A stretch of 64,000 bases of DNA from a virus (lineage: Duplodnaviria > Caudoviricetes): IMG/VR virus record IMGVR_UViG_3300028591_002825, positions 321 to 64,320 of that record. One strand, 5' to 3'. Made by a program: the position numbers and the translations under genes. How positions within the stretch are numbered: the first letter of the stretch is position 1; each line of letters opens with the position of its first letter. A model generated the notes under the pieces. That model was given only the letters and a program-made list of their open reading frames with translations, was not told the DNA's origin and did not search any database. This document shows, in pieces, positions 1-64,000 of this stretch.

Positions 1-567
1 CATAAAGCCGTATGAGTTAGACGCTATAAAAACCGATAAGATGTTGTTCGGCTTAATGTGCACAATGTGCCCTACTGCATTATGCGCATCGGACGATGTG
101 AAGAGGCTTGTGTTATTAGCCGCAGTTCCCGAATATGACGTAGCACTCGAAGTGCTATTTTTATATCTGGAATAGGTTGCTACTGTATCTGAAGAACTCG
201 CATTATATGTTGGCGCACGGTCGGCTCTGGCTTTTATGCCCATGTAATAAGCGCAAGCATATCTTTGTGTTTTACTGTAGAATGTTCCGGATGCACTGTT
301 GTACGGGCCTTCCGTTGGGAAAACCATGACAGCTATTGGGTATCCATTCCCTGTATATGGAATTTGTATATCCACCGCCGCATCAGTGTTTGTTCCGGTG
401 AATGTTCCAATAACGTGGTTGGATGCACCGCCTGAAATCTGTGCAATCAGCGTTGCCAAATCATCACTGGTTGTTCCAGATGGAACAGTCACACCTTTTG
501 CTCCGATGGCGGTCAAGGCATCGGTTACATTTCCGCTTATTCTCGTGATTTCGCTTTGTATACTCAT
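1..567 (-). CDS. Tail-region structural protein, runs off window edge
   Basis: Manual translation MSIQSEITRISGNVTDALTAIGAKGVTVPSG...; AGGAGG RBS near 576-581; position in tail module. Confidence 0.6.
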   Translation of the reverse strand, partial: MSIQSEITRISGNVTDALTAIGAKGVTVPSGTTSDDLATLIAQISGGASNHVIGTFTGTNTDAAVDIQIPYTGNGYPIAVMVFPTEGPYNSASGTFYSKTQRYACAYYMGIKARADRAPTYNASSSDTVATYSRYKNSTSSATSYSGTAANNTSLFTSSDAHNAVGHIVHIKPNNILSVFIASNSYGFM

Positions 568-579
568 AGGCTCGCCTCC

Positions 580-1077
580 TTAAATGGCGGCGAGTGCAGT
601 TTCGATGTCGGATGTAATGGATACTGTGCCACCGGACGTATATCCAGCAGGAATCGCATAGCTTGTCGCAGTCAGCCCGTCAAACGTTCCAGCAATCGCT
701 CCGTTGTTGGGCATTGTGCCTGTAATTTGTACAGCAGAACCGTTACTGATAGTATGTCCGATTGCTCCTGTCGCTTTAATCTTTTTCGCTTCGGAAATGA
801 CGTGTTCCTGCCATTCCTTTGCGGTGGGATTTATCCAGTATTCGCCGTCCCATCCAGAATATTTTGCAAGCCGGATATGGTGGAATCTCTCGAAGTAGGA
901 GCGCTCTTTTTCAAGTGCCCCTACATTCAAATATCCGTAGACCCACACGCCACGCTTTACAGCCGCCCTCACAAGGTTCTCTCGCCCCTCTGTATCAACC
1001 ACAGCTAAATCATTGCGCTTGCATGCAGAAAGCGTTGCAGGCACGCGAGAAGCCTCAAAACAATATCTGAGTGCCAT
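580..1077 (-). CDS. Chimeric ORF: N-terminal GH114/TIM-barrel-like hydrolase fragment fused to the C-terminus of a tail-type protein
   Basis: Start MALRYCFE after GGAGAAG RBS; GYLNVGALE..W.GE.WI resembles 39745..40740; after ATGAIG (~757) the sequence switches to TMPNNGA..YAIPAGY..IETALAAI. Confidence 0.6.
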   Translation of the reverse strand: MALRYCFEASRVPATLSACKRNDLAVVDTEGRENLVRAAVKRGVWVYGYLNVGALEKERSYFERFHHIRLAKYSGWDGEYWINPTAKEWQEHVISEAKKIKATGAIGHTISNGSAVQITGTMPNNGAIAGTFDGLTATSYAIPAGYTSGGTVSITSDIETALAAI

Positions 1078-1088
1078 TACTCTTCTCC

Positions 1089-1113
1089 AAAAATAGATTA
1101 AAGTGTGCTTTAA
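1089..1113. repeat. 25-bp direct repeat copy 1 with internal palindrome TTAAAG-TGTG-CTTTAA
   Basis: AAAAATAGATTAAAGTGTGCTTTAA, identical at 1503..1527. Confidence 0.9.
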
Positions 1114-1114
1114 G

Positions 1115-1369
1115 TTATACTTTAGGAAGTTCAATTCCGTGCAGAACTGCCTGCTTTTCAAGTTCAAAAATATACAATCCCATATGGTGTGCCTGTGTTT
1201 TCCAACTTTCAAGCGAGATTGGCGTATTAAAGCCATGTTTACCAACCTCTCTTTTAACAATCAAGTTGTGCAGTTTCTCATAGCGAATTTTTGTCTGAAG
1301 GTATTCAGCCATGAAGCGATCCTTCCAGTCAGAACTGCTCATCAGTTCGATAGTATCTTTCAGTTCCAT
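1115..1369 (-). CDS. Hypothetical protein resembling the crAss001_48-like family
   Basis: 84 aa, SSDWKDRFMAEYLQTKIRYEKLHN pattern, AAGGAG RBS. Confidence 0.65.
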   Translation of the reverse strand: MELKDTIELMSSSDWKDRFMAEYLQTKIRYEKLHNLIVKREVGKHGFNTPISLESWKTQAHHMGLYIFELEKQAVLHGIELPKV

Positions 1370-1418
1370 AATTTAATCTCCTTTCTTATCAATCGTAATA
1401 ATTATATCTATTATTCTG

Positions 1419-1490
1419 TCACCTCTTCCGGCTCCGGCACTTCGCAAGCGTCCGTGGTACATATGCGCTCTCAAAGCAGTATGTAAGCAT
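1419..1490 (-). pseudogene. Truncated stub of a second GH114-like gene
   Basis: MLTYCFESAYVPRTLAKC aligns with MALRYCFEASRVPATLSAC, then stops; preceded by the same 25-bp repeat. Confidence 0.55.
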
Positions 1491-1502
1491 TTATTCTTCT
1501 TA

Positions 1503-1527
1503 AAAAATAGATTAAAGTGTGCTTTAA
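1503..1527. repeat. 25-bp direct repeat copy 2
   Basis: Identical to 1089..1113. Confidence 0.9.
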
Positions 1528-1597
1528 TGCACATTGCTGTTCTTCAATAGTCTTGTGCAATGGAATCACCACTTTTCAAAGTGATGTAATATCACTG

Positions 1598-3025
1598 TCA
1601 TGAAAATTCTAATTCTGCACATGATGCAAATACTGTCCCATTTGGAACAGATATATTACTACCATAACATGTGTAATAATATATTTTTTTCCTGCCACTA
1701 TACACATTAAATGCAACTCTATGATCACCATATTCTGAATTAACTGAAATACGCTTACTAACTAATGTTCCACCAGTTGTAACAATTGCAGTATTTTCAT
1801 TCAATCCAATTAACACATCTGATGTCAATTTTTGTTTGTTGAGCCACGCAATATTAACATCATCTTGACAAGATATGATTCCACAACCAAACACATAATC
1901 AATCTGCAAATCCTTCAAAGTAGTTATAATTGTATTTACTGTAAGCGCATTTCTGTTTAATGCCCATACAGTATATCTTTTAAATTCATCTGTTGAGATA
2001 GTGCTTTCAACATAAATTGAAACTGTTCTAGCTGATACAGAATCACCGTCAGCAAGTTCTGTTCCGTCTGCAAAAATACGTACAGAATCAGTCAATTCAC
2101 TACCATGTTTTGCGCCTTTGATTGATTCGCCATGGACACGAACAGGCCCTAAATAGTCGTTATTAGTAGCAAAAATCACTGCATTGTTATACGTGAGATT
2201 TTGTAATTCAAAGACACCATGACCATTGTTAAAATCTAAATCTGAAAAAGAACAATCAATACCATTTCCTGTGATTGTTAATACACCATTTGCATATGAT
2301 AGTTGATAGTTGCCAATGTTCAGCGAATCCGCAACCTGACTAATGTGTGTTTCTGCAAGCTTTACAGATGGATTTAGTTTATAAGCATTAAGTTCATTAA
2401 AAACAAACGACCATGTTGTGTTTTTAGTTGCGGATATGATGACAAGCGTACCAGTGCCGATTGTCAATGGTGTGCTTTCAGTGGGAAGATTGGAATCAGA
2501 TGATCTATATCTAACATAGTTTGAGTCGTTGAAATTACCACTGGGATAAACGCACAATTGAAGATAAGAAGCATTGCCAAGTGTGTTAAGATACATATGA
2601 CCAGTTGATTCTGCTGTGAAATACCACGAATCATATTGATTGCTTTCTACCCACCTACTTGATGAAGCATAATGTGATGCCATGTAAGATGACCAATCAT
2701 CATCTTTATCAATATTATGCGAAATAGGAACACCAGTAAGCACTGTGTTTTTAATACCACTGATTTGCCCACGAACAGCAGCACCTGCACTGTTATATGT
2801 AGTGCCATCTGCACCAACACGCACATCTGCCAGTTCTGCGTTTGTATCACTTAAATCGCTCTTTAAGTCATTAATATCACCGCTTATCTCATTAATCGAC
2901 TCATACACTCCCCCACTACTTACCGCATTTGTACTGCCCTGTGTGGGGACTGAGTCTACTTGTGGGACTATATATGTGTCTGATAATTCAGGAAATTTTA
3001 TTGATTTCAGTGGTTTATTGGCCAT
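1598..3025 (-). CDS. Putative tail fibre / receptor-binding protein
   Basis: 475 aa; N-terminal ADVRVGADGTTYNSAGAAVRGQI coiled-coil motif common in Firmicutes phage tail proteins; beta-rich C-terminus; distal tail position. Confidence 0.6.
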   Translation of the reverse strand: MANKPLKSIKFPELSDTYIVPQVDSVPTQGSTNAVSSGGVYESINEISGDINDLKSDLSDTNAELADVRVGADGTTYNSAGAAVRGQISGIKNTVLTGVPISHNIDKDDDWSSYMASHYASSSRWVESNQYDSWYFTAESTGHMYLNTLGNASYLQLCVYPSGNFNDSNYVRYRSSDSNLPTESTPLTIGTGTLVIISATKNTTWSFVFNELNAYKLNPSVKLAETHISQVADSLNIGNYQLSYANGVLTITGNGIDCSFSDLDFNNGHGVFELQNLTYNNAVIFATNNDYLGPVRVHGESIKGAKHGSELTDSVRIFADGTELADGDSVSARTVSIYVESTISTDEFKRYTVWALNRNALTVNTIITTLKDLQIDYVFGCGIISCQDDVNIAWLNKQKLTSDVLIGLNENTAIVTTGGTLVSKRISVNSEYGDHRVAFNVYSGRKKIYYYTCYGSNISVPNGTVFASCAELEFS

Positions 3026-3149
3026 TATCTACCTCCTCTATTATCACATTACCATCTCCATCATCGGAAAAAATATAATCATCTGATTCAAGATTTACAG
3101 TCTTTTCTCCTGCTTTTTTACCGAGAATATAAGAAACAATATCAAACAT
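3015..3149 (-). CDS. Small tail-region protein (44 aa)
   Basis: Manual translation MFDIVSYILGKKAGEKTVNLESDDYIFSDDGDGNVIIEEVDNGQ; overlaps both neighbours in coupled fashion. Confidence 0.5.
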   Translation of the reverse strand: MFDIVSYILGKKAGEKTVNLESDDYIFSDDGDGNVIIEEVDNGQ

Positions 3150-3343
3150 TACCATTCTCTCCATTGTTTATTCTGTGCATCATACATATATACTTTAGAA
3201 GTATCTATTTCTAATAGTATTGAGCCGCCATCCCAATTAGTTGGTTTAGTGTCAGTAGATAAACAAGTACCTTGTGTATATCCATTATATCTCTGTTCTT
3301 TACTATTGTAAGTAGTTTGTTTATAAGAAGTTATATTTACCAT
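3149..3343 (-). CDS. Small tail-associated protein
   Basis: 64 aa CLSTDTKPT..GS.LLEIDTSKVYMYD..NKQW pattern; GGAG RBS. Confidence 0.65.
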   Translation of the reverse strand: MVNITSYKQTTYNSKEQRYNGYTQGTCLSTDTKPTNWDGGSILLEIDTSKVYMYDAQNKQWREW

Positions 3344-3353
3344 AATATGCTCC

Positions 3354-3557
3354 TTATCCTAATGTAATAACTATATTACCATCATTATTAGAATCTGTGA
3401 ATTGTGGTGTTATTGCCCCTATTGCATTTCCAGTAGCTTTAGCATCAGCAGGCTGCCCTTCTTGTGAAAGTGTTTCATCTGGTACAGGCTTATTATCAAG
3501 ATTTGGATAATTATATTGTTCTGTGACTGAGCCTATCTTAAATCCTATTACACTCAT
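3354..3557 (-). CDS. Small tail-associated protein
   Basis: 67 aa, DETLSQEGQPADAKATG motif, AAGGAG RBS. Confidence 0.6.
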   Translation of the reverse strand: MSVIGFKIGSVTEQYNYPNLDNKPVPDETLSQEGQPADAKATGNAIGAITPQFTDSNNDGNIVITLG

Positions 3558-3566
3558 GTTGTCTCC

Positions 3567-6425
3567 TTACATTATTCCGTAGACCTGTTGTACGTAGATA
3601 TTACCTGCAATACTGGCTGTGCCATTTACCCACCGTACACCAATCTGGTTACTGCTCCAGTTCACAAGGTATCCACCTCTTACATACGTGCTCCCGGACA
3701 TGTCTGAGAGATACATAGGATTGTCTCCGAACAGCCTGCAGAACACGAGAAGCTGTCTTGTATTGTGGCACTCGCACCGCATGAGTACTACGTTCCAATC
3801 ATTCAGCGCTACACCTGCATAGGCGTATTCGTTCTGTGTGGATGGTGCTGACAGTTTAGTGTTGTACAATGTATGCGGAACAAGATAAAAAAGAACATGG
3901 GCTATAAGTCGTTTCAAGTCGAGCATCCCGTTTTGGATCATATATGAATCCAGGTCCTGTGCTCTCAACAGAGAGTAAATAGACGCATCGGTTCCACTCG
4001 TAGCATCAGCATCAAACCCAAGTCTCGCACTTCCGTCCCATGTCACGGCGAAAGCGTTGGAGTCTCCATCTTCACTACCGTTGCCGACCATCATGGCATA
4101 ATCACTGTTGTCCTCGTTATATCTCCCGCAAGCAAACTGGTCTCTTGTTTCTGCTGATAGAGATTCTCCGCAAGCTGTGGAAAAAGCACCAGATGTCTCG
4201 TTGTTCCGTGTACCAAACGTATAGGCAGGACCCGGCGTGTATGTTGTTACGAAGGGTTTGGTAATTTCAGCAATATATCGCTCATTATATTCAGCAGTAG
4301 CTGTCCCGAGTGATGAACTAAAAAAGATTTTGCCATCAACATGCTCCAAAGTGTGCTGTGTTCCAACACGACTTGTAATCGTTTGACTGCTGTCAGTTCC
4401 CCATGTTATGGGCTCGAAGATGAGACTTTGTATGCTCAAAAATTTAGTCTCGTCATACGATAGTGCTTGTGAGAGATAGCCGTATGTTCCACCCGAACGG
4501 TCAAATGTTATAACCGTACCCTTGGGGAAAGTTATTGGCTGAAGCGATTCGAACAAATCTTTTCGAACCTCTGACTGCTCATTCCACACTTCCAGTGTTA
4601 TCCGCATATCCATACGGCGAGTGGTGGTTATGATACCACCATCCATATCGACAGAGAAAACATTGACACCTTCTTCGTTGACGCCTTGTATTCCTGTGGT
4701 ATCAATCCCGAGGTGATTGCTCTCATCGGCTCCAATCTGCGAATCCTCCCCGAAGCGTGCAACGGATTTTTCCCCAGTTTCGTCATATACTGTAAGACCA
4801 GATGAAGAAAGAAGTGTCCGTAAAACTCCTGCTACATATAATCTAACATCACTTGCAGTAAAATTTGACAGCAGTGTGTTTGCCGCAGAGTATAGCGATA
4901 TGCCATCTGGGTCAATTAAAATGTGTTTTGCATTGCCCAACCCAAGTCTTATACTATTTGCACTAAAAGTAGCAAGCTCTGTTAAGCCATTTCTTATTGC
5001 AAATCCTATTGACCTGAATAATGCATTATATCCAGCATGATAATTTTCAGAAGTCGGGTCAATAAACTCTTCTTGCGGAACTTCTGTTATATGAGCACCA
5101 GTATCTGTACCCTCTTCTGTAAACCAGAAGTATTGATTAGTATTACCAGCTATTGTCTCTGTCTCTACTAATCTTTCACGTAATGACCGTAAATGTGATT
5201 TTAGCTGTGCAGATGTACGTGTATCAGCATTATATAATGTAGCCGATTTTCTACTCGGTGTGTCAGCGCCGCAAACGATTGTCTGATTTGCAGTAGGAGA
5301 GAATGTAACTCTTGTGAGCAGTATACGATGCTCATTACCTTTTGTATCTATTAGATATGCAGTATCACCTGCTTCTAAGAGCGGGTTACTCACACAAGTA
5401 ATACTACATTTTCTAAATGATAAATCTAATACTTTGTCAGCGATTTGCTCTATGACAGTTTCAATGTTATCTGCTGTTATAAACGGATTATCAGATATAG
5501 TTATTCTGTAATCATCAGTACCTATACTTGATGTTATATCAGCTTCATCTTCTATATTTGCAACTGTTATAGTTATACCAGTTATAGTTATATCTGATAC
5601 AGCTATATCTTGTGAGAATAAAGAGCTGACTTCTGGCAGACTTGTATTTTTACCGGGTATATAAGAAATGGTATCTACAACTGTGCCGTCACTTAAAACA
5701 AGAGAAGCATGTTCATGCTCTACATTATTCTCATCAATGACAGTGATATTATCTGTAGGTATTGGTCTACCAGATAAATCAAACCATTTAAACTCTAATT
5801 GACCAAAAGAGTTGAATCTTGCAAATGTACCATTAATTGTAGCTACCCAACCTATAACATCACGGAATGTACATGAATTACCGTCTGGTTTAGTAGCTAC
5901 TGAGAATGTATCATATACAAAATCAGATTCGGCAAAATTGAATGTTACACCACAAACGGTGCAAGCGTCAGAAACAATTTGGGAAAGTGTAGCAGGATAA
6001 GCAAGTTGACTTTCACTATACGGTCTATCAAATTTACTCATATTATCCAACATAGATAATACAATAGAGTTTGTTGTATAATTAGCTTCTTCAACAGTAT
6101 ATACACCTAATTGAATAGGTTCTGTTGTGCCGTCAATTTCAAGACCAGTAGAAACTACAACATGAGCATCATCAAAATCATATGCTGAATACGACTCATC
6201 ACCATTATATAAAATGATTGTACACTTATTTATAATAGTAGAGCCGAGTGCATCAAATGTATTATCACTGCCGACAGAATCTTCTACTTCAAAGCCATCA
6301 AATAAAATATTTGCGTTAACTATTGTCAGTTCTTCTTGTGAAGCTAATGTGATTACAGCGGTATTTATGAAATTTCTGGAGCTACTTTTAACTTTTTCTT
6401 TAAAAGCAGATGAAGCTGTTCGCAT
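3567..6425 (-). CDS. Large tail protein (baseplate hub / tail spike-like)
   Basis: 952 aa, two genes after tape measure; DNMSKFDRPY..YPATL..C..CGV motifs typical of siphophage tail proteins. Confidence 0.75.
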   Translation of the reverse strand: MRTASSAFKEKVKSSSRNFINTAVITLASQEELTIVNANILFDGFEVEDSVGSDNTFDALGSTIINKCTIILYNGDESYSAYDFDDAHVVVSTGLEIDGTTEPIQLGVYTVEEANYTTNSIVLSMLDNMSKFDRPYSESQLAYPATLSQIVSDACTVCGVTFNFAESDFVYDTFSVATKPDGNSCTFRDVIGWVATINGTFARFNSFGQLEFKWFDLSGRPIPTDNITVIDENNVEHEHASLVLSDGTVVDTISYIPGKNTSLPEVSSLFSQDIAVSDITITGITITVANIEDEADITSSIGTDDYRITISDNPFITADNIETVIEQIADKVLDLSFRKCSITCVSNPLLEAGDTAYLIDTKGNEHRILLTRVTFSPTANQTIVCGADTPSRKSATLYNADTRTSAQLKSHLRSLRERLVETETIAGNTNQYFWFTEEGTDTGAHITEVPQEEFIDPTSENYHAGYNALFRSIGFAIRNGLTELATFSANSIRLGLGNAKHILIDPDGISLYSAANTLLSNFTASDVRLYVAGVLRTLLSSSGLTVYDETGEKSVARFGEDSQIGADESNHLGIDTTGIQGVNEEGVNVFSVDMDGGIITTTRRMDMRITLEVWNEQSEVRKDLFESLQPITFPKGTVITFDRSGGTYGYLSQALSYDETKFLSIQSLIFEPITWGTDSSQTITSRVGTQHTLEHVDGKIFFSSSLGTATAEYNERYIAEITKPFVTTYTPGPAYTFGTRNNETSGAFSTACGESLSAETRDQFACGRYNEDNSDYAMMVGNGSEDGDSNAFAVTWDGSARLGFDADATSGTDASIYSLLRAQDLDSYMIQNGMLDLKRLIAHVLFYLVPHTLYNTKLSAPSTQNEYAYAGVALNDWNVVLMRCECHNTRQLLVFCRLFGDNPMYLSDMSGSTYVRGGYLVNWSSNQIGVRWVNGTASIAGNIYVQQVYGIM

Positions 6426-6434
6426 AGTTTCTCC

Positions 6435-6800
6435 TTAGATTCTGATAAATGTCAGTTTTATATCTTTCCAAATACCGACATCATCCTTAATCACACCAAC
6501 TGGTGTACTTCTTTTGCCGACATAGAATTTATTTGTTAACATTTGATTAGGAACTCTGGGGTCAGCATATGTAAAGCTGACCTCAGTTTTCCCATCAACT
6601 GCATTTAATATTTTTGCCGCATCTTCCCAGGACAATCTTTTCCAAGTACAAGCATATGTATCTTTGACAGCAACAACATCTTTATGCATTTCGCCATCAA
6701 GAGTTCTTCCTGTTCGTTCAGATGATAAATCTTCAATATCAGCTTGATATTCAGTGGGTGCAGGAATTTCAACACCATCTATTTTAAATACATACGCCAT
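6435..6800 (-). CDS. Distal tail-region protein (DUF6711-like)
   Basis: 121 aa; TGRTLDG.M and FYVG motifs; directly after tape measure. Confidence 0.7.
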   Translation of the reverse strand: MAYVFKIDGVEIPAPTEYQADIEDLSSERTGRTLDGEMHKDVVAVKDTYACTWKRLSWEDAAKILNAVDGKTEVSFTYADPRVPNQMLTNKFYVGKRSTPVGVIKDDVGIWKDIKLTFIRI

Positions 6801-6803
6801 ATC

Positions 6804-9800
6804 TTATACTGTCCCGTAACGTCTGTTTAATTTAAGATTACCTGCGTTTGCGTGTCTCGCTACTTGTTCATCTCCAAGATAGAAGTCAATATTCATGTAG
6901 CGCCTAAACGCATCAGTTAAAATTTCTTGTATTTCAGACCTTGTAACTACATTGTTTTGATTCTGAATAATAGTGTTTAACGCCCTCATTAACTCAGCAT
7001 TATCACCACTCATTTTCGTAGGAACAACTTTACCGTTTACAATGTCTGTCAGTCCAACATTTAACCTGTTTACTAAATTAGTTATATCATATATTTGCGA
7101 AGTTGTAAAGTTAACGGCGGATAACAGAGAGCCTATATTGGCTATAACAGTGTTGGTACAAATAGTCATATGTCCGGTAATAGTTTTCATAAGACTTGCT
7201 GTGCCGTTTAATACAGCAGTGTACATTACTGCGGCCATTTGTGACTGATTTAATACTTCTGTGCGACCATTAATGTGACCAACTGCTTCTGCACCAGCTT
7301 CACCAGCAACGAACATTGTTCCACGATTTGGCACACCGCCACTTGCATATTGAGCGATACTTCTCCACCCACCATTAGCGAATACGCCACCTCGTGCTTT
7401 ATGAAGGAGGTTCCATAGCCAACTTGCGCCTTTCTTTATTAAACTTACACCAACAGATACTTTTGTGCCTATCCAACTACTAATACTTTTCCATCCATCT
7501 TTCCACAGCTTAACGCCGACAGATACTTTTGTGCCTATCCAACTACTAATACTTTTCCATCCATCTTTCCACAATTTGATTCCAACAGATACAGCAGTTC
7601 CTACAAATTTCGACAATTTAGACCATCCATCTTTCCACAATTTGATTCCAACAGATACAGCAGTACCAACCCATTTTGAAATGCTTGACCACCCATTGTG
7701 CCAAAGGCTTATTCCAACAGATACAGCGTTTCCGATCCACTCTGAAATTTTAGTCCACCCGTTTTTCCACAGACTAATGGCAACAGAAACTGCGGTGCCT
7801 ACAAAATTCGCTATTGTTGTCCACCCATGCTTTTTAAGGGTTATCGTTGTTGTAATGTTTTGCTCACTGTTCTCAGGCATATCGTTTGCTTCATTTCCAG
7901 ATGCTTCTTCATAGACAGTTTGAATTGTTTTTACAATGGTCTCTGTCCCACTCTTTAAAATATTCCACGCATCGTCAACCCAGGTATTAGCTTTTTCAAT
8001 CGCTACTTGTACTGTCTTTTTGACTGTCTCAGCGCCGGCTTTAAACAACGTCCACGCATCTTCTGACCAATCACCAATTTTTGTAAGCACTAACTCTACT
8101 GTCTTTTTTACGGTTTCTGTGCCAGAGTTGAATACAGACCAAGCATCTCCAGTCCAGTCTCCAACTTTTTTAAATGTTGTTTCTACTGTCTTTTTTACGG
8201 TCTCTGCTCCACTTTTCAGTATATTCCAAGCGTCACTGCTCCAATCTCCAATTTTTTTGAAAGCCGCCTCTACAGTCTTTTTTACAGATTCTTTTCCAGA
8301 TTTAAATGCAGACCATGCTTCGTCTTTCCAATTACCGAGTTTTTCAAATATTGTTTGAACTGTTTTTACAATAGTCTCTGCGCCAGATTTAACAAATTCC
8401 CATGCTTCACCGGCTTTGTTGATAATCTTTTTAATAGTTACTTTAACAGTTTTTACTACAGTTTCTTTTCCACCCTTTAAAAAGTCTAATATATCTCCAA
8501 CTGTTTTGTCTGCATTATCAAACGCATCCATTATCGGGTCAAGAATCCGTTCCTTAACCCATTTAGCGATATTAATAAATGGCTCTGCAATGCCATTAAG
8601 AATGCCTAATCCGATATTTTTTGCGGCATCTATAAGCTCAGGAGCAGATGCAGGAGAATGAATACCAAATGCTTCTTTAAATCCATCAATAAATGGTTTG
8701 AAAATATTATCTATTATCCAACGAGCAATATTTTCAACAGCCTCTCCTATACCACCGATTATACCATAAAGAATACTACCGCCATATTGATTTTTCTTAT
8801 CAGCAAAATAATCAGAAATAGCTTGAGGTAATCCGCCGAATAACCCAGCAACAAGACCTGCTAATGCACCAGCTACTTCACCTGCAATTTTACTAACATC
8901 GCCAAATAATTCACCCCAAGGAACTGATTTTAAAAATCCTTGTAAATCAGCGCCAACATCTTGCCATTTAACCGTACCGATTGCAGTAGATAATGCTGTA
9001 GCAAGTTTATCTACAATAGCACCAAATGTTACGCCAGCAGATTCAAAATTAAACGTATTAAAGAAATTATTTATACTTGTTCCAATAGCTTTGCCGATTT
9101 TTACTGCATCAAGTTTAATTGCAAATGCTTTTTCACTACTTATAACCGCATTAAGTGCTCTTGCTATCGTGGTAGCTATTGAACTAAATGCATCTTCAGT
9201 AAATAAATTATTTATAAAATTTGCGAGACCAGTTGCTACAGACACTACAGAACCGTGAATAGTAGTCCAATCTAAACCATTAAGTGTGTTTACAACTGTA
9301 TCTTTTATAGTCGTGCCGAGATTGCTGAAATCAAATTTATTAGCAAATGATTCAAAGGCACTAAATATATTATTGATACCTTCTGATAACGTATTAGATA
9401 TGAGATTCCAGTCTATAGTTTTTATTGCGCTATTAAATAAATCAGCAAAGAAATTACCAACAAGTTTCGGGTCTATGTTAGTTATAAACTGATTTGCAAA
9501 GGTAAATACAGTATTTATTGCTTCTGCAATAGTTCTTCCTATTGCTTGCGCAAGATGACTATTACCATCTTCATCAACAGACATAAGGCCGTTAATGAAA
9601 GTAGCAAATGATTTACCAAACTTGCCAGCATATCCCTTTATTGTGTCCCAAGGAATACTATCTAATGCAGTTGCAAGTTTTTCACCAAGTATTTGACCGA
9701 GTTCTGTAAAATCAGCATTAGCCCACGCTTCTTTTATCTTTTCAGCCCAATCTTCAAAAGCAGATGGCATAGCGACAGTTTCAAACATATTGCTCGGACT

Positions 9801-10943
9801 TGTGCCGCCACCGCCACCAGAACCACCACCAGAACCACCGCTACCAGAGTTAGAATCAGGGTTTTTAAGAATTTCTACATCATCAAAACCTGCAAGTGTA
9901 CGTTTATACTTCTCTGCGGATTTATTAGCTTTATTTGTAGAGTCAGATGTTTTATCAAGAGATGCGGCAAAGTCTGTTTGAACTGCCTTAGCTCTAATAA
10001 ACGATTTCTGACCAGTAAGCGCCGCAATTAACATTCCAACTTTTGTTACTGCTTCAGATACAATATTAATGAATGTCGTAAGAATAGGCGCAACAACATT
10101 TATAATAGGTGCAAACGCTGTAGCAAAAGCATTTTTAAGCTGGGTTAAAGAAGATATAAAATTAGATATAACTGTATTAAAAGCGGGAGAATATTGAGCT
10201 AAGTTACCAATACCTTCTCCAAGAGCTTTTCTCAGTTTTCTAAATAAGAAGTATACAGAGCGTATACCGAGACCATAACGAAGCAGTGTCGTAAAACCCG
10301 TTTTAAAGGCATTATTAGAGTCTTTAGTCTTTTTACCAATACCTGTAATTGCAGAGCCGAGAGATTTTAATTTATTAACAATTCCACCTGCAATAGATTT
10401 GGCAAGGTTTTTCGTCATATCACCCAGATGTTTAGCTGCGGCCTTAGCCGCACTACCAATTTTGCCTAATATAGTCTGTAATATTGCAATACCGCCTTTA
10501 GCAACAGTAGTACTAACTCTTGTAAGCGTAGCAAGAAATCTACCTAATCCATGATTCGCATTAAACACACCACCAAGAAAATCGCTCCAAACACCAAGGT
10601 TAGGACCTAAATCCTTAGCTTCTCTTGCACGTTCAGTGTATATAACCATCTGGTCGTTTACTGCTTTTAAGTCATTTAATACTCTGGCGTATTGTGCTCT
10701 CCATTCACCAGTATTAGTTTGTGTATTTCTTAATCTATCCAATTCACTGCGTAATTGGCTGATTCTATTATAGCCTTTATCAAGTGTTGCAAGCAAAGAT
10801 TTCGTAGATGTGGATAGTTTACCACTTGCTAAAGACCGGCCAAAAATACGTTCTATTCTTTGAGCCATTTTATTAGCAGTGTTGGTTATATCACCTTCAG
10901 TTAAATCTACTCGTAAGTTTATATCTGCATCGTGTTTTGCCAT
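6804..10943 (-). CDS. Tail tape measure protein
   Basis: 1379 aa, helical Ala/Gly-rich with W/F-periodic repeats; AGEAGAEAV motif near C-terminus. Confidence 0.92.
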   Translation of the reverse strand: MAKHDADINLRVDLTEGDITNTANKMAQRIERIFGRSLASGKLSTSTKSLLATLDKGYNRISQLRSELDRLRNTQTNTGEWRAQYARVLNDLKAVNDQMVIYTERAREAKDLGPNLGVWSDFLGGVFNANHGLGRFLATLTRVSTTVAKGGIAILQTILGKIGSAAKAAAKHLGDMTKNLAKSIAGGIVNKLKSLGSAITGIGKKTKDSNNAFKTGFTTLLRYGLGIRSVYFLFRKLRKALGEGIGNLAQYSPAFNTVISNFISSLTQLKNAFATAFAPIINVVAPILTTFINIVSEAVTKVGMLIAALTGQKSFIRAKAVQTDFAASLDKTSDSTNKANKSAEKYKRTLAGFDDVEILKNPDSNSGSGGSGGGSGGGGGTSPSNMFETVAMPSAFEDWAEKIKEAWANADFTELGQILGEKLATALDSIPWDTIKGYAGKFGKSFATFINGLMSVDEDGNSHLAQAIGRTIAEAINTVFTFANQFITNIDPKLVGNFFADLFNSAIKTIDWNLISNTLSEGINNIFSAFESFANKFDFSNLGTTIKDTVVNTLNGLDWTTIHGSVVSVATGLANFINNLFTEDAFSSIATTIARALNAVISSEKAFAIKLDAVKIGKAIGTSINNFFNTFNFESAGVTFGAIVDKLATALSTAIGTVKWQDVGADLQGFLKSVPWGELFGDVSKIAGEVAGALAGLVAGLFGGLPQAISDYFADKKNQYGGSILYGIIGGIGEAVENIARWIIDNIFKPFIDGFKEAFGIHSPASAPELIDAAKNIGLGILNGIAEPFINIAKWVKERILDPIMDAFDNADKTVGDILDFLKGGKETVVKTVKVTIKKIINKAGEAWEFVKSGAETIVKTVQTIFEKLGNWKDEAWSAFKSGKESVKKTVEAAFKKIGDWSSDAWNILKSGAETVKKTVETTFKKVGDWTGDAWSVFNSGTETVKKTVELVLTKIGDWSEDAWTLFKAGAETVKKTVQVAIEKANTWVDDAWNILKSGTETIVKTIQTVYEEASGNEANDMPENSEQNITTTITLKKHGWTTIANFVGTAVSVAISLWKNGWTKISEWIGNAVSVGISLWHNGWSSISKWVGTAVSVGIKLWKDGWSKLSKFVGTAVSVGIKLWKDGWKSISSWIGTKVSVGVKLWKDGWKSISSWIGTKVSVGVSLIKKGASWLWNLLHKARGGVFANGGWRSIAQYASGGVPNRGTMFVAGEAGAEAVGHINGRTEVLNQSQMAAVMYTAVLNGTASLMKTITGHMTICTNTVIANIGSLLSAVNFTTSQIYDITNLVNRLNVGLTDIVNGKVVPTKMSGDNAELMRALNTIIQNQNNVVTRSEIQEILTDAFRRYMNIDFYLGDEQVARHANAGNLKLNRRYGTV
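7440..8420 (-). repeat. Coding tandem repeats in tape measure (about 22-aa GTAVSVGIKLWKDGW units and about 29-aa AWxxFKSGxETVKKTV units)
   Basis: Visible in translation; near-exact 66-bp DNA duplication at about 7457-7575. Confidence 0.85.
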
Positions 10944-10945
10944 AA

Positions 10946-11539
10946 TTAGTCACCCTGATTCCACAGCTCGTTAAATAGTGCTTCTGCTTCTTTATCTTCT
11001 GCGGTACTGCTATCCCAAACAAAGTATTGAGGATTTTGTTGCTTAAACTCTCGTTCGTGAGATTCAAGTTTTTTACCACGCATGAGTTTATCACGAATTG
11101 TCACTACTGTATTTAGTAAACATTCACCTATTGCGCTATAGTAACCCATGAATGTCCACCAATGTATATAAGGCTCTGCACGAATTTCTATACCTGCTAC
11201 TCTATTTATTGCAGAGCAAATAAGCTGAGAGTCCAAATCCCAATCTATAAGTTTATACGGCACTTTTCGTGCATTTTCTCCAGCTGAACCACAATTAAAG
11301 AATTTGAACATTTCTGTTATTGCAGTTTCTAAATTTGGTATTGATTGTATATCTGCTAAATCATTTAAATCCTCATAAAAAATAATGAGACCAGCGAACA
11401 ATCTTTCCTCTGTATTCAGCTCTGCATCGTTTAATGCCGAAAAACAGTCTAAGACCATTCGATAGTCTCCATTATTTCGGATTTTAAATTGTTTACCATC
11501 TATATCAATCGAAGTTGGTATAGTGTACATAGTAATCAA
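10946..11539 (-). CDS. A118 Gp15-like tail assembly protein
   Basis: IRNNGDYR, D..LI..AINRVAG.E.R..PY.HWWTF motifs; position before tape measure. Confidence 0.8.
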   Translation of the reverse strand: MITMYTIPTSIDIDGKQFKIRNNGDYRMVLDCFSALNDAELNTEERLFAGLIIFYEDLNDLADIQSIPNLETAITEMFKFFNCGSAGENARKVPYKLIDWDLDSQLICSAINRVAGIEIRAEPYIHWWTFMGYYSAIGECLLNTVVTIRDKLMRGKKLESHEREFKQQNPQYFVWDSSTAEDKEAEALFNELWNQGD

Positions 11540-12019
11540 TTATTTCCTTGTATATTTATTTGTATGCTTTTTGACGTTCTTTGACATTTTTTTAAACTCA
11601 TCAGTAAAGTTCTTATCATAGACGGCTAAGAACTTTTCAATGATATGTTCAAATCTGAACTGACCATTTATAGGGTCTGCCATTGTGCCGTCATCTGCAC
11701 ATACTTCTGAAACATTGGCTTGGAAGATAAAGTCGATTAACTCTCGCATTTCAGTGTCTAAAACTTGCAGAGTTTTAACAATCTCTTCATCCTCAATGCC
11801 ATTAGCTTCAGTTTCTGCCTTAGACTCTTCTTCTTGCAGATTATACTTATTTGCTAATGATACTAACCTGTCATACGCTTCTTGTAAGCGTGTAATGACA
11901 CCCATATCAGACACATTTATCTCAATGATTTTAGTATCGTCACCGTTAATTCTTATACGCTTTTTTCTAAGCGCCGACAGGTCAATATCAATAACGTTGT
12001 TTTCAAGTGTGTTTCCCAT
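11540..12019 (-). CDS. Tail assembly chaperone (A118 Gp14-like)
   Basis: 159 aa acidic, between tail tube gene and Gp15-like gene. Confidence 0.65.
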   Translation of the reverse strand: MGNTLENNVIDIDLSALRKKRIRINGDDTKIIEINVSDMGVITRLQEAYDRLVSLANKYNLQEEESKAETEANGIEDEEIVKTLQVLDTEMRELIDFIFQANVSEVCADDGTMADPINGQFRFEHIIEKFLAVYDKNFTDEFKKMSKNVKKHTNKYTRK

Positions 12020-12044
12020 ATTTTCTCCTTTGAATCAAATTTAA

Positions 12045-12572
12045 TTAATCGGGAGTGAATACAAAATCATCACTCAGCTTATCAACTGTACCAGTAGTAA
12101 TATTATTACTGTAGTATACAGAGATAGGGAAGTTGACGTTCGCATCACCGCCGATGCTATTGTAAGCGATTGTACAATTAGTATGTTTCTCAGCGGCATA
12201 TCCATTTGTCGCATCACCAATAAACGCTGTGATGATATAGACAGTGAACTGGTCAAGTTCACTGATAGCGTTTCTACGTCTAATATCATTCAGCTTAGCC
12301 GCAAGTTGAGAGCCGCCGAGAATAAGGAACGGGTCGAAATCCTGCTGAGGTTGAGTTCTGTTAATATCAGTGTAGTTGATACCAAGAATATCAGTGGTAG
12401 TCTCAATATCTGCATTATAGTCGATAGAAGAATCCTCAGTTCTACGACCAAGAATTTCTCTTACCGGTGTATTACTACTACCACTACCACTCTCTGTCCA
12501 CTCCGCAACAGTAATAAGCAGTTTACGCTCGGCTCTTTGGTACGTAGGAAGATTTATAGGAGCAACAGCCAT
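12045..12572 (-). CDS. Major tail (tube) protein
   Basis: MAVAP start after GGAGG; E.LG..TEDSSIDYN.D.ET..DILG motif of A118/SPP1-type tail tubes. Confidence 0.8.
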   Translation of the reverse strand: MAVAPINLPTYQRAERKLLITVAEWTESGSGSSNTPVREILGRRTEDSSIDYNADIETTTDILGINYTDINRTQPQQDFDPFLILGGSQLAAKLNDIRRRNAISELDQFTVYIITAFIGDATNGYAAEKHTNCTIAYNSIGGDANVNFPISVYYSNNITTGTVDKLSDDFVFTPD

Positions 12573-12577
12573 TTGAA

Positions 12578-13060
12578 TTACCTCCAAATTAATTTACTTA
12601 TATCAAGGTACTTTATTTGAATAGACGTGGAATATACAGCAAGTGGAGGGGATACTTGTTCATCAATCCCTTCAAACTTTGGCTCCTCTGTAGTAGTGCT
12701 TATAGAATCTATAACGCAATCTTCGCCAAAATCAGGAAAATTCCTCAGCTCGTTTTGTTCTGCTATCCACTCTATGAGTTTTTGAATATCTGACATATCT
12801 GACAGATTTTCGTTCTCATATCCTGGCATTTTTACAACAGCAATATCTGCCGCAGATTTGAATGTCAGTATAGTAAAAGTATAAAGTTTTCCAACACTGC
12901 CGTCAATATAGTTTTGGTTAGTGTATGTATCAGTGGATTCAGTAAAGAACTGATTAGTGTCATCTTTTGCATTTATGAAGTTGAAGTATAACGGACTATT
13001 AAGAATAGTCGGGCATGTAATAATATAATCTATTACAGCTTGATTCTTATTTGTTGCCAC
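12578..13060 (-). CDS. Tail terminator / neck protein
   Basis: 160 aa, synteny between neck genes and major tail protein. Confidence 0.6.
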   Translation of the reverse strand: MATNKNQAVIDYIITCPTILNSPLYFNFINAKDDTNQFFTESTDTYTNQNYIDGSVGKLYTFTILTFKSAADIAVVKMPGYENENLSDMSDIQKLIEWIAEQNELRNFPDFGEDCVIDSISTTTEEPKFEGIDEQVSPPLAVYSTSIQIKYLDISKLIWR

Positions 13061-13466
13061 GTTCTATCTCCTCTACTACAACAGATGCCGCATAATCAGC
13101 TAATTCTTCAAATCCAGGCGAACCAGGCATTATTTCTTCTGTCCAGTTAGATTTAGTACCAGGTGTTGTTCTTTTCCAGTTGCTATCATCTGCATCGTGC
13201 TGATAACTTGCATATTGAAATGTTTTACCGATACTCGGATGTCCCCAAACTAACTGTGTAGCTCTTGATGTTTGTCGTACATAGGCACTATCACGTAAGT
13301 CACCGCTTTTCATAGGTACATACGGTGTTACAATTTCGATAGCTCTATTGCCAATTATGCGCATAACATCTGGATTTTTAGTAAGTGCAATAATCGGTTT
13401 TTGCACCCGTTCTTTCACTGCACTTCTAATATCCCTTGCATAAACTCTAATGCGAACTTCTGCCAT
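13047..13466 (-). CDS. Tail completion protein (A118 Minor_capsid_2-like)
   Basis: YVPMKSGDLRDS and YASYQH..TTPGT..NW motifs. Confidence 0.7.
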   Translation of the reverse strand: MAEVRIRVYARDIRSAVKERVQKPIIALTKNPDVMRIIGNRAIEIVTPYVPMKSGDLRDSAYVRQTSRATQLVWGHPSIGKTFQYASYQHDADDSNWKRTTPGTKSNWTEEIMPGSPGFEELADYAASVVVEEIERGNK

Positions 13467-13468
13467 GA

Positions 13469-13912
13469 TTATTTACCGCGGGCATAATAGTGTTCATTCC
13501 CTCTATGACCAGTATTGTTAGACCACTGTTGTATTTCCATACAACCTTGTAATCCTTTATACTTTCTCAGTAAATCAGAAGAACGATGCCCTGATGCATA
13601 CTCATTTATATCATCTGTTACTTCGCCCTTTACAATAATATCTCCTTCACCTAATGTAAAATAGTTACCCATCTCATCATTAGGTTTAGCAATCCAATCT
13701 TGCTTTTCTAAGAACATATCATTCTTGGGTATTCTACAGATAATACTGTTTGTATCTAATACAACGTTACCTATAACAACTTTGTTGCCTGTAGCTTGCC
13801 AAAAATTGTTGTGCAGAACAGTTTTATGCCATGTGACAACTTGTGTTTGTGGGTCCTCAAATTTGTTAAAAACTGTAATTGTAGTATCCCACCAAGGTCC
13901 GAAACTATTCAC
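13469..13912 (-). CDS. Head-closure / head-tail joining protein
   Basis: TITVFNK..W..TVL..FW..T pattern; probable GTG start overlapping previous stop. Confidence 0.6.
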   Translation of the reverse strand: MNSFGPWWDTTITVFNKFEDPQTQVVTWHKTVLHNNFWQATGNKVVIGNVVLDTNSIICRIPKNDMFLEKQDWIAKPNDEMGNYFTLGEGDIIVKGEVTDDINEYASGHRSSDLLRKYKGLQGCMEIQQWSNNTGHRGNEHYYARGK

Positions 13913-14327
13913 CTGGATACAACCCCCTAAACAACACCTTTCGACCAAGTGAGTCTTTCACATCTTGTAAATACATTTTTATGGTATTGTCAAGCTGTGT
14001 TTTAAGCACTCGCATTGCCATGTTACCAGTTATAACGTTATATGTTGAAGATACACCATCATTAGACTGGTGAGCCATTAAGCCGGCTTTGACGTTTCCA
14101 TCTTCGTCAACTGCATCAACCATAAGCACTTTCTGTTGTTTGTCTAATAGCTCTATGAGTTTATACATACAACGCTTTACTGCTTCTGGATACGATGCTT
14201 CATTTTTAAGTCTACCGAATGTCCACCAGTCTATTTGAGCCCGTGCTTCAAACTCTAACTGTTCAAAGGCGGTTTCTTCTAAATCTACCCCGCCCATTTC
14301 AATATATTCGTCATAAGTGAGATACAT
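13905..14327 (-). CDS. Head-tail connector (adaptor)
   Basis: MYLTYDEY..MGG..F..LE..AR..ID..TFGRL motif; follows capsid gene. Confidence 0.75.
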   Translation of the reverse strand: MYLTYDEYIEMGGVDLEETAFEQLEFEARAQIDWWTFGRLKNEASYPEAVKRCMYKLIELLDKQQKVLMVDAVDEDGNVKAGLMAHQSNDGVSSTYNVITGNMAMRVLKTQLDNTIKMYLQDVKDSLGRKVLFRGLYPGE

Positions 14328-14352
14328 TAGAAGTCACCGCCTTTGTTAAAAA

Positions 14353-15570
14353 TCAGCCCTTAGAGAGAATACGTGCAATCGGAATAGCTTTCAGATTGAT
14401 GTACTTCTTATTAGTACCACCAGTATTAACAAGCTCCCAGTTACTGCCAGTAGCAAGTTCTGCGTCTGTAGGAGACAGAGTTGAGATATTGTTGATACCA
14501 ACGAAGGAGATACCGTAAGGAGACCAGCACTTTCTCTGTCTGCTATACAGAGTGTCTTGACCACCATTGGTCTTGGGGTCACGACTCATTTCAGCAGGAA
14601 CTTTTGCACCACAGTTAGTATATTCAATAGCGCCATCGCCGAAGAGATATGTGACGTAAATAGAGTCGCCGTTACCAGTCTTTTCATAATATGTTGCAAT
14701 AGCAGAATCGACAGGATTCTCTACAACAGTGTAGACGTAGTTACCAGAAGTGCCTGTACGAGTGTAATAAGTCTTACCTGCTGTAACAGCAGTATCAGAA
14801 GTAGCACTGAAAGTAGCTGTAGACTGGTCTTCCATAACAGGCATAGAATCGTCAACGATAACGAGCTTACCATTGAGAGTAGCCATACCAGTTTCTCTCT
14901 GCATACCGTTCTCATCGTTGTACAGCAGATAGGTGAGAATACGCAGGTTCTCAAGGTTAGTAGCTACTGCGGAGTGCATAATAGCAAGAGAGAATTTACT
15001 CTTGTGGTCACCACAAGCCTTCTGAATAGCAGTGTTGACAGTAGTACCATCCATAAAGCCAACATCACCATTTTGATTGGCTACAGTGGTAATATCATGG
15101 GTGTGAGTAGAAACAAATCTTGCACCCTCAGTGTCACTCATGGAGAAAACACCAGTGAGAATTGCAACGATTGTAGCTTGGTCGACTTCATCCCAATACT
15201 CAGCAACCTGCTGGGCAACGTTCTCCATGAAATCGACACCACCGGTGATGTCGTAGGAGAAGTCCTTCTCAGTCCATGCCTGTGCACGACCAGCAACTAC
15301 ACGGCTGTGCGAGAAAGTCTGAGTGGTTTGGGATGTAATATTAGTAACACCGTCGTAGTTCAGCGGAACAGAACCACTGATGAGACCCTTCAGAGGAGTA
15401 GTAATATAGTTACCACCGACTTGGTCTGCCATCGCACCAGCAAGGTCTTGACGAGAAACAATAGCACGAGACTTTAACAGCTCGTTCAGTTTCAGATTCG
15501 GAACACGGTCAACGTATTTCTGGAATACTTCGCCGTTAAATATTTTACTATCAAATTGGGGATTAGGCAT
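14353..15570 (-). CDS. Major capsid protein
   Basis: 405 aa, FDSKIFN.EVF..Y; DPKTNGGQD.LYSRQR motif; follows scaffold; high-expression codon bias. Confidence 0.88.
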   Translation of the reverse strand: MPNPQFDSKIFNGEVFQKYVDRVPNLKLNELLKSRAIVSRQDLAGAMADQVGGNYITTPLKGLISGSVPLNYDGVTNITSQTTQTFSHSRVVAGRAQAWTEKDFSYDITGGVDFMENVAQQVAEYWDEVDQATIVAILTGVFSMSDTEGARFVSTHTHDITTVANQNGDVGFMDGTTVNTAIQKACGDHKSKFSLAIMHSAVATNLENLRILTYLLYNDENGMQRETGMATLNGKLVIVDDSMPVMEDQSTATFSATSDTAVTAGKTYYTRTGTSGNYVYTVVENPVDSAIATYYEKTGNGDSIYVTYLFGDGAIEYTNCGAKVPAEMSRDPKTNGGQDTLYSRQRKCWSPYGISFVGINNISTLSPTDAELATGSNWELVNTGGTNKKYINLKAIPIARILSKG

Positions 15571-15587
15571 TGAAATTTACCTCCAAA

Positions 15588-16244
15588 TTAGAAATTAATT
15601 ACTGCATCAGGATGCTCATTTTTCATTTGCATCAACTGTGTTAACGTAGGCTTGGGTGGTGCAGAAGTACTTGTAGGCTGAATAAATGTAGGAACTGGAG
15701 CGGGTGCAGGAGCTGGAGTTTCAACTGCAAAAGCATCTGGGTCGCTCTGTGCGTAAATAGCTTTGAAATCATCTGCGCCAATCAGTTTACCATCTTCAAA
15801 TTGAAGTTTCTTGGCAATCATCTGATTCTTAAAATCGTTCTTTGCCGCTTTGCTTGTAAACTTCTGACCATTTACATATTCCGTTACAGCAAATTCATAT
15901 GCCTGCTGTCTAAGCTGTCTCTGATACTGCTTTGTCTCAGTATCATACTTCTGTTGGAGACTGGCTAAATCTTGTGACGCCTGTTTTAAAGCACTAATAT
16001 CACCAGCTTCATCAAGCGTCTGTCGTAAAGTTGCAAGGTCTTGGTCACGAGTCTGAATCGTTGAGTTCAGAGTGGTAATCTGTGTATCACGGGTAGAAAC
16101 ATCATCATCATATTTCTGCTTCGACACATATTGACCTTCCGTTAAATCAACGAATTTCGCTGTGCCCATTGCGGCTTGAAACTGCTCCCATGTGAGTGTT
16201 CCATTTTCAGCTTTGTCAAATATTTCCTTGACTGTCATTTTCAA
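15588..16244 (-). CDS. Capsid scaffolding protein
   Basis: Coiled coil, YVSKQKYDD motif, Pro-rich C-terminus, upstream of capsid. Confidence 0.8.
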   Translation of the reverse strand: MKMTVKEIFDKAENGTLTWEQFQAAMGTAKFVDLTEGQYVSKQKYDDDVSTRDTQITTLNSTIQTRDQDLATLRQTLDEAGDISALKQASQDLASLQQKYDTETKQYQRQLRQQAYEFAVTEYVNGQKFTSKAAKNDFKNQMIAKKLQFEDGKLIGADDFKAIYAQSDPDAFAVETPAPAPAPVPTFIQPTSTSAPPKPTLTQLMQMKNEHPDAVINF

Positions 16245-16437
16245 TTCTCCTTATACATTCTTTTATATCTGTTACTTGTATATCCGCATTACAGTTTGCG
16301 GAGAATGTGCGTTCTTTAAACGTCTTTACGCCAGACAAGTTCTCATTAATCTATGGAGAGTGCATGGGAGTACTGTATGCACTCTCCACAAACCAAGGAG
16401 AAAATATGAAAACCAGGTACCCCTCGTACCTAACTTC

Positions 16438-16466
16438 ATTATATTACAAATTTTTACATTTGTAAA
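16438..16466 (-). promoter_or_regulatory. Sigma-A type promoter for scaffold/capsid transcript
   Basis: TTTACA-17bp-TATAAT. Confidence 0.7.
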
Positions 16467-16475
16467 CATTTTTGA

Positions 16476-18236
16476 TTAATTTTTACTACCAGAATTGTTC
16501 TCTTTCTTCATTTTTGTTTCATCAGATGTTTTTATTTTGTTATCAGGATTTTGGCCATTCATAACACGATTGTTTAAATCATACTGATTCATCATAGCCA
16601 TTTGTTGATTTTGCTGTTGTTCAGAATCAATTTGAGCAAGTGCCTCTCTTGCCTGACGCTCAGTCTCACCAAAGTACCACATTCTGTTCTCAACTTTACT
16701 TGCAAGACCATTCTGCATTAACAGTATGCGCTTTTCAAGCTCTTCATCAGCATCGACCATAATACTATCATCCCACTCAAAGGATACATCATAATCACCC
16801 TTTGGCGTAATATTATAGAGGTCTGCATATACGTTCATAATATAGATAGTATCTCGTAATGCTTCTTCTATTGCTTTCTGAATATCCTGGTTTGTCTGAT
16901 AACTTCTTTGTTTAAGAATCCTTAATTCTGTAGCAGTACGAGCTACATCTGCCGCATCAGAAAGTGTGCCCCTACTAATGCCACAAGTATCTTCAATACG
17001 CATGAGTACAGTATTGAGACCATTGATATAGTTTGTATCACGTAATGGCGGTGCAAATGGCTGATAAGTGTCAGACGAAGAACCAAGGTCAATTTTACGG
17101 TACAGACGTTCCTGTAACATTGTGAGTCTCGTGTGGTCGTTGCCATTAGCATCATCAACTTTTAATGCATCTCTATCAATATCTATTGCAAGTGCGCCAC
17201 CTTCATATTCCCAAAGAAGCGTGGAGTAAATATAATCAGCGTTCTTTATGAGTTTTATAGCACGAGCAAATCCAGAAACACCAAGCGGACTCTTAGTGTC
17301 AATGATATTTGCATCGGGCATTCTGAAATATGCGAACAAAGGTTTTGTCACATCTTTGATAGTTGTAATTGGCTGAAAATCTTTCCACTCAGGAACTTCT
17401 TGCAGAGAAATCTCTTTGCCAAGATTGCTTAAAGACAGCTCTCCTGTATTAGAAGTTGACCTATACGCTTTATTTACAACTGTAACAACATTATTATCCC
17501 ACTTGTGATATTCAAGCCTGTGATATGTCACAGCTTTATCCTGCTTTGTCTGTATAAACGCCGCTTCTGTGATTTTACCAGCTGGTGTAAAAGCAAGGGG
17601 ATAAAATGAATCTGCTTGTACAAATTCAAAATCAATCTCTGTAGTGGGCTTAATATCAGACTTTACAGTATACGAATTATCATTCTCATCGGGCAGTGCA
17701 TTAGTGACAATGTACGGCTTTATTACAAGACCGCCCTTTGCAATACCGTATTCAATTTGTTTACGTAACTGCTTACGTAATTTTGCATACTGCCGTTCAA
17801 GATACTCAGCTCTTTGTGTGTCGCCAACTGGACGCTCCTCTGTCTTAGTCTTAGGCGGTTCAATCGCAGGAATAGGAAATTTCTCACCATCCATATCAGT
17901 AGCATACTTCTTTTCGCCAGGATAATCTGGATTAGGTACTTCTACTTCTTCTGTAGGTGTAGATATTTCAGACTCAAATTCAAGTAATGCGAGTCGGGCT
18001 TTTTCACTTGCAATCAGAGTAGCAAGGCCTAAACTTGCAACACGAACCGGATTATTTGCATCAGGCTCATGTAACCAAGGTGCATTATCTTTATACATAT
18101 CTGACCACAGATGAATAGCTTCTTCCATTTGTGGTGAAATTGCGTAGTTTAAATTTAATTCTTTCTCAATGTCCTTACTGCTTATCATTCCAAGCATCTC
18201 CCTTAACTTCGCTATTATTGTATTCCATACGGACAT
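16476..18236 (-). CDS. Portal protein (A118/SPP1-like)
   Basis: 586 aa; EYGIAKGGLVIKPY, SPLGVS.FARA, WDDSI..D motifs. Confidence 0.88.
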   Translation of the reverse strand: MSVWNTIIAKLREMLGMISSKDIEKELNLNYAISPQMEEAIHLWSDMYKDNAPWLHEPDANNPVRVASLGLATLIASEKARLALLEFESEISTPTEEVEVPNPDYPGEKKYATDMDGEKFPIPAIEPPKTKTEERPVGDTQRAEYLERQYAKLRKQLRKQIEYGIAKGGLVIKPYIVTNALPDENDNSYTVKSDIKPTTEIDFEFVQADSFYPLAFTPAGKITEAAFIQTKQDKAVTYHRLEYHKWDNNVVTVVNKAYRSTSNTGELSLSNLGKEISLQEVPEWKDFQPITTIKDVTKPLFAYFRMPDANIIDTKSPLGVSGFARAIKLIKNADYIYSTLLWEYEGGALAIDIDRDALKVDDANGNDHTRLTMLQERLYRKIDLGSSSDTYQPFAPPLRDTNYINGLNTVLMRIEDTCGISRGTLSDAADVARTATELRILKQRSYQTNQDIQKAIEEALRDTIYIMNVYADLYNITPKGDYDVSFEWDDSIMVDADEELEKRILLMQNGLASKVENRMWYFGETERQAREALAQIDSEQQQNQQMAMMNQYDLNNRVMNGQNPDNKIKTSDETKMKKENNSGSKN

Positions 18237-18520
18237 TATCTCTTCCTCTTCTTACGGCGTTTAATTTCTCTATCAGTGGTCTTAAAGCCCGCAGATGCCG
18301 CTATTCTGTTAGCGTCTTTAACAGAATGTGCGCGGAATGTTCTTGTAACTTCAACGCCGTTAACAACTCGTGTAAATGTGTACGACTTAACATCAGAACC
18401 TTTAAATTCACGTTTAGTGCTTTGACCGCCGCCTAAGCCTTCAGTTCTATTACCTGCTGTGTTAGGATTAGGCTCTCGCTTAACGAGTTGATACTTTCCA
18501 CCGCTATTACTTTTAGCCAT
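18236..18520 (-). CDS. Small basic hypothetical protein
   Basis: 94 aa Lys/Arg-rich, coupled to neighbours. Confidence 0.6.
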   Translation of the reverse strand: MAKSNSGGKYQLVKREPNPNTAGNRTEGLGGGQSTKREFKGSDVKSYTFTRVVNGVEVTRTFRAHSVKDANRIAASAGFKTTDREIKRRKKRKR

Positions 18521-19176
18521 TATACTGCCACCTTTGTACTAATCAATCTCTTGTGTACAATATTGCCCTTCAACTCTTTTGATAAATCTTTTCCATATAA
18601 CAATATGCACTCTGGTTGTAAAGTATCAATTACAAAATCCCAATTATTTTTTAACGATTGCCATTTTGCCCATCGACCCTCACCCATTGTAGATATTGCG
18701 ATTATACTGTGTTTAGGTATGCCATCAAGACAATATTGTAAACTATCTGCATCACTCCATGTTACTGTTGGTATTACAGTAATACCATTATCTTGCCAAA
18801 ATCTACCGCACCAACGATTTCTATACACATTAAATATTTTCAATGCTCTTGGCATATTAGCGTATGGACTAAAATCTGGAGAAAGTACGAATTTGAATCT
18901 ACTTAATATTGAAAGATACCTATCAGGGTAATTCCACACTCGTTCAAACTGATAATCGTGCAAAAAGAAATGAACACCTATGTTTTCTGGATTCTTCTCT
19001 TTTAGCGCATAATTAAATCCTTGAAGCGGTGTGCTTTCAATATCTTCTATGTGTACTGGTAACATTTTTGGTATTTCAAATTTGCCATCACTTTCTTCTT
19101 TATAGTTGCCATATACCATGTTCAAGACATTTTGTTCTAATATTCTTGTTTGCTGTTTACCGTTGTCGTATTGCAT
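18520..19176 (-). CDS. DUF4417-like protein
   Basis: VHFFLHDYQFERVWN.P..Y, LSPDFS.Y, RNRWCG..WQ..GI.VIPTVTW motifs. Confidence 0.8.
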   Translation of the reverse strand: MQYDNGKQQTRILEQNVLNMVYGNYKEESDGKFEIPKMLPVHIEDIESTPLQGFNYALKEKNPENIGVHFFLHDYQFERVWNYPDRYLSILSRFKFVLSPDFSPYANMPRALKIFNVYRNRWCGRFWQDNGITVIPTVTWSDADSLQYCLDGIPKHSIIAISTMGEGRWAKWQSLKNNWDFVIDTLQPECILLYGKDLSKELKGNIVHKRLISTKVAV

Positions 19177-19185
19177 ATTTTCCCC

Positions 19186-20499
19186 TTAGTGACCACGTCT
19201 ATTTGCGTACTTCTGCATACCATATCTTACAGCATCAATACTATGGTTATTTTCGTCAGGATAAGCACTTATAAAGTTACCTTCTCTATCCTGCTCATAT
19301 TCATAGTTGACAAACTCTCTGTATGTATATGGGCACTGTCGTTTATCTATATAGATATGATTTAAACCTTGAAGCCACTTTATACCATATCGAACACTGT
19401 CTGGTCCTTTATCTGCCGCACGTATAAATGCGCCATATGCTTTAAAGTCAGCAACAGATTTTTCTTCTGCGCTATCAGCAGTAACAAGTTCATCAAAGGT
19501 TAACAGCTTCTTCTCATTATACAATATGTCGAAAACAACCTTGTTTCTTGTTTTCATAGTATTGTACTCAGCAAAGATATATAAATCTAACTTTCGTCTA
19601 TCAAAGTGCATTTTGACAAATCTGAACGGGTCAATAGAGAATCCCCAGTCAATTCCGTTATAGATATGGTCAAACGTCTTGTACATAGGTATGCGTTCAG
19701 TAACATTGCCGTAAATATCGTGGCGCTCTATTAACTGTTGCATATCTAAATCTTCTACGTTCTCAAATACATCACCACCAGTACCAGTAGCAATGCCCAT
19801 ATACTCATGGTCATAAGCACGAGGATTTATCTTTTTGAGTCGTTCAGCTTCTTCTACAAAATCATCACCAAGCCAGCTTTTAGGTACATCAAGATATGAG
19901 TTTCTTATAACAAGTGTTCTATCTTGGTCAAAAACTTCACATTCTTCTGCATACTCATTTGCCCAATTATTTTTTGAGATAGGCGGGTTGAATGTTCTAA
20001 AATCCCAGAACATATTACCACCACGCATTGTAGACTGAGTAACGTTACGCAATTCTTCTGGTCCTGCATACTGGTCAAGTTCTTCGAACCACGTAACCCC
20101 AATATATCCAAATGGCGGTTTGATAGATTTTACTTTCATGGGGTCATCAAGACCCATGAAGAAGATTCTTTGTCCAGTTGGTAGATACACAATAGGCGTG
20201 CTGTATGTTTTAGGTATTCTGAAAAGTTTCTCTACACCAAGTTGATATATGCCCCAAACTACCTGTGCATAGATACTGTTCTGAATAGTATTTGCGACTT
20301 TCCTAAAACATACAGCATGAATATTTGGATTCTGCATTATAAGCATAGGAACAGCAATACCACCTGCAAAAGAAGATTTTGTACTACCACGACCGCCTGC
20401 AAACACATAGTGGGTGTGATTATGCGCCAATACATCTTTCAGCACAGGTTTGTACATCGGTATTATACAACTGTTTAAATCTATACTTATATTAGCCAT
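19186..20499 (-). CDS. terL: Terminase large subunit (PBSX-type)
   Basis: GGRGSTKS Walker A, WFEE Walker B, FNPP, GIDWG and NHSIDAVRY nuclease motifs. Confidence 0.93.
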   Translation of the reverse strand: MANISIDLNSCIIPMYKPVLKDVLAHNHTHYVFAGGRGSTKSSFAGGIAVPMLIMQNPNIHAVCFRKVANTIQNSIYAQVVWGIYQLGVEKLFRIPKTYSTPIVYLPTGQRIFFMGLDDPMKVKSIKPPFGYIGVTWFEELDQYAGPEELRNVTQSTMRGGNMFWDFRTFNPPISKNNWANEYAEECEVFDQDRTLVIRNSYLDVPKSWLGDDFVEEAERLKKINPRAYDHEYMGIATGTGGDVFENVEDLDMQQLIERHDIYGNVTERIPMYKTFDHIYNGIDWGFSIDPFRFVKMHFDRRKLDLYIFAEYNTMKTRNKVVFDILYNEKKLLTFDELVTADSAEEKSVADFKAYGAFIRAADKGPDSVRYGIKWLQGLNHIYIDKRQCPYTYREFVNYEYEQDREGNFISAYPDENNHSIDAVRYGMQKYANRRGH

Positions 20500-21844
20500 A
20501 CGTTATATATGCGTCCTCAAATCCTGCATTTTGAATCTTTGTAAGCAGGGCTTCTGCATTTGACTTCTTGCTAAAAGCACCTGCCTGTACCTTATTATAG
20601 CTACCTGCTTTCTTTATTATTGCTTTAATACCAATGTCAGCTAAATATTTGACCCGCTTCTCGGCATTTGCTTTCTCTTTAAACGCACCAACTTGTACTT
20701 TATACAGCTTCTTTGTCTCTTTAGCTGTTTCAGCAGGCACTTTATGACTGAACTTATTGTAGTATACAAGACCATAGTTCGTTCTTGCATCTTGTACACC
20801 AGCTCCTTGATTAGCCGGACGCTCAAATCTGAATAAGAATGAATTAGAGGCATCTCTTATGGTATTGGCAGATTTTAACTCACTCATCATAGTTGAATAA
20901 TTTTGCATTTCTTTCCATAAGAACTCTAACTGCATTTGTAAATCGCCGATAGAGACTTTTCGATTCCTCGCATACACTAATAAATTCTGTTTACGAGAAT
21001 AATATGTCCATTGTGCGAGGCCATATCCAGCTCCATCATGTACAAAGTTGTTGTAAATACCGTTGTCAACAGCTTGTGTATAAGTAATATCGTTATAGCC
21101 GAGTTTCTTTTCAAAAGAGTTTTGAAGGTTAATAGGGCTTAATGCAGATTCAGCACGAAGGTTGCCCATAATACCTGCAACTGCAAAATCATTAAGACCT
21201 TTACTCTTTAAGAAGTCCCAGATTTTCTTTTCATTAGAATCATCTTCTACAGTTTCTTTAGTTTCAGTAGGTTCCGGAGTAGATTGAGAAGAATCACCAG
21301 CTTTCTGTAATTGAGCATTGACTTTGTTCGCAATATCACCCATCTTACTCATAAGATAAGGTCCGGGACAAGCAGTAGCACTAAACCACCTATGTACTGT
21401 CATAAGCATTTCATTATCTTTAGGTTTATAAGCAAGAGATTTCTCTTTATCACCAAGCCAAATGACTTTAGTCTTGCCATTACGCTTACAACAATCAACC
21501 ATAAGATTGATAAGAGCTTTATAAGACTTGTCAGAAATTTCCCAATTCGGGCCTCCCTTACTGTTAGCTACTTCAAATGTAATAGCCCTGTTATCATTAT
21601 CATAGTTACTGGAAGTCCATGGTGCATTTTCTTCTTTTACAGATTGTGAAATATCGCCGTCGTAGCCTATACAATACGTAGCACTTGCACTTCTTGAAGG
21701 GCTTGCAAAACTGTCAGCGCACTTCTTAGAAGTACATTGTACCCAAGCCATATGATGAATGGTAAAACGAGAGATAGGATACTTACGTGGTTTATAGCAA
21801 TTAGGCGAAAGTTTTGTATATGTTACTAAAGAACTGTTTGACAT
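20492..21844 (-). CDS. Endolysin: Amidase_2 + phage lysozyme-like + SPOR
   Basis: FTIHHMA..HRWF.ATACPG amidase; AGIMGNL.AES..GYGLAQWT lysozyme; YKVQVGAF C-terminal SPOR. Confidence 0.88.
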   Translation of the reverse strand: MSNSSLVTYTKLSPNCYKPRKYPISRFTIHHMAWVQCTSKKCADSFASPSRSASATYCIGYDGDISQSVKEENAPWTSSNYDNDNRAITFEVANSKGGPNWEISDKSYKALINLMVDCCKRNGKTKVIWLGDKEKSLAYKPKDNEMLMTVHRWFSATACPGPYLMSKMGDIANKVNAQLQKAGDSSQSTPEPTETKETVEDDSNEKKIWDFLKSKGLNDFAVAGIMGNLRAESALSPINLQNSFEKKLGYNDITYTQAVDNGIYNNFVHDGAGYGLAQWTYYSRKQNLLVYARNRKVSIGDLQMQLEFLWKEMQNYSTMMSELKSANTIRDASNSFLFRFERPANQGAGVQDARTNYGLVYYNKFSHKVPAETAKETKKLYKVQVGAFKEKANAEKRVKYLADIGIKAIIKKAGSYNKVQAGAFSKKSNAEALLTKIQNAGFEDAYITYG

Positions 21845-21846
21845 AT

Positions 21847-22077
21847 TTACTCCTCTTTCATTTCAGGCATACTAATAATGATACTCTTTAACAGAGAAAC
21901 GACTGCGGCAGTACCCGCAACAGAAAGAATGTGAAGCCAGTTTACTTCTGTAAATGCTTGACCAACCGTAATCATACCAACAGCAGTTTCAGCAAAAGTC
22001 CATAAAGCACGCTTGCCTGCGCTGACTGCAAACTGTGTAATATACTCGTCCATAAAATCATTGTTCATTACTATCAC
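21847..22077 (-). CDS. Holin (r1t-like)
   Basis: RALWTFAETAVG..VNW..ILSVAG.AAVVSLLKSI; two hydrophobic segments; next to endolysin. Confidence 0.8.
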   Translation of the reverse strand: MIVMNNDFMDEYITQFAVSAGKRALWTFAETAVGMITVGQAFTEVNWLHILSVAGTAAVVSLLKSIIISMPEMKEE

Positions 22078-22531
22078 CCCAATTCAATGTAACTGTAATT
22101 TGATTGTCTGCCATGCCCTGTTTACGTAAGTCTACGTCAATAGTCCTCTTTGCAAGCTCTTTAGCCGCATTAGTTCTTTCAGTAAGTGGAGCATCAAGCC
22201 CAAATTGGTCTTTTATCTCCCCTCGCATAACAGAAGTAAAATACTCCATTACTTCATTGGATTCTGCTATTGTCTTTTTTGCTCTCTCTTCCATAAGCTC
22301 TTTTATTACCTTTCTAATATTAGGTTTCTTTAATTGACGGCGTGTATATGCTTTGTACCCATCGCCTGCTCTAATTTTATCTGAAACAGTTTTGCCTATA
22401 GTGTGATAAGATTCTGTTTCAGCTCTAATATAAGCCTGGACAAATTTCCAATCTTGAGGAGTAAGTGGAGTATCTTCTGTAATTTTAGGTGTACCACCCC
22501 CGTACCATTTATGTCCCTTCGGTGCCGGCAT
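22058..22531 (-). CDS. terS: Terminase small subunit
   Basis: EVMEYFTSVMRGE..DQFGLDAPL.ER..AA.ELAKR motif. Confidence 0.8.
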   Translation of the reverse strand: MPAPKGHKWYGGGTPKITEDTPLTPQDWKFVQAYIRAETESYHTIGKTVSDKIRAGDGYKAYTRRQLKKPNIRKVIKELMEERAKKTIAESNEVMEYFTSVMRGEIKDQFGLDAPLTERTNAAKELAKRTIDVDLRKQGMADNQITVTLNWGDSNEQ

Positions 22532-22850
22532 CTGCTAAAATCGTCTCCTTTCTCTTCTCATTCCACATTTCATTGTCAGTAGGCAATTCAATGCCGTTGA
22601 GCATGTACCAATAATCCCGCATGAAAAAAACCATCTGTAGAAGTGAATAAGTGCTGAAAAGCTCTATCTTGACATTCTTGCCAGTAGCCTCATCAAAAAC
22701 TTGCTTATGTAGGGTATAACGATTTATTTCTCTTTTATGTTTGTCAGAATACCACTGAGTGATATTGTAACAAAGATGTTCGTCATAAACTACATTGCAC
22801 GCCCTTTGAAGTTTTCTTATGATGCGGGATTGGTCTCTTTGTCCGCCCAT
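22509..22850 (-). CDS. Hypothetical protein
   Basis: 113 aa, GGAGG RBS, in late operon. Confidence 0.65.
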   Translation of the reverse strand: MGGQRDQSRIIRKLQRACNVVYDEHLCYNITQWYSDKHKREINRYTLHKQVFDEATGKNVKIELFSTYSLLQMVFFMRDYWYMLNGIELPTDNEMWNEKRKETILADAGTEGT

Positions 22851-22884
22851 AAATCACCTCCTTCTTCTACGTTTACTGCCCTTC

Positions 22885-23157
22885 CTACTTCGTACTGCTC
22901 TGCGAATTTTCCTTACCGTTACCTTCGCCATTATAAATCGCTCCTGTTACATCGTCTCCAACATAGTTAGCGTTGCCATCTTCACTTTCGACTGAAACAA
23001 CATCATCCTCAACAGGCAGAGACATGTACCATATAAATCCGCCAGCCATTGAGAGTATAATAAATAATTCAATGACGGCGATAATGAACCATCTCTTTGC
23101 AGATGCTTTCAGTTCGTGAAGTAATTCAGTAGCAAGGGTATGTACCTCTTTTTCCAT
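22885..23157 (-). CDS. Hypothetical single-pass membrane protein
   Basis: 90 aa with hydrophobic WFIIAVIELFIILSMAGGFIWY segment; first gene after late promoter. Confidence 0.65.
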   Translation of the reverse strand: MEKEVHTLATELLHELKASAKRWFIIAVIELFIILSMAGGFIWYMSLPVEDDVVSVESEDGNANYVGDDVTGAIYNGEGNGKENSQSSTK

Positions 23158-23186
23158 AAATCAATTCTCCTTTCATGTTTACTAAC

Positions 23187-23216
23187 ATTGTAGCACAACT
23201 GTTAATAAGATTGCAA
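23187..23216 (-). promoter_or_regulatory. Putative promoter of terminase/late operon
   Basis: TTGCAA-18bp-TACAAT with TG extension. Confidence 0.6.
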
Positions 23217-23434
23217 GTGACCGCGACCTACTTAGAAAATTCGTTTATAAAAAATCTGGGAATTAGACCATGACGTTGCAACTTACTACGAAAATTCAAG
23301 AGACACGCAGACCTACTACGAAAAAATTAAGGTTGTCGTGGTGAGAGAACGCTGGGCCACCACCCTCGGTTAGCGGGGGCTAACCCCCCCCCCTGTGCGC
23401 TTTAGCACTGTGAAGCGTTACAGTGCGACAGTGT

Positions 23435-23713
23435 GTTAAAAATTTGTCAAGCTCGTTAAAGGCTTCACACATTTCATTGCATTGAAGTGTTAAAGTATGT
23501 TAAAGATTTATCAAGCTCGTTAAGCCTTTAACATACTTGTTAAAAATATAACAAAGATTGTTTGTTATTTAACAAACGAACTCTGTTAAATATTTCACAT
23601 GATTGTTAGAGATTTAACAAGATTGTTAAAGATTTATCGTTAAGGGTTTAACGAGATTGTTAAAAAAATATTTTATAAGTTATTTTTTTAACGAACTATG
23701 TTAAATCTTTAAC
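23435..23713. repeat. Phased array of 14-bp palindromes GTTAA-N4-TTAAC
   Basis: About 12 exact or near copies, mostly 20 bp apart. Confidence 0.85.
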
Positions 23714-23811
23714 AAATAGCATGTATGTTATCGAACTATTGTTCATGTCAAAAAAGACGCAAAAAAAGTTGGAAATCGTTGAAAAAACCTTCAAAAAGGT
23801 CAAAAAAGACG

Positions 23812-23840
23812 TTGACAGAGCCGTAAACGTGTGCTATACT
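23812..23840 (+). promoter_or_regulatory. Strong sigma-A early promoter
   Basis: TTGACA-17bp-TATACT, TG extension, upstream phased A-tracts. Confidence 0.8.
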
Positions 23841-24031
23841 GTTTACATAAGATAAAGATAAACAATAACACAGTTGATGATGCGCCTGCGCCCCGCGCCC
23901 GCGCGGAACCTCCTTCCCAACTCCATAGCGTGCCGTAGGTGTAACCGGCCTGGACTCGGCGAGAGGCCACCGAGGCAGCACATCAACAACCACCAATGTT
24001 TACGCCCAGGATGGGCAGAAAGGAAATTACC

Positions 24032-24574
24032 ATGAAAAACATTTTTGAGAACTGCACCACAGAACAGGAAGTGAAGAGGGCATACAGAGCTTTCTCCAAG
24101 AAGAATCACCCGGATAACAACGGTGGCAAGGAGTCCCAGGAGTTTAAGGACGTCACCAACGAGTACAACAAGCGCATGGCCGAGTTCACCGAGGCCCGCA
24201 AGGCAGCTAACAAGGCCGCTGAGGAAGCGAAGCGCAAGGCCGAGGCAGAGGCCGCCCGCAAGAAGGCCGCTCAGGAGAAAGCCGCTAAGAAGGCCGCCAA
24301 GGAAGCAGGGGAGAGCAAGTTCGACCGCATCCTCAAGAGCATCCCGCAGGAAGAGGGGTTCGTCTATAACAGCAATAGCAAGCGCACCGCAGTGCATGTG
24401 ATGTACAAAGGCAAGCGCGTGTTCGGTCACTCCGGCCCGATCCTCGTAGTTACTCGTGAAGAGCTCCTGGAAGGTATCACTGGAGCTGAGAAGAAAAACT
24501 ACGGCTGGAGAGTCGAGGTCACTGAGGAGAACATGCGCACACTGATGAAGAACGCTAAGAGCCTCTGGGGCTGA
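24032..24574 (+). CDS. J-domain (DnaJ-like) protein with Ala/Lys-rich linker
   Basis: EVKRAYRAFSKKNHPDNNGG..FKDVTNEY: HPD motif in J-domain context; AAGGAA RBS. Confidence 0.75.
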   Translation: MKNIFENCTTEQEVKRAYRAFSKKNHPDNNGGKESQEFKDVTNEYNKRMAEFTEARKAANKAAEEAKRKAEAEAARKKAAQEKAAKKAAKEAGESKFDRILKSIPQEEGFVYNSNSKRTAVHVMYKGKRVFGHSGPILVVTREELLEGITGAEKKNYGWRVEVTEENMRTLMKNAKSLWG

Positions 24575-24652
24575 TACCTACCGACCCGGTCAAGTCGAAA
24601 AACTGACCACCACATCATACATCATCTACAAAGTAGAGGAAAGGAGTAAAAT

Positions 24653-24880
24653 ATGACCACCACAACCATTGCCACTGGAACTCTGTATCAAGCCGATGGC
24701 CAGACCATCTCCAAGCTGTACGCCAACCTTAAGGGTGGCGACCTGGTATGCACCGACGATTGGGTGCCGCACTTCTGGTTCGACCAGACCTACGGAGTGC
24801 TGGTAGACCTCGTGAGGCGCACTGTCTCCATCGTGATGCCTGCCACCTTGAAGCAGTGGCGACTGACCGGGGTCATCTAA
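24653..24880 (+). CDS. Early hypothetical protein
   Basis: 75 aa, AAAGGAG RBS. Confidence 0.65.
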   Translation: MTTTTIATGTLYQADGQTISKLYANLKGGDLVCTDDWVPHFWFDQTYGVLVDLVRRTVSIVMPATLKQWRLTGVI

Positions 24881-24972
24881 GACCCAAGCCCCTGGGGAGA
24901 ACCGTAACTCGGAGCGACACCGAGCAGGGGCACTACCGCAATAGTGCGGGTGCATAACGAAAGGAGTAAAAA

Positions 24973-25164
24973 ATGGCAACATACTACTACATCACCATGT
25001 ACGGCAAGGAAAAAGTTTACTACACAAAGGTAGATAGCCTCGATGAGGCAATCCAAATCTGCAACCTGTGGGATTCAGCCAAGGTTCAGGAGAGAATGAA
25101 AGGAAGATTCGGAGCTGCCAAAGTTGTCTATGAGAAGTGGAATGGCACTGTAACAACCTGCTGA
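24973..25164 (+). CDS. Early hypothetical protein
   Basis: 63 aa, AAAGGAG RBS. Confidence 0.65.
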   Translation: MATYYYITMYGKEKVYYTKVDSLDEAIQICNLWDSAKVQERMKGRFGAAKVVYEKWNGTVTTC

Positions 25165-25171
25165 TGCAGGG

Positions 25172-25194
25172 GCTGAGCTATCGGCCATACGGGC
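25172..25194 (+). repeat. 23-nt intergenic repeat SCTGNGCTAWCGGSNWKACGGGC (also 25403..25425 +, 26763..26785 -, 31865..31887 -, 32893..32915 -)
   Basis: Five copies, each sense-oriented between a stop codon and the next RBS. Confidence 0.85.
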
Positions 25195-25216
25195 ACATAG
25201 CGAAAGGAGTAAAACC

Positions 25217-25390
25217 ATGAAGTGGAGAAAGACGAGGAATAAACAAGAGTGGAAAAGCAACACTGGAGTGAGGATAGTGTGGAACGTGTTCTTCCAAATC
25301 TACCAGATTGAACGGGGAACATTCTTCGGGTATGCTAAAACACTCGAAGAAGCAAAGCAGGTAGTGGAGACAGATTACCACTTCCAGTAA
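25217..25390 (+). CDS. Early hypothetical protein (57 aa)
   Basis: Manual translation MKWRKTRNKQEWKSNTGVRIVWN...; AAAGGAG RBS. Confidence 0.6.
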   Translation: MKWRKTRNKQEWKSNTGVRIVWNVFFQIYQIERGTFFGYAKTLEEAKQVVETDYHFQ

Positions 25391-25466
25391 TACATTTACA
25401 AAGCTGGGCTATCGGCTATACGGGCAAGAACCAGATAGTCTACAAAGTAGAAGAAAGGAGCTTACC

Positions 25467-25655
25467 ATGTTACTATATTACAGAGTGGAAAGAGACCGTT
25501 GCCAAAAGTATATCATCTCCCTTTATTACCGCAATCTTTTGGGGAGCATGAAGGAGATGCATCGTAGCGTCCACAATCGTCCAGTGGATGTAAATGAAGT
25601 GATTCAACACTACAGGCAAGAGGGATACCACATCCAGAGCATAGCTACAGCATGA
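25467..25655 (+). CDS. Early hypothetical protein
   Basis: 62 aa, AAAGGAG RBS. Confidence 0.6.
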   Translation: MLLYYRVERDRCQKYIISLYYRNLLGSMKEMHRSVHNRPVDVNEVIQHYRQEGYHIQSIATA

Positions 25656-25664
25656 ACCTTAGGT

Positions 25665-25689
25665 GAGGGGCGAAAGCCCCTCTTTTTTT
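25665..25689 (+). terminator. Rho-independent terminator
   Basis: GAGGGGC-GAAA-GCCCCTC followed by 7 T. Confidence 0.88.
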
Positions 25690-26187
25690 GTGTAGTTTGT
25701 AGATGAAGCACCTCGCCTAAGGCGCCAATTTTCAATAAAAATACCCAGCCACCTTGCCAATTTGCCGTTGGCAAGGTGTTTTTGTGCAATTTGCACAAAG
25801 GGTACGGTATTCCACATAGGGGTCTGGTTGTATATATTGCACAAAAATTTGGGGCTTGCCAAGCGTGGCCAGCTCCTATTTTTTTGTACAAATTTACCCA
25901 AAATGTACAAAAAATTCCCGAGGAATTCCCTTGTTTCCCACACTGACCCACTTTTTCCCCATTTATTAGCTGAGTTTCCTATTTATTAGTTGCCATTAGG
26001 CACTATTAATTCTCACTTACCACTGGTTATTCAGTAATAGCTAATGGTATATCTGGAATATGGATATTTACTGCATTTCCACTATATCACAGCTTTTTCT
26101 TTACCGCCGATTTTTTTTCTCCCGGTACTTTTCCACTGACCATATTTATTAAGTTTGTAGATTATGGTGTTTTTATAATTAAAAAAT

Positions 26188-26222
26188 AAAAGTACCTATT
26201 ATTTTAATACATAGGTACTTTT
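26188..26222 (-). terminator. Probable terminator of minus-strand early array
   Basis: AAAAGTACCTAT...ATAGGTACTTTT inverted repeat in AT-rich context. Confidence 0.6.
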
Positions 26223-26274
26223 ATATTAGGGTAAATATTTTGTGAGCTTTTTCAATTTCCGCCGATTTTGTGGC

Positions 26275-26517
26275 TCAGAATACATAATAATACAGGTCTG
26301 CCACTACTCTCTGAAGGTCACCATTCTTATAGGGGTTCAGCTCTGGTGTGTGGAAACATATATCCATTGCTACTGCTGTTATCCCATCATCGGTAATACA
26401 TTCTATCTCTTCTACGAAGGTTAACATCCTTTCATATTCCTGAGCATCTCCACCTGTATACCGATTCCTCTTATTGCAGAGCTTGTACAATGCCCAACGT
26501 GCGTCAAATCCTTTCAT
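26275..26517 (-). CDS. Early hypothetical protein
   Basis: 80 aa, AGGAGG RBS. Confidence 0.6.
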   Translation of the reverse strand: MKGFDARWALYKLCNKRNRYTGGDAQEYERMLTFVEEIECITDDGITAVAMDICFHTPELNPYKNGDLQRVVADLYYYVF

Positions 26518-26529
26518 TTTATTCCTCCT

Positions 26530-26748
26530 TTAAAATCTTTCCCATACATCTTCTGCCATGCAACTATAGGTATCTACAAAAATTTTAGCCATTTCTCTGG
26601 CATCTTCCTCAGTGTGTGCGCCAACTTCTTCTAACTCTTCCTGTTCTTCTGCGCCGTTTTTATATGTTCTCACAAGAACAGCCTGCACGGTATATTCGTA
26701 GTATCTGTAGCTTGGGTTACCGTATATAGAAACTACCAACATATTCAT
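26530..26748 (-). CDS. Early hypothetical protein
   Basis: 72 aa, GAGGAAAAG RBS after 23-nt repeat. Confidence 0.55.
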   Translation of the reverse strand: MNMLVVSIYGNPSYRYYEYTVQAVLVRTYKNGAEEQEELEEVGAHTEEDAREMAKIFVDTYSCMAEDVWERF

Positions 26749-26807
26749 TTCTTTTCCTCTCTGCCCGTCATGCCGTTAGCTCAGCTTTGTAGATATTGGC
26801 GTCATCT

Positions 26808-27029
26808 TCACATCATTCCATGAATCATTGCATTTATCATGGAGTTCCAGTTTCTTCTGCCCTCGAAGTAAAAATTCCTTGCTTCAGGATACTCCTCTCG
26901 GATTTTTTCAATCTTCATTGCCTTCCAGACCTCGATATAATCTTCATCGAGGTCGTTTCCAATTGTGTAGCGGTCGACTTCAATCTCATCGCCACACTCG
27001 TCAACCATTATCAGAATCATGTTTGCCAT
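26808..27029 (-). CDS. Early acidic hypothetical protein
   Basis: MANMILIMVDECG start after AAGGAG. Confidence 0.55.
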   Translation of the reverse strand: MANMILIMVDECGDEIEVDRYTIGNDLDEDYIEVWKAMKIEKIREEYPEARNFYFEGRRNWNSMINAMIHGMM

Positions 27030-27133
27030 ATCGTTTTCTCCTTTCTTTTTACGGACTTTCACTCGTCACCGGCTCTGCATTTCTCAACACGGGTTGCCAA
27101 CGTGCTATGCCCGCATTAGGTGACGCTTTAGCG

Positions 27134-27553
27134 TCACACATCACAGCTCTGACTGTGGTAAATGATTGTCTTGTGCAGTTCGGGAATAGGGAATACATAG
27201 ATGTTGAATGTGAACCACACGCCAGTACAATCACGACCATCTCCATACGGATTGTACCAGTGCCACCATTCATCTTCTCTGTATGCCTTGATGGCCTCTT
27301 CTCTGGTCATCTCAATGTCGTACCACTCTTCGGGCAAACTGTCGTAAACAATCTTGCACCATCTGGAGTCGTAATCACGGTAGTGCCACTGCTCTTCATT
27401 CTCGGCATATTCCTGCTCTCTGATGCGGTTCTCCCTGATTCTCTTCTTCAGGTCACGCACGATGGCATTGTTCTCAATCGTCTGCTTTGAATCTCCTCTC
27501 TCTTTGTGGAAATCAATAATCTCGTGAAGCATGGCATAATCTGTTCTTAACAT
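27134..27553 (-). CDS. Early hypothetical protein
   Basis: 139 aa, first gene after promoter 27612. Confidence 0.6.
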   Translation of the reverse strand: MLRTDYAMLHEIIDFHKERGDSKQTIENNAIVRDLKKRIRENRIREQEYAENEEQWHYRDYDSRWCKIVYDSLPEEWYDIEMTREEAIKAYREDEWWHWYNPYGDGRDCTGVWFTFNIYVFPIPELHKTIIYHSQSCDV

Positions 27554-27611
27554 AGGAAACCCCTTTCTGAATCTGTGGTTGGAGCATTTCTGCTCTTCTT
27601 TTCTTTTCTAT

Positions 27612-27641
27612 ATTATAACACACCATTGAGCATCTTGTCAA
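27612..27641 (-). promoter_or_regulatory. Early sigma-A promoter
   Basis: TTGACA-18bp-TATAAT. Confidence 0.8.
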
Positions 27642-27735
27642 GAGCTTTTTGAAAAAAATTTCAACTACCCTCTGCCATAACCAATAGAGGGTAGTCATAT
27701 GCCAATCAGTTGACACGATAGCTCAGGTGCTTAAC

Positions 27736-27996
27736 TCATCTTCCTTCTACGTATCCGAAATCAGCAGGAACTTCATTGCTTCTGTCAGAGGAACCCTCAA
27801 CTCTTCCCCAACGCTCTCCGTTAAACCAAACGGTGAAGTTGTAGTGCATTGACTGAACTGCGGCCCACTGGTCTTCTGCAAGGAAGTTCGCAAGCTCAAA
27901 AACATCCCTCATGGCGAACACTGTGCTGTTGTTCCCGTGCTTATCATAAGACTGAACCTCAAATCCAACATTACTTCTTTTCTCTAATCTCTTCAT
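27736..27996 (-). CDS. Early hypothetical protein
   Basis: 86 aa, AAAGGAG RBS. Confidence 0.6.
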   Translation of the reverse strand: MKRLEKRSNVGFEVQSYDKHGNNSTVFAMRDVFELANFLAEDQWAAVQSMHYNFTVWFNGERWGRVEGSSDRSNEVPADFGYVEGR

Positions 27997-28049
27997 GGTA
28001 TCTCCTTTCTTTACTTCGATGCGTTTGCACTTCTTTTGTATCTACGATA

Positions 28050-28079
28050 ATTATATCACACCATTGTAAGCCCTGTCAA
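28050..28079 (-). promoter_or_regulatory. Early sigma-A promoter
   Basis: TTGACA-18bp-TATAAT. Confidence 0.8.
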
Positions 28080-28109
28080 GTCTTTTTTGAAAAAATTTTC
28101 AAAATCAAA

Positions 28110-28140
28110 AAAAGGCGCCAGCGATTTCTCACTGGCGCCC
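28110..28140 (-). terminator. Rho-independent terminator
   Basis: GGCGCCAG...CTGGCGCC stem followed by T-run on minus strand. Confidence 0.75.
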
Positions 28141-28154
28141 TGCGTCAAAACTTA

Positions 28155-28676
28155 TCATTCAACAAGTTCTGTGATTTTATCCACAGCGACATCATAATCA
28201 AATGCACCAACAGTAGTAAAGGCGATAATCACGTTATCCTTACAAGGAGTAACAACACCGATGTACTCATCTCCTTTACGCAGTTCGTAGGAACGATAAC
28301 CGATTTCCTCAACAGTAATATCAGGATAAATCTCGGTAAAATCCTTGAGAGCTTCAATAAGTTCACGCTCTTCCTCACTCATAGGATTCTCGGGAATGTC
28401 ATCATCCTGCTCAACTTCCTGTTTAGTATCAGTAAACTCTTCCTCTGCTTCCTGCTCCACACTTTCAACAATCGGCTCTTCATCAAGACCAAAATACTTA
28501 ATCATTCGGTCGATAACTGCCTGTTTGCTCTCTTTGAGAGAAGTCTTTGAACCATTGTATTTGATACCGTTCGGAATCAAATACTTCTCAATAAGGTCTC
28601 TTGCCCGCAGATTTTTAACTGCATCGAAGAGCTGTTCCTTTGTCATTTCCTTACCATTAATAATTGCTGTTTTCAT
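28155..28676 (-). CDS. Early acidic hypothetical protein
   Basis: 173 aa, strongly acidic centre, AAAGGAG RBS. Confidence 0.65.
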   Translation of the reverse strand: MKTAIINGKEMTKEQLFDAVKNLRARDLIEKYLIPNGIKYNGSKTSLKESKQAVIDRMIKYFGLDEEPIVESVEQEAEEEFTDTKQEVEQDDDIPENPMSEEERELIEALKDFTEIYPDITVEEIGYRSYELRKGDEYIGVVTPCKDNVIIAFTTVGAFDYDVAVDKITELVE

Positions 28677-28729
28677 AAATTCTCCTTTCTTTCATTAGTG
28701 CTAATGCACTTCTTTCTGTTTCTACTAAC

Positions 28730-28758
28730 ATTGTATCACACCTTTAATTGTTTGTCAA
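28730..28758 (-). promoter_or_regulatory. Early sigma-A promoter
   Basis: TTGACA-17bp-TACAAT. Confidence 0.75.
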
Positions 28759-28848
28759 CACATTTTTGAAAATTTTTTCAAAAGCCACATCCACAAAATT
28801 AACTTTGTAGATGTGGCTGTTTATGACCATGTACGATAGCGCATGTGG

Positions 28849-29094
28849 TTAACTATTTAACTCGGCTTTTACTTCATCAGCTATTCTCATTACCTTTTTA
28901 GCTACACACGTAGTAGCCTCTACACTTGACTTACCAAGTACCCAATGTAATGTTTTCATTTCACCCCATACATCAGAATATACCTTCGCAAACATTTCCT
29001 CACTATCCTGCTTTCTATAATATCTGGTGATAGCAATTTTCATTACCTCTTCCATCTCGTAGATTCTATCCATAACCTCTCGCTCAGTTCTCAT
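28849..29094 (-). CDS. Early hypothetical protein
   Basis: 81 aa, GAGGAG RBS. Confidence 0.6.
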   Translation of the reverse strand: MRTEREVMDRIYEMEEVMKIAITRYYRKQDSEEMFAKVYSDVWGEMKTLHWVLGKSSVEATTCVAKKVMRIADEVKAELNS

Positions 29095-29561
29095 AATTTT
29101 ATCTCCTCATCTGTATAAAACTCTCCACCATTTCGAGTGTCACCCATAAATGGTGTATCACCACAATGACCTCTCTGAAACTGCTTACAGTAGTTATCGC
29201 TATAAGGACACTCACAACACAGATGTACTTCACCCCAATGGCTATTACAGTAATCAATCAACTTCCGATTGGTCATTGGTGCACTATTATCTTCATGCTT
29301 CTCCTCTTCACACTCTTCCTCAAGCTGAGATGCGCCGAGCATTTTCAGGTCGATGTACATGTAGTCGGTATATTCAATCTGAAATACATAGCCGTCACAG
29401 TCATATGTGTCGATGTGCCACAGCTTATCACAATCATCTCCCGGTTTGCTATAAGAAACGGATGCGATTAAATCACCGTTCTTTGTAATTTCATCAATGA
29501 TGTTCTCCATCTCTGTCTCAGTCTGCGCTCTCCATTTACGAAAACGAGTAATAGTATCCAT
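29091..29561 (-). CDS. Early hypothetical protein with Cys cluster
   Basis: 156 aa, C..CPY..C motif near C-terminus. Confidence 0.6.
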   Translation of the reverse strand: MDTITRFRKWRAQTETEMENIIDEITKNGDLIASVSYSKPGDDCDKLWHIDTYDCDGYVFQIEYTDYMYIDLKMLGASQLEEECEEEKHEDNSAPMTNRKLIDYCNSHWGEVHLCCECPYSDNYCKQFQRGHCGDTPFMGDTRNGGEFYTDEEIKL

Positions 29562-29574
29562 TTAATTTCTCCTT

Positions 29575-29745
29575 TCAGTTATGCTCATCCAAATTGTCTT
29601 TAGAAAATCTCATATAACCGTATCTGTCATTAAACATTAATGCCACAAAATCATTCTCCCATTCAATGAGGGTAAAACATGACATTCTATTTCTACCTGC
29701 CGCAGGATTCTTTACCCAATACTTCTCACCGATTTTATATGTCAT
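29575..29745 (-). CDS. Early hypothetical protein
   Basis: MTYKIGEKYWV start after AAAGGAG. Confidence 0.55.
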   Translation of the reverse strand: MTYKIGEKYWVKNPAAGRNRMSCFTLIEWENDFVALMFNDRYGYMRFSKDNLDEHN

Positions 29746-29806
29746 TTCTTCTCCTTTCTGCTGACTGCCATTTCTGACAGTCAGCAATCGAGTTTGTAGA
29801 TGTGGC

Positions 29807-30043
29807 TCACTTTACCCTATCATAGTATCCATACTTGTTTAACTTCTCATACAGATTATCTGCGGCTTCTCGCATTTCCTCTGCACAAGCATAGTGGCCA
29901 TGCTCCTCATTATATTTTGCCGCTTCACTACAACAAATGGATAACCAATTCATAGTATCCATTGTATTTGTTTTAGTGAATCTTCCTTCTTCACAGGCTT
30001 TCGCCCTAATTTCTACAATATTTCCTTTCAATACTACTCTCAT
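29807..30043 (-). CDS. Early hypothetical protein, paralog of 32168..32422
   Basis: Shared VEIRAK...RF.K..T...HGY/HY..CA...DN pattern. Confidence 0.6.
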   Translation of the reverse strand: MRVVLKGNIVEIRAKACEEGRFTKTNTMDTMNWLSICCSEAAKYNEEHGHYACAEEMREAADNLYEKLNKYGYYDRVK

Positions 30044-30057
30044 CCTTTTCTCCTTTC

Positions 30058-30354
30058 TTACTCATCGACCTCAAATGCAAAATCTTTACTGGGAGTAATA
30101 ATGCACAACGCAACTGCTCCTGTCTCAGGATTATCGAACTCAAATCCCGCAGTGAACATGTAGGTATTGTGGGAAAGAACTTTCAGACCTCTACCATCAT
30201 ACTCTCTGCACTTATCTTCGCAATATCTCCAAGCATTAGCTTTTGCACTGCTATAAGTGCCATATGCATGTTCAAGACAAGTATCAGAACTACTATTGTA
30301 CATATCCTGATAACGATGCTCCTCTTTGTTCAGCTTTGTGGTCTTGATTTTCAT
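30058..30354 (-). CDS. Early hypothetical protein
   Basis: MKIKTTK start after AAAGGAG. Confidence 0.6.
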   Translation of the reverse strand: MKIKTTKLNKEEHRYQDMYNSSSDTCLEHAYGTYSSAKANAWRYCEDKCREYDGRGLKVLSHNTYMFTAGFEFDNPETGAVALCIITPSKDFAFEVDE

Positions 30355-30401
30355 TCTAATCTCCTTTCTTGCGCTGTGCGCTTCTTTTTCTATCTGATTA
30401 T

Positions 30402-30431
30402 ATTGTATCACGTCCTTGCTACTTTTGTCAA
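30402..30431 (-). promoter_or_regulatory. Early sigma-A promoter
   Basis: TTGACA-18bp-TACAAT. Confidence 0.75.
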
Positions 30432-30450
30432 GTATTTTGTGATAAATATT

Positions 30451-30789
30451 TTATTCCTCCCAATACGTTTCAATATCAATGTCAATATCATCACCAAACT
30501 TAGAGCACCACTTCGTCATTTGGTCAGTAAGAACTTCATCATAAAGTGCTTCGCCATCATCTTCTGCGAAATACTCTCCTTCGAAATCAGCTACTTCCTG
30601 CATTTCATCATCAATGAGAGCATATACCTTACCCTCGACATGATACATTTTACCCTCTGTAAAATCTTCTTCACAGCAGGGAGAAACTGCAATCTTTTCA
30701 TAGCATGGCACTCCCCAATATTCTCCTCTGCTTTCAGCAATCATCTTAGGCTCTTCAAACAACTTACCACAGCAATCACACTTATACAT
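30451..30789 (-). CDS. Early zinc-ribbon-containing protein
   Basis: MYKCDCCGKLFEEP...SPCC. Confidence 0.6.
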   Translation of the reverse strand: MYKCDCCGKLFEEPKMIAESRGEYWGVPCYEKIAVSPCCEEDFTEGKMYHVEGKVYALIDDEMQEVADFEGEYFAEDDGEALYDEVLTDQMTKWCSKFGDDIDIDIETYWEE

Positions 30790-30847
30790 AATGTCTCCTT
30801 TCTAATCTGAATCTTGCACCTTCGTGCTTCTTTCTCTTTCTGATTAT

Positions 30848-30877
30848 ATTATACTACACCTTTATCTATTTTGTCAA
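30848..30877 (-). promoter_or_regulatory. Early sigma-A promoter
   Basis: TTGACA-18bp-TATAAT. Confidence 0.75.
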
Positions 30878-30941
30878 CACATATTTGCTAATTTTTTCAA
30901 AAAAATTGTGGGTAGAAAATTTCTTCCCTACCCACAAACTA

Positions 30942-31340
30942 TCAATAATCTTCTTCCTCAGCATCGGACTGAGCCTTAATATTATAATCATTCAGAGTAC
31001 CATAATTCTTAAATATGCCGCCAGGACCAGAAGAACTAACAAGATTTATAGGAGAGTCAGAATCATAATCCTCAAGGAATCTAATTAACTCACCAACAGT
31101 CATTGTATGTCTACTCTGCGGCTCAATAGAATCATTTCCGACTTCAAAGAACACAAATTCTGGTCCGAGGTCTTTTGCATTGAGGTCATCAATATTATCT
31201 TTACCAACCTCTTTATTCATAATATCTGCCGCATTGTCCATAGCCTCCCACGGAGTTTCAGCAAAAACTTCTACCTCAAACTTATCATCACCCCAATTCG
31301 GGTCAAGAACTGTACCAGTAACTCTATACTTACGCATCAT
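30942..31340 (-). CDS. Early hypothetical protein
   Basis: MMRKYRVTG start after GGAGG. Confidence 0.6.
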   Translation of the reverse strand: MMRKYRVTGTVLDPNWGDDKFEVEVFAETPWEAMDNAADIMNKEVGKDNIDDLNAKDLGPEFVFFEVGNDSIEPQSRHTMTVGELIRFLEDYDSDSPINLVSSSGPGGIFKNYGTLNDYNIKAQSDAEEEDY

Positions 31341-31480
31341 TCTTCCTCCAACTTCCAATCACACGGACAATTCGCAAAAATACATGTAGCAGGTGTTTCC
31401 AACACGGTTAGCTTTTTTGTCGAGTATATACAACCTTTACACTTATAGTGCCGATTTGTACAAAGTTTCTTTATATCCAT
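31337..31480 (-). CDS. Small Cys-rich hypothetical protein
   Basis: CKGCIY...CIFANCPCDW. Confidence 0.45.
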   Translation of the reverse strand: MDIKKLCTNRHYKCKGCIYSTKKLTVLETPATCIFANCPCDWKLEEE

Positions 31481-31521
31481 AAGGATTTCTTTATTTGATG
31501 TAAGAATCGGTGTAAACAGCA

Positions 31522-31689
31522 TTAGTATTCCTCCTTATACTGGTCAAAGTCTCTATATCCTGTAACTGCATACAGAATGTCACACATGGTTTCTTCACTA
31601 TAACCATTAATATCAGTCACGACTTGGAGAGTCTGCTCAGAAACAAGGACAACATCTTTAAGATAACCCCACATCTGCTCTTTATTCAT
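31522..31689 (-). CDS. Early hypothetical protein
   Basis: MNKEQMW start after GGAGG. Confidence 0.55.
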   Translation of the reverse strand: MNKEQMWGYLKDVVLVSEQTLQVVTDINGYSEETMCDILYAVTGYRDFDQYKEEY

Positions 31690-31690
31690 A

Positions 31691-31852
31691 TTACACCTCC
31701 TCAACAATCTTGATTATCAGCTCCGCAAAGTGCTTAAAGTGCACCACAGTTAAAGCTCCTGCAACTACTGGAATTTCTTCTAATCCCGACAAAGTAAACA
31801 AAATAAAAATTACCAACGCTATAACAATACCGACTTTCTTTTTCTTTTTCAT
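31691..31852 (-). CDS. Small membrane protein
   Basis: MKKKKKVGIVIALVIFILFTL: basic N-terminus plus hydrophobic helix. Confidence 0.55.
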   Translation of the reverse strand: MKKKKKVGIVIALVIFILFTLSGLEEIPVVAGALTVVHFKHFAELIIKIVEEV

Positions 31853-31895
31853 TAGTCCCTTTCTGCCCGTCAAGCCGATAGCACAGCTTTGTAGA

Positions 31896-32171
31896 TTACT
31901 TACTGACTACACCATTGCAGTACAGACCACCATTAGTTTTAGCACGACTCATAATAGTGAGGAACAACCGCATCAATTCGGCAAAATCATCATCGTCCTC
32001 AGCATAATACTGAGCTGTAGGGTTGCCACCAGCAAAATCGCCGTATTCAATGTCGCCATCAGCGACACCAGCACTAAGCCATGTCATAAAATGGTTCTCA
32101 TTATTGAGCTGTCGACAGATGTACTCCATTGCCTCGACCATCTTCGCTCTCTCTTCCATATTCTTTTTCAT
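31896..32171 (-). CDS. Early hypothetical protein
   Basis: 91 aa, GGAG RBS. Confidence 0.6.
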   Translation of the reverse strand: MKKNMEERAKMVEAMEYICRQLNNENHFMTWLSAGVADGDIEYGDFAGGNPTAQYYAEDDDDFAELMRLFLTIMSRAKTNGGLYCNGVVSK

Positions 32172-32422
32172 TCTATTTCTCCTTTCTTATTTTTGGTAGG
32201 ATTATAATTGTTCTCTTCAAGAAGAGCATGGATATTATCAATGCTCCTCTGAGTTACACCTGCACAGCCATCATATCCATGCGCCTTATAATAATCTTTG
32301 GCATTTATCAGCTCAACACAGAGATGGCACAGAAAACTCAAAGTGTCCTGCTTATTGAAGCGGGAACTGTCATAATCCTTAGCTCTGATTTCCACTTCGT
32401 AAGTATCAATTTTTACCTTCAT
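32168..32422 (-). CDS. Early hypothetical protein, paralog of 29807..30043
   Basis: 84 aa, shared motif pattern. Confidence 0.6.
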   Translation of the reverse strand: MKVKIDTYEVEIRAKDYDSSRFNKQDTLSFLCHLCVELINAKDYYKAHGYDGCAGVTQRSIDNIHALLEENNYNPTKNKKGEIE

Positions 32423-32482
32423 CTTAATCTCCTTTCTAAATCTGCTATCTAAGCCTTTAGCTCTTCTCTTTATCTGTCTTTA

Positions 32483-32512
32483 TTATAGCACACCATTGAT
32501 AATTTTGTCAAG
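32483..32512 (-). promoter_or_regulatory. Early sigma-A promoter
   Basis: TTGACA-18bp-TATAAT. Confidence 0.8.
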
Positions 32513-32561
32513 TCTGACTATTCACTAAAAATCAGCAAATAGTCAGACAATTCAAATCTCC

Positions 32562-32867
32562 TTACCACGGTAAATCATCTTCTGTCCACATCTCATAGTT
32601 ATTAGGAATAGACTCTTCTGCCTTACGCTCCTCTTCCATTCTGCTGTAATACAAGTCCCAAGTCTCCTGCATAATATCAGAGGCGATTTCAAATGCTAAC
32701 TTTGCAGTTATTTCGGGGAAATGTTCGTGAATATACTCCACCGCATAGTAAAATGCTGTCTGTCCATCAAGATTCTCATTGACGAGATGTTTATCCCAAA
32801 TAAACTCATGTACAGGACCAAAAAATTCTTTTTCCTCAATTTCTGTATATTCGTGAAATCTTGCCAT
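32562..32867 (-). CDS. Early acidic hypothetical protein
   Basis: 101 aa, AAAGGAG RBS. Confidence 0.6.
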   Translation of the reverse strand: MARFHEYTEIEEKEFFGPVHEFIWDKHLVNENLDGQTAFYYAVEYIHEHFPEITAKLAFEIASDIMQETWDLYYSRMEEERKAEESIPNNYEMWTEDDLPW

Positions 32868-32922
32868 TTTATATTCTCCTTTCTTTATTAACGCCCGTAT
32901 ACCCGATAGCGCAGGTTTTATA

Positions 32923-33198
32923 TCACGCTCTAAGAATCACGTTGCCACGACCCGTATCACTAAAGTAGAATCTGATGCCTTCTTTTCTGATAAATGCACG
33001 ACCGTTTTCAGAAAGCTGAATCTTATGCCTTCTAATCTTCTGACGCCCTGTGCCGAAGTTAAAACACGCTACAGCAACTCCATACTCACCTTCGCAGGCG
33101 TCAATATCGAGCAGTTCAAGCCCTCCGTACTGACCCATAGGACAAACACCACATGCCTGCTTGTTTGCGTATCTCTTGTAAAGTGGAATGTTTTTCAT
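32923..33198 (-). CDS. Early hypothetical protein
   Basis: 91 aa, AAAGGAG RBS. Confidence 0.6.
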   Translation of the reverse strand: MKNIPLYKRYANKQACGVCPMGQYGGLELLDIDACEGEYGVAVACFNFGTGRQKIRRHKIQLSENGRAFIRKEGIRFYFSDTGRGNVILRA

Positions 33199-33301
33199 AG
33201 GAATCTCCTTTCTTAATCTGCTCTCCTGTCGGTTGGCATCGTGAGCTTATCTTCAACACCAGCGACATTACAAGCTGTTCGCTTTTCTTTTCTATGATTT
33301 C

Positions 33302-33331
33302 ATTATACTACATCCTTGAACATGCTGTCAA
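33302..33331 (-). promoter_or_regulatory. Early sigma-A promoter
   Basis: TTGACA-18bp-TATAAT. Confidence 0.8.
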
Positions 33332-33400
33332 GCAAAACTTGAAAATTTTTTCAAAAAAATTAGCACCCAGAAGATGTGCAGTCCTCTGGGCGCTATATCA

Positions 33401-33787
33401 TTATTTCTTGTTCCAACGCTTATCTCTCTTGGCAAGCTCTTCCTCAGTCATCTTGACTACTTGTGTATCCGTGAAGAAGTTGGACATTTTCATGTAACAA
33501 TATCCTCTACCAGATTTCTGAACTTCTTCACCATCTTCTTCTTTAGGCTTTCGATTTGTATATTTCCAAATCGAGAATCTTGCGATAGGATGCTGACCTT
33601 TTATAATCTTGTACCCCAGTTTATTCCACGCCGCTACCGTATTAAGTGGTTGAATCTCGTCAATTTCGCACTCTTCACCAGTCAACGTGTTAATACCTTT
33701 CAGCTTGCGTCCTGTGTAATGCAGGACGCCTTCTTCGAGAAGTCTGAGCTGTTCTGCCGTAATGATTTCGATATTTGTTACTGCCAT
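33401..33787 (-). CDS. ArdC N-terminal-like ssDNA-binding protein
   Basis: T..AWNKLGYKIIKGQH.I..FSIWK...FF..TQV matches the ArdC_N pattern. Confidence 0.55.
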   Translation of the reverse strand: MAVTNIEIITAEQLRLLEEGVLHYTGRKLKGINTLTGEECEIDEIQPLNTVAAWNKLGYKIIKGQHPIARFSIWKYTNRKPKEEDGEEVQKSGRGYCYMKMSNFFTDTQVVKMTEEELAKRDKRWNKK

Positions 33788-33801
33788 TTCTTTATCTCCT
33801 T

Positions 33802-33993
33802 TCAATCATTGTAAAATGCAAGTTTAGCATTATCCTCATATCTCTGAACAATACCATCAATCACTGCACGACTGTTATTGCCAAGATACTCTAACGCCTC
33901 TTTGCGAGAAAAACCGAAGTACCAAACAATAGCTTCGATTGCTTTCTCCACATTTGCACGACTCTCTTTTCTGGACACCTTAATTGCACTCAT
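33802..33993 (-). CDS. Early hypothetical protein
   Basis: 63 aa, AAAGGAG RBS. Confidence 0.6.
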   Translation of the reverse strand: MSAIKVSRKESRANVEKAIEAIVWYFGFSRKEALEYLGNNSRAVIDGIVQRYEDNAKLAFYND

Positions 33994-34052
33994 TTTAGTT
34001 CTCCTTTCTAAATCTGAACTCTGCGCCTTGCGCTTCTCTCTTATCTGTCTTT

Positions 34053-34082
34053 ATTGTATCACGCCTTTGCTAATTCTGTCAA
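34053..34082 (-). promoter_or_regulatory. Early sigma-A promoter
   Basis: TTGACA-18bp-TACAAT. Confidence 0.75.
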
Positions 34083-34184
34083 GTCTGAAAATTTAAAAAA
34101 TTGTCAGACAATTTGACTTGCCTGACAATTTTCTCCATAACATTATTTATTGTCGATAACATCCGCAATGTTACTATACACCTT

Positions 34185-34367
34185 TTATGTTACTGTATTT
34201 GTGGATGTTGGACGCTTATCCAAAATGTCTGCGAATAACCGCTTAGTGCCAGCTTGCATCTTCTTATAACACACTGCTCCGTATCCCAACTTTCTGGCAT
34301 TTGGATTCTTCAACTTTCGCCCACATCTAAGACATGTATCATGTTCCTTTTGCTCTGTATTCATCAC
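34185..34367 (-). CDS. Small zinc-finger protein (DUF6011-like)
   Basis: CLRCGRKLKNP..RKLGYGAVC. Confidence 0.6.
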   Translation of the reverse strand: MMNTEQKEHDTCLRCGRKLKNPNARKLGYGAVCYKKMQAGTKRLFADILDKRPTSTNTVT

Positions 34368-34518
34368 ACTTCTCCTTTAACCGATAATAGATATTCTCAA
34401 TATCTGACACCGCAATGTCATATGTATCCAATACACTTTTTACGGAATGTTTCATCACTATAATATCCCAAATGGCATGGACTGTATTTGCCTCTCTTGC
34501 TTCTGATTTATTCATATT

Positions 34519-34734
34519 TTACACCATCCCCGCACTCAACTTATAAGCCATTACCGAACCATCACCAAGTTTTACATGTATAATTGATGGCCCACGAAAC
34601 CCACCAGGAGCAAAAAGCTCACGGTCAATGCTATCCACATGGAGATGCACATGTTCACATTCAAGCGCCAACTGCTTACTATCATATAACGCACCACAAA
34701 GTTCGCATTGATATTTCTTTATTTCTTTTGGCAT
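34519..34734 (-). CDS. Small zinc-binding hypothetical protein
   Basis: YQCELCGALY....ALECE.VH. Confidence 0.6.
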   Translation of the reverse strand: MPKEIKKYQCELCGALYDSKQLALECEHVHLHVDSIDRELFAPGGFRGPSIIHVKLGDGSVMAYKLSAGMV

Positions 34735-34772
34735 ATTTTCTCCTTTTAATTAACTTTGTAGATAAGGTTTGA

Positions 34773-35708
34773 CTACAACACGCTCACGAGCAAATACGGC
34801 ATTGCTATTTCATCTTCAATTTGCCCTGTTTTTATCCCGCTCTCAACTTTCTGAATCATCTGCATCATATGAATTAATTCCTTATCGGAATATTTTCTGA
34901 CATGCGGCTTTGCGTTCTTTATCTGCCATCCAGTTAATCCTGTAGCTTTACTAAGATTATCGCCTTTATAGCTCTGTACTTGTAATACGGCTTTCGCATT
35001 ATTGTAGAGAACTGACAACATTACCATTGTTGCTTCGCCAACTGCATAAGATTGTTGAAGTAAATCAAAGGCTTTATTTACTTTTCTGTCAAGAATTGCG
35101 GCAACTAAATCAAAGATAGCATCATATGGCGGTTGATATATTGTCCCATCTTTTAATAAATGCTCAACAACCTCATCGTCAGTACAATCATACTGAACAC
35201 GGCACATCTGTCTTATCTTATCAATCTCCAACAAGCATCTACCATAATCATGTTCACAAACTTCAATCAATCTCTGGCAATTTTCATCTGACAGATTAAT
35301 TTCCCGTTTAATGTACTTTTTCAAAGCAGAATCAGACAGCGGCTCAAAGTCTACGATTCTATCTTGATTCTCCTTATAATACTTCTTTCGCTTGTCTGTT
35401 GTCGTGAGCATATGTATAAGAAAATTGTCTTTTAAGCTGTCTGTGATGCGCTGTGTCGTGATTTTATCACTTGACTGTATTTCTGTATCATCTCGTAATA
35501 AAAAGAGCTTAGAAGAGCTTGTGAGCGTTCGGGAACGTATCTTAGAATACACTTCACTATAGCTGTCAAGATATACAACTTCAATACCTAATACTTTTGC
35601 TATCTGTCGTATATATATCTGCTGAACTTTCCATTCTGGTCCAGTAAAAATCAGATAGTGAGGAATCTGTTTACTTTTTATTTTGGCTTTCAGTGTAGAA
35701 ACATCCAT
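34773..35708 (-). CDS. holA: Clamp-loader delta subunit-like (HolA)
   Basis: LI..CEHDYGRCLLEIDKI, IFDLV.AIL.R, IKTGQ motifs; co-located with HolB/DnaX-like genes. Confidence 0.7.
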   Translation of the reverse strand: MDVSTLKAKIKSKQIPHYLIFTGPEWKVQQIYIRQIAKVLGIEVVYLDSYSEVYSKIRSRTLTSSSKLFLLRDDTEIQSSDKITTQRITDSLKDNFLIHMLTTTDKRKKYYKENQDRIVDFEPLSDSALKKYIKREINLSDENCQRLIEVCEHDYGRCLLEIDKIRQMCRVQYDCTDDEVVEHLLKDGTIYQPPYDAIFDLVAAILDRKVNKAFDLLQQSYAVGEATMVMLSVLYNNAKAVLQVQSYKGDNLSKATGLTGWQIKNAKPHVRKYSDKELIHMMQMIQKVESGIKTGQIEDEIAMPYLLVSVL

Positions 35709-35779
35709 ATTTTCTCCTCACATTGTCCATAAAATATATATCCATACTGCTACAAAAATAACGGGAATCCAAAAATTTA

Positions 35780-36565
35780 TCATATTGTAATCAACCCCCT
35801 TAAAGAAAGAATCCATGTGTCAAGTAACATCTGCTTATTTATTGCTTTTATCCGCATCTTTGTCAAACATCTTGACGTATATTCTACCCATCTTGCATTG
35901 GCTTGATTTGTTATACAAAGGCTCATAAACATTCTGAGGAATAATCGTAAATCATATCCTTCATCACCATCTTTTAGTGCTAACTTGTCTGGAATCTTTA
36001 ATGCATTTGCTAATGAAACATCTGCCACATTATCTAACACAAGTTTGGTGTAGTCGTAGAAATCTTTTACGCCTTGCTTACAAAGAATATTTATATCTCC
36101 AGGTGTAGTGCAAACATCTGCAATAATTTTCAATTCTTCCTCATCTTTTATGCCAATCGCATCAGCATAATCTCTCAAATCTTTAGGAAAATACATATCC
36201 ATGTAGAAAATCTGGGCTCTGCTTCTGATTGTTCCGAGAGTATTTACTTCATCTTCCAGTGTCATAATAAAGTAATTATCATTCGGGCACTCTTCTACAA
36301 CTTTCAGTAATGCGTTCTTTGCGGCATTTGACATATCGTCTGCGTCAGGAATAATAAACGTCTTATGCGCTACTTTATATGCCATATCAATGATTTTTCT
36401 GATAGAATCTACCTTATTATCTTCAGGATAAATTCCTTCAAAATACTCTCTCAGAAATCTCTTTTTACCACTACCTTTCGAACCAACAAAGATGCTGAAT
36501 CGAGGAAAATTACCCTCATCGAGTAGTGTGTTGACATATTTCTTCAAATACTTCTGACCAATCAT
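35780..36565 (-). CDS. holB: Clamp-loader delta-prime-like (HolB)
   Basis: GSKGSGK degenerate P-loop, AKNALLKVVEE, TIRSRA. Confidence 0.7.
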   Translation of the reverse strand: MIGQKYLKKYVNTLLDEGNFPRFSIFVGSKGSGKKRFLREYFEGIYPEDNKVDSIRKIIDMAYKVAHKTFIIPDADDMSNAAKNALLKVVEECPNDNYFIMTLEDEVNTLGTIRSRAQIFYMDMYFPKDLRDYADAIGIKDEEELKIIADVCTTPGDINILCKQGVKDFYDYTKLVLDNVADVSLANALKIPDKLALKDGDEGYDLRLFLRMFMSLCITNQANARWVEYTSRCLTKMRIKAINKQMLLDTWILSLRGLITI

Positions 36566-37608
36566 TTATTCTCCTTATTTACAATAATAGTTGCCTCAAT
36601 ATCATACTTCGCTGACTGTGACCATTTAATATCCGCATTAAGCTGTACAAAGATTGAAAGCCATCTATGAATTTCATCCCACTCATCTTCGCCATAACTT
36701 TCAAGAGCTTTTTCATAATCTGCCAACTTTGGCATCTGTAAATATTTCCAGTCACAGCCGAGAGAATACTTATCAAGGTCAAGAAGAAACTGGACATACT
36801 GCTTAATAAAAGTTTTCAGTTCTTTTCCTTTAGCATGAAGTGTCTCAATGATTTCAATAGCTTCTTTTGAACCCATACCATCATAACCGAGTAAACAATC
36901 TGTAAGCTCAAACATGGTAGAATAATCCGCTGTACCAAGTGCTTCTGTCACATGCTTCAATGTCAGTTTAGGGTGATATGCAAGACACTTATCAAGGAAA
37001 GTAATCGCATCTCTCATCCCGCCATCAGCAAGTCTGGCAATAAACTCAACAGCTTCATTTGCATCAATCGGAGACCCACCTAACATATCTTCTTTAGATA
37101 ATATACGCATCAATCTGTTTACAATACCCTCTTGACTGATTCTCTGGAAATCATATCTCTGTACTCGTGAAAGAATTGTCTTAGGGATTTTCTGTGGGTC
37201 TGTCGTGCAAAAGATAAAAATACTCTTTGCAGGCGGCTCTTCAATGATTTTCAGCATTGCCTGCCACGCTGAATTAGACAGCGCATGGCACTCATCAATG
37301 ATAAAGATTTTATACTCGGAGTTAATACTCTTTGTCTTTGCCTGCTGAATAATATTACGAACATCATCAACACCATTGTTTGACGCGGCATCCAACTCGA
37401 TAGGATTCCCCATTCCTTTATTAATATCGTTTGCGAATATTCTTGCACATGTTGTCTTGCCGCAACCTGCTGGACCACAGAAAAGATATGCATTTTTTAC
37501 CTCGCCACTCTCAAGCTGTTGCTGTAAAATAATCTTTGTACTGGACTGTTCACTTACTTCATCCCAGCTGGTGGGGCGGTATTTTACTGCTAACGTTTTA
37601 ACTGCCAT
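36562..37608 (-). CDS. dnaX: DNA polymerase III gamma/tau-like clamp-loader ATPase
   Basis: LAVKYRP, GPAGCGKTT, ELDAASNNGVDDVR, IIDECH, TILSRVQRY, GGMRDA. Confidence 0.9.
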   Translation of the reverse strand: MAVKTLAVKYRPTSWDEVSEQSSTKIILQQQLESGEVKNAYLFCGPAGCGKTTCARIFANDINKGMGNPIELDAASNNGVDDVRNIIQQAKTKSINSEYKIFIIDECHALSNSAWQAMLKIIEEPPAKSIFIFCTTDPQKIPKTILSRVQRYDFQRISQEGIVNRLMRILSKEDMLGGSPIDANEAVEFIARLADGGMRDAITFLDKCLAYHPKLTLKHVTEALGTADYSTMFELTDCLLGYDGMGSKEAIEIIETLHAKGKELKTFIKQYVQFLLDLDKYSLGCDWKYLQMPKLADYEKALESYGEDEWDEIHRWLSIFVQLNADIKWSQSAKYDIEATIIVNKENK

Positions 37609-37850
37609 TACATAAGCTCCTTCTCGATTTTATACATATCACTGCCGACATCAATGCAATCAATGCGGTCCCAAATCTCATCTAAAAGCTGTTCATCTTC
37701 AATGCCATCTTCTGCAAGCTGTTCATTAAATTCACCATCATTGGTACTAAAACCACAATCAGTTTCAACCCACTCTTTTCGATACGTTTTACCATAAACT
37801 TCAAGTTCTTCGATAAAACCATTTTCTGTAGTTGTTACTGTGTATTTCAT
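37608..37850 (-). CDS. Acidic hypothetical protein
   Basis: 80 aa, GAGG RBS. Confidence 0.6.
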   Translation of the reverse strand: MKYTVTTTENGFIEELEVYGKTYRKEWVETDCGFSTNDGEFNEQLAEDGIEDEQLLDEIWDRIDCIDVGSDMYKIEKELM

Positions 37851-38170
37851 TTTACCTCTCCTGTTAATGATAATCTTGCAGATTCAATCTCTTCCATTTT
37901 CTGTTGCATCCGCTTTGCTTCTAAATCATATCTCAACTTAGGGTTAAGCAAATCTTCTAACGGTCTTTCAAGATATTCACATACAAGTAAAACAGTCTGG
38001 AAAGATATTGCTCTCTGCTTTGTTATGCCATCAGAAGTTCTACGAGAAAAATATCCTGCTGATACTCCGCAATAATCTTCAAACTCTTTCAATGAACCCT
38101 TCATTTTTGCTAAATATACAGCATTATTAACGAAGGTCTCAATTTCATCTGTCTTTGCATCTTGCCTCAT
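37847..38170 (-). CDS. Putative HTH DNA-binding protein
   Basis: SLKEFEDYCGVSAGYFSR HTH-like segment. Confidence 0.5.
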   Translation of the reverse strand: MRQDAKTDEIETFVNNAVYLAKMKGSLKEFEDYCGVSAGYFSRRTSDGITKQRAISFQTVLLVCEYLERPLEDLLNPKLRYDLEAKRMQQKMEEIESARLSLTGEVK

Positions 38171-38406
38171 TCAATACTCCTCTCAAATAAAACATATCTT
38201 GCGTATCGACAAGGCTCGCCGAAGCGAGTCGTTGTCTCTACCATAGCAGTTTCAATATGATAACCTTTATCTCTCAACTCTTTAATTCTGGCGGAGAGCC
38301 TTGTGATACCATACAATTCAAATGCATCTTTACTCGTCATCCACTTGTGCGTTCTCAGATACTCCAGAATCGCTACTTTGCTCCCTCGCATTTTCTCTTT
38401 CTTCAT
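38167..38406 (-). CDS. Winged-helix DNA-binding protein
   Basis: ILEYL....TSKDAFELYGITRLSARIKELR..GY.IET. Confidence 0.7.
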   Translation of the reverse strand: MKKEKMRGSKVAILEYLRTHKWMTSKDAFELYGITRLSARIKELRDKGYHIETAMVETTTRFGEPCRYARYVLFERSIE

Positions 38407-38764
38407 CTCTACACTCCTCCTCTTCATCAGAAAAATAACCACAAATCATATCAGAAAACTTCACACCATTAAAGATAAAGAAATCTTCACCCGTAAAAGA
38501 AGCATAGTATTCATCAACTGGAGTAAAATCTCTGTGCTGTAAATCAAGCTCTGCGGCTTCTGCAACACATTTTATATTGTGAATATGAACGGTTATAATA
38601 CCGTCATGCATCACATCATCATATGTAGACGCTTTAACTTTCCACTCTTCACCACTCTCCGCAACGCCACACATTATTTCTTTATTCATAGCTTTTGCAC
38701 CGATTGCTAAGTCCTGCAACCAATTTCTAACGTTCGCAGAAATCATCTCATTTGTTACACCCAT
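38330..38764 (-). CDS. Hypothetical protein
   Basis: 144 aa, GGGAG RBS. Confidence 0.55.
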   Translation of the reverse strand: MGVTNEMISANVRNWLQDLAIGAKAMNKEIMCGVAESGEEWKVKASTYDDVMHDGIITVHIHNIKCVAEAAELDLQHRDFTPVDEYYASFTGEDFFIFNGVKFSDMICGYFSDEEEECRDEERENAREQSSDSGVSENAQVDDE

Positions 38765-38765
38765 T

Positions 38766-39104
38766 TTAAATTCTCCCTTCTTCTAAACATTGCTGTAGCA
38801 AATCAAATAACCGCTCTGAGATAATGTAATATCTCTTATTTGCACTCGGTCCGAAGTCAAAGCATAGTGCTGAATCTCTATTCATAGCAAATGCTTCTTC
38901 TTCATTCTTTAACAGCCAATCTTCTTTGATGGTAAAAGACTTACTATCTTTAGTCTTTGTCTTACATTCAACAAGAAACTGGTCAGTAATTACATCACCT
39001 TTCTGAAATGCTGTTGCACCACTGTTAGCTTGTCTTTTACCATCAAGTCGCTTTGCTACTTTCTTCTCCTGCTGTTTACTATAATATCTTGTGGGTTTAT
39101 TCAT
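38766..39104 (-). CDS. PD-(D/E)XK nuclease, Holliday-junction-resolvase-like
   Basis: QEKKVAK..G...NSGA...KGDV...LVECKT. Confidence 0.7.
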   Translation of the reverse strand: MNKPTRYYSKQQEKKVAKRLDGKRQANSGATAFQKGDVITDQFLVECKTKTKDSKSFTIKEDWLLKNEEEAFAMNRDSALCFDFGPSANKRYYIISERLFDLLQQCLEEGRI

Positions 39105-39459
39105 TGCTCCACTCCCCAATAAGCTCTACTCTATAGCCGAGCGCCATTTCAATATCATCCTGCGTCATACGCTTACGAACATGTGCAAGACCGTCCTCAT
39201 CAATAAGATATGTACCGCCTATCATATTTATAACCATCTCACCAATAAGACACCGCCCTTTGTTTTGGTCAACAAACAAGACTTTAAATCTCTCATTAGG
39301 ATTATGGTCAGAATTTTTTGAAAAATTGCCATACCGATAATTAATCATCCATGCTAATTCAAGCTCATCTTCATGTTTAGTAAACCAAGGAGTGCATGTG
39401 CTATACTGCTTACTCCAATTTGTTACTCTTACAACATCTCCAACTTTAAATTCACGCAT
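39097..39459 (-). CDS. Hypothetical protein, paralog of 49017..49358
   Basis: KVGD.V.V.NW...RMT...IE...G pattern shared. Confidence 0.6.
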   Translation of the reverse strand: MREFKVGDVVRVTNWSKQYSTCTPWFTKHEDELELAWMINYRYGNFSKNSDHNPNERFKVLFVDQNKGRCLIGEMVINMIGGTYLIDEDGLAHVRKRMTQDDIEMALGYRVELIGEWSNE

Positions 39460-39473
39460 AATTTTCTCCTTTC

Positions 39474-39635
39474 TTATGCTACATATTCCTTGTACTGATA
39501 ATTCTCAAACACACAGCGAATCTCACCACGACCTTCTACATAAAAGATGTATCGCTTACCACCTTCAAAGGCATCATACACACTCAACAACAAACCGCTT
39601 ACAACTGTTCCATCTCTCAATGTAATCTCTGCCAT
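39474..39635 (-). CDS. Small hypothetical protein (53 aa)
   Basis: Manual translation MAEITLRDGTVVSG...; AAAGGAG RBS after promoter 39698. Confidence 0.55.
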   Translation of the reverse strand: MAEITLRDGTVVSGLLLSVYDAFEGGKRYIFYVEGRGEIRCVFENYQYKEYVA

Positions 39636-39697
39636 TTACTTTTCTCCTTTCATAACAAAAAATGTGATACAATGTTCTGTCTTTCGACTTCATAAAC

Positions 39698-39726
39698 ATT
39701 GTATCACATCATAATTGAAAATGCAA
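39698..39726 (-). promoter_or_regulatory. Promoter whose -10 is one arm of a 14-bp inverted repeat
   Basis: TTGCAT-17bp-TACAAT; arms 39662..39675 and 39696..39709. Confidence 0.65.
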
Positions 39727-39744
39727 GCACTTTTTTGAAAAATT

Positions 39745-40740
39745 TTACAAATCTACATTATCCGATACATAGTATCCTGTCATCTTATAGTCCTTGACAA
39801 ATTTTCTTACCTTTGTAACTAACTTTGCGTCTCCTGTATATTCAAGTAAAAATGTATCCATTCCATGTACTTTTACTCTGCACATATACTCTTTATACCA
39901 GTTACTCTGCTTTGAATCTTGATTACCGAACTGACCTTTACCTTCATAACTCTTTATCTGGGTTATTACTTCTTCTTGTGTAACACCGTCAATAAATGTA
40001 CTAGCATCAATCTCTTCTTTATTTGCACCTTCAAGTTTAATGATTGTATCTATTCCTAAACTCTTCACACCGCACATTCTGGCATAAGCATTACTAAAAT
40101 CAGAAAACGCTCCGACTTGTACTTTATATAATGTATGCTTTTCATCTCGTTCGGTCTTAATGATTGCATCAAGATTATTCTTTTTAAGGACTTTAACAAG
40201 CTCCTCTGCGTTTTCATACAAAAGAAATGCTCCGCACTGAACTTTATACACCCCTAAATGTGATTCTCCGTCCATCTTATCACTAAGAAACTTTGAACCA
40301 CCATTCATCATTACATATCCGCCCAAACCTTTAATTCTGCGAATGGTGGATACAACAGCATTATATGTAGCAGAGCTTTCATAGTATTCGTATACATCTA
40401 TATTATCGCACCAGTAACCGTCACAACCAAGATTTTTTATTTCTTTAGCACGATTTACCAAAAAGTCTCTAACTTTTGTTCTACGCAAATCAAGGAATTT
40501 TTCATCTGGCCAGTCATCAAGAGTTTTCAATGTATACGGTATTAATTTTGTATAATATTTTCTATAAGTCTCAACTGCGCCAACATTTAAATAACCTAAT
40601 ACTGTGTAGCCCTTCTCTTTCAGAGCTTTTATCTCGTCTTTGGTAAAATCTTCTGGTTCAATAACTAAAATACATGGATTTGATACTTTCTTTAGTCTTT
40701 TCGCCTTATCACTTGACGTTAGGAAGACTTTATAATTCAC
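39745..40740 (-). CDS. GH114-like (endo-alpha-1,4-polygalactosaminidase-like) hydrolase with an internal SPOR domain
   Basis: GYLNVGAVE.YR, W.DEKFLD, G.DG.W.DN.D motifs; YKVQCGAF/YKVQVGAF SPOR repeats inserted before GVTQEE. Confidence 0.7.
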   Translation of the reverse strand: MNYKVFLTSSDKAKRLKKVSNPCILVIEPEDFTKDEIKALKEKGYTVLGYLNVGAVETYRKYYTKLIPYTLKTLDDWPDEKFLDLRRTKVRDFLVNRAKEIKNLGCDGYWCDNIDVYEYYESSATYNAVVSTIRRIKGLGGYVMMNGGSKFLSDKMDGESHLGVYKVQCGAFLLYENAEELVKVLKKNNLDAIIKTERDEKHTLYKVQVGAFSDFSNAYARMCGVKSLGIDTIIKLEGANKEEIDASTFIDGVTQEEVITQIKSYEGKGQFGNQDSKQSNWYKEYMCRVKVHGMDTFLLEYTGDAKLVTKVRKFVKDYKMTGYYVSDNVDL

Positions 40741-41861
40741 TTAGTAAACTCCTTTCTGAATTTTGTGTTTTTAGAGCAGGTTACAATCATTTTATTACCG
40801 ATACAATCTATATAAATATCGCCATCTTCGTGATTTCTCATTACAATCGCACCAAACTTTTCTAATCTTTTACGAGTAGTCTCTCTACCAGAACCTTCTT
40901 TATGATGATAATTAGAAAATGCTACTTTCGGAGAAATAGCTTTTGCAATCGCTTCATTACAGGCATTTGCATCACCGTGCCACTGAATCTTGAAAATGTC
41001 AGCTTTCAGATTTTTAACAGCTTTAATAAGAGCATTGTTACCAGCGTTCTGTAAATCGCCAGCGGTGTGATAAATCCATGTACCATCAATCGTAAATCTG
41101 GTAACTATAGATTCATTATTAACAAAATGATGGCTGTCATGCTCAGATACAGCAGAAGCCGGCATTTGATAGATGCACTCACACACTATACTACCAACTG
41201 TAAAACTACTACCGGCTTTCATGTATGTATATGAAGCGCCATACTTCTTAGCTTTTGTTGCTTGATTCCTAATAGCATTGCCATAACTTCTCTGATACTT
41301 ATCAAGTTGTGTACAATCAGGTAAATACAGTGCTTTTACCTTGAAGTTTTTAAATACATCAGTTAACGCACCATAATGGTCACCATGAGCATGACTAATA
41401 ACTACAGCGTCAATTGTAGTGATACCTGCCTTTTTTAGCTTCTTTACTGTAGTAGATGCGGATGTAGCGGTATCAATAAGAACTACATGCTCTATCGTTT
41501 TATTGTCAGCTCCGTACTCTATAATAGCTGTTGCATCGCCGTATAAACTTTCATTTTCATCCATGAAGTTTATAGCCCAAATTCGAGTTCTATGATTTTC
41601 AACATACTCCTCTTTTTTATCCTCTGATTCGGGTTCAGTAGAAACAGCTTTAATTACTACATTAAATCCTGCTTTTCGCAATTTATTCACCATAGTAACA
41701 GCGTTACCATACTGACTAAACGCTCCGCATTGGACTTTGTAGATTATACCTTCTCGTACTATTGTTGTGCGTATACCGAGTTTAGCAATTACTTTCGCCG
41801 CTTGCTTTTCTGCATTTCGCTTTATTGCATATGCACCAACTTGAACTTTATATAATACCAT
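40737..41861 (-). CDS. SPOR + metallo-beta-lactamase-fold hydrolase (ComEC/Pce-like)
   Basis: N-terminal YKVQVGAY/YKVQCGAF; SHAHGDHYG, NNES, GD, HG/HH MBL motifs. Confidence 0.8.
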   Translation of the reverse strand: MVLYKVQVGAYAIKRNAEKQAAKVIAKLGIRTTIVREGIIYKVQCGAFSQYGNAVTMVNKLRKAGFNVVIKAVSTEPESEDKKEEYVENHRTRIWAINFMDENESLYGDATAIIEYGADNKTIEHVVLIDTATSASTTVKKLKKAGITTIDAVVISHAHGDHYGALTDVFKNFKVKALYLPDCTQLDKYQRSYGNAIRNQATKAKKYGASYTYMKAGSSFTVGSIVCECIYQMPASAVSEHDSHHFVNNESIVTRFTIDGTWIYHTAGDLQNAGNNALIKAVKNLKADIFKIQWHGDANACNEAIAKAISPKVAFSNYHHKEGSGRETTRKRLEKFGAIVMRNHEDGDIYIDCIGNKMIVTCSKNTKFRKEFTK

Positions 41862-41872
41862 ATTACCCCCAA

Positions 41873-42235
41873 TTAAAATAAACGTTTTTTACCAGATTTT
41901 TTAGGTTGCGTATTCTTTATTATAACGTTTTTTCTGGAAGTAATCAATGTTTTAGCTTTTGCAATAACCCAAGATTCTGTTATAGGTAAAAATGCTCCTG
42001 TACTTGCATCCCAATCTTTGAAATATTCATACAATGTAACTTGCTTAGAAATTTCTGGATACTGGTTCTGCAAATCTCTTAGCTCTTTCGCCCACGTATC
42101 CCACTGTTTATCTGATATAGAATTTTGATTTAGATGATAATAAATACAGGAGTGCACCAGCATTTGATACCGTCTTTGCTGTATCTTTTCTGCTATTTGC
42201 AACTCCTGTCCTGTAAATAATTCATATGTTTTCAT
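41873..42235 (-). CDS. Stand-alone NAD-dependent DNA ligase domain Ia-like protein
   Basis: HS.IYY......ISD.QWD....EL..LQ..YP resembles LigA Ia; no adenylation domain follows. Confidence 0.6.
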   Translation of the reverse strand: MKTYELFTGQELQIAEKIQQRRYQMLVHSCIYYHLNQNSISDKQWDTWAKELRDLQNQYPEISKQVTLYEYFKDWDASTGAFLPITESWVIAKAKTLITSRKNVIIKNTQPKKSGKKRLF

Positions 42236-42237
42236 AG

Positions 42238-42365
42238 CGCCGGGGGTGGGATTTGAACCCACATGTCTGCGTATACTTGTTCAGATTGGCCATGTTTGAA
42301 CCCCATGGAACAGAACTGACACAGATTACAAAGTCTGCCGCTCTAACCTATTGAGCTACCCCGGC
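42238..42365 (-). tRNA. Atypical tRNA-Thr-like gene (8-nt anticodon loop CUUUGUAA, ~57-nt variable-region insertion)
   Basis: Perfect acceptor GCCGGGG/CCCCGGC, D arm GCTC/GAGC, T arm GTGGG-TTCAAAT-CCCAC. Confidence 0.55.
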
Positions 42366-42443
42366 GATAATATATAGCGCAAACATAGGAATTGTTGTCA
42401 ACTGTTCCTTTTTTATAAGAGAAGGAGAGTGTTTGCGCTATAA

Positions 42444-42516
42444 CAGCCCCTACTGGAATCGAACCAGTGAGTGCAGGAATCAAAATCCTGTGCCGTAGCC
42501 GCTTGGCGAAGGGGCC
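42444..42516 (-). tRNA. tRNA-Gln(UUG)
   Basis: Full cloverleaf; CAGGA-TTTTGAT-TCCTG anticodon arm. Confidence 0.9.
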
Positions 42517-42606
42517 ATGTTGTGTTGTGACCCCGCAATGACGAAAGTCACAACACATTGCGAAAGGATAAAATAAAATGGCAAACTACCGGACAAAAGT
42601 AGTTGC

Positions 42607-42678
42607 GAGGGAACGGTGAGACTTGAACTCACATCTCTGGTTTTGGAGACCAGTGTTTTACCATTAAACTATGAACCT
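42607..42678 (-). tRNA. tRNA-Trp(CCA)-like with mispaired acceptor stem (possible pseudo-tRNA)
   Basis: D, anticodon (CTGGT-CTCCAAA-ACCAG) and T arms intact; AGGTTCA does not pair with CGTTCCC. Confidence 0.55.
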
Positions 42679-42776
42679 ATGGTCGGTTTAAAGTAAACCG
42701 ATAACTGCACATCGGGAATAATTGGCCTGTCATTTTTGTCGCTGTGTTCAGATGACCGTGTACTTTAACCACCCTA

Positions 42777-42799
42777 CTAACCAATTGAGCTATCTGACA
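42777..42799 (-). pseudogene. 5' tRNA fragment
   Basis: TGTCAGA-TAGCTCAATTGGTTAG, then non-tRNA structured sequence. Confidence 0.45.
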
Positions 42800-42833
42800 C
42801 TGGGTTACCCACATTTGCTCTTAACCCTATCAA

Positions 42834-42906
42834 TAGAGACTCTGGGACTCGAACCCAGGACCAACTGTGTATAAGACAGGTACTCTACCAACTGAGTTAA
42901 GTCTCT
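42834..42906 (-). tRNA. tRNA-Ile(UAU)
   Basis: AGAGACT/AGTCTCT acceptor; anticodon loop CTTATAC; T arm CTGGG-TTCGAGT-CCCAG. Confidence 0.85.
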
Positions 42907-43026
42907 ATGAGTGGGGACGCATAGGAACCGTTTAGGGCAATCCCCACTGTTGATGTTCTTCTAAGGACAACTTCAACAAAAACCTTCACAGCATATTAGT
43001 GTCGCCTATAGACTAAATACTGTGAG

Positions 43027-43110
43027 TGCTACCTGTGGGACTTGAACCCACACTCTTGTCTCAGAATCGGGGCTTAAATCCGACGTGTCTGCCAATTTCA
43101 CCAAGGTAGC
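43027..43110 (-). tRNA. tRNA-Leu(UAA)
   Basis: GCTACCT/AGGTAGC acceptor; loop TTTAAGC; long variable arm. Confidence 0.88.
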
Positions 43111-43347
43111 AAGTGCGGCTGTTTTGTAGAGGGCCATTTAACTGATATTACTCTTTCCGGAAATAATGACTATCAGCACCGCTTTTCGTTAAAATACACA
43201 AATTCGATTAGATTTATATAAAAACGTTTATTTCTAAGGCGTAGACGTTCCTACGCCCCTATAAATGAACTTATTATACCATCTATTCATATTTTCTCCT
43301 TGAGCGATTTTTTATTTTAACTTTTCATGCTCTGTGAAAAGTATCTG

Positions 43348-43599
43348 TCAATGATGCATTAGTGTTGCGAACATTGCGTTAAGGAGCTGTTCAGGAGAAG
43401 CCTCTTGAATTGCGGATTCCAGCTTACTATCAAGCTCCGCATCACTCAGCTTTGCAAGCTCAACACACTCTGTAATTTCATCCTCAGTAAGAACCTGGTC
43501 CTCTTCGTCAACAAGTTCAGCAATCAAACAGGTCAGCTCTGACATAATTGCAGGCTTGCTGCCTTTAATCATAACTTTACCCTTATCACAACTAATCAT
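43348..43599 (-). CDS. Hypothetical protein
   Basis: MISCDKGKV start after GGAGG. Confidence 0.6.
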   Translation of the reverse strand: MISCDKGKVMIKGSKPAIMSELTCLIAELVDEEDQVLTEDEITECVELAKLSDAELDSKLESAIQEASPEQLLNAMFATLMHH

Positions 43600-44165
43600 T
43601 TTATTTCCTCCTTTTCTAAAATTGAACTTCGTATTACCCACCCGCTCCACTTGATTTTCTCCAACTGCTCTTTGATATTTTCAATATCATCAATCTGATT
43701 AACGATACCGAGTTTTCCTAAACAGATTGGACCTATACCATAGTGTCGTGAGATTGGATTCGTTAATTCTTTTCCACAGCACGCACATGTGATTGTTTTC
43801 TGTGCAAAACCGTGAAGATTCATATACACCATTCCACGAGTTTCTTTTTCGACTGTGCCTTGCATTGTTCTCATGGGCATCGGTTTATTATCATTCCACT
43901 TCAACATGAAATCAAAACCAACACTTGCAGGCTGTGTCATATACTTTTTAACTGTGATTCTATACTCTGTACTGTCTGTAGTTGCGTTTATAGACTGCTT
44001 CTCGCTGTCTGTGCGCTTCTCTGTGACGTTTTCTGCACTCGCATGTAAAACAATATGTACTTTGTCTGAAAACGTCTTAGAAGAGCTTGTGAGAGCTTCT
44101 ATAGAATCATACTTCACGCCGTCAACTTCGACGGCCCCTTTCCAACTCTCAATGAGTTTTAACAT
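43596..44165 (-). CDS. Protein with C-terminal DUF6011-like zinc finger
   Basis: CACCGKELTNPISRHYGIGPIC; start MLKLIES after GAGGTG. Confidence 0.65.
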   Translation of the reverse strand: MLKLIESWKGAVEVDGVKYDSIEALTSSSKTFSDKVHIVLHASAENVTEKRTDSEKQSINATTDSTEYRITVKKYMTQPASVGFDFMLKWNDNKPMPMRTMQGTVEKETRGMVYMNLHGFAQKTITCACCGKELTNPISRHYGIGPICLGKLGIVNQIDDIENIKEQLEKIKWSGWVIRSSILEKEEIK

Positions 44166-44280
44166 TTTATCACCTCTCTTAAATGAAGTTGAGAACAACA
44201 CGCACGTAGGAACAACGATTATATACAGCACTTCACAAAACAGCAAATTTTAAATTGTGTTGTTCTCAACTCATGTAAAC

Positions 44281-44309
44281 ATTGTATCACATCATTCTTA
44301 ATAATGCAA
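44281..44309 (-). promoter_or_regulatory. Promoter
   Basis: TTGCAT-17bp-TACAAT, near-identical design to 39698. Confidence 0.65.
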
Positions 44310-44317
44310 GCACTTTT

Positions 44318-45349
44318 TCAATCTTTTTTTATAAAATCGTCAACTAATTTTTCTACCTGCATCAATACTTCTTCGTTTTCCTCTAAAAACTCTCTTACTG
44401 CCACCTGACCATGTATTCTTCCTTGAATAATCTCGCCAGTCTCAGGGTCTACTATATCAAACCAAGCACCAGATTTTTTGATTACATCTATTCTTATAGC
44501 TACATCTATTAAATCTTTCAGATAATCTATTCCATCTTCATAATTCAGCGAATAGAATCCTGTTCTCCTACTTGGCGGACAAGTCTTATTTTTCACCATT
44601 GACATAAGAACAATATTACCCGCTGGTGCATCTGCTGATTTATTTAACTCATTTCCTTTTTCATCTAAATATTTTCCACGGCTAAATTGCATACGAACAG
44701 AACAACCGTGTCTCCACGCTTTTCCACCAGGAGTAGATATTCCACCACACATACTTGCAAGATTATCTCTAATCTGATTAATGCCAATACCAGTACAATT
44801 ATGGCGCTTCATCAGCATTTCAATCTTTTTGGAGAATCTTGTCAACGGCAATGATATGCCGCCATATACTTTATCTTCATATGTTTTCTTTTCATCCATC
44901 TCTAATGAGGATACAAGAACACCAATGCTATCAAGTACCCATAACCCTACTTCTCCGGTGTCTACAGCATCCTCTATTATCTGAAATATATCTTCTGCTG
45001 ATTGAGCTTTAGGTTGAAGTAAATACAAATTGTCTACATCTACACCCAATTTTGTTGCCCACTCTGCATCTAATGTGTTCTCGGCATCAACATAGAGTAC
45101 GCTTCTCCCATCATCAGATTTCTGATAATTGGCAACAATATCTAATGCAGTAGTTGTTTTACCGCCATGCTCTTCTCCAAAGAACTCTGTAATCTTACCT
45201 ACTGGTATACCGCCATACGTACAGTAATTCATTCTTGGAGAAGTAAATGGTATACGCTTATAATCATATTCTGACAAACCGTGAGTAATTATCTCTTCGC
45301 CAAATTTTTTATTGGTCTGTTTTATTATTTCATCAAGTCTTTGTCCCAT
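44318..45349 (-). CDS. recA: RecA-like recombinase
   Basis: GEEHGGKTTTAL, YVDAENTLD, LDSIG, INQIR, TPGGKA. Confidence 0.92.
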   Translation of the reverse strand: MGQRLDEIIKQTNKKFGEEIITHGLSEYDYKRIPFTSPRMNYCTYGGIPVGKITEFFGEEHGGKTTTALDIVANYQKSDDGRSVLYVDAENTLDAEWATKLGVDVDNLYLLQPKAQSAEDIFQIIEDAVDTGEVGLWVLDSIGVLVSSLEMDEKKTYEDKVYGGISLPLTRFSKKIEMLMKRHNCTGIGINQIRDNLASMCGGISTPGGKAWRHGCSVRMQFSRGKYLDEKGNELNKSADAPAGNIVLMSMVKNKTCPPSRRTGFYSLNYEDGIDYLKDLIDVAIRIDVIKKSGAWFDIVDPETGEIIQGRIHGQVAVREFLEENEEVLMQVEKLVDDFIKKD

Positions 45350-45596
45350 CTACAGCCTCTTCATTTAGTAAAATACTAATTACTTGTTCTGCTCTGTTTC
45401 TGCCAATTCCTTTTACAGACAATAAAACTTCCATTAATCTTTCTTCGGTCACTATTGCACAATCATCAAATTCTGATTCTCCTTCTTTGAATCCATCTGA
45501 GTACATTGCTTTACATAGACCTACTAACCAACGATTAAATTCATTGAGCGACATTTTTTGAATCCGCTTTAATTCGGCAAAAGATAGTGGTTTCAT
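45333..45596 (-). CDS. Small protein with helix-hairpin-helix motif
   Basis: LLSVKGIGRNRAEQV. Confidence 0.55.
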   Translation of the reverse strand: MKPLSFAELKRIQKMSLNEFNRWLVGLCKAMYSDGFKEGESEFDDCAIVTEERLMEVLLSVKGIGRNRAEQVISILLNEEAVDGTKT

Positions 45597-46255
45597 TCAT
45601 CTATAATCTCCGCAACATAAGGCAATCTTCTAAGAATCTCTACGAACCCCCGCCACTCATCAAGTTTGTGGCCAGTACGCTCACGAATAATCTTAAACAC
45701 TGTCTCATAGGACATACATACTGTTCTTTTCTGATTATAAGAAGATGGAAGAAGCTGAATCATCTGCCACCAATCGGTTTTATTCTTCGTCTGCAAATAT
45801 GAGTTTCGACATGCGTTTAGACAATCAATAACGACTTTCAGCACCATATAAGGCTTATGCATTTCTCCATCTTCATCAAATCTTGCAACCGTTTCTAAAT
45901 GTTCTGTTGAAAAATCCTCTACTGCAAACTCTTTAGCATGAATCTTATGCATAGTGCTACAGGACACTTGTGACTTACCTACAGTGTATCTATCCATTTC
46001 TTTCCACCAATAAAGTGGCGCTGTAATATCCATAGATACTTGAATCATTCTTGCATATGTTCTATGTTCTGTACCTGACTTATATAATCTTTTCATAAGG
46101 TCTAAATCATTTTTACCCAAGATAAAATCTCGTGTACCGTTATCATAATCGTTAAAAAATTTACTGTCACTCTTGTTCCAACTGTTCATGGGATTTCTCA
46201 TACCCCTAATTGCATGTTCAAATCCCCATACATCTACATTTTCTACTTTAATCAT
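45593..46255 (-). CDS. ThyX-like (flavin-dependent thymidylate synthase-like) protein
   Basis: G.EH.TY.R, APLYWWKE.DRY, SCSTMH, LLPSS..Q.R, RTGHKL.EW. Confidence 0.65.
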   Translation of the reverse strand: MIKVENVDVWGFEHAIRGMRNPMNSWNKSDSKFFNDYDNGTRDFILGKNDLDLMKRLYKSGTEHRTYARMIQVSMDITAPLYWWKEMDRYTVGKSQVSCSTMHKIHAKEFAVEDFSTEHLETVARFDEDGEMHKPYMVLKVVIDCLNACRNSYLQTKNKTDWWQMIQLLPSSYNQKRTVCMSYETVFKIIRERTGHKLDEWRGFVEILRRLPYVAEIIDE

Positions 46256-46467
46256 TCATCTACCCCTTTCGTAAGCGCATCAAGTGGTCTTCCCAATGCT
46301 TTTGCTATAGTATACGCTGTGTGTAGCGACGGACCATTACGTGCACATAACATTCCACTAATTGTAGCAACACTTATTCCAGACCGTTCGCTTAATTCTT
46401 TTTGAGACCACCCATTTTCTACTAAGGCAATCCTTACATTTTTTGCAAACGCTTCAATTACTGTCAT
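46252..46467 (-). CDS. XRE-family HTH regulator
   Basis: WSQKELSERSGISVATIS...PSL..A..IAKALG. Confidence 0.85.
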   Translation of the reverse strand: MTVIEAFAKNVRIALVENGWSQKELSERSGISVATISGMLCARNGPSLHTAYTIAKALGRPLDALTKGVDE

Positions 46468-46805
46468 TCTACTTCTCCATTATGAATTCTTTCCCACTTT
46501 GCATCACATAATCCGAATTTCTCTCTTTCACAAAGAAAAGCTACATTACAAGCTAAGTGCCAAAGATGAGGAAGCCCGCTCTCATCATCTAAACCGTCTG
46601 GGTCATCGAGATAATGTATAAAGTGTCTGTATGCGGCATTACGAATCCTGTCTACATCAAGATTCTTCCAACCATGTTCCCCTGTCTCAGGATATTTAAG
46701 CATACCATACATTCTGACATGAGCTATGTCCCAAAGCATTTCTCTTGGAACAAGAGTAAGAACAGGTTTCCCATCGTCATTTTTGTGTATATCACTCATC
46801 CGCAA
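46464..46805 (-). CDS. dATP/dGTP diphosphohydrolase-like protein (DUF5664-like)
   Basis: K..LTLVP, YG..KY...GW, AAYRH..Y....D.ESGLPHL.H.ACNV.FL. Confidence 0.8.
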   Translation of the reverse strand: MRMSDIHKNDDGKPVLTLVPREMLWDIAHVRMYGMLKYPETGEHGWKNLDVDRIRNAAYRHFIHYLDDPDGLDDESGLPHLWHLACNVAFLCEREKFGLCDAKWERIHNGEVE

Positions 46806-47082
46806 TCTCCTTTAACTTTTCTTTATATGCCTTACTACGCTTCATGGAATCAGCAACCATTTCTGCGGCAAGGCGAATAATTTCATCTTTATACTCGGCA
46901 AATACATTTTTTACAATACTTTCTGTAGTGTCGTTAAACCCTCTAATTGCACCGTTCCATGTATTAATAGCAAAAATCTGATTTCGTAAATCTTCTGCAA
47001 TCTCTTTTACTGCCGCACTCTCAACACGCTTTTTAATAGCATCATCATCAATAGTTACTCCAAACTGAATAATATGCTCCAT
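46792..47082 (-). CDS. Hypothetical protein
   Basis: 96 aa, coupled. Confidence 0.6.
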   Translation of the reverse strand: MEHIIQFGVTIDDDAIKKRVESAAVKEIAEDLRNQIFAINTWNGAIRGFNDTTESIVKNVFAEYKDEIIRLAAEMVADSMKRSKAYKEKLKEIADE

Positions 47083-47312
47083 TAATCTTCTCCTTCACTA
47101 TCTGTAAGAATTGCACGACCAATATACTCGATAGCGTTTTCAGATTCCAATACAAAAATATAAGCAATCCCTTTTTCTGGAATCGGTACAGCTACCATAT
47201 ACTTAATATCGTCTTCAAGAGCTTTCACTTTTGTGATAATACCAAGACTACCACACCACTTATGATTCTCGTTAAACTGGACAACATCATGCTTCTGAAA
47301 CTCTTGCACCAT
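47082..47312 (-). CDS. Hypothetical protein
   Basis: 76 aa, coupled. Confidence 0.6.
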   Translation of the reverse strand: MVQEFQKHDVVQFNENHKWCGSLGIITKVKALEDDIKYMVAVPIPEKGIAYIFVLESENAIEYIGRAILTDSEGED

Positions 47313-47617
47313 TACTCTTTCTCCTTTCTTGTGTACACTACATGCTCATAAACATCTTCAATTTTTTGCACAGCGTCTCCATGACAAGTATAATACGCAA
47401 CCATTTCATTATGGAATTTTTGAGCTTCTTCTTTTGTGTCTCTCCACCCAAGAATAATCCAATCTCCGGCATGAAATTTCTTATGTGCGATAGCAGTTTC
47501 ATACGGCTGTGCTCTGTCTGTAACTAATGCAGTATCAATAGTAAATAAATCGGTTTCAAATCTATCGACTTTTCTTTCAGAGTAATTTCCTATCATACTC
47601 AAAACATCAAACATCAT
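47312..47617 (-). CDS. Hypothetical protein
   Basis: 101 aa, coupled. Confidence 0.6.
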   Translation of the reverse strand: MMFDVLSMIGNYSERKVDRFETDLFTIDTALVTDRAQPYETAIAHKKFHAGDWIILGWRDTKEEAQKFHNEMVAYYTCHGDAVQKIEDVYEHVVYTRKEKE

Positions 47618-48132
47618 TTACCTTCAATTCTGGTCAACTCTGCTTCTTGTATACGTCTGCTAAGTACCTTTTTTACACTTGCCAAAAGTTCCTGAGCGTT
47701 TTCTACCTTTGACTTCATTATTTTGTAAGCTCTGTTATAGGCGGCAGATACTATAAACTCTTCCTGACTTGCCAACTCTGCAAGAGAATCTTTATCTGCT
47801 ACTGTACCTGTATCTTGACTTGCTCTGGCAGTATGGTACATTTCCTTATAAACTGCCTTTGATATATCATCACGAATACCAAGATATTCGCATGTACCGC
47901 CTGCAAAGTAAATGTATGTAGATAGATTCATGCAAAAATCATCCAACTCTTCGTTTGTCGGCGGATTCTCTCCGTCTTTCAAGCACTCTTTTATAAACCC
48001 AACGTACTTATCAAGGTCACGACAGTATGGGGCGATAATATCATTTACAATAGTATCTAATGCTCCTGCGTTACTCTCTATATTTTCTTGAATTTTAGTA
48101 AGAGAATCTTCATCGGTTATATTGAATTTCAT
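47614..48132 (-). CDS. Hypothetical helical protein
   Basis: 172 aa, coupled. Confidence 0.65.
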   Translation of the reverse strand: MKFNITDEDSLTKIQENIESNAGALDTIVNDIIAPYCRDLDKYVGFIKECLKDGENPPTNEELDDFCMNLSTYIYFAGGTCEYLGIRDDISKAVYKEMYHTARASQDTGTVADKDSLAELASQEEFIVSAAYNRAYKIMKSKVENAQELLASVKKVLSRRIQEAELTRIEGK

Positions 48133-48386
48133 TATAAATCTCCCATTGAACCAAAGTCTTTATACTTAGGATAAAATTTACACCTAAATTCTTTCACTAA
48201 ACAATGGCCGTTCTCTTTTACTTCAAAGGGGCACTCTTTACACATAAACTCTAAATCATCTTTTACTCTTGTGTCTATGCACCAAATTTTTGTAAATATG
48301 TCTAATAACTGAACTGCCATTTTGTTATTAGGCTCTCGATAATTTACATAAACAGGCTCATCAGACTTACATGTTGGACAATTCAT
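48132..48386 (-). CDS. Cys-rich hypothetical protein
   Basis: CPTC and CKECPF motifs. Confidence 0.55.
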   Translation of the reverse strand: MNCPTCKSDEPVYVNYREPNNKMAVQLLDIFTKIWCIDTRVKDDLEFMCKECPFEVKENGHCLVKEFRCKFYPKYKDFGSMGDL

Positions 48387-48843
48387 TCAAAAATTTCTCC
48401 ATGTCATAATCATAAAATACTCTTTTCTTTTTACCAGTTATTTCTACAATAGAAGGATACTCATAGCAAGATTTACAGGACATACTTTTATGCCCAATAC
48501 TTTTATCTTGATTTAGTATCTGAATCGGTATAAAGAATGTTGCATCTTTATCAATATACCAAACGATAATTCCTGCAAACACACCTTTTATCTGCGACTT
48601 TTGAAGTAGGCCATTCCACTGCGTATCTGTTATATTACTAAACGGAAACGCTCCCCGGTTAATGCTTTTACATTCTATATAATATTCATATGGCTCTCTA
48701 TAAACTATAAAATCACAAATATTGGCGCTTGTGCCTTTGAATTTAGTAGTTTGGTCGTGAAGTCTGTCTATAGATACGCCAGGAACTTTTTCAAACGCTT
48801 CCCTCACGACATTTTCAAAATCCTTACCCCTGTTTTGCGCCAT
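48367..48843 (-). CDS. recU: Holliday junction resolvase RecU-like
   Basis: NRGKDFE, CDF..Y....Y.IECKS, Q...L motifs. Confidence 0.8.
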   Translation of the reverse strand: MAQNRGKDFENVVREAFEKVPGVSIDRLHDQTTKFKGTSANICDFIVYREPYEYYIECKSINRGAFPFSNITDTQWNGLLQKSQIKGVFAGIIVWYIDKDATFFIPIQILNQDKSIGHKSMSCKSCYEYPSIVEITGKKKRVFYDYDMEKFLNELSNM

Positions 48844-49015
48844 ACTCTTCTTCTAACTCCAAATAATGGTCCATAATATACAGACAAATATCAGATGTAA
48901 GACCTGTTGTAGACAAATCACACACATTTCTAATTGCCCACATATTTGTTACTCCGCTCTTCTGAATTCTCACATAATCTTTAAACTGTTCTTTTGTAGG
49001 TTTATCTTTATTCAT
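48824..49015 (-). CDS. Small hypothetical protein (DUF5049-like)
   Basis: IQKSGVTNMW motif. Confidence 0.5.
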   Translation of the reverse strand: MNKDKPTKEQFKDYVRIQKSGVTNMWAIRNVCDLSTTGLTSDICLYIMDHYLELEEEYGAKQG

Positions 49016-49016
49016 T

Positions 49017-49358
49017 TCAACCTCCTATAATCTCAATTCCAAACTCTTCTTCAACTTCCTTTTTTGTCATGCGCCTGCGCTTACCTAAAGCGTCTGTGCT
49101 GATTAAATAAACCGGATAATTAACGCCATATAAGTTAGTGATTAACGCCATATTACCATCCAAATATAAAATTTTATACTTCTCATTTTCTGGCGAAACT
49201 TCACCAGATATAGCGTAAGCAAATCTAACAGCCCAACGTATATCAAAATCTTCTCGATGCGATTCTAATTGTTTAATAAACCAGCCCTCATGTAATGGAA
49301 ATTTAGCACCCCAATTATAAACATATACAATATCGCCGACTTTTAATTCACTCATCAC
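49017..49358 (-). CDS. Hypothetical protein, paralog of 39097..39459
   Basis: Shared pattern. Confidence 0.6.
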   Translation of the reverse strand: MMSELKVGDIVYVYNWGAKFPLHEGWFIKQLESHREDFDIRWAVRFAYAISGEVSPENEKYKILYLDGNMALITNLYGVNYPVYLISTDALGKRRRMTKKEVEEEFGIEIIGG

Positions 49359-49570
49359 ACTCTCCTATTCCACAATTCAACTGCTTTTTCTTCTGCATCT
49401 TTACTATGAGATGTAAAACCATAGTCTGAAATCAGAACTTTACCAGTTCTTGCTTCACAGTTTAAACATCTCACATATGCCGCTTTTTCAGTTTTTCCCT
49501 TATAATAGACTCTTGAACTTTTCTCTAAATAAGCATCTCCCCCACAAAATGGGCATTTCTTTAATTCCAT
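49355..49570 (-). CDS. Lar-family restriction alleviation-like protein
   Basis: MELKKCPFCGG...VRCLNCEA...A...WNRR. Confidence 0.8.
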   Translation of the reverse strand: MELKKCPFCGGDAYLEKSSRVYYKGKTEKAAYVRCLNCEARTGKVLISDYGFTSHSKDAEEKAVELWNRRV

Positions 49571-49573
49571 ATC

Positions 49574-50365
49574 TTATCCATCCTTTTTACATGATTCTCT
49601 GTACCCGCAGTACGTACATGATTTACGAGTTACATTTTCTGGTTTCGGTGGTGTAATCTGTCTCTCAACATATCCATCACACTCATGTATATATGTTTCA
49701 AGACTCTGCCGCATTTCATCTGACACATTAAACATAAATGCCTTCATGTCCAATATGTCTCTGCTGATATATACAAACAAAACTTGGTCAATACCGAGCG
49801 CAAGCGAATATGCTATGCCTTGATTATAATGACTTGGGTCAACATCTTTTCTATTCATAAACTTATAACTACTTTCAGTTTTAAGTTCCAGAATATAGTA
49901 TCTACCCTTATATCTAATAATACCGTCACACATGAATGACATATTTAGCTCTTTATGATAGAGCTTTGTCTCCATGCCACTCTTTGACTTAATTTCAAGA
50001 TAATCAAGTCCACGACTTTTTACGAACTCTGCAACATCAATATATTCACAATCAATTCCGTTATCTTTCATCTGCTCTACTGCTGTCTGAACCCTAACAT
50101 GAATGTCAGTACCACTATTGCAAATGCCAACAAGCGTATAATTTGAATGTGATTCATCAGGTTGCACTCCCATTATCTGATAATAGCTTGCACGAATACA
50201 GTTCATACCAGACGGCTTATAAGTCTTACTTGGAATCCCGCTGTCTTTATCAGCAGTAAGCTCTATTGACCGTTTTAGATTCTGTAAAAAATCTTGCTCT
50301 ACTGGTACTTTTTCTTTCGTACTTTCTATGAGCCGAATAACATTGCGCAAACTATTTCGTCCCAC
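49574..50365 (-). CDS. Cas4/RecB-like PD-(D/E)XK exonuclease with Fe-S Cys motifs
   Basis: PSGMNC, G.D.H, CDG, ELKT, Q...Y, CTYCGY...C. Confidence 0.8.
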   Translation of the reverse strand: MGRNSLRNVIRLIESTKEKVPVEQDFLQNLKRSIELTADKDSGIPSKTYKPSGMNCIRASYYQIMGVQPDESHSNYTLVGICNSGTDIHVRVQTAVEQMKDNGIDCEYIDVAEFVKSRGLDYLEIKSKSGMETKLYHKELNMSFMCDGIIRYKGRYYILELKTESSYKFMNRKDVDPSHYNQGIAYSLALGIDQVLFVYISRDILDMKAFMFNVSDEMRQSLETYIHECDGYVERQITPPKPENVTRKSCTYCGYRESCKKDG

Positions 50366-50885
50366 TATGCTTACCTTCTTTCCGTGCTTGTTTAATCTTT
50401 TGAGATATTAACAACTTTGTTTCTTCTGAATGTGTGCGACCATACATAGGATTTTTAGTCCCAGTACGCATTGCACTCATTTTCTTTCTGGTCTCAACTG
50501 ATGCGTGTGTGCCCAAACGACTTTTTCGTATTTTATCAATAGCACTACCATAATTAGTATTATACTTAATAGTACACCACTCTAAATTATCTACACAATC
50601 ATTTCGCTTATTTTCATCTTTATGATTAACTATTGGTAAATTCTCTGGATTTGGAATAAAAGCCTGCGCCACGAGCCTACTACACTTAAACTGTTTGTTT
50701 TTACCATTTCGATAAAGCATAACACTGTTATAATCACAAACATTTCTGGGTTTTAATATACGTTCAACACAAGTATATTTTTTTGCACTTGTACCACACA
50801 CCCTCGCCAAAGATTTAACTCTACCTAAATTACTAATTTGATAGAATCCCTCATATCCAATAATATCTTTCCAAATCTCCTGCAT
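50352..50885 (-). CDS. NUMOD4-HNH homing endonuclease with NUMOD3-like tail
   Basis: EIWKDI.GYEG.YQISNLGRVKS; VNHKDENK.N..VDNLEW; HS.ET. Confidence 0.88.
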   Translation of the reverse strand: MQEIWKDIIGYEGFYQISNLGRVKSLARVCGTSAKKYTCVERILKPRNVCDYNSVMLYRNGKNKQFKCSRLVAQAFIPNPENLPIVNHKDENKRNDCVDNLEWCTIKYNTNYGSAIDKIRKSRLGTHASVETRKKMSAMRTGTKNPMYGRTHSEETKLLISQKIKQARKEGKHSGTK

Positions 50886-50964
50886 TATAATACACCTCCA
50901 CATGTGTATTATAGCATAGTTCTATTAACTATACAAACGTTCTTTAATGACTGTCGTGCCAACT

Positions 50965-51153
50965 TTACTCCTCTCTACGTAAGCATATAAAACCGGGAAT
51001 CAGTATAATGATGCCCGCTATGCACAAAACTCTCCAATCAAAAAGCGGTGAACCCGTGTACTGTTGTGCTTCTAAGTTACTTACTGAAAACCAAAGTAAC
51101 GTACTACCAACTATTAACGAACTCACCGCAATCACTTTTTCTCTCAGCTTCAT
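50965..51153 (-). CDS. Small two-helix membrane protein
   Basis: Two hydrophobic segments. Confidence 0.55.
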   Translation of the reverse strand: MKLREKVIAVSSLIVGSTLLWFSVSNLEAQQYTGSPLFDWRVLCIAGIIILIPGFICLRREE

Positions 51154-51204
51154 AATAAGCTCCTTTCTGCTATTTCTATAGCACTACTTTTTCATTACTC
51201 TAAC

Positions 51205-51233
51205 ATTATATCACACTATTCTCATTTTGTCAA
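51205..51233 (-). promoter_or_regulatory. Sigma-A promoter
   Basis: TTGACA-17bp-TATAAT. Confidence 0.75.
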
Positions 51234-51243
51234 CAAGAATATT

Positions 51244-52329
51244 TTACTCTTCATCTTCCATAAGTGCAATAACAATGGTAATGTTTCCGTCAATGAGTTT
51301 GATTGAACTATCATCACCATAATGAATCTCAATCAAGTCATTTGAAATAGCTTTGACTTCCTGCACAAGCATCTGAATGTCTACAGCACAGGTAAAGTCT
51401 CTCTGATTATCACTTGTCACATAAGGAAGAATCTCGATACCGCTTGACGCTTTAGACGATACCTGCAAGCCTTGATTTGTAAATGTGAGGTCTACTGCGT
51501 TCTTATCATATGTGCCAACGAACAGAGAAAGTCTGTCAAGCATCTGGAGTAAATCATTCTTCGGCACACCACAGTGACTATCAAACTCCTGCTCAATCAG
51601 ATTCGTAATAGGCTCAATAGCGAAGTCATCAATACCATCGACAAACTTACCAACAATCATGCAGTCAGGAGTTTCAAATACCACATCAGTAGCACTGAAC
51701 ATAGCTTTAATCTTCTCAGCACGCATTACAGCAACAAGGTCAAGAAACTCTGAACTTACAAGTTTGGGCGTATCAAACATCGGAATAGCTAAACTTGCAA
51801 TCTTATAGGAATCTGTAGCAACTACTTTATCTCCCATGTAATATGCTGTGTACTGCGGATTCTCCATAGTAACTGCAAGTGCAGGTTTAATAGTTTCAAG
51901 AATAGCAATGATAGTAGAACGATTGAACTCTTTAGGGTCGTGCAAAGCAGTATTGACAAAAATATCAGGAAACTTAACGGGCTCACCATCTTCATCAAGA
52001 GGAAGTTCCATAGTATAATTACCATTGCCCTTGACTTTCATTGTATACAGCTTTTCATCCACTGTCATAGTAATGCTTTCACAAGTCATTTTACTCACCA
52101 GTTTTGCAAACTGATTGGCGTCTACTACAACATAGAAATCATCTCCTGCTACATGCTGTTCTTTGATATACAGATAGTTGGTAGCATCTGTTGTAATGAC
52201 TGTAAGTTCTCCATCTTTAAGCCGAATACACATCATGCTGGTGATAGGAATGAGCTTATTATTACCAGCTCCTTTGATTGCTCTTGCTACTACGTCTTTC
52301 ATTAATTCTGTTTGGATTGTAAATTTCAT
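51244..52329 (-). CDS. dnaN: Sliding clamp, DNA polymerase III beta-like
   Basis: 361 aa; MKFTI, VATDSYKIA, three-domain beta-clamp pattern. Confidence 0.8.
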   Translation of the reverse strand: MKFTIQTELMKDVVARAIKGAGNNKLIPITSMMCIRLKDGELTVITTDATNYLYIKEQHVAGDDFYVVVDANQFAKLVSKMTCESITMTVDEKLYTMKVKGNGNYTMELPLDEDGEPVKFPDIFVNTALHDPKEFNRSTIIAILETIKPALAVTMENPQYTAYYMGDKVVATDSYKIASLAIPMFDTPKLVSSEFLDLVAVMRAEKIKAMFSATDVVFETPDCMIVGKFVDGIDDFAIEPITNLIEQEFDSHCGVPKNDLLQMLDRLSLFVGTYDKNAVDLTFTNQGLQVSSKASSGIEILPYVTSDNQRDFTCAVDIQMLVQEVKAISNDLIEIHYGDDSSIKLIDGNITIVIALMEDEE

Positions 52330-52383
52330 ATTCTTCTCCTTTATATAATATTTAATTTGGTCTACACTTAATCTAAATCCATA

Positions 52384-52602
52384 TTATCTCTCCAATACTC
52401 TATTAGCAGTAGTAGTTCTCCAGTTTTCTGCAAAATAACTTCTATTGCGAATAATATACTGACAGCCATAAGCATCTGTATAAGATTGAGGGTACGTCTT
52501 ATTTATGTGCTTAATGCCAGCTTTCTTCATTCGCTCTCGTGCTACATTTCTGTCAAGCTCTCTGGTATGTACTCTTGTTGGTATTCTGATTACTTTCTGC
52601 AT
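52384..52602 (-). CDS. Small basic hypothetical protein
   Basis: MQKVIRIP start after AAAGGAG. Confidence 0.55.
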   Translation of the reverse strand: MQKVIRIPTRVHTRELDRNVARERMKKAGIKHINKTYPQSYTDAYGCQYIIRNRSYFAENWRTTTANRVLER

Positions 52603-52603
52603 A

Positions 52604-53458
52604 TTAATTCTCCTTTCTATATCTACCACTTATTATTTTTGGTACAGCACATTCCCAATTTATATGATGATGAATACGTTTATGTGTATCTCCCATCTCA
52701 TATACCTTCACAGATGACGGACAAGCCATAACTGTATAAAAACTTTTTATATATGTACCAGAATCTTTATAAGATGCAGTCATACCACCGCTTAATGACT
52801 GTGTACCTAAATGGTCTACAGAAACATCTGCAAGTGTAAAAAATATTTGTCCTCTACTACCGTTTAAAACATATGACGTTACATCTTCATTCATACGACC
52901 ATAATACTGTATTGGTCTATCTACTTTACAAAAAAAGCTATTCATTGCTTTTCTTGCTAACCGTTCCTTAAATACTTTTGAACCAACCCCACCTATAAAA
53001 TCACCAATCTGTGACATAGCAACTGTTGATGCACCAGAACTTTCCAAAAATTCAAGTATCACATCCACAAGTTTATCAAAATCCTTTACATAAAATGTTC
53101 GTAAGCTACCATCTATCTCAACTCGACCCCTAAAATTAGAGTAATCATCATCAAGCTGTAGAAAATATGTATAACCTAATTGTTTAGCTATATCCCAACA
53201 CACATTTCTTGCAAAAACAATAGCCCGTCTATCTTTAGATAAATCCATAGTATCTACTCTTTCAGCTACTTGCGCCTTATTGAATACTATACACTTATCT
53301 TTACCAAAATTTCTATAATAATCGTATACTGTCTCGTCCTCGTCATCTAACACAAATATTACTTTTCCAGTATAGCCAGCCTTTTGTAGAGCTTTATATG
53401 TGTGCATATTATTAGCTCTACCGTGTGTTAATATAAATACGGCAAAATCATCTCTCAT
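52604..53458 (-). CDS. GT-A glycosyltransferase, TAGT/GREB1-like (T2/T6 beta-glucosyl-HMC-alpha-glucosyltransferase type)
   Basis: FILTHGRA, ARN..W, LQLDDDY, NED, TQS..GG motifs. Confidence 0.72.
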   Translation of the reverse strand: MRDDFAVFILTHGRANNMHTYKALQKAGYTGKVIFVLDDEDETVYDYYRNFGKDKCIVFNKAQVAERVDTMDLSKDRRAIVFARNVCWDIAKQLGYTYFLQLDDDYSNFRGRVEIDGSLRTFYVKDFDKLVDVILEFLESSGASTVAMSQIGDFIGGVGSKVFKERLARKAMNSFFCKVDRPIQYYGRMNEDVTSYVLNGSRGQIFFTLADVSVDHLGTQSLSGGMTASYKDSGTYIKSFYTVMACPSSVKVYEMGDTHKRIHHHINWECAVPKIISGRYRKEN

Positions 53459-54427
53459 TTATATAAACTCCACATCAGATTTAGGTTTTAACATTCTATA
53501 AACTTCATAATTTGGGCCCGTCATCCTGCACGGTATATCACACATTGACATATTTGTTATGGCAAGGTCTTTTTTAGTCAAAATATCTTTATCCATTATA
53601 TGACCAATTATTTGATACGGCTTATGACAACAATACATAACTTCACCACGTTCATTCAAAGCAATCTGTGCCCACTGCGCAGTACAAGTCTCTTGTTGAA
53701 CATCTAACATAGACCATTTATAGTTTAATGTAACCCGACTATCTAAACTTTGTATCTGCTTTATAGCTGTAATAATATTAGTAGGTAATGAGTCAAAATA
53801 CTCAGGCAATAAATTTTTATAATAACTACCATTAGTAGATTCCATAGGTCTAATACTTATATAATCTACTGGCAAGTCTTTATTACCATCGTAAAACTTG
53901 TAAACTTCCTCTACTGATTTTGCAAGTAATTGAATACCGAGTTTAGTTGTTGGTTGTTTACGATTTGCAAACTCTACTATGTTCTCTCGTACATTTTTAT
54001 AAACGCCTGATACGCCTCGTCTATCTTTATAACTACTGTCATCCCAGGCATCAAGCGATACCTTTAAATAAGCCGGATTGCACACAATATATTTATTAAA
54101 ATTTGTATTAATACCATATTTTATATTATGTGAATCCAACCAATCGACAATCTTATCAAAATCTTTTGATATTGTTGGTTCACCACCACCAGTTAATATA
54201 AACCCTTGAACGCCCAAATCTATAAGCCTATTTGCATATTTTATAAAATCTGAAATTGACATATAATTTGCACCATCATCTAATTCCCAACGTCTATATG
54301 TGCAATATGGGCAGTTATTATTACAATAATTATTAAGAAAAATATCTGCTGTTATAGGTTTTTGATTACCAAATATTCGGTCAATATGTGCAAACATTTT
54401 ATCACCAGTTATACTACTTATCATCAT
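53459..54427 (-). CDS. Radical SAM enzyme with C-terminal SPASM/twitch-like Cys cluster
   Basis: CNNNCPYC, LTGGGEPT, INTN, C...W.....G.V..CC..C. Confidence 0.88.
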   Translation of the reverse strand: MMISSITGDKMFAHIDRIFGNQKPITADIFLNNYCNNNCPYCTYRRWELDDGANYMSISDFIKYANRLIDLGVQGFILTGGGEPTISKDFDKIVDWLDSHNIKYGINTNFNKYIVCNPAYLKVSLDAWDDSSYKDRRGVSGVYKNVRENIVEFANRKQPTTKLGIQLLAKSVEEVYKFYDGNKDLPVDYISIRPMESTNGSYYKNLLPEYFDSLPTNIITAIKQIQSLDSRVTLNYKWSMLDVQQETCTAQWAQIALNERGEVMYCCHKPYQIIGHIMDKDILTKKDLAITNMSMCDIPCRMTGPNYEVYRMLKPKSDVEFI

Positions 54428-54809
54428 CAACCCCCAATAATGTTTTAATGTTTTTAGAAAGTCGAACATAACCATTGGCTATAGCATCATCAACATCAAT
54501 AATAACGAGTGCAGACTGTTCCATAAGCCGCTGAATTTCAGGCTCAGCATGTGCATAATAATCTGCTATCTTAGCATAATTAAACACTATATGTCTGGTT
54601 GCGGCAAACATTAAAAAATCTTTCACATCTTCAGGAACATTTGACCGTGCTATATTTCTTGCTAACTCTATATATTTAGTCTTATCATACAGCTCCCATA
54701 AATTTGGCTTTATACTACTGGGCAAATATTGAGGTATATCTACCTTTGTACTATATTTTTTATCAATAACCGCTTCTTTATTTTTAACTGGAAACAAACG
54801 GCTCATCAA
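54414..54809 (-). CDS. Small accessory protein (ParB C-terminal-like family seen beside phage DNA glycosyltransferases)
   Basis: FL..AATRH.VFNY.KIADYYAHA..E.Q.LME.SALVIID.DDAIANGYV. Confidence 0.6.
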   Translation of the reverse strand: MMSRLFPVKNKEAVIDKKYSTKVDIPQYLPSSIKPNLWELYDKTKYIELARNIARSNVPEDVKDFLMFAATRHIVFNYAKIADYYAHAEPEIQRLMEQSALVIIDVDDAIANGYVRLSKNIKTLLGVDDDK

Positions 54810-55990
54810 ATTACCCCCAACGGCTCTGTAAATACTTGTGTTATCCTTTCATTAATTGTGCATTGACTATCAACAAATAAATCATGCTGTTTTTGTTGAA
54901 TCATAGAATAATCATCTTTCAACCTATCTAATTTATCTGGTATTTGAGAAAATGAATCATAAATCAACGCATCATCGTGGAAATTAATTATTTCAGAATA
55001 CTTTCGTGAAAATAAAACGGGCAAACCACAATCAATCATTTCTAAATTTGCATACTCAACTGCTGAACCCCAAATTTTAGCTTTTTTTACAAGTAAACTA
55101 TTTTCTCTTGAATCCTCTACAACCCAAGTATCACCAATTAAACTTTTAGTCTTTTTACAACTACTTTTGCTACCGAGTATACAACAAATACCAGCATAAT
55201 AATTTGACCACCTATTTATTGCATCTAAACTATATGATGGGTATATTGTAAGTTTACCACTAACTGGTTCATCATCGTAACATTTAAATGCAAACTCGGG
55301 CTTTAATTGTTTTGGGGATTTTGATATGTCAAATAATGTCAATAATTGAGGCGGTGTGCTTATAGTACCAGATTTATTAAAATTAAATCTTGCACCTTCA
55401 TGGATAAAATAATAATTTGAACCCAAAAACTTTGTATCAATGCTTTTAAAATAAGATAGTGTACCTTTAAACGCTTCAACTCTACCGGCGGTTAATACAA
55501 TTTTACTACGCTTATCTAATGATAAGTGTGGCACTTCTGAAAAAGTGAAAGCATTTACATTTAAATAAATACAATTTTTAACTATATCTAATATATTGGG
55601 GTTTATAGAAAAATAATAATCAAAATCAACAGAATACTTTTTAAGATGTGCAAGTAACCGTAATAATCGTTCTATATTTCTATCACAATATAAATAACAA
55701 AACTCTATATTTGGCAATTCTGTACGCAATTTTGCGATATTGGATACTGCGCTATCTAAATCGTTATCATAAAAAGTTAAAAATATTACTCTGTCATAAA
55801 TAGAAATAATTTCTTTTAACTCAATAATTGTATCATAAAATTTTATATTTGCCAACCCCAAAGGTTTAAATTGTAACGGGTGTACAATATCCTTAAAATA
55901 TACATCGAACCCTAATTTACTATACTCTATGCCCAGTTTAGCTATACCACCACCATCAAATCCAGTAGCATTAATTATAACTGTTTTCAT
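54806..55990 (-). CDS. T4 alpha-glucosyltransferase-like GT-B enzyme
   Basis: Recalled T4 AGT motifs align: ATGFDGGGIAK (ARGLEGCGVTK), GRVEAFKG (GRTTTWKG), AVEYANLEMIDCG (SLEYTHLELGACG). Confidence 0.68.
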   Translation of the reverse strand: MKTVIINATGFDGGGIAKLGIEYSKLGFDVYFKDIVHPLQFKPLGLANIKFYDTIIELKEIISIYDRVIFLTFYDNDLDSAVSNIAKLRTELPNIEFCYLYCDRNIERLLRLLAHLKKYSVDFDYYFSINPNILDIVKNCIYLNVNAFTFSEVPHLSLDKRSKIVLTAGRVEAFKGTLSYFKSIDTKFLGSNYYFIHEGARFNFNKSGTISTPPQLLTLFDISKSPKQLKPEFAFKCYDDEPVSGKLTIYPSYSLDAINRWSNYYAGICCILGSKSSCKKTKSLIGDTWVVEDSRENSLLVKKAKIWGSAVEYANLEMIDCGLPVLFSRKYSEIINFHDDALIYDSFSQIPDKLDRLKDDYSMIQQKQHDLFVDSQCTINERITQVFTEPLGVI

Positions 55991-56963
55991 TTTCTATAGA
56001 TTCCCCATACCACGCTTTAGTTATCTCAACATCACATTTAATCGGAATACTTAAAGCACTCTTAGCGGCTTCTGACATAAGCTGTGCGAATCTTTCAGAA
56101 CATTCTTTTACATTTTCTTCTGGACACTCTGCTATTAATTCATCATGGACAGGTATGAGAAGTCTGAACCCTAATTCTTTTAATCTCTTATCATTGCCAA
56201 CTAAAATCATTGCTAACTTCGACATATCTGCCGCACTTCCTTGGATTCTTGAATTTACGCATTGTCTTTGTGCATCTGCTATTTTAGCTCCATTATCAAC
56301 AATCCATATTCCTTCTCTATTAGCTTCTTCAAATATTTTCCGCTTCTGACTAAAATAACAGTTATTCAGTTTCTTTAAATATTTTCTTTGAAGCTCTTCT
56401 GGAACTTCTGGCTCTGACATTTCTTCTGTTAAATCAAAATCTAACAAATCATCATCAGGCGGCGCTCCATCTTTCCACTTAAACTCATATTCAGGCAGTT
56501 GCAAATCAGGAAGTCTACGTTTTCTACCCCACAACGTAGTAACGTATCCTTTTTCATAAGCCATATCCAATGAATCTTCTTCAAATTGTGGAATTGCCGG
56601 AAAACCCTTAAATACAGAATCTTTTATTGCTTGTGCTTTTTTAATAGTTGTTCCCAACTGTTCAGCAATACTTGGCACTCCTCTGCCATACAACACTCCG
56701 AGCAATATTGACTTTGCCTGTGAGCGTCTATTTTTTCCTTCGGGATTAGTTGTACCGTCTGGACGAAACTCCAAGCAGTTTTCATAAGTCGTGTTAAAGG
56801 ACAAAGCGGCGATTTCTGCATATAAATCTTTCCCTTCTTGATATGCTTTAATCATCTTCGGGTCGCCACACATCTGCGTCATTACTTTTGGTTCCTGCTG
56901 TGACTAAGAATAGTCGCTGGACATAAGTACATAACTTTTTCTTGTCCTAATCGACCGTTTCAT
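55971..56963 (-). CDS. polA: Family A DNA polymerase, C-terminal piece (motifs A, B, C), with in-frame TAG at 56904..56906
   Basis: Own RBS AAGGAGG; MKRSIRTRKSYVLMSSDYS*SQQEPK; RSQAKSILLGVLYG; QGSAAD; PVHDE. Confidence 0.8.
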
Positions 56964-57657
56964 TAGCATCACCCTCCTTTCTAAACCATTTCGGATATTC
57001 ATACTTAGTCTTATTTCTACCATAAGTAAAATATCCGTGTTCAATACTCTGTTTTATTTTTCTCTGATATACACATTCTGCTTTTGTATTAAACGGATTT
57101 TCAACATTTGACCACCATTTCCACGCATCACGATATGAATGAAAATTAAAATGTGTTCCGTTCTCTAAAACACAATAACATCCTATAGAACGTGTATCAC
57201 CTGTGCCAAAGTTATGATTTCCTTTTGCTTTTTCAGATAATTTTCTTTTATGTTCTTCTGTAAATGGATTCTCTTTTCTATACTGCTTCATTGACCGTGA
57301 AATTTTAGAACGTGTTTCCTTACTTCGCATACGTTCTGAATGTTTCCTTTTTACATCGTCAAGAAACATTACATTATTATTTCCACCATCAACCATATTA
57401 TATCCATCTTTAATACAATTATACTTTGCTATATAGTATCTCTCCAGAATATTCAAATCTTCTATATTGTCCACATCACAAATCTTTTCAAATTTGAAAT
57501 TCTCAATACCATACTTTCGCATAGCATTATAAAGATGATTTTTATGACCGTGTTTCGCAGTATTTATATGTTGCCATTTACGTTCTTCTAATGTTCTAAC
57601 AGTTTGACCAACATATATCTTTCCATTTACAATATTCGTTATCTTATAAATTAACAC
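56947..57657 (-). CDS. GIY-YIG homing endonuclease with NUMOD3-like repeats
   Basis: LIYKITN..NGKIYVGQT; LE..YI..YN...GYN; GTG start after AGGAGGTG. Confidence 0.85.
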   Translation of the reverse strand: MLIYKITNIVNGKIYVGQTVRTLEERKWQHINTAKHGHKNHLYNAMRKYGIENFKFEKICDVDNIEDLNILERYYIAKYNCIKDGYNMVDGGNNNVMFLDDVKRKHSERMRSKETRSKISRSMKQYRKENPFTEEHKRKLSEKAKGNHNFGTGDTRSIGCYCVLENGTHFNFHSYRDAWKWWSNVENPFNTKAECVYQRKIKQSIEHGYFTYGRNKTKYEYPKWFRKEGDANETVD

Positions 57658-57676
57658 ATAATCACCTCCTGATATT

Positions 57677-57705
57677 ATTCTATCACGATATATGATTATT
57701 GTCAA
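57677..57705 (-). promoter_or_regulatory. Internal promoter driving the endonuclease and polA C-piece
   Basis: TTGACA-17bp-TAGAAT. Confidence 0.65.
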
Positions 57706-57733
57706 TAAGATAACTTATCATGTAAAATCCTAC

Positions 57734-58399
57734 TTACAATATATACTCACGAATAAATCTATTTGCGTAATCTGGATGTATCATGCTTCGATTAACAGTT
57801 GTATTATGACTTATATCTTCACGCTTTTTATTCTTATAATTAGGCGCGGAGAAAATAAAATTATGTTTTGGTTCACAATTTATAAACCAATATTGAGTAG
57901 GCTTTTTATAATAATCACCTTTACGACTTCTATCTACATCTATTATTTTTGGTTTCAATGCCCAATAATCTGTTAATATATGTGTAGTGCTTTTTGGATT
58001 TTCAATAATTAACTTTAAACCACGTTTTAAACAAATCAATACCAATTTTGTTACTAAATCATAATACTCTGCCAATTCTGCGAACAATTCTCTATCACGC
58101 TCCAATTTCTTTTCGATTGGCCAATCTTTATAACCAGCATTATTTCCTTGAAAAGCCAATCTTATTTGATGGCAAAATCGAACACATGGGAAAAACGCAA
58201 TTATCAAATCATCACTATTTACACTGTCAAAAATTGACGGTTCATCAACATAACCCGCCCTAATTTCCTTAAATAAATCAATTTGATAATCGGTTTGACC
58301 AAAATCATTTAAAATATCATAATCAAATGCTTCTATGCCAAATTTCTTAAACTCATTCTTAAAAGTCCCACTTTGTTCAAATAAACAATGTACAATCAT
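57734..58399 (-). CDS. Compact DNA cytosine-C5 methyltransferase-like protein
   Basis: CLFEQSG (motif I-like), FFPC (IV), IIENP (VI), KKPTQYW (VIII). Confidence 0.65.
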   Translation of the reverse strand: MIVHCLFEQSGTFKNEFKKFGIEAFDYDILNDFGQTDYQIDLFKEIRAGYVDEPSIFDSVNSDDLIIAFFPCVRFCHQIRLAFQGNNAGYKDWPIEKKLERDRELFAELAEYYDLVTKLVLICLKRGLKLIIENPKSTTHILTDYWALKPKIIDVDRSRKGDYYKKPTQYWFINCEPKHNFIFSAPNYKNKKREDISHNTTVNRSMIHPDYANRFIREYIL

Positions 58400-58406
58400 T
58401 TTTTTT

Positions 58407-59975
58407 TCACCTAAAATCAATAACAACTTCATCCTGTTGAATATCTACTTTTGCGACATTTACACAAGAACCATCATCAAGTAACAACTCATCGCCGGCA
58501 ACGATTTTGTCTGCGTATTTCCATTTATCGGCACACTCTACTTCGCACCACCTGTCTACTACAAATTGTTGTGTATCTGTTGATACCAAATTTTCTTCAT
58601 TTGTAGCGACAAACATTTTTCTAATCTCTTTATTATGACTGGGAATGTTCTGCATATTGGGATTCTCAGAAGAGAATCTTCCTGTTCTCGCACCGTACTG
58701 ATTAAAGCTACAATGAATACGACCGTCTTTGGGGTTCACACAATCAGGCAGTTTATCTATAAAAGTATCCACTATTGTAGAAAACTCTCTATAGTCTAAT
58801 ACTGCTTTTGCGACTGGATTATCCATACTTCTTAATGTCGCTTCATTTGTTGTTCTTACTTCCTTCTTTGTTTTCTTATCTACAGGAACTTCACAACCCA
58901 TAATATCATAAAGAAGAATAGCAAGCTGTGAGGAAGATTTAATATTAATTGGGTCATCTAATTTACAATTAGCTCCCATCTTTCTTCTATATGCTTCTAT
59001 ATCATCTCTATATGTATCACAGATTGCATTAAACTGTTTTATCCTATCATCAAGTAATGCATGATATTTGTCTTTAAGGAATTGATTATATTCAAAATCG
59101 AACTTTATTCCATTATCTTCCATATCACAAACTACTTTGATACAAGGCATTTCAATATTGAAGAATACCCAAGATACGCCGTTCATTCCGTTTCTTGCTT
59201 CTGGCGTACATGTTCTATCGTAGTATACAAACTGCTTTTGATACTGGTATAACTCATAAGTGATAATAGCGTCATGTGCGGCATACAGATAGAATGAATT
59301 GATTGGAATTTTATCTGCTGATACGCCTTTAAATAAAGCATCAAATGAAAACGCATCACCTTGTCCATTAAGTACATACTTCCTATGTAGTGCTTTCAGA
59401 CCATTATGCTCTTCATTTTCATTCATCAATCTCGCCGCAAGATATGCGTCCCATGTACAATAAATATCTTTCACGCCGAGCTGATTTCTTATAACTCGCA
59501 TATCGAACTTGGCGTTGAACATGATAATCTCAATATTAGTATCGTGAATTATCATATCAAATTCTTCTGCCACATCTTGTTCTGTAAGCTGATTATCTAC
59601 TCTTGCACCAGTTACATAAGAAGTATGATTAATTGGAACATATGCAGCTTTTTCATTAGGTGTATACAGACACAGACCTACAATACTATCAAGAATTGGG
59701 TCAAGACCCGTTGTCTCTGTATCTATTGCTACTACACCATTATTTACACACTTTGCAAAATAATCATGCAATTCATCTTGATTTCTAATAATTGCATAAT
59801 CATCCTTAAACTGTCCAAGATTTTTTTCAACCATAGCTTTTATCTGATTGATTTTAGCTAATAGTGAATTTCCACCTCGGACAGTTGTTTGTGCTTTTCT
59901 ACTTGTATTTGATTTTTTAGCAAGTTTATTATCTTGCTCTCTTCCCGCCCGCTTTGGAATACTAAATAAAGGCAT
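58407..59975 (-). CDS. polA: Family A DNA polymerase, N-terminal piece (3'-5' exonuclease + part of polymerase) with a Hint-like tail
   Basis: AIDTETTGL, FNAKFD, YAAHDA, GARTGRFSS..PNMQNIP; ends EIRKMFVAT plus 64 extra residues. Confidence 0.85.
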   Translation of the reverse strand: MPLFSIPKRAGREQDNKLAKKSNTSRKAQTTVRGGNSLLAKINQIKAMVEKNLGQFKDDYAIIRNQDELHDYFAKCVNNGVVAIDTETTGLDPILDSIVGLCLYTPNEKAAYVPINHTSYVTGARVDNQLTEQDVAEEFDMIIHDTNIEIIMFNAKFDMRVIRNQLGVKDIYCTWDAYLAARLMNENEEHNGLKALHRKYVLNGQGDAFSFDALFKGVSADKIPINSFYLYAAHDAIITYELYQYQKQFVYYDRTCTPEARNGMNGVSWVFFNIEMPCIKVVCDMEDNGIKFDFEYNQFLKDKYHALLDDRIKQFNAICDTYRDDIEAYRRKMGANCKLDDPINIKSSSQLAILLYDIMGCEVPVDKKTKKEVRTTNEATLRSMDNPVAKAVLDYREFSTIVDTFIDKLPDCVNPKDGRIHCSFNQYGARTGRFSSENPNMQNIPSHNKEIRKMFVATNEENLVSTDTQQFVVDRWCEVECADKWKYADKIVAGDELLLDDGSCVNVAKVDIQQDEVVIDFR

Positions 59976-60091
59976 GTTATCTTCTCCTATATAATTGCCG
60001 ACTGCATGAAGTAAAAATTTCACGAAAAATCTTCATACAACATTGTGTATTTGTACGGAAAGGAGGGAAAGCGTGCCGACAACTTATTCAA

Positions 60092-60772
60092 TTAATATAC
60101 ATCTCCTCTACGACCCGGCGTTCTACGTCTCGGCGCCTCATCACGGTCTCTGTCTCTGCTCTCTCGTCTACGAACAGGCTGTTCATCTTCATCATCACCA
60201 TCAGGCGGAAAATATCCGCTTTCAAGATAGAAGTCCATGTCCTCTGCTGACTTATCGAGAACAAGACCACCAAGAGGATTCGGCACTTCCGGTAAATCTT
60301 CAAGCGTAGTATTATCCTTCGACACTTCAAAAAATTCATAAGTAGTAGAAGTATCGCCCTTTTTACCCTTACGCTCAATGTCAAACTCATGCGCACAAAG
60401 CGGAGTATCAGAATTAGAATATCTGCTACAGATAGATACCATTCTCTGTACAAACTTCTTTCCTCTCTCCCAAAGCTGTACTTTATCTTCATCTACATTA
60501 TAGATAGGGATGAACAGCTTTACTTGTGTAGACTTTTTCTCACGACAAAACGGGCATGTGTCAAGAGGCTGTCTATACTCTCTGAGACAGTTTACATATC
60601 TCTTTCTGCCATCTTCGCCTTCAATCTGATGAACTGCAAATGCTTCTACATCATCAATTCCATTATACATGAATCTGACTCTTGCAGTATCGCCATCATC
60701 TTTCAAAGAGAAGAATCCTGCTCCCCCCTGACCACCATACTTATCAACTTCATCATACCTGACTCGACCCAT
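60092..60772 (-). CDS. Single-stranded DNA-binding protein (gp32-like)
   Basis: FFSLKDDGD..RVRF, C..C zinc site, acidic C-terminal tail. Confidence 0.72.
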   Translation of the reverse strand: MGRVRYDEVDKYGGQGGAGFFSLKDDGDTARVRFMYNGIDDVEAFAVHQIEGEDGRKRYVNCLREYRQPLDTCPFCREKKSTQVKLFIPIYNVDEDKVQLWERGKKFVQRMVSICSRYSNSDTPLCAHEFDIERKGKKGDTSTTYEFFEVSKDNTTLEDLPEVPNPLGGLVLDKSAEDMDFYLESGYFPPDGDDEDEQPVRRRESRDRDRDEAPRRRTPGRRGDVY

Positions 60773-60798
60773 AGTTACTCCTTTCAATAGTGTTTATA

Positions 60799-61131
60799 TT
60801 ATTCACCAGACAGCGCACGTTTCATTGCTTCATACGTTGCCGAGTAAATTACTTTGTAAAGACGTTCCCAATCTTCTTCTGTAAAAGAAGCTACAGATTC
60901 ACTAACTGGAACAGTTATTTCTTCTGGTACATATTCTTCTTTTTTAATGTTAAACTTAGCTTCAAGTGCGTCTGCTACCAACATAGAGATTCTGTTAGTC
61001 TCAAACGATGAAGAAAAATAAGTTGTACCAACACCAATAATACGCTGTACTTCTGCTTGTGTAACTCCACGCCGCTTAAAGCACTTCTGCAATTTCTCTT
61101 TGTCAATAGCTACCATTTTCTTTCCGCTCAT
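60799..61131 (-). CDS. Putative HTH DNA-binding protein
   Basis: GVTQAEVQRIIGVGTTYFS. Confidence 0.5.
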   Translation of the reverse strand: MSGKKMVAIDKEKLQKCFKRRGVTQAEVQRIIGVGTTYFSSSFETNRISMLVADALEAKFNIKKEEYVPEEITVPVSESVASFTEEDWERLYKVIYSATYEAMKRALSGE

Positions 61132-61210
61132 AATTTTCTCCTTTTTAATAGTGATTATAGTTTCTTACTGTCTTTCGACTCTTATATAGTAACATGTATC
61201 ATAATGTTTG

Positions 61211-62233
61211 TCAATAGTATTTTTTCAAATTGAGCAACTCTTCTTTAGTGCAATCGTTTGCATCTTTTCTTCCTTCTGGAAAGAAATATTCTGATATAAT
61301 TTTGGTATTCTTCATATTCTTTCTTATTCTTTCTCTCGCCGCTAATCCTCTTTCATCCATATCTGTAGCAAGTATTATTTCTCTACAAGGTAATTCTCTT
61401 AACTGTTTAAACTGTAATTCATTACCGAGACCGTTTAGTGCTACAGCACACTTTCCTACTGTCCAGAATGATAATGCGTCTAACATTGATTCACAAACAA
61501 TCAACTCATCTATACCTTTTGCTGAACCGTCTAATTTAACAACCTCATATTTCTCAAATGCTCCTATTTTATGTAGTTCATACAATCCATAAAGCGGCTT
61601 TTCTACTCCTTCTGGATAATTAAAGAATTTTGTCTTTACAGACCGTCGAGCAATAAACAGACAATTTCCACGAATATCACGCACAGGAAAGGTAATTGCT
61701 TGCATATCTCTATCATATCCAATATCAAACAATTCAATAATTTCATCTGTTAATCCTCTTTTATACATGTAAGGATGTGTATATCTATATTTATCTAATT
61801 CTTCTTCTGTTACCCAATTATTATTAATTTTGTCAGCTTTAATACTGTTTTTATCGGCCATATTACTACGCCGAAAATCAAGCGCAACATCTTTCCTCTC
61901 CTCCACTTGTACTATTGCAAAGTTCTTTAATAGCCATGTCCACCCCCATGTACCTATTAAATCTTCATCATGTCCAAAACAATGAGATATTACTTCTGGT
62001 AGAGTATGTATTTCACCACACGCAAAACAATGAAATATTCCATCACTCTTCCTTATACCCGCAGAAGGTTTTCTCTCCATTCCGTTAGAGTGATAAGGAC
62101 ATGTAATCTGTATATGGTCTCCGCTGTTTCTTTGTTTTGCTATAAGAGGAATATTATTAGCTCTTAATTGATTGACTAATTCAGTCAATATATCTTCAAG
62201 AGCACAATTAAATTGCACATCATTTATTATCAT
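61211..62233 (-). CDS. DNA primase (DnaG-like, CHC2 zinc finger + TOPRIM)
   Basis: CPYH...E.KPS, HCFACG, CESMLDAL, LATDMDERG. Confidence 0.88.
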   Translation of the reverse strand: MIINDVQFNCALEDILTELVNQLRANNIPLIAKQRNSGDHIQITCPYHSNGMERKPSAGIRKSDGIFHCFACGEIHTLPEVISHCFGHDEDLIGTWGWTWLLKNFAIVQVEERKDVALDFRRSNMADKNSIKADKINNNWVTEEELDKYRYTHPYMYKRGLTDEIIELFDIGYDRDMQAITFPVRDIRGNCLFIARRSVKTKFFNYPEGVEKPLYGLYELHKIGAFEKYEVVKLDGSAKGIDELIVCESMLDALSFWTVGKCAVALNGLGNELQFKQLRELPCREIILATDMDERGLAARERIRKNMKNTKIISEYFFPEGRKDANDCTKEELLNLKKYY

Positions 62234-62507
62234 CTGTCTTTTCTCCCATCATATTTACCTTGCACTTGATAATTCCAAAAATGGAATCAATCATTATCCA
62301 GTGTGTTGAATACCTGTTTATGCCTTTTAAAACTTCTCTTTCTGTTTCTTCAAGCAGTGTTATCATATCTGCTTTACTGATAACATCTGCGGCGGGAATG
62401 TCTGACAAAATCTGCACTGCTTCTTTTCCGTTTGGTGCTTGTATGTGGTCAATGTCATTGTCCATGAATTCTATGATTGCTACATCACGTGAGATATAAT
62501 CACTCAT
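62220..62507 (-). CDS. Hypothetical protein
   Basis: DYISRD.AI...IPAADV pattern. Confidence 0.6.
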   Translation of the reverse strand: MSDYISRDVAIIEFMDNDIDHIQAPNGKEAVQILSDIPAADVISKADMITLLEETEREVLKGINRYSTHWIMIDSIFGIIKCKVNMMGEKTDDNK

Positions 62508-62691
62508 TGTCTTCCTCCGCTCTTTTGTTCAACCATTTAATCAACCCGTCACCAGCAGGAGCTATATTATCACCATAATCACACATCTCTTCTGCCGGGC
62601 AAGCGGAACAATCAAAGTAAAAATGATTTGCACATAGCTCTGCGGCGAGTTGTTCATTAGTCATTCGAGCAAGTCTTTCACGGTTTGTCAT
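62500..62691 (-). CDS. Hypothetical protein
   Basis: MTNRERLARMT.EQLA; C..CP. Confidence 0.6.
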   Translation of the reverse strand: MTNRERLARMTNEQLAAELCANHFYFDCSACPAEEMCDYGDNIAPAGDGLIKWLNKRAEEDNE

Positions 62692-62849
62692 GCTTCTTCC
62701 TCCGCTTCATTCTCTTCCTCTGTATCGTACTTCGGATAACAGATTGTATTGGCAATTCTTGAGAATGCCATTGTTAGGGCGTCTGCAAGTGTACGACTTG
62801 CACGCAGGTCTTCTGCTGTGGCTTTGATTTCAGTGATTGTGATTTTCAT
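62688..62849 (-). CDS. Hypothetical protein (53 aa)
   Basis: Manual translation MKITITEIKATAEDLRASR...; GGAGGA RBS. Confidence 0.55.
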   Translation of the reverse strand: MKITITEIKATAEDLRASRTLADALTMAFSRIANTICYPKYDTEEENEAEEEA

Positions 62850-62852
62850 GCT

Positions 62853-63038
62853 TCATCCTCCAAGTCTGATAAATTTCATTTCTTTCTCATGCGGCAATTT
62901 CACTTTCCCATAGTCAATATTAATTTCAGACACTTTTACACCGCTCATGTCGAGTCCGGCAAATTTAAGACTGATTTCCATCTCTGCATCGGTAATTTTT
63001 CTTGCTTTACACCAATCGTAAAATTCCTGTACTGTCAT
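62853..63038 (-). CDS. Hypothetical protein
   Basis: 61 aa, GGAGGA RBS. Confidence 0.55.
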   Translation of the reverse strand: MTVQEFYDWCKARKITDAEMEISLKFAGLDMSGVKVSEINIDYGKVKLPHEKEMKFIRLGG

Positions 63039-63397
63039 GCTTCATCCTCCTGATAAGGTGCAGGGAGAGGTCTCCAAGCTTTCACAGTCATAAGTTTCCT
63101 GTGATTTGTATTCGCCCCACGCTCCCAATACCTGCTATTATACCAACCAAACGATACACCACCTTTATGTGTGATGAGCACAGTATCATTAGTCTCAGGC
63201 AGTCTCTCCGTTACAGGAATCCACCTGTCTTTCTCTTCCCCCTCAAGCAATTCCAGTGCTGATTCAATCAATTCGATAGTCTCCGCAGGATAATCATGCG
63301 GACAATCACAGCAGTTTCTTCCAAGGCAATCGGTAGGGTTTTCATTGTGACACGCCACTGCTTTGTGCATATAATTGATTGTTGTTTCTCTATCCAT
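63035..63397 (-). CDS. DUF551-like domain protein
   Basis: WIPVTERLPE...VL...W...V.AWRPLP.PY. Confidence 0.7.
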   Translation of the reverse strand: MDRETTINYMHKAVACHNENPTDCLGRNCCDCPHDYPAETIELIESALELLEGEEKDRWIPVTERLPETNDTVLITHKGGVSFGWYNSRYWERGANTNHRKLMTVKAWRPLPAPYQEDEA

Positions 63398-63973
63398 TTA
63401 GTTTCCCCCTCTGTGTACAGTCATTGTTAATCCTAATGTCTTTACACACCTATATTTTAAATTAGACAGACTTCGCTTCTTTACTTCTTCGATTGCCTGC
63501 TTCGCTTCTGCAAGACTTCTATATCTGGCAGGAATCCATGAACAAACAGGCTTCCATCCGCTATCAGAGAAATATTGAACTTCATACCATGTATTATTAG
63601 CTTCATACTCTCTTCGACGGTCTGCTCTCGCTTTCAGCATTGCCTGTCTTTCCGCATTAACTCGTTTTCTTTCCTCTTTTTCCAAATGTGCTTTTTCTGC
63701 CTCAACTTTACGAAGATACTTTTCTCTTCGATTCGGGTCACGTATTTCTGCAAGAATCACGTTTTTTGCGTGCGGAAGACGCCATTCGTCAGATTCATCT
63801 CTATCAAAAACAGCTTCATTTCCAACCCAACTGTAGTGCTTATATTGTTTCGGATTAACAAGAGCTTTATAACTGAAAAAATACTCTATGCCATCATCTC
63901 CTTTTACGATGCACCATCTTCGCCCGTCATAAGCTCGTTGAATAATAGTACCTCTCATACTTCTTTTTTTCAT
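63398..63973 (-). CDS. Protein with N-terminal cold-shock/OB-like domain
   Basis: RGTI...DG.EYFF...L...GNEAVFD...AKNV pattern plus coiled coil. Confidence 0.45.
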   Translation of the reverse strand: MKKRSMRGTIIQRAYDGRRWCIVKGDDGIEYFFSYKALVNPKQYKHYSWVGNEAVFDRDESDEWRLPHAKNVILAEIRDPNRREKYLRKVEAEKAHLEKEERKRVNAERQAMLKARADRRREYEANNTWYEVQYFSDSGWKPVCSWIPARYRSLAEAKQAIEEVKKRSLSNLKYRCVKTLGLTMTVHRGGN

Positions 63974-64000
63974 CTCCTTTCTATAGCTACTATAGTGTTT

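Follow-up and report, generated by a model that had tools for sequence, protein, structure and literature searches.

What is made by a phage locus that encodes two glycosyltransferases of the T-even type, a fragment of ParB and a radical SAM enzyme? To our knowledge, phage DNA sugar modifications all begin at a hydroxylated pyrimidine. The hydroxylated base is supplied either by a thymidylate-synthase homologue or by an O2-dependent TET/JBP enzyme. The window analysed here is a stretch of 64,000 nucleotides (positions 321 to 64,320 of IMG/VR record IMGVR_UViG_3300028591_002825). The genome record is 64,320 bp long and 95% complete, and the phage encodes its own replisome. Our preferred answer, which we rate a little short of an even chance, is a post-replicative phage DNA glycosylation cassette in which the radical SAM enzyme is an accessory that tailors the sugar. 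That DNA is the target, the order of the steps and the type of reaction are what we infer. The genes that matter to the argument are the following.

46464-46805, dATP/dGTP-pyrophosphohydrolase-like gene elsewhere in the window genome
52604-53458, minus strand, TAGT-family GT-A gene, 284 aa (PF20691, phrog_842)
53459-54427, minus strand, radical SAM gene, 322 aa with the start taken from homologues; the ORF is open to 54475 (338 aa)
54414-54806, minus strand, gene resembling the C-terminal half of ParB, 130 aa from the likely ATG at 54806 (ORF 54414-54809, 131 aa)
54806-55990, minus strand, AGT-like GT-B gene, 394 aa; an ORF without a sequence-family match, called from structure
55971-56882, C-terminal piece of a split polA, immediately before the cassette

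The four cassette genes are successive minus-strand ORFs that overlap or abut. The stop of the polA piece overlaps the first cassette start by 20 nt, the AGT-like and ParB-tail genes (genes 1 and 2) meet in a TGATG overlap, the radical SAM start overlaps the preceding gene by 14 nt with a GGGGG Shine-Dalgarno sequence ahead of it, and the junction between the radical SAM and TAGT genes is TAAATG. The GC content of the locus is 0.313, compared with a window mean of 0.376 (sd 0.028, 3,387-bp windows), and no other 3,387-bp window in the 64 kb is lower (fraction at or below, 0.002). The earlier note, made from the letters, had described four coupled genes that are AT-rich relative to their flanks, which is what we find. 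It had also placed them directly after polA, which is correct for the C-terminal piece of the split gene. On its other side the cassette is flanked by dnaN. A PF18909 gene raised the idea of a Z-genome, and this idea was dropped, as no PurZ-type PF00709 gene was found.

The first gene could be assigned only by its predicted structure. The 394-aa protein has no Pfam (E <= 0.01), PHROG, NCBIfam or PDB sequence match, and this includes PF11440. Its AF2 model (pLDDT 92.7) was used for a Foldseek search, in which the best 9 matches are all T4 AGT (E 1e-11, TM 0.68-0.70). VIA-align places residues 1-389 of the model onto AGT 1-400, a full-length match (Z 29.2, rmsd 2.9 A, 337 aligned residues), and the next GT-B enzyme, TarM, follows at Z 20.9, about 8 Z-units behind. 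On this modelling, the protein is a remote T4 AGT homologue with a GT-B fold. The AGT-like call of the earlier note is borne out, and the structure search that it had set as a test of where the transferases belong groups this one with the DNA enzyme of T4 over its full length. The protein is confined to the window's clade, where 33 relatives are known.

The last gene encodes a member of the TAGT family: it scores 133.6 bits with PF20691, over a cut-off of 27.5 (E 1.2e-38). PF20691 is the family of the T6 beta-glucosyl-HMC alpha-glucosyltransferase, the enzyme that adds the second glucose (PMC13390438), and the window protein matches the PHROG of that T6 enzyme, phrog_842, over its full length (E 7.6e-63). 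Its DDD motif (the GT-A DxD) is conserved, with no variation at D104 and D105 and almost none at D103. The claims of a TAGT-like enzyme, and of both T-even-type transferase families paired in one phage, therefore hold. A P-loop domain adjoining TAGT has a sub-threshold best match to Ploopntkinase3 (E 0.008). PDB sequence searches with TAGT, the ParB-tail protein, the 57734 methyltransferase and a second radical SAM family were uninformative.

As the earlier note had suspected, the second gene corresponds to the C-terminal half of ParB alone. The 131-aa protein matches only positions 126-215 of the 217 in phrog_620 (E 4.5e-8), and is 46-54% identical (tblastn) to residues ~117-250 of the 251-aa full-length, ParB_N-bearing proteins that main-clade cassettes encode. 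It has no nucleotide-binding domain, and a profile search for PF02195 (ParB_N) found no match in the whole window genome. Its family is represented by an alignment of 20 sequences with a mean identity of 52%. Complex prediction supports binding of this ParB-tail to TAGT, with an ipSAE of 0.85 in three runs compared with 0.00 for the best control; 58 of 80 solved complexes attain the mark used for this score, as do 2 of 110 mismatched pairs. Contacts agree between runs to at least 89%, and partner pLDDT is at least 79. The predicted interface is built from invariant residues of both proteins, including P273 and I275 at the TAGT C-terminus.

These two genes are the constant part of the cassette. 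The ParB-tail and TAGT occur together in all 75 mapped TAGT loci, and some sister loci have two tandem pairs. The radical SAM gene is an add-on, present in only 40 of the 75. The 35 loci without a cassette radical SAM gene include that of a sister phage whose PolA and DnaN are 88-91% identical to those of the window.

What, then, would supply the acceptor? Profile searches of the window genome found neither PF12851 (Tet_JBP), a search run without a positive control, nor PF00303 (ThyA). The result was the same, with the same caveat on PF12851, for TET and ThyA-type genes in five other near-complete radical SAM-bearing genomes and for PF12851 and PF00303 in the 35 records that lack the radical SAM gene. 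TET_JBP was also not found in 301 Lachnospiraceae genomes, a result of little weight since only 3 of the 301 have TAGT. The earlier statement that the window has no TET or dCMP hydroxymethylase thus holds. A TET or hydroxymethylase elsewhere in the genome, which would have spoken against its reading, was not found in the 95%-complete record, again with PF12851 searched without a positive control. Because no TET or ThyA-type enzyme was found with or without the radical SAM gene, DNA glycosylation itself is something that we infer, and we count the missing enzyme against our favoured reading.

A route through 5mC made by the 57734 methyltransferase, which the earlier note had coupled to the cassette, does not stand. 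This methyltransferase gene lies with a GIY-YIG gene inside an insertion in polA that close relatives do not have. No homologue of the methyltransferase is encoded by three complete genomes that bear the cassette, and PF00145 C5-methyltransferases are absent from five complete genomes of this kind. We regard it as an unrelated passenger. A group I intron at the polA split was also considered and rejected (no Rfam match at E <= 0.1 across 51000-60500). The proposal of a DNA-modification locus keeps the AGT-like enzyme, TAGT, the ParB-derived partner and the polA-dnaN site in its favour; the unexplained acceptor weighs against it, and the role given to the methyltransferase is not supported.

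The third gene encodes a radical SAM enzyme (PF04055, 42.9 bits against a cut-off of 29.5). The cluster motif CX3CX2C reads CNNNCPYC, and the SAM-binding GGE is present as an invariant GGGE. C35/C39/C42, C248, C266, C267, H268, C296, C300 and R301 are also invariant, and the auxiliary motif C-x17-CCH-x27-C-x3-CR contributes five invariant extra cysteines in a twitch-like arrangement. The label "radical SAM/SPASM" is correct in its first half and only loosely so in its second: PF13186 (SPASM) was not reported for this protein, its five extra cysteines are not the seven-Cys motif of SPASM, and NCBIfam gives weak partial matches to SPASM/twitch maturases, far below cut-offs. With the AF2 model (pLDDT 85.4) the best fold matches are DesII (Z 20.3, 306 aligned) and BlsE (Z 19.9). 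The peptide maturase SkfB scores Z 19.1, and MoaA (Z 17.5) and viperin (Z 17.3) are also among the fold neighbours. The lead of DesII and BlsE over SkfB is ~1 Z, effectively a tie, and this counts against the sugar-tailoring role. SPL is absent from the best 50 of 999 re-aligned chains, and on this ground we set an SPL-like reading aside as less likely. The family is mildly acidic (pI 5.2-6.4), and the ESM Atlas returned only "viral radical SAM" clusters.

The relatives of this enzyme outside the cassette point to sugars. Twelve second-tier relatives (E 1e-34 to 1e-28) retain every signature residue. The gene context was read for five of them, and in four a GT2 gene is the immediate neighbour; the clusters around these also encode a Wzx-type flippase, a deacetylase, an epimerase/dehydratase, a sulfatase or methyltransferases. 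Within the cassettes, the TAGT phylogeny follows the presence of the radical SAM gene, with 3 changes compared with 24 expected (a quick IQ-TREE, in which one "loss", L115, is a truncated locus). This is the pattern expected if donor specificity co-evolves. At another locus, L063, an immediate neighbour of TAGT is a cytidylyltransferase-like gene.

Do the transferases act on DNA at all? We consider it quite unlikely that they and the radical SAM enzyme instead serve to build or modify a glycan carried by a virion protein or by a host envelope polymer, their likeness to DNA transferases being merely ancestral. Such a role would suit the polysaccharide clusters just described and five fragmentary contigs in which the radical SAM gene lies in a head module (MuF, radical SAM, scaffold, capsid, GT2-like) with no ParB or TAGT seen. 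A TAGT search of these contigs, at most 45% complete, gave no match, and hhalign of TAGT with the GT2-like protein aligned only the DxD region, without significance. GREB1, a TAGT relative, is reported to glycosylate a protein (PMC7968844), roughly 65% of phage GT contigs, those with neither 5mYOX nor ThyS next to them, were left out as less clearly aimed at DNA, and the lack of an acceptor-making enzyme in the searched genomes would fit as well. Several observations speak for DNA. The AGT match is specific and full-length, TAGT fits the PHROG of a DNA enzyme, the partner derives from ParB, and the cassette sits between polA and dnaN and is translationally coupled to polA. The ParB/terminase context of related cassettes adds to this, and replication, ParB and terminase neighbours are as reported for phage DNA-GT pathways (PMC13229309). 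Read by eye, the translations showed no sign of a signal peptide or of membrane features.

The earlier note had left two roles for the radical SAM enzyme, sugar tailoring and an anaerobic substitute for TET. As a substitute, it would take a hydrogen from the C5-methyl group of DNA thymine or 5mC and leave a radical for its auxiliary cluster to oxidise, after which addition of water would give 5hmU or 5hmC for TAGT and the AGT-like enzyme to glycosylate, an anaerobic analogue of base J. The main-clade order ParB-TAGT-radical SAM, adjoining terminase, mirrors the ParB-5mYOX-GT cassettes (PMC13229309), with the radical SAM gene at the position of 5mYOX. The strict-anaerobe setting supposed in the earlier note is also real: all 15 of the cassette's prophage hosts are strict anaerobes from the gut or rumen, in which an O2-dependent TET would be unworkable. 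This is how a TET substitute would be expected to look, and we count it against our favoured reading. TET and ThyA genes were found in none of the six near-complete radical SAM-bearing genomes, the auxiliary Cys motif is invariant, as in dehydrogenase-type radical SAM enzymes, and M6 gp53 is a precedent for radical SAM action on DNA-borne groups (PMC8989533).

We nevertheless judge a TET substitute unlikely. The ParB-tail and TAGT persist in the 35 loci without the radical SAM gene, where 14 of 15 near-complete genomes have no radical SAM gene of any kind and none of the 15 has TET or ThyA. By fold the enzyme neighbours proteins that act on sugars and nucleotides, with no SPL in the best 50, the nearest relatives lie in glycan clusters, the family is acidic, and the ParB-tail is predicted to bind the transferase.

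Sugar tailoring is favoured for three reasons: the folds, the glycosyltransferase contexts of relatives that share the Cys/His/Arg signature, and the sister phages that do without the radical SAM enzyme. We also count in its favour the acidity of the family, the L063 neighbour, the TAGT tree and, by analogy, the precedent of phage DNA glycosyltransferases that rely on a donor-making partner enzyme. The head-module contigs count against it, as does the lack of sugar-nucleotide pathway genes alongside the radical SAM gene in the window.

MoaA and viperin act on nucleotides, and their presence among the fold neighbours suggests another order of events, in which the radical SAM enzyme would modify a free (deoxy)nucleotide and the phage PolA would incorporate the product as the acceptor for both transferases. 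The phage's own replisome and its dATP/dGTP-pyrophosphohydrolase-like gene are compatible with this. However, the transferases are kept in sister phages that lack the radical SAM gene, we saw neither a dNMP kinase nor another partner from nucleotide salvage, and the nearest relatives are glycan-cluster enzymes. A pre-replicative route is, in our view, very unlikely.

Post-replicative glycosylation with a tailored sugar would proceed as follows. The conserved core would be TAGT bound to the protein that resembles the ParB C-terminal domain. In this heterocomplex the ParB-tail probably aids TAGT on double-stranded phage DNA, in a manner comparable to the activation of phage thymine dioxygenases by full-length ParB. 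A second glycosyl transfer would come from the AGT-like GT-B enzyme, as in the pairing of AGT and TAGT in T2/T6. The radical SAM enzyme would not stand in for TET. Its target would be a hydrogen atom on a carbon of the sugar, which it would abstract with participation of its auxiliary Fe-S cluster, either from the nucleotide-sugar donor (preferred) or from the DNA-attached sugar. The product may be a sugar of the deoxy, keto, epimerised or decarboxylated type.

DNA-type transferases occur here and in dozens of related cassettes without either starter enzyme, and the chemistry would therefore be undescribed for DNA. Glycosylation free of both TET/JBP and ThyA could place the sugar directly on a canonical base, through the ParB-tail:TAGT pair together with the AGT-like enzyme, or on an acceptor made without O2 by the radical SAM enzyme; either would give a radical-tailored sugar on an undescribed base, an outcome that we regard as possible, if doubtful. 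Two parts of the suggested system would be new. One is a ParB fragment as a glycosyltransferase adaptor, and the other is a radical SAM family, also found in bacterial glycan clusters, that would be the first such family with the task of tailoring a sugar meant for DNA. DNA modifications of this kind determine resistance to restriction and CRISPR defences, and they also yield enzymes for DNA labelling.

Each component has a counterpart in known systems. The T2/T6 gentiobiosyl-hmC pathway likewise combines an AGT-type GT-B enzyme with a TAGT (PF20691) in one phage (PMC13390438). In contrast, no ThyA-family dCMP hydroxymethylase was found in the window genome, and the phage infects a Gram-positive strict anaerobe. 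TAGT is paired with a ParB-tail protein, a radical SAM gene lies between the transferase genes, and the AGT-like sequence has diverged too far to match PF11440. The ParB-5mYOX-GT cassettes (O'Toole et al. 2026, PMC13229309; Pyle et al., 10.1101/2023.12.21.572611) share a ParB homologue without a DNA-binding domain beside DNA-modifying enzymes and glycosyltransferases, often by terminase. The window differs in that no 5mYOX was found in its genome (PF12851 searched without a positive control), in that its clade has the C-terminal half of ParB alone whereas the published ParB requires NBD and CTD, and in that the predicted partner of the ParB-tail is a glycosyltransferase, not a dioxygenase. Our literature search found no paper combining at least three of TAGT, JBP, ParB and radical SAM.

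Gp53 of Pseudomonas phage M6, described as the first radical SAM enzyme known to help install a DNA modification (PMC8989533), also tailors a group on hypermodified phage DNA. It is an SPL-like isomerase, a fold missing from the best 50 of 999 chains for the window enzyme, and the M6 pathway works on glycinyl-thymine from 5hmdU, with no sugar. DesII and BlsE, which act on a TDP-sugar and on cytosyl-glucuronate, give the highest structural scores, with alignments that span almost the entire protein, and like the window enzyme they are radical SAM enzymes with a C-terminal twitch-type extension. Identity to them is only 14-15%, and the C..CCH..CxxxCR signature and the substrate would be specific to the phage and glycan-cluster family. 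Finally, the subclass II phage DNA-GT pathways, which start from 5hmC made by C5-MT and 5mYOX (Pyle et al.), provide the model that we adopt for the radical SAM enzyme: an accessory enzyme that supplies or changes the sugar adjoins the DNA glycosyltransferase. The accessory is an SDR epimerase there and a radical SAM enzyme here.

The four genes after polA are translationally coupled and AT-rich, as the earlier note had claimed. Their coordinates, junctions and base composition bear this out, with the qualification that polA itself is split and its C-terminal piece (55971-56882) is what directly precedes the four reading frames. All genes around the cassette in the window lie on the minus strand, and one small ORF separates the last cassette gene from dnaN:

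54806-55990, minus strand, ORF for a 394-aa AGT-like GT-B protein
54414-54809, minus strand, ORF for a 131-aa ParB-tail protein
53459-54475, minus strand, ORF for a radical SAM enzyme (rSAM)
52604-53458, minus strand, ORF for a TAGT glycosyltransferase
51244-52329, minus strand, dnaN

The cassette junctions are, in order, a 20-nt overlap, TGATG, a 14-nt overlap with GGGGG ahead, and TAAATG. Comparison with homologues puts the rSAM start at 54427 (MMISSITGDKMF...) rather than at the first ATG of its ORF. The GC content of the cassette, 31.3%, is the lowest for any 3,387-bp stretch in the 64 kb, where such stretches average 37.6% (sd 2.8%).

The early region otherwise encodes ordinary replication and recombination functions: primase, SSB, the split PolA, beta clamp and clamp loader, as well as RecA, a Cas4-like nuclease, resolvases and a MazZ-like pyrophosphohydrolase. 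The only radical SAM gene in the genome is the cassette copy. The earlier view that the window holds no TET or hydroxymethylase extends to the genome, in which no Tet_JBP, thymidylate-synthase-family or PurZ gene was found; the window covers nearly all of a 64,320-bp IMG/VR record judged 95% complete. A 113-aa protein encoded at 46464-46805 has hits to phrog_801 and, at E 3.4e-19, to PF18909 (dATP/dGTP diphosphohydrolase N-terminal). Since a PurZ-type gene is absent from the genome, this gene was ruled out as a Z-genome signature.

The insertion that divides polA into its N-piece (58407-60023) and C-piece carries two genes:

57734-58432, minus strand, C5-methyltransferase-like METHYLTRANSFERASE protein, 232 aa (phrog_757; PC and ENP motifs)
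56947-57705, minus strand, GIY-YIG endonuclease

In the close relatives L002-L004 and L064, polA is uninterrupted and the methyltransferase is absent; of the two inserted genes, L084 has just the GIY-YIG gene at this polA site. The split gave no Rfam intron match, and three complete cassette-bearing genomes hold no homologue of the methyltransferase. Co-expression of this enzyme with the cassette had been suggested, but its location and its absence from these loci and genomes speak against a part in the pathway. It rides along with a mobile element and is no pathway step.

Relatives of the rSAM number 61 in IMG/VR (51-91% identity) and 15 in prokaryote genomes, nearly all gut or rumen Bacillota. 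The taxa bearing it are Blautia and other Lachnospiraceae, Oscillospiraceae, Clostridia and Phascolarctobacterium; one relative lies on a short contig of a Bacteroides-labelled MAG. Prophages with cassettes of the main clade occur in the cultured isolates Blautia sp. MSJ-19, Blautia sp. Sow4_E7, Muriventricola aceti H5_61 and Clostridium sp. OF09-36. The commonest order is full-length ParB, TAGT and rSAM, with terS/terL directly downstream, and some rSAM-bearing cassettes have a second TAGT paralogue. The order in the window's clade is polA, (AGT-like), ParB tail, rSAM, TAGT, dnaN. A survey based on TAGT drew on its 80 top-scoring relatives (49-93% identical), out of at least 555 loci, and covered the 75 of these loci that were newly fetched. 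A ParB or ParB-tail gene stands beside TAGT in all 75, and rSAM adjoins TAGT in 40, with none next door in the other 35. On a quick maximum-likelihood TAGT tree, rSAM presence changes three times (once at a truncated locus) versus 24 times expected by shuffling, and the five members of the window's clade (support 99) branch from within rSAM-less polA-dnaN phages. The invariable pairing in these loci, the partial occurrence of rSAM and the tree together establish ParB(-tail) plus TAGT as the constant unit; rSAM, the AGT-like protein, further TAGT copies and a P-loop protein can stand in for one another as extras.

The rSAM-less phages include a close sister of the window, L086, with PolA 88-91% and DnaN 91% identical to the window's. 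In this phage (L086:4463-6849) and in L093, L098 and L099, the polA-dnaN interval contains two ParB-tail/TAGT pairs in tandem. Each TAGT there has its own ParB-tail paralogue ahead of it, and a cognate pairing fits these phages. Elsewhere in the rSAM-less set the pair is single, in some loci joined by an extra TAGT or a small P-loop protein.

Several further genes accompany the core pair. A kinase-like P-loop domain of ~190 aa lies beside or is fused to TAGT in 10 loci, with and without rSAM, for example in these related loci:

L010:6622-7185, P-loop domain, GPSCAGKT
L025:6575-7138, P-loop domain, GPSCAGKT
L085:4982-5572, P-loop domain, GPSCAGKT
L097:5424-5984, P-loop domain, GPSCAGKT

Its resemblance to Ploopntkinase3 is sub-threshold only (E 0.008), and it may phosphorylate a sugar or a DNA base. 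A second, unrelated rSAM family (283-294 aa, CQHDCKYC) occurs just upstream of ParB-tail/TAGT in L102 (3385-4236), whereas in L096 (8297-9181) it follows the pair after a few genes; thus more than one rSAM family has been recruited to such cassettes. L102 also encodes a 347-aa ParB_N and DUF4417 fusion (8498-9541) a few kb downstream of its pair. On the 136-kb contig L063 (3306-5013 and 8001-9164), a cytidylyltransferase-like and a dUTPase/DCD-like gene come after the ParB tail and TAGT, and an AGT-like homologue follows recA, with no rSAM within 8 kb.

The 131-aa protein is ParB-like in its C-terminal part only (phrog_620 positions 126-215) and aligns to the stretch from residue ~117 to 250 in the ParB_N-bearing proteins (251 aa) that related cassettes encode, in agreement with the earlier ParB-C-like call. 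No ParB_N domain was found anywhere in the window's genome. When complexes of TAGT and the ParB tail were predicted with a family alignment for each partner, ipSAE was 0.85 in three of three runs and 0.00 in three of three controls, with at least 89% of contacts common to runs and partner pLDDT of at least 79. When the prediction tool was calibrated, 58 of 80 solved complexes attained this mark, as did 2 of 110 mismatched pairs. In the predicted interface, the invariant C-terminal end of TAGT (269-284, with P273 and I275) meets the invariant ParB-tail segment SALVIID..DAI..GY. This model supports binding of the ParB tail by TAGT.

Both transferases resemble T-even enzymes. The 394-aa protein has 33 relatives and no match in Pfam, PHROGs, NCBIfam or PDB sequences. 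Its AF2 model (pLDDT 92.7) superposes on T4 AGT along the whole length (VIA-align Z 29.2, rmsd 2.9 A, 337 residues), ahead of TarM as the next family (Z 20.9) and T4 BGT (17.9). The structure comparison favors the AGT-like call, and the protein is a remote AGT homologue. The last cassette protein is a clear TAGT, as had been proposed, by PF20691 (133.6 bits) and by a full-length match to the PHROG of the T6 beta-glucosyl-HMC alpha-glucosyltransferase. That T6 second-glucose enzyme was confirmed as a PF20691 member in a 2026 paper (PMC13390438).

The radical SAM part of the earlier radical SAM/SPASM assignment stands on the motifs CNNNCPYC and GGGE; the SPASM part does not. The further invariant residues are five Cys, a His and an Arg (C248, C266-C267-H268, C296, C300-R301), a twitch-like, single-cluster pattern that differs from the seven-Cys SPASM motif. 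The best fold match of the model (pLDDT 85.4) is DesII (Z 20.3, 306 residues), then BlsE (Z 19.9), a small lead over the peptide maturase SkfB (19.1), with MoaA (17.5), viperins (about 17), anSME (16) and BtrN (12.8) below. Spore photoproduct lyase (SPL) is not among the top 50 fold matches. The substrate of DesII is a TDP-sugar and that of BlsE is cytosyl-glucuronate.

Among 1.8 billion representatives searched exhaustively by profile, the next full-length relatives beyond the phage family score E 1e-34 to 1e-28, and every signature residue is kept in all 12 sampled. Contexts were read for five. Four directly adjoin GT2 glycosyltransferases, in clusters variously holding a Wzx-type flippase, polysaccharide deacetylase, epimerase/dehydratase, sulfatase and PAPS reductase, and methyltransferases; the fifth lies in a phage head region, and on a second contig UDP-galactopyranose mutase is encoded close by. 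Because of the fold resemblance to DesII and BlsE and, more tellingly, these GT-adjoining relatives, we favor the view that the rSAM is an add-on for tailoring sugar rather than a base-preparing enzyme. The mildly acidic pI of the family (5.2-6.4, versus a median of 7.85 for the TAGT alignment), the cytidylyltransferase-like gene directly adjoining TAGT in L063, and published phage DNA-GT pathways in which some GTs are active only with a neighboring donor-making enzyme (Pyle et al., 10.1101/2023.12.21.572611) agree with this reading. Its substrate would most likely be a nucleotide-sugar donor and less likely a DNA-bound sugar. Of the two roles put forward earlier, sugar tailoring is thus preferred and the TET substitute disfavored.

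The acceptor could be a hydroxylated base made by another enzyme or, within its own clades, by rSAM as a TET substitute, which we consider unlikely. None of the 35 rSAM-less records has a Tet_JBP or ThyA-family match; in 15 of them completeness is 90% or higher, and several of the 15 have terminal repeats. Fourteen of the 15 lack radical SAM genes altogether. TET, ThyA and C5-methyltransferase genes were not found in five near-complete rSAM-bearing genomes. Since the Tet_JBP searches lacked a positive control, they may have missed a highly divergent dioxygenase. Glycosylation of a canonical base by TAGT is possible. A cassette target other than DNA seems improbable; the rSAM kin in glycan clusters favor it, as do five fragmentary contigs (L006, L008, L027, L029 and L050) ordered TerL, SPP1-type portal, MuF-like, rSAM, scaffold, capsid, GT2-like transferase. 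No ParB or TAGT was seen in these contigs, whose records are at most 45% complete.

In the literature searched, no paper joins three or more of TAGT, JBP, ParB and radical SAM, and about 65% of phage GT contigs, those without 5mYOX (TET/JBP-type thymine dioxygenase) or ThyS neighbors, were explicitly set aside. Phage ParB homologues without a DNA-binding domain activate thymine dioxygenases; one is needed on double-stranded DNA only and requires both its nucleotide-binding and C-terminal domains (PMC13229309). A ParB helper and a terminase or replisome setting are common to the 5mYOX and TAGT cassettes. In the former, ParB has both domains and a dioxygenase as client, whereas in the window the C-terminal half stands alone with a transferase as predicted partner. 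Such a conserved half would be a new form of the ParB-helper theme. M6 gp53, the one phage rSAM reported to act in installing a DNA modification (PMC8989533), is SPL-like and sugar-free, in contrast to the rSAM here, which we take for a sugar tailor. The pairing of AGT-type and TAGT-type transferases is shared with T2/T6, and the rSAM recalls the sugar-shaping partner enzyme of epimerase-dependent DNA GTs.

Follow-up and report, generated by a model that had tools for sequence, protein, structure and literature searches.

The family A DNA polymerase gene (polA) on the minus strand of the window, i.e. the whole stretch of 64,000 nucleotides analysed here, is interrupted inside motif A by a UAG stop codon that separates two serine codons. 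We consider it likely that a hop of peptidyl-tRNA-Ser from the first of these codons, UCU, to the next UCN codon carries translation across the junction, which this reading explains best. The break is judged, from comparison with related loci, to belong to a mobile cassette of a GIY-YIG homing endonuclease. The window covers nearly the whole of a 64.3-kb IMG/VR record with a completeness of 95% (CheckV), and the split enzyme is the sole DNA polymerase of this 95%-complete record, in which neither PolB nor DnaE was found.

Architecture of the split locus

The polymerase is encoded in two pieces, between which the nuclease gene and a cargo ORF are lodged (Table 1). Matches to the Pfam DNA_pol_A family are found on both flanks of the in-frame stop, and the frame that follows QQEPK remains open until position 55971. 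The preliminary description of this DNA had noted a ribosome-binding site followed by UCU-UAG-UCA in PolA motif A, and this reading is exact on the minus strand. At its 3' end the nuclease gene runs, in a different frame, into the Shine-Dalgarno sequence and the beginning of the leader, and a strong Shine-Dalgarno sequence is present in all cassettes.

Table 1. Components of the split polA locus and their positions in the window
Feature	Position	Strand	Remarks
polA N piece: 3'-5' exonuclease and first part of the polymerase domain, to ...IRKMFVAT	58407..60023	-	Pfam DNA_pol_A_exo1; DNA_pol_A positions 10-161
C-terminal tail (CTE) of the N piece, ~52 aa, motif ...W.YADKI.VGD.L...	58410..58565	-	in every split locus; missing from intact polA
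Cargo ORF, 232 aa, in the variable slot between N piece and nuclease gene	57734..58432	-	without Pfam match
GIY-YIG homing endonuclease gene	56947..57705	-	Pfam GIY-YIG, E = 1.3e-8
Shine-Dalgarno sequence AGGAGG	56973..56978	-	9-nt spacer before leader ATG 56961-56963
19-codon leader MKRSIRTRKSYVLMSSDYS	56907..56963	-	basic N-terminal extension MKRSIRTRK and cassette-borne copy of the motif A strand, SYVLMSSDYS
Leader helix, 5' arm GGUCG	56952..56956	-	RNAalifold, covariation
Leader helix, 3' arm CGACU	56912..56916	-	stops 2 nt short of the take-off codon
Take-off codon UCU (Ser)	56907..56909	-	GAC TAT TCT invariant in 22/22 split sequences
UAG stop, the entire 3-nt coding gap	56904..56906	-	relatives: TAGG, TAGT, TGAA, TGAATGG or 13-nt gaps
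Landing codon UCA (Ser)	56901..56903	-	next codons CAG CAG GAA CCA AAA (QQEPK)
Remainder of the C piece of polA: QQEPKV..., motif B and C regions, stop codon	55971..56900	-	Pfam DNA_pol_A positions 144-381
Small hairpin GACUA-UUCU-UAGUC	56902..56915	-	probably incidental

The N-piece tail and the basic residues with which the C piece begins (56937-56963, minus strand) are conserved in all split genes and are exclusive to them; they probably hold both pieces together. The basic extension, of the M-K-K-S-I-R-V-R-K type, is conserved in all cassettes. The tail is loosely Hint-like and lacks splicing residues.

Conservation of the junction and of the flanking sequences

An IMG/VR search with the C piece yielded 79 distinct loci, 11 of them split like that of the window, and a further five IMG/VR contigs and two MAG contigs came from pattern scans. 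Metagenome contigs scanned with a loose pattern gave chance matches only, among the matches listed. A route independent of the break was offered by the N-piece tail, which was searched alone against 5.8 billion proteins: the 41 protein clusters that carry it (421-532 aa) consist of N pieces throughout, and none of the longer (fused) proteins among the 5.8 billion searched contains it. Nine of these clusters led to 13 contigs, 12 of which were checked (L231, a duplicate of L230, was left out), and the same junction is present in 12/12 loci reached through the tail alone. The resulting split set comprises 22 distinct sequences from IMG/VR, ENA, Logan and NCBI MAGs.

The roughly 60 distinct intact polA sequences are uninterrupted, carry no stop and read DYSQQEPK, in the context ...IRKMFVASDGYVLMSSDYSQQEPKV; the motif A context of the intact relatives is ...FVASDGYVLMSSDYSQQEPK, and the closest among them read exactly DYSQQEPK. 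In all 22 split sequences, GAC TAT TCT is followed by TAG or TGA, within a gap of 3, 4, 7 or 13 nt, and then by TCN CAR CAR GAR CC, a signature found in 0 of the ~60 intact genes. Because every split sequence carries this signature and the intact ones do not, the junction cannot be a product of chance. Conservation of the Ser-stop-Ser arrangement in related polA genes, which the preliminary description had named as a check, is thereby borne out in the form Ser-stop-gap-Ser. The form GAC TAT TCT is itself unusual: it occurs in 22/22 split genes versus 3/60 intact ones, where 24 codon combinations are in use. Its invariance in the split genes points to a constraint acting at the nucleotide level.

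The gap reads UAG in 4 sequences, UAGG in 6, UAGU in 3, UGAA and UGAAUGG in one each, and takes three 13-nt versions in the other 7; the stop is accordingly UAG in 20/22 cases and UGA in 2/22 (L030 and L086). The take-off codon is UCU in 22/22, and the landing codon, always from the same Ser box, is UCA (17 sequences), UCC (3) or UCU (2); the pair of the window, UCU/UCA, is synonymous and not identical. No UCN codon was found inside any of the eight gap types, upstream of the landing codon. The 3-nt gap of the window leaves the C piece in frame, whereas gaps of 4, 7 and 13 nt place it in the +1 frame. The leaders of the window and of L025/L222 are identical over 57 nt and their gaps differ by one base (UAG versus UAGG); a one-base indel is therefore tolerated at the gap and nowhere else in the gene.

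TCT-TAG-TCA, together with the same leader, is also present in L219 (an NCBI ruminal MAG contig) and L221 (a Logan assembly), whose C pieces share 80.6% nucleotide identity with that of the window, and the TCT-TAG-TCA junction recurs in L051 and L089, with C pieces 68% and 63% identical to it. Since the exact junction is found in contigs with C pieces only 63-80.6% identical, an assembly error at the window junction can, on this comparison, be excluded.

The C pieces evolve with dN/dS values of 0.04-0.2 overall and 0.04-0.13 against intact sisters, and none of the 22 contains a second stop or a frameshift. In the ten codons of the cassette-borne motif A strand (HomR) and the six codons that follow the landing site, variation among the 22 split sequences is almost solely synonymous. 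These patterns indicate that both flanks of the junction are translated. One may still ask whether the split polA is dead or dying, that is, whether a parasitic cassette arrived recently and replication is carried out by a host or helper polymerase. The patchy distribution of the split does suggest many recent invasions, and genes invaded only lately would still look conserved. However, pN is far below pS in comparisons between split genes whose synonymous divergence is saturated (e.g. 0.13 versus 0.82 for L039/L040), the C pieces remain free of further lesions and the junction bases are invariant. The exact junction is kept even by derivatives that have lost the nuclease gene, and the genome offers no other polymerase. 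We therefore regard a dead or dying gene as quite improbable.

Decoding of the junction

Removal of the gap plus either of the two serine codons restores the exact DYSQQEPK of the nearest intact relatives, and the resulting distance between Asp and Glu is the one kept in every intact sequence. A hop of Ser-tRNA is the only single mechanism that would fit all natural gap variants and at the same time deliver the canonical motif. The hop from UCU over UAG to UCA put forward in the preliminary description, restoring DYSQQEPK, is in this respect well supported as a prediction from sequence, since it covers all gap variants and readthrough cannot.

According to the model that we favour, the ribosome would start at the leader ATG and proceed until UCU occupies the P site and the stop codon, which is decoded slowly, the A site. 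At this point the peptidyl-tRNA-Ser would release UCU, the mRNA would slide by 6 nt (7, 10 or 16 nt in the relatives), and the tRNA would re-pair at the next UCN codon; decoding would restart at CAG and yield a polymerase with canonical DYSQQEPK. One and the same isoacceptor would read the take-off and the landing codon of each pair. The co-varying 5' helix, by re-forming behind the ribosome, would help the hop, and the basic nascent leader and the strong Shine-Dalgarno sequence may also assist it.

Hops over a single stop codon have been engineered in E. coli, where they are inefficient (about 1%). UCU-UAG-UCA has the same geometry as these synthetic sites, with a P-site tRNA re-pairing 6 nt downstream across a slowly decoded stop, and in both cases the product is two residues shorter than that of readthrough. 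The synthetic hops are engineered and of low efficiency, whereas the polA site is natural, conserved and located in the only polymerase of the phage, the hop being predicted here. The synthetic cases are a precedent for the proposed hop, as is the gene 60/MobA element discussed below; a 2016 recoding review states that a natural in-frame stop-hop is not known (PMC5009743).

Readthrough of UAG, by a near-cognate or a suppressor tRNA, could apply to the in-frame version of the window only and would produce DYS-X-SQQEPK, with two extra residues in motif A. The window gap is indeed in frame, and TAG is the rarest stop of the window genome, terminating 2/36 ORFs of at least 200 codons (TAA 19, TGA 15). 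One of these two is, however, the nuclease gene of the cassette itself. The two extra residues would break the spacing between the catalytic Asp and the Glu five positions on, which is constant in the ~60 intact relatives, and the tRNAs encoded in the window are tRNA-Gln, tRNA-Ile and tRNA-Leu only, with no suppressor among them. In sister cassettes the identical leader is followed by a 4-nt gap, and the stop of L030 and L086 is UGA instead of UAG. Readthrough and a changed genetic code both fail as a general answer because the 4-, 7- and 13-nt gaps place the C piece in the +1 frame and because UGA can stand in for UAG; even for the window alone, we consider readthrough very improbable. A suppressor tRNA and a reassigned TAG were rejected on the same grounds, namely the UGA and +1-frame variants, the TAG-ended nuclease gene and the three tRNAs encoded. 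A +1 frameshift at UCU-U was likewise rejected: CUU cannot re-pair with tRNA-Ser, the +1 frame of L032 meets UAA at once, and extra residues would be added.

Termination followed by restart would leave a free 19-residue leader peptide bearing the strand with the catalytic Asp, alongside a separate C piece, the two joining the N piece in a non-covalent three-piece enzyme. The polymerase is, after all, already split once and has acquired added tails. The 13-nt gaps (L032, positions 3958-3985; L223, L224, L227, L228, L230 and L232), of the form UAG UU(A/G) AAUG(A/G)(A/G)G, moreover contain a +1-frame stop with an AUG immediately after it. This AUG, two codons ahead of the landing codon, is in frame with the C piece and is used by gene callers, and a purine-rich, SD-like run abuts the landing codon itself. 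Restart is conceivable in this sub-family, of which the window is not a member. The 3-, 4- and 7-nt gaps, however, offer no in-frame start before or near SQQEPK: the 7-nt gap of L086, UGAAUGG, keeps the GAAUG word out of frame, the shorter gaps contain no start at all, and the C frame of L030, L035 and L083 is closed by a stop a short way upstream, with no start after it. Restart would also leave the duplicated serine codon without a role, and SQQEPK is preserved at the protein level in every version. We know of no precedent for a free 19-mer that supplies the central palm strand of a polymerase, and hold this explanation to be unlikely.

The extra bases might also be removed at the RNA or protein level, by a group I intron or an intein, or TAG might be a reassigned codon. 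Other nuclease-bearing insertions in polA, at motif B and at QGSAAD, do look intron-like, and the N-piece tail bears its vague resemblance to Hint domains. The geometry nevertheless argues against a group I intron, which was rejected for this reason: 3-13 nt are too few, and one intron could not remove the nuclease region and the gap and yet keep the HomR strand. Rfam gave no intron match in the window, a weak negative because the probable introns of L223 and L227, used as controls, likewise went without a match. An intein is contradicted by the lack of a Cys/Ser...HN junction, and a reassignment by the existence of UGA variants and frame shifts. Explanations of this group are in our view hardly credible, and the hop of peptidyl-tRNA-Ser remains the reading that we prefer.

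A structural feature that may bear on the hop is found in the leader, where codons 3-4 (AGUCN) pair with N'GACU to form a helix that ends 2 nt 5' of the take-off codon. This helix spans 5-9 bp in 14/14 cassettes and was recovered unaided by RNAalifold; 100% of the cells pair, and 0/500 shuffles match. Its fifth, variable pair is G-C, A-U, C-G or U-A across cassettes, i.e. all four Watson-Crick types are represented. As an aid to bypassing, this short helix, with few independent compensatory events, is suggestive. The preliminary description had instead drawn attention to the small hairpin GACUA-UUCU-UAGUC around the stop (-5.5 kcal/mol for a 27-nt stretch in the window) as a signal for the hop, a role that is not upheld. 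The hairpin is strong only in versions with a 3-nt gap (stronger still in L051 and L089), weak or absent in the 4-nt-gap variants (-0.1 to -5.1 kcal/mol) and absent in L030; it is thus not conserved, and both its arms would lie inside the ribosome with UCU in the P site. It is probably a by-product of the codons. A take-off stem-loop, which would form in the A site downstream of UCU, was not found: so short a gap leaves no room for one, and the sole local hairpin uses 5' bases.

The window also contains a tRNA-Thr-like gene (42238-42365) with an 8-nt anticodon loop, which is not called by ARAGORN. It has no evident link to the hop, because its anticodon would not read Ser codons.

The homing-endonuclease cassette and its counterparts

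The history that we propose begins with an invasion of polA at the β-hairpin just upstream of motif A. Through it the N piece would have acquired its C-terminal tail, and the C piece a ribosome-binding site, a short basic N-terminal extension and a substitute for the motif A strand that is part of the cassette. In this arrangement the Ser codon of D-Y-S would be followed at once by a stop codon and 0-10 additional bases, and these by another Ser codon. The architecture is that of a homing-endonuclease split-gene cassette: a nuclease ORF lies between the halves, a CTE, an N-terminal extension (NTE) and a HomR are present, and the distribution is patchy and discordant with the host gene. On the C-piece tree the split trait requires 11 changes, at least 7 of them forced by well-supported branches (shuffled mean 13), and split genes adjoin intact sisters (the window and L002, L051 and L050, L023 and L024). 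The nuclease regions of the window and L023 are 92.5% identical, versus 76.4% for their C pieces. The cassette-borne motif A strand matches the nearest intact gene at 22-23/33 nt, versus 24-30/30 in downstream windows, and L051 and L050 differ for about 90 nt beyond the landing codon and are identical afterwards, which marks a co-conversion tract. The nuclease gene has been lost in L035, L040/41, L226 and L230, with the split, the tails and the gap retained. Phage homing endonucleases are distant relatives of the nuclease, and no close relative of it or of the cassette was found among cultured phages (INPHARED).

By analogy with T4 gene 60, the extra bases would shield the target site within the cassette-bearing allele from the nuclease. 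The preliminary description had suggested that the stop serves as a control on replicase output. This is not supported: the break moves together with a homing-endonuclease cassette, which makes protection of the cassette's own target site, known from T4 gene 60, the likelier reason for it.

The cargo slot differs in content between cassettes (L221, 5570-6580; L223, 5547-6203; L226, 5546-6163; L232, 5563-6279), other cassettes holding an N6_N4 methyltransferase, a PAPS-reductase-like ORF, an unknown 238-aa ORF or nothing. The window and L025 share the 232-aa ORF, which has a PC motif and a blastn match to a 'DNA methyltransferase' of Bacteroides phage B40-8. The cassette seems to pick up DNA-modification genes.

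The closest parallel to this organization is the T4 gene 39/mobA/gene 60 element, reportedly described by Bonocora in 2011. There, too, a gene essential for replication has been interrupted within a catalytic metal-binding motif by the gene of a homing endonuclease; a CTE has been added to the upstream piece, and a start, an NTE and a HomR to the downstream one. The HomR identities are similar (67-81% in the T4-like phages versus 67-70% in the polA cassettes). In both elements a stop codon opens the gap, which lies close to the 5' end of the downstream gene between codons readable by one tRNA, the nuclease ORF overlaps the NTE out of frame and a helix is located 5' of the take-off site; both are patchily distributed, with signs of repeated invasion and of nuclease loss with the gap kept. 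For the T4 element, the succession of CTE, nuclease, NTE overlapping the nuclease ORF, HomR and stop-started gap has been laid out, and the gap was shown to protect the element's own target from MobA (bioRxiv 10.1101/2022.08.31.505936). The same work reports the MobA/gene 60 element only in topoisomerase genes, calls the bypass cassette unique and mentions no polymerase (bioRxiv 10.1101/2022.08.31.505936). The 5' stem-loop of gene 60 is thought to zip up behind the ribosome (PMC5009743), and the 5' helix of the polA cassettes matches it in position, a comparable role in bypassing being our proposal.

The two elements also differ. The target is motif A of polA and the nuclease of the GIY-YIG type, versus the Toprim motif of a topoisomerase and MobA in T4. 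The gap measures 3-13 nt, versus 20-50 nt in the gene 60 type (50 nt are bypassed in T4), and has no take-off stem-loop and at most a few SD-like purines. Take-off occurs, by our model, from UCU (Ser) instead of GGA (Gly), after a leader of 18-19 codons instead of 46. Between the polA cassette and the MobA element there is no detectable sequence homology; the polA cassette is analogous in architecture and not a member of that family.

Two further systems deserve comparison. The MobE-split nrdA of phage Aeh1 is likewise an essential enzyme split by a nuclease gene, with CTE and NTE tails needed for reassembly (summarised in bioRxiv 10.1101/2022.08.31.505936); it differs in that no coding gap or recoding is involved. 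The 'byp' elements of Magnusiomyces mitochondria are mentioned in PMC5009743. They are 27-55 nt long and further differ in being mitochondrial, in consisting of GC-rich hairpin elements and in having no known link to homing endonucleases.

Efficient natural bypassing has so far comprised T4 gene 60 with its topoisomerase homologues and the byps of yeast mitochondria. Counterparts of gene 60 'perhaps involving shorter distances' have long been expected (2016 review, PMC5009743), and a full-text literature search found no published natural stop-hop and no bypassing in a phage polA. If the hop is real, the present locus and its 21 sequence variants would be the expected short-distance case, a rare and very short relative of gene 60 bypassing. 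We lean towards the broader view that the polA cassettes are a family of natural programmed bypasses of extremely short range, the first in-frame stop-hop in nature (9 nt read as one Ser) among them, with signals of their own, unlike those of gene 60 (an invariant GAC-UAU-UCU-stop, a helix close against the take-off codon, a nascent leader that is short and basic, and a strong Shine-Dalgarno sequence), and that they exemplify a general way for homing endonucleases to immunise target sites inside catalytic motifs with the protein unharmed. The combination of a homing endonuclease and a coding gap suggests a recurrent evolutionary solution and not a T4 oddity. The system is minimal, consisting of a 57-nt leader and a gap of 3-13 nt, and its natural variation in gap length, stop, landing codon and helix renders the requirements of short hops directly testable. 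Gene finders, as well as predictors of genetic codes based on stop codons, will miscall such genes as broken.

Further GIY-YIG insertions lie within the C piece of L223 (7161-9186) and L227 (6403-8314), at motif B (SILLG|VLYGRG) and at RIQG|SAAD. They look like ORF-bearing group I introns that Rfam does not detect, since the downstream exon has neither a ribosome-binding site nor a start of its own. As to the surroundings of the cassette, the contig L219 (JBGUIU010000309.1) was binned in a Paludibacteraceae MAG (75 kb). L220 (CAMOKF010000001.1), from an uncultured Firmicutes MAG, extends over 136 kb, about twice the 64-kb record of the window, and may hold a prophage with host flanks.
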